Assembly (NCBI GenBank): GCA_965215885.1
Contig: CBDCEW010000010.1
Span: 1-17,093, forward strand
Direction of reading: 5' to 3'
Length of the DNA stretch: 17,093 bases
Source of the DNA: Candidatus Moanibacter sp.
GTDB lineage: Bacteria; Verrucomicrobiota; Verrucomicrobiia; Opitutales; UBA2987
Positions within the stretch are counted from its first letter, which is position 1, and each line of letters starts with the position of its first letter. Positions 1 through 17,093 of this stretch are shown here, in pieces. The notes beneath the pieces were generated by a model. That model searched no databases and had not been told where the DNA came from. It was given only the letters and a program-made list of their open reading frames with translations. A program made the position numbers and the translations under genes.

Positions 1-159
1 CTTTGCCGCGTGAAGCGCTTTCGCCCGATCAACTGTCGAGACGGGACCGGCAGCCTGTTCGGTTGTTTCGCACGAGAGTGTGAGAGCCGCCGTCGAGGCG
101 AAAATGAGGGTCAGTCTAAGTCGACGCGGACAGGCGCGGATAATGCGGGCGAGAAACAT
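1..159 (-). CDS. N-terminal part of a probable secreted lipoprotein (runs off the window edge)
   Basis: ATG at 159 on the minus strand reads MFLARIIRACPRRLRLTLIFASTAALTLSCETTEQAAGPVSTVDRAKALHAAK with no stop to position 1. Basic n-region, hydrophobic h-region and lipobox-like LTLSC. Not in the ORF track. Confidence 0.6.
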   Translation of the reverse strand, partial: MFLARIIRACPRRLRLTLIFASTAALTLSCETTEQAAGPVSTVDRAKALHAAK

Positions 160-449
160 TCGCGATTTAAAGGGACGGGCTCCTAGAGAGCAGGGCGGGG
201 AGCTGAGGATTCCAGAAGATTCCATCATTGCTTGTCTGGGATTGTGGTTTCGATCGTTGCTCGAATGCTGTCGTGGCGCTGCTCCTTAGAGAAATGCCGC
301 CCGGGGGAGGCGACTCGTGTGGATGTACATCGAATCTGTGAACCGAAACTTCAATGCCCATGCGGGTTTTCCGGCGCGACTTTTGGTCAATTCGACGGCG
401 GAGATTGCCAGTTAGCGGATTAGAATTCGTTCTCGTTCTCGGAAATTCG

Positions 450-526
450 GGAAGACGAAAAGCATCCGCTTTCCGCTACAGTCCGAATCGAAATGTGTAG
501 CGGAACGCGGAAGCTTTTCGTCTTCC
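450..526. repeat. GTAG-type REP doublet (REPIN-like inverted pair)
   Basis: Arms 450-480 and 496-526 are 31-bp inverted repeats with 2 mismatches and a 15-nt spacer. Each arm reads GTAG plus an internal hairpin (left arm reverse complement: GTAG-CGGAAAGC-GGAT-GCTTTTCG). Confidence 0.8.
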
Positions 527-698
527 ACAAAGTGCTGCGAGTTACGAGTTACTGATTATCAAGTGGTTGCGATTCAGAATATATATGACGGTGCGATTCA
601 TCTACAGGATTTCATGGAGTCGAAATCCAGAAAAACGGTGAAGGATTTACAGAGATCGGGGTATCATATCGACCACCCTTCCGAACGATTTATTGGGC

Positions 699-1205
699 AT
701 GAGAAAAAAATCCACCAGAAGTCCGATCCGTGTAGGAGCAGTTTTAATGATATTGGCCATCAGCGCGGGTGCATGTCTGGGAAGCGGGCAGGAAGGCGCG
801 CTTTCTTTGCCCTATAAGAAAGCGATAAGGGATGCTGAAAAAGTCGCTGAATTGAGTGAATCATGGCGTGTCATGCGCGGCGCTGGAAATTCAATGCTAC
901 CGCTTTACGGAGAGAATTCCGTGCTCTTAGTAGAGATGACCGATTTCGATTACCTGGGTGCAGGAATGATTGCCGTATATAGGGATACAAACGGAGATTT
1001 GGTCGCCCACCAGGTACGAGGGAGAGCGAGGGATGGTTGGATCACCCAGGGTATTAACAATCGTCGCGAAGATCCCAGTCCGGTGACTACCCTGAACTTC
1101 GTCGGGACCCTTTTCGGAGTGTTAAATGCCTCGGACGGCGCCTCCTCTTTGTCCGCGTCAGAGGCGACGAGCAAATATCCCGTAGTTTATGGGAAAGAGT
1201 ATTAG
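699..1205 (+). CDS. S24/S26-family (signal peptidase I-like) peptidase
   Basis: GNSMLP catalytic Ser motif, GMIAVYR, VAHQV (His general base), WITQGINN..ED box and an N-terminal hydrophobic segment. ATG at 699 preferred over TTG at 693. Confidence 0.8.
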   Translation: MRKKSTRSPIRVGAVLMILAISAGACLGSGQEGALSLPYKKAIRDAEKVAELSESWRVMRGAGNSMLPLYGENSVLLVEMTDFDYLGAGMIAVYRDTNGDLVAHQVRGRARDGWITQGINNRREDPSPVTTLNFVGTLFGVLNASDGASSLSASEATSKYPVVYGKEY

Positions 1206-1264
1206 GAGCCTTATAGTTCCTATCAATCGGACAATTCCAAGTGATCCGGCTCGACCATTCGTTT

Positions 1265-1346
1265 GTCATTGCGAGCGTAGCGCGGCAATCCACGGGTATG
1301 AGGCCCCGAAAATCTGGATTGTTTCGTCATTCTTCCTCGCAATGAC
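1265..1346. repeat. CGTC-type palindromic repeat element
   Basis: Outer inverted repeat GTCATTGCGAG (1265-1275) / CTCGCAATGAC (1336-1346) with inner CAATCC / GGATTG pairing, the typical layout of this widespread repeat class. Lies downstream of the peptidase gene. Confidence 0.75.
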
Positions 1347-1415
1347 GAGGTTCGCATGTTTTTGCAATTGGTTGCGGCAGCGACCTCATTTTATCGTGCT
1401 GAGTCCGGCAGGCTC

Positions 1416-1605
1416 CTAGCCCGGACAATTCACACACTTCGTAGCGAGACGGCGTAGATCGCTGTGTGTCAATGCCTTTCCGAAGCACGGCGGGCGACAG
1501 CGTGTCGGAACCCTCTGAGGTCGCCGGGCTTCGGATAGTCACTGATACGCAGTCCCGGCGTGCCGGGACAGTCTCGCTACGAAGTGTGTGAATTGTCCGG
1601 GCTAG
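1416..1605. mobile_element. MITE-like non-autonomous element with perfect terminal inverted repeats
   Basis: 1416-1450 (CTAGCCCGGACAATTCACACACTTCGTAGCGAGAC) is the exact reverse complement of 1571-1605. CTAG at both tips may be a 4-bp target duplication. No credible coding capacity in 190 bp. Confidence 0.8.
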
Positions 1606-2022
1606 TCCGTGGTCAATTCTTCTTCATTTGCGTCTATTCGCGTGGTCTGCCGTACGGAAGGTACGTGTTTAGCATGATCATAAGCTGCCCCGGTCTTGTG
1701 CCCATAATTACGAAATTGGGTTGGAGAACCCAAAGTAAATGTTATTCAGGCACTTGCAAGATTCTATTGATTACATAGTATGCCAGAATGGAGTTTCAAC
1801 GATTGTTGTGTGTGGGTTCGTTAGAGGTAGAGAGCTTTTCCTGCAGGTTTGTTTTCAGTTAGAAACTTGTTGAGTATTAATCAGTTACAAAAGCGCTTTG
1901 AACGGGGAGTTGATTTCTGGTGGCAATTGAGTAGAAGCGAAGGGAGCTGGAGAAAGTTGGTATTGGCATTGTGTGTAAAATAAAGTTTGCAGTTTTGCCT
2001 CCTTTCCATACTGTGCCGGTGC

Positions 2023-2724
2023 ATGCAAGAAGAGCTTTCGCGTAAAGAGAGGGAGGTGGTCGAAGCGGTACGGCGGGATCGGGTAAGCACGGTGTGGAGG
2101 CTGATGAAGGAGCAGAGGGTGTCGCGGCGAACGGTCTATCGGGCTTTGCAAAAATATGGCCATTACTCCAGTTACAATGCCAATTGTGGCTACCTGAGCT
2201 TGAAAGACATTCCGCGCTTTGACGGGGCCGGTTTGTGGCGTTTTCGCAAGGGGCGCTTTTCGCGCCACGGCACCTTGGAGGAGACCGTGGAGGCGGTGGT
2301 GGGAGCTTCGCTTTGCGGCTACACGGTGGCTGAGTTGGAGACCCTCCTTGGGGTACGGGTGCACAACCCCATAAGCGTGCTTTGTAGAAAGAAGCGGTTG
2401 AGTCGATACGATGAAGGGCGTCACTGCGTGTATGTCTCGGCCGGGGAACAGGGCGGGGCCGAACAGAAAAAGCGGCGGCAAGGGCGAAGAACAGCGGCAC
2501 AAGTTCAGGCAGGGGACCCCGGGGGCGCTTTGCAGGCAGCTCCCGAAGGGCTCGAAACGATGGTCGTGATCGCTTTGCTGGTCGCCTGTATCGGCCATCC
2601 CGAGGCCGGGGTCAAGGAGCTTGTCGAGCTTATGCAAGAGCAGGGAGTAGAGCTGAGCGGGGAGCAAATTGAGCGGGTGATGGCGTTTTACTCGCTCAAA
2701 AAAAAACCGGAACGATCGCGGTAG
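2023..2724 (+). CDS. IS OrfA: putative DNA-binding helper or N-terminal part of a frameshift-fused transposase
   Basis: Inside the TIRs. HTH-like segments (VSRRTVYRAL; YTVAELETLLG) and a KKK-encoding A9 run near the end. ATG at 2023 preferred over TTG at 1987. Confidence 0.7.
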   Translation: MQEELSRKEREVVEAVRRDRVSTVWRLMKEQRVSRRTVYRALQKYGHYSSYNANCGYLSLKDIPRFDGAGLWRFRKGRFSRHGTLEETVEAVVGASLCGYTVAELETLLGVRVHNPISVLCRKKRLSRYDEGRHCVYVSAGEQGGAEQKKRRQGRRTAAQVQAGDPGGALQAAPEGLETMVVIALLVACIGHPEAGVKELVELMQEQGVELSGEQIERVMAFYSLKKKPERSR

Positions 2725-2741
2725 CGGAGCTGTTACATGAT

Positions 2742-4559
2742 TTGCGGGCAGAGGCTGAACGGGCCCTGCAAACGGTGGGGGCTGTGCCTGCGCAAACGAG
2801 TTATCGCTTCGATGCCCGGGAGGACGAAGAGGGTCCTTCAGAGGTGCGCAAGACCCTGCGCCGCAAGGTGGTCAGTTTCTCCTATGGATGCTTCCAGGCG
2901 GTGGAAGTTGTGCGCGAGCAGGGGCAAGGGAGCCACCGCAACAGCTACCGTTCTGCTCGCCTGGAACAGATCGTGCCCTCGCATAGTCGCTACGCTTACG
3001 ATCTGATTGCCTATGTGGGCAAGCGATGTTTGTGCGAAAACGCCACCCTCAAAGAGGTGCACAGGGAACTGCGCGAGGGCCCGGGGCAGCTGCAGATTGC
3101 TCAAAGCAGCCTCTATGAGATGCAGCAGAAGTTTCTTTTTTATCTGGGTCGGCTGCACGCCGCGGCCGCTCCGGTGCTTAAAGATTACCTGAGCGCTCGC
3201 CCTTGCCTGCGCTGGCTGGTGGATGGGACCGTGGAACCGCAGACGCCGGTTTTCTTCGCTGTTCAGGAAGCCGACGAAGGGATCCTTTTGGGCAGCTGGA
3301 AAATGCCTTCCGAACAGAGCGAAACGATCAGTGGCTGTTTTGCCCGGGCGGCCCGGGCTTTTGGCCAACCCCACCATGTCTATCATGATTTAAGCGCTCA
3401 GATCAGCAAGGCCTGCGAGAGCGAAACCTTCCAGGCCCCCCATGGCGTCTGCCATTATCATTTCGCCCGCAATGTGGGCGAACAGCTTTATCGAAAACCC
3501 CAGCAGATGCTCAACGGGCGCTTGCGGCAATTGAAGCTCATGGAGCGCATGCGCGAGCAACGCAAACACATCACCGCAAAGCTCCGTGACGCCCTCCGTG
3601 AAAAACACGCCCTCGTCCTGGCCGATTTGCTCACCGCCAAAGCGCTCGCAGTGCCCTTCGATCCCACCCTTGCACGGGAACTGCTCATGGCCCTGCAATT
3701 GTGGATTTTGGATTATCCCTGCGACGGTCACCGCCAGGGCTTTCCCTTCGATCCTTACCTGCTTTATTGGCATCGGCGGGTCGTGCGCGCCCATGCCGCC
3801 CTGGAGCAGTGGCTTGCCCGCGCTCCTGCCAGTTGCTCTGTTCTGCGAAGCTTCTTTCATCTTTCGACCGGGTTGAAGCAGTATCTGGCTGATGCCCTCG
3901 TCATCGAAGCCGCTACTATCTATGAAAACGCTTTTTGCATTTTCAGCGCTTTGCGCGATGCCCTTTGGCTCAGCGCCAGCGGCCCCTGCCCTTTAAGCGA
4001 CCCTTATCTGTTGCAAGCAGGACAAGCCGCTGAGCTCACCGAGGCTCTCCAGTTGCTGCGTGCCCAATATCGCCAAAAAGGCGCCTCCCTGACCAACCCC
4101 TCGAAAGCCAAACTCTACCGCACCGTGGTCACTCATCTGGACAAATACTGGCAGCGGCTGCTTCCCCCACCGGCCCATCCAGACAGCGTACGCACGACCA
4201 ATGAGCTGGAAGGCACCTGGCGCACCTCCAAGCGCAAACGCCGTCAAACCCACGGGCGCAAAAATCTGACGCGCGACTTTGAAGCGCTCCCCGAAGAATA
4301 CATGCTCCTGGCCAACTTACACAATCCCCGCTATGTGGAGCTGGTTTTAGGCAGTATCGATAATCTGCCCCAAAAGCTTGCCCAGGCTGCACAGAAAGCA
4401 CCCCCCTTCAGTCACTGGCGGGCGAACAGAAAAACCCTCGCCGTGGGTCGATTGCCCAAAAAGCTCCTGCGAAAAGAAAACTTCCTTGAGGAACTCTTCG
4501 AAGTCTGTAATCGCCAGGATCAATCCTTAAACCCGCAACCCCATCGGATTGCCTCCTGA
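2742..4559 (+). CDS. DDE transposase, Mutator/IS256-superfamily-like (OrfB)
   Basis: Candidate triad WLVDGT, YHDLS and RTTNELEG, with a CxxH motif (CHYH) after the second Asp and a long helical insertion before the Glu. The frame is open upstream to 2673, through the A9 run. Confidence 0.8.
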   Translation: MRAEAERALQTVGAVPAQTSYRFDAREDEEGPSEVRKTLRRKVVSFSYGCFQAVEVVREQGQGSHRNSYRSARLEQIVPSHSRYAYDLIAYVGKRCLCENATLKEVHRELREGPGQLQIAQSSLYEMQQKFLFYLGRLHAAAAPVLKDYLSARPCLRWLVDGTVEPQTPVFFAVQEADEGILLGSWKMPSEQSETISGCFARAARAFGQPHHVYHDLSAQISKACESETFQAPHGVCHYHFARNVGEQLYRKPQQMLNGRLRQLKLMERMREQRKHITAKLRDALREKHALVLADLLTAKALAVPFDPTLARELLMALQLWILDYPCDGHRQGFPFDPYLLYWHRRVVRAHAALEQWLARAPASCSVLRSFFHLSTGLKQYLADALVIEAATIYENAFCIFSALRDALWLSASGPCPLSDPYLLQAGQAAELTEALQLLRAQYRQKGASLTNPSKAKLYRTVVTHLDKYWQRLLPPPAHPDSVRTTNELEGTWRTSKRKRRQTHGRKNLTRDFEALPEEYMLLANLHNPRYVELVLGSIDNLPQKLAQAAQKAPPFSHWRANRKTLAVGRLPKKLLRKENFLEELFEVCNRQDQSLNPQPHRIAS

Positions 4560-4752
4560 CAACGACTCCAGTGCCCTCCCTCTGCTCCCCATTTTCTTCA
4601 TGCTCTAACCAGAGAACTCCACGCAATTTGCGTGCCAACCGAAATTCAGAACGATGGGCACAAGACCGGGGCAGCCTCAAAACGCTAAATAGGTACCTAA
4701 GTCCGACAGATTCCTACCGTTAGCGAGAAGGGAAGGAGAGAGATCGAACTGG

Positions 4753-5844
4753 TTGACTCACGATCGTATGGGAATAGCGTTGGCGAGCGTGAATAGAGAG
4801 ACTGAAGTAGGATTTGCTATTGTCGGGACAGGAAACATCTCCGGTATGCACGCTGACGCGATTTCCGGCGTGCCCGGCGCTGCGCTTCGCGCCGTGCATA
4901 ATCGCGGGGAGAGCAAGGGGCGAAAATTTGCGGAAGAACAGAAGGTCGATTATGCTCCCTCCCTGGATGAGCTATTGAAACGCAACGATATTGACGTGGT
5001 CTGCGTTGCGACGCCCAGCGGCGCCCATGCGGATGTCGCTATTCCCGCTCTCCGCAGTGGTAAACATGTGCTCTGCGAAAAGCCGTTGGAAGTGACCCTT
5101 GAAAAGACAGACAGGATGATTAAGGAGGCGAACGAGTCAGACCGAATTTTAGCGGCGATCTTCCAATCGAGGATGAATCCGCAGGCGAAGACTATCAAAG
5201 ATGCCCTCTCTGAGGGTCGCTTTGGACGCCTGGCGTTGTGCAGCGCCTATATAAAATGGTGGCGCGACGACGCCTACTATCAAAGTGCGGACTGGCGGGG
5301 CACCTCGTCGTTGGACGGTGGCGGCGCGCTCATGAACCAGAGCATTCATTACGTGGATCTTCTGCAATGGCTCGTTGGTATGCCGGAGTCGGTTTCCGCC
5401 TACATTGCGACGCGAGCTCACGAAGGGCTCGAGGTTGAAGATGTCGCTTGCGCTAGTTTGCGTTTTGCAAATGGCGCATTGGGTGTCATTGAAGCGGCCA
5501 CGGCGTGTTATCCGGGATACGAACGCAGAATTGAAATAGGTGGTGACCGTGGGTCCGCTGTGCTGGAGGATAACAGTCTGGTTAAATGGGAATTCGCGGA
5601 GAAGCGTCCGGAGGACGACGATATCCTTCAATCTCAGAGCGATTTGCAGCTGGGAGGCGGGACATCGGATCCTATGTCGATCAGCAGCGATGGTCACCGT
5701 CTGCAGATTCTCGATTTGGTCGGTGCAATCAGAGAGGGTCGCAAGCCGGCGATTCCGGGGGAAGAGGGTAGGAACGCTGTTCAGTTGGTCGAAGCCATTT
5801 ATGAATCGGCGAGAACCGGGAGGGTTGTGGATCTCGAACTCTAA
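4753..5844 (+). CDS. Gfo/Idh/MocA-family NAD(P)-dependent oxidoreductase
   Basis: GFAIVGTGNIS Rossmann motif, ATPSGAH, GKHVLCEKP, GGGALMNQSIHYVD. True start may be 4768 (ATG) or 4789 (GTG). Confidence 0.95.
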   Translation: MTHDRMGIALASVNRETEVGFAIVGTGNISGMHADAISGVPGAALRAVHNRGESKGRKFAEEQKVDYAPSLDELLKRNDIDVVCVATPSGAHADVAIPALRSGKHVLCEKPLEVTLEKTDRMIKEANESDRILAAIFQSRMNPQAKTIKDALSEGRFGRLALCSAYIKWWRDDAYYQSADWRGTSSLDGGGALMNQSIHYVDLLQWLVGMPESVSAYIATRAHEGLEVEDVACASLRFANGALGVIEAATACYPGYERRIEIGGDRGSAVLEDNSLVKWEFAEKRPEDDDILQSQSDLQLGGGTSDPMSISSDGHRLQILDLVGAIREGRKPAIPGEEGRNAVQLVEAIYESARTGRVVDLEL

Positions 5845-5891
5845 AATTCCAAAGCACATTTTCGGTTCAAACAGGTATGAATTTTGACTCG

Positions 5892-5931
5892 ACCCACCCC
5901 TAACCCCTCCCAGGAGGGGCAAGGGGTGGGT
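5892..5931. terminator. GC-rich hairpin between convergent genes (terminator-like or palindromic repeat)
   Basis: ACCCACCCCT (5892-5901) pairs with AGGGGTGGGT (5922-5931), with inner stem CCCCTCC/GGAGGGG, followed by TTCTT. Confidence 0.6.
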
Positions 5932-5980
5932 TTCTTCCAAGCCCGTTACAACCTTCACAAAACGTTAGTCAATCGCCACG

Positions 5981-6835
5981 CTACTTTCCAGTCCCGGGCA
6001 CTGCGCCGGCAAACTTGCTGATCCATCCCTTTAGAGGGACGTCCTCCTCTTTCGGCGAGGTGTAGCCGAAACCTCCGGTTCCCGCACCGAGGAGCTGTTT
6101 CTGTATGGGGTCGCAGCGATCCATGAGGTGGGACACCGTCATGTTGTCCCTTGGTCGAAGCCAGCGGTAGCTGTAACCGTAAAACAGAACCTTGCGGGTC
6201 CGATGGGACCGATTCGGCGAGCCGGTGTGCCAGATTCTCCGATCAAAAAATACTGCCGTACCGGCGGGGACTTGAACCTGGATCGCGCCTTCCGGATCAG
6301 CGGGAGGGTCGGTCGGGATTTCCAGATTGTTCTTCAAGTGACTTCCCGGGACGACCGAGAAATTACCGCAATCCGGGGTGGTAGTATCGGTGAGGAAAAA
6401 GCCGATCTTGAGGGAAACACGCGGTCGTGGGTCGCCCTCCAATTCCACATTGAGACGCCCGCTGTCCTGATGCCAGTTGCCCACCCGGGGCGCAGGATCG
6501 TCACTAGCGGCCGTTTGAGGCGGTGTGACGATCAGGTGCGAGTGATAGAGCTGGATATTCCATCCCAGAATTCCCCAGACCTTCGGGAAGGTTTTCGGCC
6601 AGTCGAGAAGATCGAGGTAGGACTCTTCCCAGCCGATGAAGTCCAACAAATTGACGCGATCATTTGGTCCCACTTTGTGCTCCGATCGATAACGATCACA
6701 AGTGGCGTCGACTGCGGCCGTCATCTCTTCGACCTTCTCAAGAGGGAGCGCTTCTCGGACGACAAAATAGCCCTCGTCTTCAAACTGAGTTCGTTCTTCC
6801 TCAGTCAGGCAATACTTTGTGCACTCGCTGTCCAT
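5981..6835 (-). CDS. Phytanoyl-CoA dioxygenase (PhyH)-family Fe(II)/2-oxoglutarate dioxygenase
   Basis: QFEDEGYFVV start motif, WHQD iron ligands, VVPGSH, distal His in IWHTGSPN and following Arg. Confidence 0.93.
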   Translation of the reverse strand: MDSECTKYCLTEEERTQFEDEGYFVVREALPLEKVEEMTAAVDATCDRYRSEHKVGPNDRVNLLDFIGWEESYLDLLDWPKTFPKVWGILGWNIQLYHSHLIVTPPQTAASDDPAPRVGNWHQDSGRLNVELEGDPRPRVSLKIGFFLTDTTTPDCGNFSVVPGSHLKNNLEIPTDPPADPEGAIQVQVPAGTAVFFDRRIWHTGSPNRSHRTRKVLFYGYSYRWLRPRDNMTVSHLMDRCDPIQKQLLGAGTGGFGYTSPKEEDVPLKGWISKFAGAVPGTGK

Positions 6836-6920
6836 GGCTTTCGTTAAAATCCGCTTGGCGGAATCGCAATGAAAGTAGCGAGAGTATTTCGAAGCAAGAA
6901 CGGATTGCTGCTTTCGAAAT

Positions 6921-7307
6921 TCACCAGACTACTGCGACAGGATATTTTCGGAATACACTGTCAGGGGATACGATCCTGATTCCCTCTTCGATTGATTGGG
7001 CAATAAGCAATCTGTCGAATGGGTCCTGATGAACGAGATCCAGTTCGCTTGTTCTGTAGACGTGAATTTTCTCAATTTTCAGTTCCTTGAGAAACCAGTG
7101 AGCTTGTTGCTCTTCAATCCATATTCGTGGAGGAGAGAGTAAAGACAGTTTACCGCTCCGCCATTTTACGCAGATTTCCCAAGCAGAGACGTCGCTCAGA
7201 AATATCTGGTTCTCCTCGTTGTCGATCGCCTCAGCGGCCGTTTTACTCAACCTGTTCGGTTCACCGGCGAGCCAGATGAAAGTACACGTGTCGAGTAGCA
7301 GATTCAA
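6921..7307 (-). CDS. vapC: Type II TA toxin, VapC-family PIN-domain ribonuclease
   Basis: LLLDTCTFIW, SAWEI, HQDPFDRLLIAQ and terminal SPD acidic PIN motifs. TTG start one base after the antitoxin stop. Confidence 0.95.
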   Translation of the reverse strand: MNLLLDTCTFIWLAGEPNRLSKTAAEAIDNEENQIFLSDVSAWEICVKWRSGKLSLLSPPRIWIEEQQAHWFLKELKIEKIHVYRTSELDLVHQDPFDRLLIAQSIEEGIRIVSPDSVFRKYPVAVVW

Positions 7308-7308
7308 A

Positions 7309-7557
7309 TCAGTTAAGACCCCAATCCTCGAGTTCCTTGTCGCTCAATGGTTCGAAACAGTCCTTCGAGTAGGTTACCGTCCCACCCGTCAGTGTTCCAA
7401 CTTTTGGTCGTCGGGGTTTTTCCTTCACTTTCTTCGCCGATACCAGCTTTGCGGCCGGTTCCTTACCGCGGCAGATGATAATCTCTTCTCCTCCTTCGAC
7501 TTCCAATATCAGGCGCGAGAGATGGGTTTTTGCCTCATGTGTCGTGACCGATTTCAT
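7309..7557 (-). CDS. Type II TA antitoxin, Phd/YefM family
   Basis: HEAKTHLSRLI...GEEIIICRGKEPAAKLV signature, directly upstream of vapC. Confidence 0.93.
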   Translation of the reverse strand: MKSVTTHEAKTHLSRLILEVEGGEEIIICRGKEPAAKLVSAKKVKEKPRRPKVGTLTGGTVTYSKDCFEPLSDKELEDWGLN

Positions 7558-7577
7558 ATAAATGGTAAGAAGACCTC

Positions 7578-7606
7578 GAAACTAAACTTAGTCAAGACTT
7601 AGTTTC
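7578..7606. promoter_or_regulatory. Putative autoregulatory operator of the TA operon
   Basis: Inverted repeat GAAACTAA (7578-7585) / TTAGTTTC (7599-7606) with ACTTAGT repeated twice, about 20 nt upstream of the antitoxin start. Overlaps a minus-strand TTGACT. Confidence 0.45.
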
Positions 7607-7741
7607 TAATGATCGGCTTATAGAATGAGGTTGGAATGTAGGGTCTATGAAGTATTCCAGCCAATGGTTTGGCTTCGATTCCTTCGCTTTCAAGAATGCA
7701 GGCAATAGGGAGTATCGTGCCCATCATCTCTTCATTGTTAC

Positions 7742-10078
7742 TTATTCTTTAGCGATGGATCTATGCCCAACCAAGGATTTACCTGCGATTCCCTTGCCGT
7801 CAGAGGCGTAAGCAAGCGGGCATTTGGTGCCCATTTTTGTCTTTTGATCCTGCATCGTAATCTGTTCGATGGATCCGTGCCAGAAAGCAATGCGCTCCCG
7901 TTTCCAGGTGTAAGTGATTGCCATGCCGAGGGTAGTGGGAATGATCGTTGGATAGGAGAATTCACCGGGCTCGGTTTCAATATCGAGTCGGTATGGCCAG
8001 GTCTCTCCGTTGTTGAAGGATAGGGCAATGGACAGCGGTGTGCGCACCCCGCTTGTTTCGACGGGGTTGTGGACGAGAGCAAGAGCTCCGTCGTGGAGTT
8101 TTGCGATATCGATTCCGCTGTTGTTGTTCGGGAGGTCAGTTTCGTAAAGCGGTTCCCAGGATTTGCCACTGTCGGTGGAATCGCTCCTCCAGATTCTGCC
8201 GCTCGTCGTTCTCACGAGCATGTGAACGTGGCCCGGATTCGATTCCCAGAGTGTCGGTTGAATGGCGCCCTTTCCCGAGCACTCGTCATGATTGAGAGCG
8301 ATGAAATTGCCACGATTCCAAGTGGCGCCATCGTCGTTGCTCCGGTCCACGAATACCTCCCATTGGCCATCGATGGTCGTCGAATTGGGAGCGATCCAGG
8401 TCCTATCCTCCAGTATGATCGGTTTATTCTTGGAAGGTCCCGGGGTGATCGCCTCAAGGGGCGCCAACTCATTCGGCTCACTCCAATATGCCCCGTCGTC
8501 GTCGCTTGTCATAAACCACGTCCGCCATTTTCGGTGAGTCCCGAGCCCGACCTTGAAGTAGAGATGGACGTTGCCACTCGGCGTAGCGAATAGGACAGGA
8601 TTCCAATGCGGTTCATTCTTCACTTTGGCCATCAATCGCGGCGCGCTCCAACGCCCTTGGTACCTCTCCGCCAGCCAGATACCGACGTCATTATCCCCCT
8701 CGCGCGTGCCCCCAAACCAGGCCGCAAGAATGCGGTTGTTGCGCAATTGGACGAGGGTTGAGGCGTGACATTGGGCAAAGGGACGATCGCAATCAAAGAT
8801 GTGCTCTCGGATGAGAAGCAGTTTTCGTTGATAGTCGCCGTAGTAGGAGAGGTCGAGCGACTGCCCATTTGCTTCAATCGTCGATTGAAGTATCCGGATG
8901 TTGATTCCCGGCAGGTCGGTGTCGTCCTCAAGGCATTGTCTGACTGCCGTTCCCGCGCCATATCCCATTGCCTGCACAATGGCCATGACCCTGAATGAAC
9001 TCATCGCCAGCTGTTCGGCCGACGCCCCGCGACCCGGAACGAGGACGTTCTTTGCCCCTTTTGGGATGAGGGCGCGAAGGGGTATATGATAGGGTTCCAC
9101 ATTGTCGAAAATGCCTTCTTTGGCGAAATGTTTCGTATCGCTGCGGTGGTAGTCGAAGTGATAAGTATTGATGGCAATGGCATCGTCAAAAACGACGGCA
9201 TGGTGGGCTTCCTCGTTCGTGAGAACGTGCTCTCCGACAATCCTCCGTTCTTCCCTTACGCCGATCCCCCTGGAAACCGAAGCGAGAACGTGCCGGTCAA
9301 AAACCTGGCCGCGAAACCCTTGTGTCTGGAGGTAGTAGATCATCGCCACCATCCGCTGACGAGCGAAGATCTCGGCCTGTGAACGGCCGAATCCGTCGGC
9401 GGCGTCGAAACCCGTGATCTTCATCTTTACCTCGACCTTTCCACTTTCAAAAACGTGGGTGTCCATCAGCGGTGTCTCCTCGAGTTTTGTCCAGCGAGGC
9501 AGTCCCGGCGGTAGAAACGGCTTTACCGGTTTCCCGGAATCCCAGAGCGTGAAATAGAGGCTCATGGGAAGGTGTTTGTTGGCGCCCTCGGTGACGACGG
9601 GGTAACCCAGGATATGCGGCACTACACAGATGCCCGATGCATCGATAACAAAGCGCGGCCGGCACTTGTAGAGTGTGCTGGCTGTCGAAATGGTGAGTTC
9701 CGTGACCTGTCCATCTACTTCATATGCATCGATGACGCGGGAGTGGAGAAGGATTTCAATGTTCCTTTCCAATACCATCTCCTGCAGAAAGTAGGCGCAC
9801 CATTCCAGATCGTAAGCGCGGCGGTCATCATTTGGATTGTAGTCACTGATAAAGTTGTGCTCCGACAAACGGTCGATCAATTCGCGAAACAGGTTATTCA
9901 CCCGATTGGAGTCACCGCAAAATCCCGCTACACCGCCAGCAGTTCCCTGTCCACCGAGGACATTGCTCGGCTCGACGATGAGGACACGATTGTCATCAGT
10001 TTTGGCAGCCATCGCCGCCATTAAGCCAGACATACCGGCACCCACGACGACGAGATCATACTCCTCAGGTAGGGACAT
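7742..10078 (-). CDS. Fusion protein: FAD-dependent oxidoreductase plus C-terminal BNR/Asp-box sialidase-like beta-propeller
   Basis: N-terminal VVVGAGMSG, LGGQGTAG, GVREERRIVG, YHIPLRALIP, SSFRVMA. C-terminal CHASTL, AAWFGGTREG, four Asp-boxes (SDDDGAYW, SNDDGATW, STDSGKSW, SFNNGETW) and EFSYP. Confidence 0.9.
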   Translation of the reverse strand: MSLPEEYDLVVVGAGMSGLMAAMAAKTDDNRVLIVEPSNVLGGQGTAGGVAGFCGDSNRVNNLFRELIDRLSEHNFISDYNPNDDRRAYDLEWCAYFLQEMVLERNIEILLHSRVIDAYEVDGQVTELTISTASTLYKCRPRFVIDASGICVVPHILGYPVVTEGANKHLPMSLYFTLWDSGKPVKPFLPPGLPRWTKLEETPLMDTHVFESGKVEVKMKITGFDAADGFGRSQAEIFARQRMVAMIYYLQTQGFRGQVFDRHVLASVSRGIGVREERRIVGEHVLTNEEAHHAVVFDDAIAINTYHFDYHRSDTKHFAKEGIFDNVEPYHIPLRALIPKGAKNVLVPGRGASAEQLAMSSFRVMAIVQAMGYGAGTAVRQCLEDDTDLPGINIRILQSTIEANGQSLDLSYYGDYQRKLLLIREHIFDCDRPFAQCHASTLVQLRNNRILAAWFGGTREGDNDVGIWLAERYQGRWSAPRLMAKVKNEPHWNPVLFATPSGNVHLYFKVGLGTHRKWRTWFMTSDDDGAYWSEPNELAPLEAITPGPSKNKPIILEDRTWIAPNSTTIDGQWEVFVDRSNDDGATWNRGNFIALNHDECSGKGAIQPTLWESNPGHVHMLVRTTSGRIWRSDSTDSGKSWEPLYETDLPNNNSGIDIAKLHDGALALVHNPVETSGVRTPLSIALSFNNGETWPYRLDIETEPGEFSYPTIIPTTLGMAITYTWKRERIAFWHGSIEQITMQDQKTKMGTKCPLAYASDGKGIAGKSLVGHRSIAKE

Positions 10079-10135
10079 CGATCTCGATCTTCAGCTCACC
10101 GTCGCTACCCTTCAAGCATCAATTACCTGGCTCGA

Positions 10136-10212
10136 CCACGTTCTTGTCCCGCTCGGCGGGACGGCTACAATGTTCAGGAAGTCGTTGAAACATGTAGCCG
10201 TCCCGCCGAGCG
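10136..10212. repeat. GTAG-type REP doublet: intact left arm plus first part of the IS-interrupted right arm
   Basis: Left arm 10136-10169. Right arm starts at 10193 (TGTAGCCGTCCCGCCGAGCG) and resumes after the IS at 11826-11839. The rejoined right arm is a perfect 34-bp reverse complement of the left arm. Confidence 0.88.
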
Positions 10213-10226
10213 CATACGCGTAAACC

Positions 10227-10427
10227 TTATTTTCGCAACTTAGTCAGATTCAAAGACTTGCGAGGTATTTTGCGGCGGAGTATGAGGGTGTCTCTATCCT
10301 CGAGGTTCCACTCCATTTGTTCGCCCTTTTCTATTTGCTTCGTTTCGACCACAGCGGTGAGGAAATTCGCAGTTGAGCGAGTGCATTTTGGCCGGGTTAT
10401 CTTCTCTACTTTTACCGTCTACCCCAT
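10227..10427 (-). pseudogene. Degenerate small AbrB/MazE-like DNA-binding protein gene inside the IS4 left end
   Basis: Translates MG*TVKVEKITRPKCTRSTANFLTAVVETKQIEKGEQMEWNLEDRDTLILRRKIPRKSLNLTKLRK*. IEKGEQMEW..ED..TLILRR resembles the AbrB-fold pattern. In-frame TAG at codon 3 (10419-10421). Confidence 0.6.
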
Positions 10428-10488
10428 TTTTTCACTTTGGCAGCATTTTATACTGTACATTCGTTCATATATAGGATTTATCCTTCGG

Positions 10489-11808
10489 ATGCAAAGTATA
10501 AAAAAAGCTGATTGTATCCGTCAAACCTTCCGTAAGTTGAACCTCACAGCCCTCGCTAAACAGAGTGGTTTTAGAGAGAGGAAATCGCGCAAGATCTCCC
10601 CTCTGAACTTTGTTTTGGCTTTGCTGGCGATGGCTTCTAAGGGGGCCTTGTCCCTTGGCAAAGAAGCCGAGCTTATTGGATTCTTAGCCAACCGCACCAT
10701 TTCCAGACAAGCGGTCCAAAAGTGCGCCAAAAAAGCCACCGCTTTTATGACCTTAGTGCTCCTGAGGCTTTTAGAACTTAAAGCTTATGGGCCTGTGGGC
10801 AGAGCTGTTCCAAATTGCATGAGGAGCTTTGAACGGGTTCTCATTGCCGACAGCACTTCGATTGGCTTGCCTAAGGTCCTGGCCCCCTTCTTCCCCGGAG
10901 CGTCCAATCAGACAGGCTCCAAACAGGCTCAACTGAAGATTCAGGCCTATTACGATCTGCGCAATGAATCCTTCGTTGACTTCAGCCTCAGTAGCTTCCG
11001 AAAAAACGATCAGGCTGCTTCCAAAGACATTCTCGCTCTCGCTCAACCCAACGACTTGATCCTGCGCGACTTAGGCTATTTTGTCCTCGATGTCTTTAAG
11101 CAACTCGATCAGCGCGGCTGCTTCTTTGTGAGTCGTTTGAAAACCGGCACTTGCCTTTTAGCCAACGAAGGCGATGAAGAGCTCGATCTACGCAAACTTT
11201 TACGTGGCCAAAAGCTTCTCGATATGCCCGTTCGGGTGGGTAAAAAAGCCAAGCTTCCGGTTCGTCTGATCGCCGTCAAACTCCCTCAGAAGGTGGCCCA
11301 TAAACGCCGCCGCGAGCATAGACAAAACCGCGACAATAGACTTCGATATACCAGCCGCACCAGCTTCCTTCTCGGTTTCCAAATCTTTATTACCAACCTC
11401 CATCAGAAAGACTTTAGCCCTAAGCAGATTCTGAGCTTTTACGGGCTTCGCTGGCGCATCGAAATTTTCTTTAAGGCCTTTAAGCAACATCTTAATCTCG
11501 GTCAGGTCAAAGAGACTACTCCCTACCAGGTTGAGCTTCTTATCTACGCCCGTCTCATCCTCATTACCCACTTACTCAACTTCGTCTATGGTCCCCTTAG
11601 ACACTATTCGAATACCAGTTTGTCCTCTCCTCTGAGTATCCTTAAATTCTCCTACTGGTTTGGCTTCTTTGCTCCCTACTTCTTCATCCTCTCTCACCTT
11701 CCCAAAGATCAGATCATCCCCCGATGGCTCAAACAAATCCCCAAACACTGCACCTATGAAAAGCGTTCTCGTCTTGATTTCCTCTCTTGTTTCTTCTCCT
11801 TAGGTTAA
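10489..11808 (+). CDS. IS4-family transposase
   Basis: LIADSTSI (D), LRDLGYF (D) and YGLRWRIEIFFK (Y-2-R-3-E-K signature). ATG at 10489 preferred over the 10258 extension. Stop lies within IRR. Confidence 0.95.
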   Translation: MQSIKKADCIRQTFRKLNLTALAKQSGFRERKSRKISPLNFVLALLAMASKGALSLGKEAELIGFLANRTISRQAVQKCAKKATAFMTLVLLRLLELKAYGPVGRAVPNCMRSFERVLIADSTSIGLPKVLAPFFPGASNQTGSKQAQLKIQAYYDLRNESFVDFSLSSFRKNDQAASKDILALAQPNDLILRDLGYFVLDVFKQLDQRGCFFVSRLKTGTCLLANEGDEELDLRKLLRGQKLLDMPVRVGKKAKLPVRLIAVKLPQKVAHKRRREHRQNRDNRLRYTSRTSFLLGFQIFITNLHQKDFSPKQILSFYGLRWRIEIFFKAFKQHLNLGQVKETTPYQVELLIYARLILITHLLNFVYGPLRHYSNTSLSSPLSILKFSYWFGFFAPYFFILSHLPKDQIIPRWLKQIPKHCTYEKRSRLDFLSCFFSLG

Positions 11809-11816
11809 CGCAAATG

Positions 11817-11839
11817 CGCCGAGCGGGACAAGAACGTGG
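11817..11839. repeat. Target duplication plus distal part of the interrupted REP arm
   Basis: CGCCGAGCG followed by GGACAAGAACGTGG, complementary to 10136-10158. Confidence 0.85.
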
Positions 11840-12000
11840 GAGTTTTTCAGCAGAATCGGTTCCTCTATCTAACGAGCGGGCTAATTCTTTGCCGTTCGTG
11901 TGTCAGTCGATGTCTTCCTCTCGGAAAATTGACAACTGCGCGATACTCCAGAAGATATTCTCAGTTTCCGAGATACTGAGTAACGATGAAGTTTCGATCG

Positions 12001-12770
12001 ATGACTACAGGCTCACCTCATTCCTTAAAGCCCGACGAATGTCTGCACTACCATGAGAATGGTGTGATTGGGCCCTATACATTGTGTGAACCGGAAGAGA
12101 TGGCTGCCTACAGGAATCGAATTGAGGAGGAAGTATTGGCGATTCAGCCGTCCTTCAAGTCACTCGGTGCCACTCCGAACAGCCCGCGTCACTATCGACA
12201 TTTGGACTGCCGCGTTGTGAATGATCTATGCGCTCACCCCGCTATTGTCGATCGTCTCGCTTCCCTGTTTGGTCCGAATTTGCTTCTCTGGAGAACATCG
12301 ATTCTCCTAAAGGAAACGGGGGCGGACGAAGGTTTGCGCTTCCCCTGGCACCAGGACGGTACTTACTTCAAGCTCGTTCCAGAAGCGAATGTATCGTTCT
12401 GGCTCGCGATCGATGAGGCGACCGAAGAAAATGGTTGCGTCCAACTGATTCCCGGAACCCATACATTCATTTTACCTGAAGTCTCCAGTGCAGATGATGA
12501 TTTTCTCGGAAAAAATCGGACATCAAAGGGATTGATACCTCAAATCCTATCAAGATGATTCTTCGGCCCGGTCAGTTCTTCATCTTCAGTAACCGCACCC
12601 TGCATTCTTCCCAGGCGAACCTCTCGGGAAAGAGACGAATGAGCCTGGTCGGGCGGGTAGTGCCGACGATCGTTAAGGTGGACCGTCCCTTTGAAAAGGA
12701 GGAGGGGGTTCTTCTGCTCTGCGGAAAGGACGAAATGGGTTTCAACCGCGTCGTCGATCCGCCGGCGTGA
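12001..12770 (+). pseudogene. PhyH-family dioxygenase split by a single frameshift
   Basis: ORF 11986-12558 has YHENGVIGP, WHQDGTY and LIPGTH. ORF 12555-12770 supplies LRPGQFFIF...LHSSQANLSGKRR. One extra A in the A6 run at 12510-12515 gives a continuous ~256-aa protein. Could be a sequencing error. Confidence 0.8.
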
Positions 12771-12832
12771 GAGTTGGGAATTTTCTCCAAGCAAGTGCAT
12801 TGAAAGGTTTTGTTCTCTAGGAATCTATCGGC

Positions 12833-13687
12833 ATGCAGTTTGGAGTTAATGTGCCCAACTATGGGGTTCACGCATCTCTAGAGACGATGGTCCGGGTTGC
12901 TGAGGCAGCGGATGAACTGGGCTACGACATGCTCTGGGTGGCGGAACGCCTAGTGGTGCCCGATCCGGCGAACCAGGGTTGGAGCAAGAGGGATCCTACC
13001 GCTTATGAGCCTTTGGTCACTCTTGCCTTTCTGGCTTCGATGACGCGGAAAGTTAGGCTGGGAACGAACATTCTGATTGCGCCCTTTCGAAATCCTCTCG
13101 TGCTGGCGAGACAGGCGGCAAGCCTGGACAGGCTCTCAGGAGGACGTCTGATCCTCGGCCTGGGCCTGGGTTGGATGACAGAAGAGTTCCAAGCCGCCGG
13201 AATCGAATTCAAGGAGCGAGGCCTGCGCACCGATGAGACGATTGATCTTCTCCGGGAAGTATGGGAAAATCGTCGACCGAGTTATTCCGGACGGTTCGTT
13301 CAATTTCCACCCGTGCACTTCGAGCCAAAGCCGTTGCAAAAGAGGATCCCGATCTGGATCGGGGGTACGAGCGACGCTGCGCTCCGCAGAGTAGTGCGCC
13401 GGGGCGACGGCTGGACGCCCACCGGCTTGAGTTTGGAACAGCTGGAGGAAAGGATCTGTTTCATCAAGGAGGAAGCCCGGTGCCGGCAGCGCGGGGTTGA
13501 AGAGATTACTCTATGTTGCGGCTGTCCGTTCGAAGGCGATGGACGCGGCGTCGCAGCGATGCGGGAAGCGTTGGAGACTTATCGGGGGCTCGGCATCAGT
13601 CACTTCCGGCCCGGCTTTAACTACGAAACCGTGGACGAATTGATCACGCAGATGCAAGTCTTTGCCGAAGAGTTCGTGCGAGCTTAA
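12833..13687 (+). CDS. LLM-class (luciferase-like) oxidoreductase, resembling putative F420-dependent subfamilies
   Basis: AEAADELGYDMLWVAERLVVP, EPLVTLAFLA, RLGTNIL, LDRLSGGRLILGLGLGW, PIWIGG, GDGW. Confidence 0.92.
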   Translation: MQFGVNVPNYGVHASLETMVRVAEAADELGYDMLWVAERLVVPDPANQGWSKRDPTAYEPLVTLAFLASMTRKVRLGTNILIAPFRNPLVLARQAASLDRLSGGRLILGLGLGWMTEEFQAAGIEFKERGLRTDETIDLLREVWENRRPSYSGRFVQFPPVHFEPKPLQKRIPIWIGGTSDAALRRVVRRGDGWTPTGLSLEQLEERICFIKEEARCRQRGVEEITLCCGCPFEGDGRGVAAMREALETYRGLGISHFRPGFNYETVDELITQMQVFAEEFVRA

Positions 13688-13693
13688 TTTCTT

Positions 13694-13767
13694 CCGGTTT
13701 CTTGTGAAACCGGCTACATTGATTAACGATTTTCGATTCCAGAGTAGCCGGATTCGCAAGAATCCGG
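13694..13767. repeat. GTAG-type REP doublet between convergent genes
   Basis: Left arm 13694-13717 (reverse complement GTAG-CCGGTTTC-ACAA-GAAACCGG) and right arm 13744-13767 (GTAG-CCGGATTC-GCAA-GAATCCGG). Confidence 0.82.
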
Positions 13768-14985
13768 TCAGTCCACTTCATCAAGGGTGCGCACGCGCAT
13801 ACGGCCAAAAGAGGAGACGTGCGGCTCGCGTCCTACCACCCCGTAGTGCAGTCCGATTGCGTCCATTCCGCGGTATTGCGGTCTCGTGATATCGGAGAGA
13901 AAGGGAATCCAGTAACCGGGAATTTCGAATCCGGGAATCTCCTGGTACTCTCCCGTGTAGCGCGAAAGAGCCGTAAATTTCATTGGAACTCCGTCGAGCC
14001 ACCAACGGTATCGCCCCGACGCCTCCCACCGTATCTTTAAATGGTATATCTTATCGGAAATCGGAACCGGCTCATCGCAATAGGCCTGGTCGCCGGCGGC
14101 ATGGAGCCTTTTCGTAACGTCACTGTAGACCGTAAAGGCGTACTCGCAAAAGAACCTTCCGAAAATAATCCCTACTTTGACCGGCCAATTTGACTCGGCT
14201 ACGGAATCAATACCGTCGAGCTGGTGTGTTTCGATGACAAACTCCTTTCGAACATCCTCAGTCTTAAATTCGCATTCCAGCTCCCCGCTGGACAGAGATT
14301 GGGGCAGCTCTCCCGTGGTCCATCCGTATGGACTAGTTATCTCCAGCCAGCGATTATCGACTGGGCGCGTCCGGGTTGCCTCCATGCGGTCATGCGGGTA
14401 ACCGGGCGCCACCTTTGACCAGGGCTTCCAATGAATCGGGAAGACTTCCTCTTCCACTAGCGTGTCGTTCCGGTACTCACAATAATGACCCAGCCGGATT
14501 CTCAAGGCCGGATGGCTTCCCGAGGAGTAGGGATGGATGCAGAATGCACGCAGCTCCAACTTGCTGATGTCCTGGCCATTCCCGATGAGTCCAATAGATA
14601 TCGCCAGCGGATCATCATCGTCGAACGAGAAATCGAATGTCCTGTTTGTGAAATCAAAATTGTGGAATCCAAACCTATGTAGATCCGTCTCGAGACCGTA
14701 AGGAATCTGTGGCGGCGGAAAGGAGATTTTCGGGTCAACAAGACACCGTCCCCGGCACCAGGTGATCGCTTTTCCCGTGTCGAATTTGGCGACCTCCTCT
14801 ACCTTGAATCCATCATATTCATCGTCAGATTGCATGAGGCGGATCCAGCCGTCCCTATCGACCCGGCAATCGACCATGAGTTCATCGTCACTGTCGTAAA
14901 GACGAATGGCGTAGATCTTCCCGATATCGATTCTGTCTTCGCCGCCGAATCGCCAGACCTTTCCGGGAATGACTCTCATTCCCAC
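13768..14985 (-). CDS. Hypothetical protein (405 aa, no recognised family)
   Basis: Long ORF filling the space between the REP doublet and the ISAs1 element with natural-looking composition. Start may be ATG 14979, which has GAGG upstream. Confidence 0.7.
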   Translation of the reverse strand: MGMRVIPGKVWRFGGEDRIDIGKIYAIRLYDSDDELMVDCRVDRDGWIRLMQSDDEYDGFKVEEVAKFDTGKAITWCRGRCLVDPKISFPPPQIPYGLETDLHRFGFHNFDFTNRTFDFSFDDDDPLAISIGLIGNGQDISKLELRAFCIHPYSSGSHPALRIRLGHYCEYRNDTLVEEEVFPIHWKPWSKVAPGYPHDRMEATRTRPVDNRWLEITSPYGWTTGELPQSLSSGELECEFKTEDVRKEFVIETHQLDGIDSVAESNWPVKVGIIFGRFFCEYAFTVYSDVTKRLHAAGDQAYCDEPVPISDKIYHLKIRWEASGRYRWWLDGVPMKFTALSRYTGEYQEIPGFEIPGYWIPFLSDITRPQYRGMDAIGLHYGVVGREPHVSSFGRMRVRTLDEVD

Positions 14986-15158
14986 CTCGACCTTTCCACG
15001 CCCGTCAGTAATCGGCTCTTTGAGAAAGCGGCAACATTCAATTCCCTCTTTGCCGACCCCCTCCAGGGTAAAAGGATTCCAGGAAGCAACTAGCTGATAA
15101 GCAAGAAGATAAAAAAAGAGCTAAACAAACCCGAGGGAATCAGTCATGTTAAGATGGG

Positions 15159-16541
15159 ATGAAAGACAAAAAATCTTACCAACTGAATCCTTCGATAGAT
15201 CGTTTAACTCTGCGTCTGGTCCTGCCCGAAGAGCAGGAGCGATTCAATGATCTATTGAAACAACATCATTATTTACACAGTGCGGGCAGCGCAGGAGAGA
15301 CCCTGCGCTATGTGGCGCAGATCGACGGGCAATGGATGGGCCTGCTCTTGTGGGGGGCCGCATCCTACCGGCTGAAGGATCGAGACGAATGGATCGGGAG
15401 GGACGGGGCGCAACGGCATGCACGATTGAAACTGGTAGTACAGAACCGGCGTTTTCTGATTTTGCCCGGGGTGGATCTTGCAAATTTGGCCTCCAAGACG
15501 TTGGGTATGTGCCTGAGAGTCTTAGCCGATCACTGGCAGGAGGCTTTTGGCTATCGTCCCTTAGTAGCGGAAACGTTCGTGGACCCACAGATTCACCGGG
15601 GCACTTGCTACGAAGCGAGCGGGTGGACGCCCTTGGGCTTGAGCGCGGGATATGGCCGCCAACGCGAAGATTTCTATCAACGCCATGAGCGTCCCAAGCA
15701 GATCTGGGTCAAACCCCTCAAGGCTAATGCCCTTGAGCTTTTGCGCGCTTCAGGGCCATTGCCCGCGGCACAGAGCCAGGCGCTCAATGAAACCGATAAC
15801 TCCCATGCGGTCTGCCTCAAAGTGGAACAGATGAGCAGCCTGTGGGAACGCTTCAATCAGATAGAAGACTTCCGTCGTAAAGCGGGCCTTAGATATCGGC
15901 TCGCCACGGTCCTGAGCATGATTGTGCTCGGCACGATGTGCGGCAAACAGACCCTCAAGGGCATCGTGCGCCTGGCCCATCATCTCAATCAAGCCCAATT
16001 GCGCGCCTTACGCTCCTGGAAAAACCCCAAAACAGGCCGCTATAAGGCCCCTTGCTATGATGTCTTCTATCGGGTCTTGCAAAACGTAAAGGCCGAGCTC
16101 TTCGATAAAACCCTCACCGAATTCATCTGCTTACAAGACGGCTGTTTGCCCCGCGATATTGCCGTCGACGGCAAGACCCTCAAAGGCACAAACACCGAAG
16201 AATCAAAGGCTCTGCACCTGGTGGCCGCAGTCGATCACCAAAGCGCTCAAACCTTAGCCCAAGTCGCTACCGCCGATAAATCCAACGCGATCACCGCCGC
16301 CCAGACTCTCTTGCGAAAGATGCCCATTTTGGACGGCTCCACCTTCACCTTCGACGCCATGCATAATCAAAAAGAAACTGCCCACATCGTCGTCGAAGAA
16401 CTCAGTGCTGACTATGTTATTCAAATTAAAGACAATCAGCCCAACATGCATCAATACGCTCAGAATCTCTTCAGCTCCACCCCCTTTTTCTCCACCAAAC
16501 CGTGGACAATGACCATGGGCGACTCGAAATACGTCAAATAG
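15159..16541 (+). CDS. ISAs1-family transposase, N-terminal part, with DUF4338 (DruA-like) domain
   Basis: N-terminal HHYL...GETLRYVA, RFLILP, NLASK, ETFVDP..HRGTCYEASGW. Then ISAs1 motifs DFRRKAGLRY, IAVDGKTLKG, LHLVAA, TFDAMHNQ, DYVIQIKDNQP. Confidence 0.9.
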   Translation: MKDKKSYQLNPSIDRLTLRLVLPEEQERFNDLLKQHHYLHSAGSAGETLRYVAQIDGQWMGLLLWGAASYRLKDRDEWIGRDGAQRHARLKLVVQNRRFLILPGVDLANLASKTLGMCLRVLADHWQEAFGYRPLVAETFVDPQIHRGTCYEASGWTPLGLSAGYGRQREDFYQRHERPKQIWVKPLKANALELLRASGPLPAAQSQALNETDNSHAVCLKVEQMSSLWERFNQIEDFRRKAGLRYRLATVLSMIVLGTMCGKQTLKGIVRLAHHLNQAQLRALRSWKNPKTGRYKAPCYDVFYRVLQNVKAELFDKTLTEFICLQDGCLPRDIAVDGKTLKGTNTEESKALHLVAAVDHQSAQTLAQVATADKSNAITAAQTLLRKMPILDGSTFTFDAMHNQKETAHIVVEELSADYVIQIKDNQPNMHQYAQNLFSSTPFFSTKPWTMTMGDSKYVK

Positions 16542-16933
16542 CAACCCATTCTCTAAGCGCTCCCTCTGCCGGCCTGCCCCATGCCCGCCAGTTCGCCTGT
16601 GTGCAACGCACCTTCCATTATCCAAACAAAGCTGAACCTTCCTCTGAACGCTCTTACTACGTAAGCAGTCTCGATCCCGCCGATTTGAGCCCTCAACAGT
16701 TCCTCTCGAAAATTCGCAACCATTGGTCGATCGAAAATAAAAATCATTACCCCAGGGATCGCTTCTTCGATGAAGATCGATGTATGATCCGTAATCATAA
16801 CGCAGCCAGAATTCTTGCTGCATGCAGGCAACTGGTTCTCAGCCTCAAGTCTTCCATGGGCGCTGAATCCACTCCCGCACTCTGTGATGATTTCGTCTTT
16901 AACTTACATAAGGCCATCAATATCATCACCTAA
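16502..16933 (+). CDS. ISAs1-family transposase, C-terminal part (-1 frame)
   Basis: HGRLEIR and IRNHWSIENKNHYPRDRFFDED motifs. Joined to the upstream ORF by a -1 shift at CCCCCTTTTT (16480-16489). Confidence 0.88.
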   Translation: MDNDHGRLEIRQIATHSLSAPSAGLPHARQFACVQRTFHYPNKAEPSSERSYYVSSLDPADLSPQQFLSKIRNHWSIENKNHYPRDRFFDEDRCMIRNHNAARILAACRQLVLSLKSSMGAESTPALCDDFVFNLHKAINIIT

Positions 16934-17036
16934 TGCTCCGAGAATCAAAATACCGTGGAATGGGGGGCAACCCTCCCCGATCCCGCTCAACGGGACACAC
17001 CTCCAAGGAGGAGATTTCCCAACGGTAAAGCAGAAT

Positions 17037-17056
17037 GTAGGACCGCGCTTGCGCGG
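17037..17056 (+). repeat. Solo GTAG-type REP-like palindrome
   Basis: GTAG-GA-CCGCGC-TT-GCGCGG. Confidence 0.4.
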
Positions 17057-17093
17057 GATGAACTAGGTTTGAATTTCGATCGGTGATTATCCT

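Follow-up and report, generated by a model that had tools for sequence, protein, structure and literature searches.

A multi-copy insertion sequence inserted into palindromes of Candidatus Moanibacter sp., probably of an unclassified prokaryotic Mutator-like lineage with a fused transposase

The window analysed here, a stretch of 17,093 nucleotides from Candidatus Moanibacter sp. (assembly GCA_965215885.1, contig CBDCEW010000010.1), contains a 2956-bp insertion sequence (IS), which is very probably best explained as belonging to a prokaryotic Mutator-like/IS256-superfamily lineage apparently unclassified by NCBIfam and Pfam models, with a fused transposase of ~845 aa and a target choice directed to palindromes. 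The element is a real, multi-copy bacterial IS: the search for further copies proposed in an earlier note on this DNA yields ~30 in the same genome, >99% identical to each other, and their comparison places the element ends at 1702 (CCATAATT...) and 4657 (...ACGATGG). The borders 1702/4658 are also seen with different flanks in short-read contigs from four other studies. The features of the window copy, with the evidence for each in brackets, are the following.

1660..1692, + strand: target DNA outside the IS, namely the outer arm of a palindromic repeat dispersed in the host (precedes empty target cores elsewhere; varies between IS copies)
1693..1701, + strand: target core of 9 bp, GTCTTGTGC, the left-hand copy in a target duplication (9-bp direct repeats at paired copies)
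1702..1724, + strand: left inverted repeat (IR), 23 bp, CCATAATTACGAAATTGGGTTGG (copy comparison and junctions)
2023..2724, + strand: OrfA, 233 aa, ATG start, tandem (winged) helix-turn-helix array, most likely the fused transposase's N-terminal portion (ORF; locus and junction comparison; fused homologues)
2673..4559, + strand: OrfB frame, -1 to OrfA, predicted RNase H-like DDE core and long all-helical insert (open frame; predicted model; invariant residues)
2698..2706, + strand: A9 run where the OrfA and OrfB frames meet, putative recoding site (A-run conserved at related junctions)
3222-3224, + strand: D161 (aligned catalytic residue)
3387-3389, + strand: D216 (aligned catalytic residue)
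3450-3461, + strand: C237/H240, CxxH (aligned motif)
4209-4211, + strand: E490 (aligned catalytic residue)
4635..4657, - strand: right IR, 23 bp, CCATCGTTCTGAATTTCGGTTGG on the - strand (copy comparison and junctions)
4658..4666, + strand: target core of 9 bp, GCACAAGAC, belonging to a second, inverted target (inverted 9-mer; flank sharing with other contigs)
4667..4697, + strand: target DNA, the second host palindrome's outer arm (copy comparison; arm present at empty cores)

The two 23-bp IRs of the window copy are imperfect (17/23 identical), and the family consensus from 135 junctions of relatives is C.ATYRTTCCGAAATTYGGTTGG, with C at position 1 in 99% of the 135 ends, as found with a search pattern that favoured C. 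Previously the element had been credited with imperfect terminal inverted repeats (TIRs) of ~64 bp with a perfect 22-bp core, their length being regarded as distinctive. The inverted match does exist, in that a perfect 22-bp match of 1684-1705 with 4654-4675 lies inside a longer imperfect one reaching 1660/4697, but it does not mark the element ends. Eighteen of the 22 'core' bases, together with the entire outer arm, are the host's repeated palindrome, and this 18-bp stretch occurs in the genome 65 times without the element after it and 37 times with it. The apparent 64-bp TIR is mostly flanking host DNA from two targets; it is seen in the window because this copy joins the two head to head, and the copy lacks a direct repeat because its right core comes from the second, inverted target. 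Among relatives (n=60 paired) the IRs measure 20-27 bp in 45 cases, with none above 41 bp under a loose extension rule. A model with 64-bp TIRs as part of the IS and OrfA as a helper protein in its own right is left with very little probability, its TIR part being already refuted by these short IRs and by outer arms that vary between copies and also occur without an IS; a 23-bp IR with a 9-bp duplication is ordinary for the superfamily.

The host target is the core of a dispersed REP/MITE-like palindrome of ~260 bp. Within the repeat core lie 61 of 66 junctions of the element's own copies, the other five being beside short GC palindromes, and each host palindrome offers two target cores, inverted relative to each other and separated by 100-300 bp (18 such pairs are intact). 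The target duplication is 9 bp: exact direct repeats flank 12 of the 30 paired own copies (the remainder comprising 5 with 1-2 mismatches, 9 inverted and 4 other), an off-target copy (C105:15924-11043) has CCCGATAGG on both sides, and a test of target symmetry gives its sole peak at n=9. Similarly, two off-target half-sites rejoined with a 9-bp overlap yield an open frame of 348 aa, as against 209-213 aa with overlaps of 8, 10 or 11. Paired relatives (n=52) have exact direct repeats in 9 cases and inverted ones in 4, the other 39 being unmatched. We tentatively attribute missing or mismatched direct repeats to recombination or collapsed assembly. In the assembly at hand flanks are shuffled between copies: the left flank of the window recurs in contig C99 and its right flank in contig C81, contigs C99 and C105 have 3 kb of one right flank in common, and one off-target site is split in two between contigs C89 and C97. 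Improbably, mismatched or inverted flanks could instead be the primary product of transposition, formed by replacement of the inverted-repeat centre, as proposed for IS1272, or by an adjacent deletion that reaches the other core of the palindrome concerned; the inverted 9-mers in own copies (9/30) and relatives (4/52) and the paired inverted cores of each host palindrome are consistent with such an origin, while the exchange of flanks between distant loci argues for later shuffling. There is a trap here, since copies of repeat-targeting ISs with swapped flanks imitate long TIRs.

As the junctions show, integration proceeds by a staggered cut of 9 bp at the centre of a GC-rich palindrome. In the 135 junctions of relatives, which span several phyla, the target is again a GC-rich palindrome centred on the 9 duplicated bases, with the consensus CC[AC][AC]C[GC]-N9-mirror, a stem of ~8 bp and a loop of 5 nt; the relatives' direct repeats are likewise GC-rich. 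In the relative genome G004 the target palindromes are a 27-copy repeat (control 0), the strict target pattern being a high-copy repeat in one of five relatives' genomes, with 0-2 matches in the other four. One question then is how the target is read. Somewhat better than even, in our estimation, are the chances of ordinary symmetric sequence recognition by a dimer, with two CC[AC][AC]C[GC] half-sites 9 bp apart and host palindromes that simply carry the motif, no hairpin being involved. A consensus that is clear at each position from -15 to -10 (C 0.65, C 0.84, C/A, C/A, C 0.87) points in this direction, and palindromic targets are preferred by many DDE enzymes. Less readily accommodated is the behaviour of the duplicated bases, of which pairs 1/9 and 2/8 covary (A-T, G-C, C-G) well beyond consensus whereas the inner five do not: pair 1/9 is complementary in 106/135 and pair 2/8 in 105/135 junctions, against permutation means of 46 and 55 and maxima of 69 and 73, a margin overstated by the non-independence of the junctions (kin, two ends per element). 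This covariation may simply arise because the sites on offer with the motif were hairpin repeats to begin with. A more tentative possibility is that a family across many bacterial phyla chooses its target chiefly from the shape of the DNA, a hairpin or cruciform extruded with a GC-rich stem of ~8 bp and a loop of 5 nt, and not from a fixed sequence. The targeting module would then be either the winged-helix array of OrfA or the oversized insert, and polymerase slippage would switch it on.

Similar targeting is known from the REP-targeting ISs of Tobes and Pareja (2006), namely ISPsy8 (IS3), ISRm22 (IS4) and ISPa11, ISPpu9, ISPpu10 and ISRm19 (IS110), which, like the element, insert to the exact base on the axis of symmetry of repeated, GC-rich palindromes and have broken REP halves as flanks; for ISRm22 the same authors describe hybrid copies with non-matching direct repeats, as here. 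These ISs belong to other transposase families, whereas here the preference is family-wide, extending over several phyla and varied palindromes. ISRm5, the only IS256 member in that study, is found near REPs and not inside them. Palindrome targeting, the most distinctive feature of the element, had been missed in the earlier note.

Both reading frames described earlier, of ~233 and ~605 aa, are present, OrfB comprising 605 aa from TTG 2742 to 4559 in a frame already open from 2673, but the A9 run and the -1 frame had been overlooked. The pairing, unlike the long TIRs, is borne out by homologous loci, with OrfA preceding OrfB in all 87 that have room for it. An A-run of 7-10 is found in 75/76 unique related junctions; OrfA stops 2-5 codons past the run, the OrfB frame is often closed just upstream of it, and OrfB conservation begins at the run, upstream of the TTG. 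Natural fused proteins of 765-1065 aa exist, nine of them matching the OrfA profile (E 1e-30 to 1e-60), and one 90% cluster includes 826-aa fused and 212+592-aa split forms. As judged from these sequences, OrfA is most likely the N-terminal third of a frameshift-fused ~845-aa transposase and not the stand-alone helper it had been taken for. The split in 75/76 close junctions and the TTG of OrfB are compatible with a helper; the conservation upstream of this TTG and the fused forms weigh against one.

That OrfA and OrfB would be decoded as one ~845-aa transposase via the A8/A9 run is strongly supported. The own copies (n=34) have A9 in 18 and A8 in 16, and short-read contigs have A9 in 4/4 runs and an A8 variant in one, such that own-copy A8 may be partly homopolymer error. 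Of the 76 unique related junctions 59 are in -1 phase, 16 in +1 and one in frame; the +1 phase arose at least five times in a tree of which a quick version was made, and is inherited, since all 7 loci of one well-supported clade are +1. Because both phases occur, a conserved hairpin downstream of the A-run was not found (mean z -0.46) and an SD-like motif is present at only 8/79 junctions, RNA-polymerase slippage is favoured over a -1 ribosomal shift and would most likely be the decoding mode, with only a fraction of transcripts giving the enzyme; from unshifted transcripts only OrfA would be made, and it may attach to the element ends and lower activity. We regard it as rather unlikely that fusion occurs through a programmed -1 ribosomal frameshift at A_AAA_AAA, with the +1 cases inactive or assembly errors: the 59 junctions in -1 phase have an in-frame A_AAA_AAA heptamer and a -1 frameshift has been reported for ISMich2 (p-MULT 4), but the clade of +1 loci and the lack of a conserved stimulatory hairpin or SD motif oppose it. 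The slippage reading has precedent in the accessible part of Baranov et al. (2005), where IS elements with A8/A9 transcriptional slippage have an A8-A10 run at the OrfA/OrfB overlap whose length varies between copies, as here; in that part slippage is not reported for a Mutator-like element.

The catalytic signature noted earlier, D..D..CxxH..long insertion..E of Mutator/IS256 type, holds throughout the alignments, D161, D216, C237xxH240 and E490 being invariant in 62/62 close and 91/91 distant members. The product would comprise three winged-helix-like domains and an RNase H core with aligned D, D and E (model pLDDT 84); the top structural match, and closest solved fold, is ISCth4 (IS256 family, PDB 6xg8), and Pfam MULE matches 19/62 members at E<=0.01. 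Hermes (hAT), also named for this check, gives a low TM-score of 0.28, and it and other long-insert eukaryotic transposases differ further in showing no sequence match, the anatomy here being that of a prokaryotic IS. Between D216 and E490 lie 273 residues, nearly all helical in the model, about twice the known Mutator-like length. On the strength of fold and family, the OrfA winged-helix array with the N-terminal part of OrfB would bind DNA, and the D161/D216/E490 core with CxxH would cut and join it. By analogy with IS256 and ISCth4 the route is probably copy-out/paste-in via a circle; an end-to-end joint of the element was not found in assembled contigs of four runs, which lose rare forms.

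Of the traits of the prokaryotic Mutator-like superfamily (p-MULT), the element has the RNase H fold with D, D and E, a C/D(2)H motif after D2 in a helical insert, the IR length with terminal C (18-39 bp in p-MULT) and a 9-bp direct repeat (DR; 8-9 bp in p-MULT). The motif lies 21 residues after D2, as in ISCth4 and slightly beyond the 11-19 of p-MULT (PMC3942029), and the insert falls outside the 99-138 aa of p-MULT families 1-5. The IS256 family (p-MULT 1, including ISCth4) has ~1.3 kb, one ~400-aa ORF and a D2-to-E distance of 107, as opposed to 2.8-3.0 kb, two frames giving ~845 aa and a distance of 274 here; the N-terminal winged-helix array occurs only here, the TGTAAA subterminal motif of that family is absent from both IRs and the family consensus, and a conserved flank was not observed in p-MULT 1, whereas the present target is strictly palindromic. 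The ISKra4 family (p-MULT 4: ISMich2, ISKra4, ISAzba1) is alike in being Mutator-like, with a terminal C in the IR and an 8-9-bp DR, and ISMich2 transposases, two ORFs joined by a -1 frameshift, recall OrfA/OrfB; the family differs in its insert of 99-138 aa and in reported targeting upstream of sigma-A promoters, not of palindromes.

That no named family fits, as had been suggested, is upheld by the curated models (NCBIfam, Pfam), none of which comes near cut-off for the window protein or its relatives. The IS256 models NF033543, NF033544 and NF048019 (cut-off 150) give 28 bits for OrfB and at best 42.3 (IS256) and 37.3 (Zn variant) among 72 relatives. The ISKra4 model NF033572 has no match at E<=0.001 in the element's own genome despite ~30 copies (control positive in 2/14 genomes) and none at E<=0.01 among the 72 relatives. 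The ISLre2 model NF033529 has none in either set, its control in the genome search likewise matching nowhere; ISLre2 inserts 15-17 bp upstream of sigma-A promoters, and the present targets are GC-rich palindromes. The ISH6 model NF041731 reaches 24.3 bits against a cut-off of 240 (72 relatives), with an AT-rich DR (AANATNTT) in ISH6 and GC-rich DRs here. The IS66 model NF033517 has no match to the window protein and weak N-terminal ones to distant relatives (best 36.1 against 180); the IS66 family has accessory ORFs and an 8-bp DR, as compared with 9 bp here. There is perhaps one chance in a few that ISfinder already lists the element as a member of IS256, ISKra4 or ISNCY and that only an HMM is missing. 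A curator may have met one member of so widespread a family (434 representative proteins, counting fragments, at E<=1e-30); yet apart from the models, homologues are named 'hypothetical protein' or not at all, occur almost only in uncultured MAGs and are not matched in 72,556 plasmids, and the IR core was not found in the 732-row p-MULT table (Table S1; cells compared over their first 400 characters).

With the element the prokaryotic Mutator-like transposases would gain what seems to be another family, whose enzyme and insert are the largest among them, and whose choice of palindromes would be a third kind of targeting after random insertion and insertion close to promoters. In MAGs, protein pairs now called 'hypothetical' would by the thousands receive a new annotation as a single recoded transposase. 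For the host, ~30 near-identical copies lodged in repeats of one family readily provide for rearrangement, and base-exact palindrome targeting is a tractable case of how a DDE enzyme reads its target. Were recognition by DNA shape to prove true, the element would ride on the REP/MITE-like palindromes of any new host, where it would have its own safe harbour, and hairpins made to design could be given to it as targets.

The insertion sequence (IS) at 1702-4657, 2956 bp in length, is real and recently expanded; it occurs in the 6.36-Mb host genome (105 contigs) as some 30 copies more than 99% identical, and of 30 copies in which both ends were paired, 21 measure 2946-2970 bp without nested insertions. 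It carries the two reading frames that the earlier note described:

OrfA, 2023-2724, + strand, ATG start, 233 aa
OrfB, 2742-4559, + strand, TTG start, 605 aa, frame open from 2673

OrfA, previously taken for a helper, is most likely the front part of a recoded transposase, the conceptual OrfA-OrfB fusion in the window being 845 aa long. It precedes OrfB in 87 of 87 loci with 500 bp of room, and once duplicates and junction-less loci were removed, an A-run of 7-10 was present at 75 of 76 OrfA/OrfB junctions, with OrfB in phase -1 relative to OrfA in 59, +1 in 16 and in frame in one. At the -1 loci OrfA stops a few codons past the run, and at several loci the OrfB frame is shut just upstream of it and similarity begins at the run. 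Nine natural fused proteins (765-1065 aa) have OrfA (profile E 1e-30 to 1e-60) ahead of OrfB, and one 90% cluster mixes an 826-aa fused form with split forms of 212 and 592 aa. The +1 phase includes a fully supported seven-locus clade and has at least five separate origins in a quick tree of 74 rows. Of the host's own junctions (n=34), 18 carry A9 and 16 carry A8; contigs from short reads show A9 in all four runs, with an A8 variant in one, so that some of the own-copy A8 count may be error. No hairpin was found downstream of the run (mean z -0.46; 6% below -2), and SD-like motifs are few (8/79). Polymerase slippage, known at A8/A9 runs of IS elements (PMC1088944, in excerpt), would be one mechanism covering both phases.

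The true ends emerge from alignment of the genome's copies, whose common sequence ends at 1702 (CCATAATT) and 4657 (ACGATGG), followed by either of two flanks, GTCTTGTGC or its complement GCACAAGAC; short-read contigs (four runs, four studies) contain the same IS with different flanks at 1702 and 4658. The inverted repeats are 23 bp long, with 17/23 identical. A 41-nt inverted match (85%) does join 1684-1724 with 4635-4675 and includes a perfect 22-bp part, but 18 of these 22 bases are target DNA and just 4 belong to the IS, so the long (~64-bp) TIRs drawn earlier do not stand. The flanking sequence is that of a repeat dispersed through the host genome, an imperfect palindrome of about 260 bp with two inverted cores (CCCCG-GTCTTGTGC-CGGGG) around a variable central hairpin, examples being:

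C88:16770-17040, host target repeat
C98:56780-57050, host target repeat

Across the genome 78 cores are empty and 18 inverted pairs are intact, and the 18-base target part occurs 65 times without the IS following. Among exactly matched IS junctions 61 of 66 lie within the repeat core, the remaining five adjoining short GC palindromes. Since the window copy has an oppositely oriented core at each end, the outer arms face each other and appear TIR-like. Inner and outer arms of the repeat are found in varied combinations, and no connection with the genome's Y1 transposases was found.

Several other elements were observed in the window and genome:

1416-1605, 190-bp MITE/REP-like family element, perfect 35-bp inverted ends starting CTAG, many copies in the host genome and in a related one
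10198-11829, IS4-family element (NF033592 above cut-off), >20 copies, within a hairpin repeat whose arms lie at 10136-10158 and 11817-11839
15064-16958, 1895-bp element, roughly 50 copies, DruA-like (PF14236) domain joined to ISAs1 transposase; overlapping ORFs 15159-16541 and 16502-16933, split at a C/T-rich run and probably recoded
C44:21144-22519, 1376-bp element, also on C38, C71, C81, C85, C96 and C14
C2:12509-12871, IS200-like TnpA element (152 aa, hairpin ends), with eight more (nine copies)

The unrelated 1376-bp element, which has perfect ends from CCATAAG and an ORF that we take to be IS4-like, hits the identical base of the same palindrome core, and one target is therefore common to two transposase families.

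The target duplication is set at 9 bp because an off-target copy (C105:15924-11043) is flanked on either side by CCCGATAGG and because, at off-target half-sites on C89 and C97, a 9-bp overlap alone restores a 348-aa frame, overlaps of 8, 10 or 11 giving 209-213 aa. The flanks of relatives (135 distinct junctions) read CC[AC][AC]C[GC], then 9 bases, in which bases 1/9 are complementary in 106 and bases 2/8 in 105 junctions, as against permutation means (5000 permutations) of 46 and 55 and maxima of 69 and 73, a margin overstated by the non-independence of the junctions. Inner pairs are at chance level, and among assumed lengths of 5-14 the signal appears at 9 only. The outer complementarity implies a target whose GC-rich stem, some 8 bp long, carries a 5-nt loop and is cut 2 bp inside its loop end on both sides. 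The palindrome's sequence varies with the host. In another genome, G004, target-type palindromes make up a repeat of 27 copies (control 0), and the strict pattern has 0-2 matches in each of four other hosts. Read-out of two half-sites by sequence is rated slightly likelier than hairpin read-out.

The 9-mers at the 30 paired own copies are exact direct repeats in 12, differ by 1-2 mismatches in five, are inverted in nine and neither in four; among 52 paired relatives, most on contigs of about 3 kb, where copies collapse, just nine have an exact direct repeat, four being inverted and 39 unmatched, which tells against a simple picture of targeting. The left flank of the window contig recurs on C99 and the right flank on C81, and C99 and C105 have 3 kb of right flank in common; flanks have thus been exchanged between loci, through either mis-assembly or recombination within the population. 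Frequent reasons for absent duplications include adjacent deletions and recombination of IS copies with one another (PMC11708052, in excerpt), and hybrid copies are known for the REP-targeting ISRm22 (PMC1525189, in excerpt). Insertion that replaces an inverted repeat, the mode proposed for IS1272 (PMC5678879, in excerpt), is a minor alternative to such exchange. IS content aside, the window contig (1-17093) duplicates C99 (1-4613) and C81 (1685-15068), and may therefore reflect strain variation or else a mis-join.

At E<=0.001, 284 OrfB relatives, unnamed or 'hypothetical', were found among 8000 candidates, with 42-49% identity in the best 120 (own cluster aside); a profile search gave 1665 representatives at this threshold and 434 at 1e-30, fragments counted. 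Related loci (n=29) occur in MAGs of Thermodesulfobacteriota, Planctomycetota, Acidobacteriota, Chloroflexota, Pseudomonadota, Verrucomicrobiota and others, and further in metagenomes (best 80 of 148). Relatives with both ends (n=60) are 2739-2864 bp long, with the inverted-repeat consensus C.ATYRTTCCGAAATTYGGTTGG and 17-23 of 23 bases identical. One distant relative, P0263, continues into an integron-integrase-like stretch, which may be a nested insertion or a chimera. The family was found in none of 60 relatives of the host, which suggests horizontal arrival.

Assignment to the Mutator/IS256 class is borne out by the general marks of the prokaryotic Mutator-like (p-MULT) superfamily, namely DDE, C/D(2)H, inverted repeats of 18-39 bp with terminal C and direct repeats of 8-9 bp, whereas the insert lies outside the 99-138 aa of the p-MULT families (PMC3942029, in excerpt). 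The IS256 model gave 28 bits against a cut-off of 150 (best of 72 relatives, 42), the ISH6 and IS66 models stayed below theirs (24 of 240 and 36 of 180 bits), ISKra4 had zero matches and so had ISLre2, for which the control was uninformative. Table S1 of PMC3942029, searched throughout, contains no match to the IR motifs. Members of IS3, IS4 and IS110 target REPs, whereas the IS256 member ISRm5 lies merely near them (PMC1525189, in excerpt). That the element fits no named family is upheld, ISfinder aside, by the family models compared, none of which reached its cut-off, and no description of the family was found in literature searches. The IS works like an IS256-superfamily element and, on that comparison, apparently represents an unclassified Mutator-like family with a recoded transposase of about 845 aa and palindrome-centred insertion.
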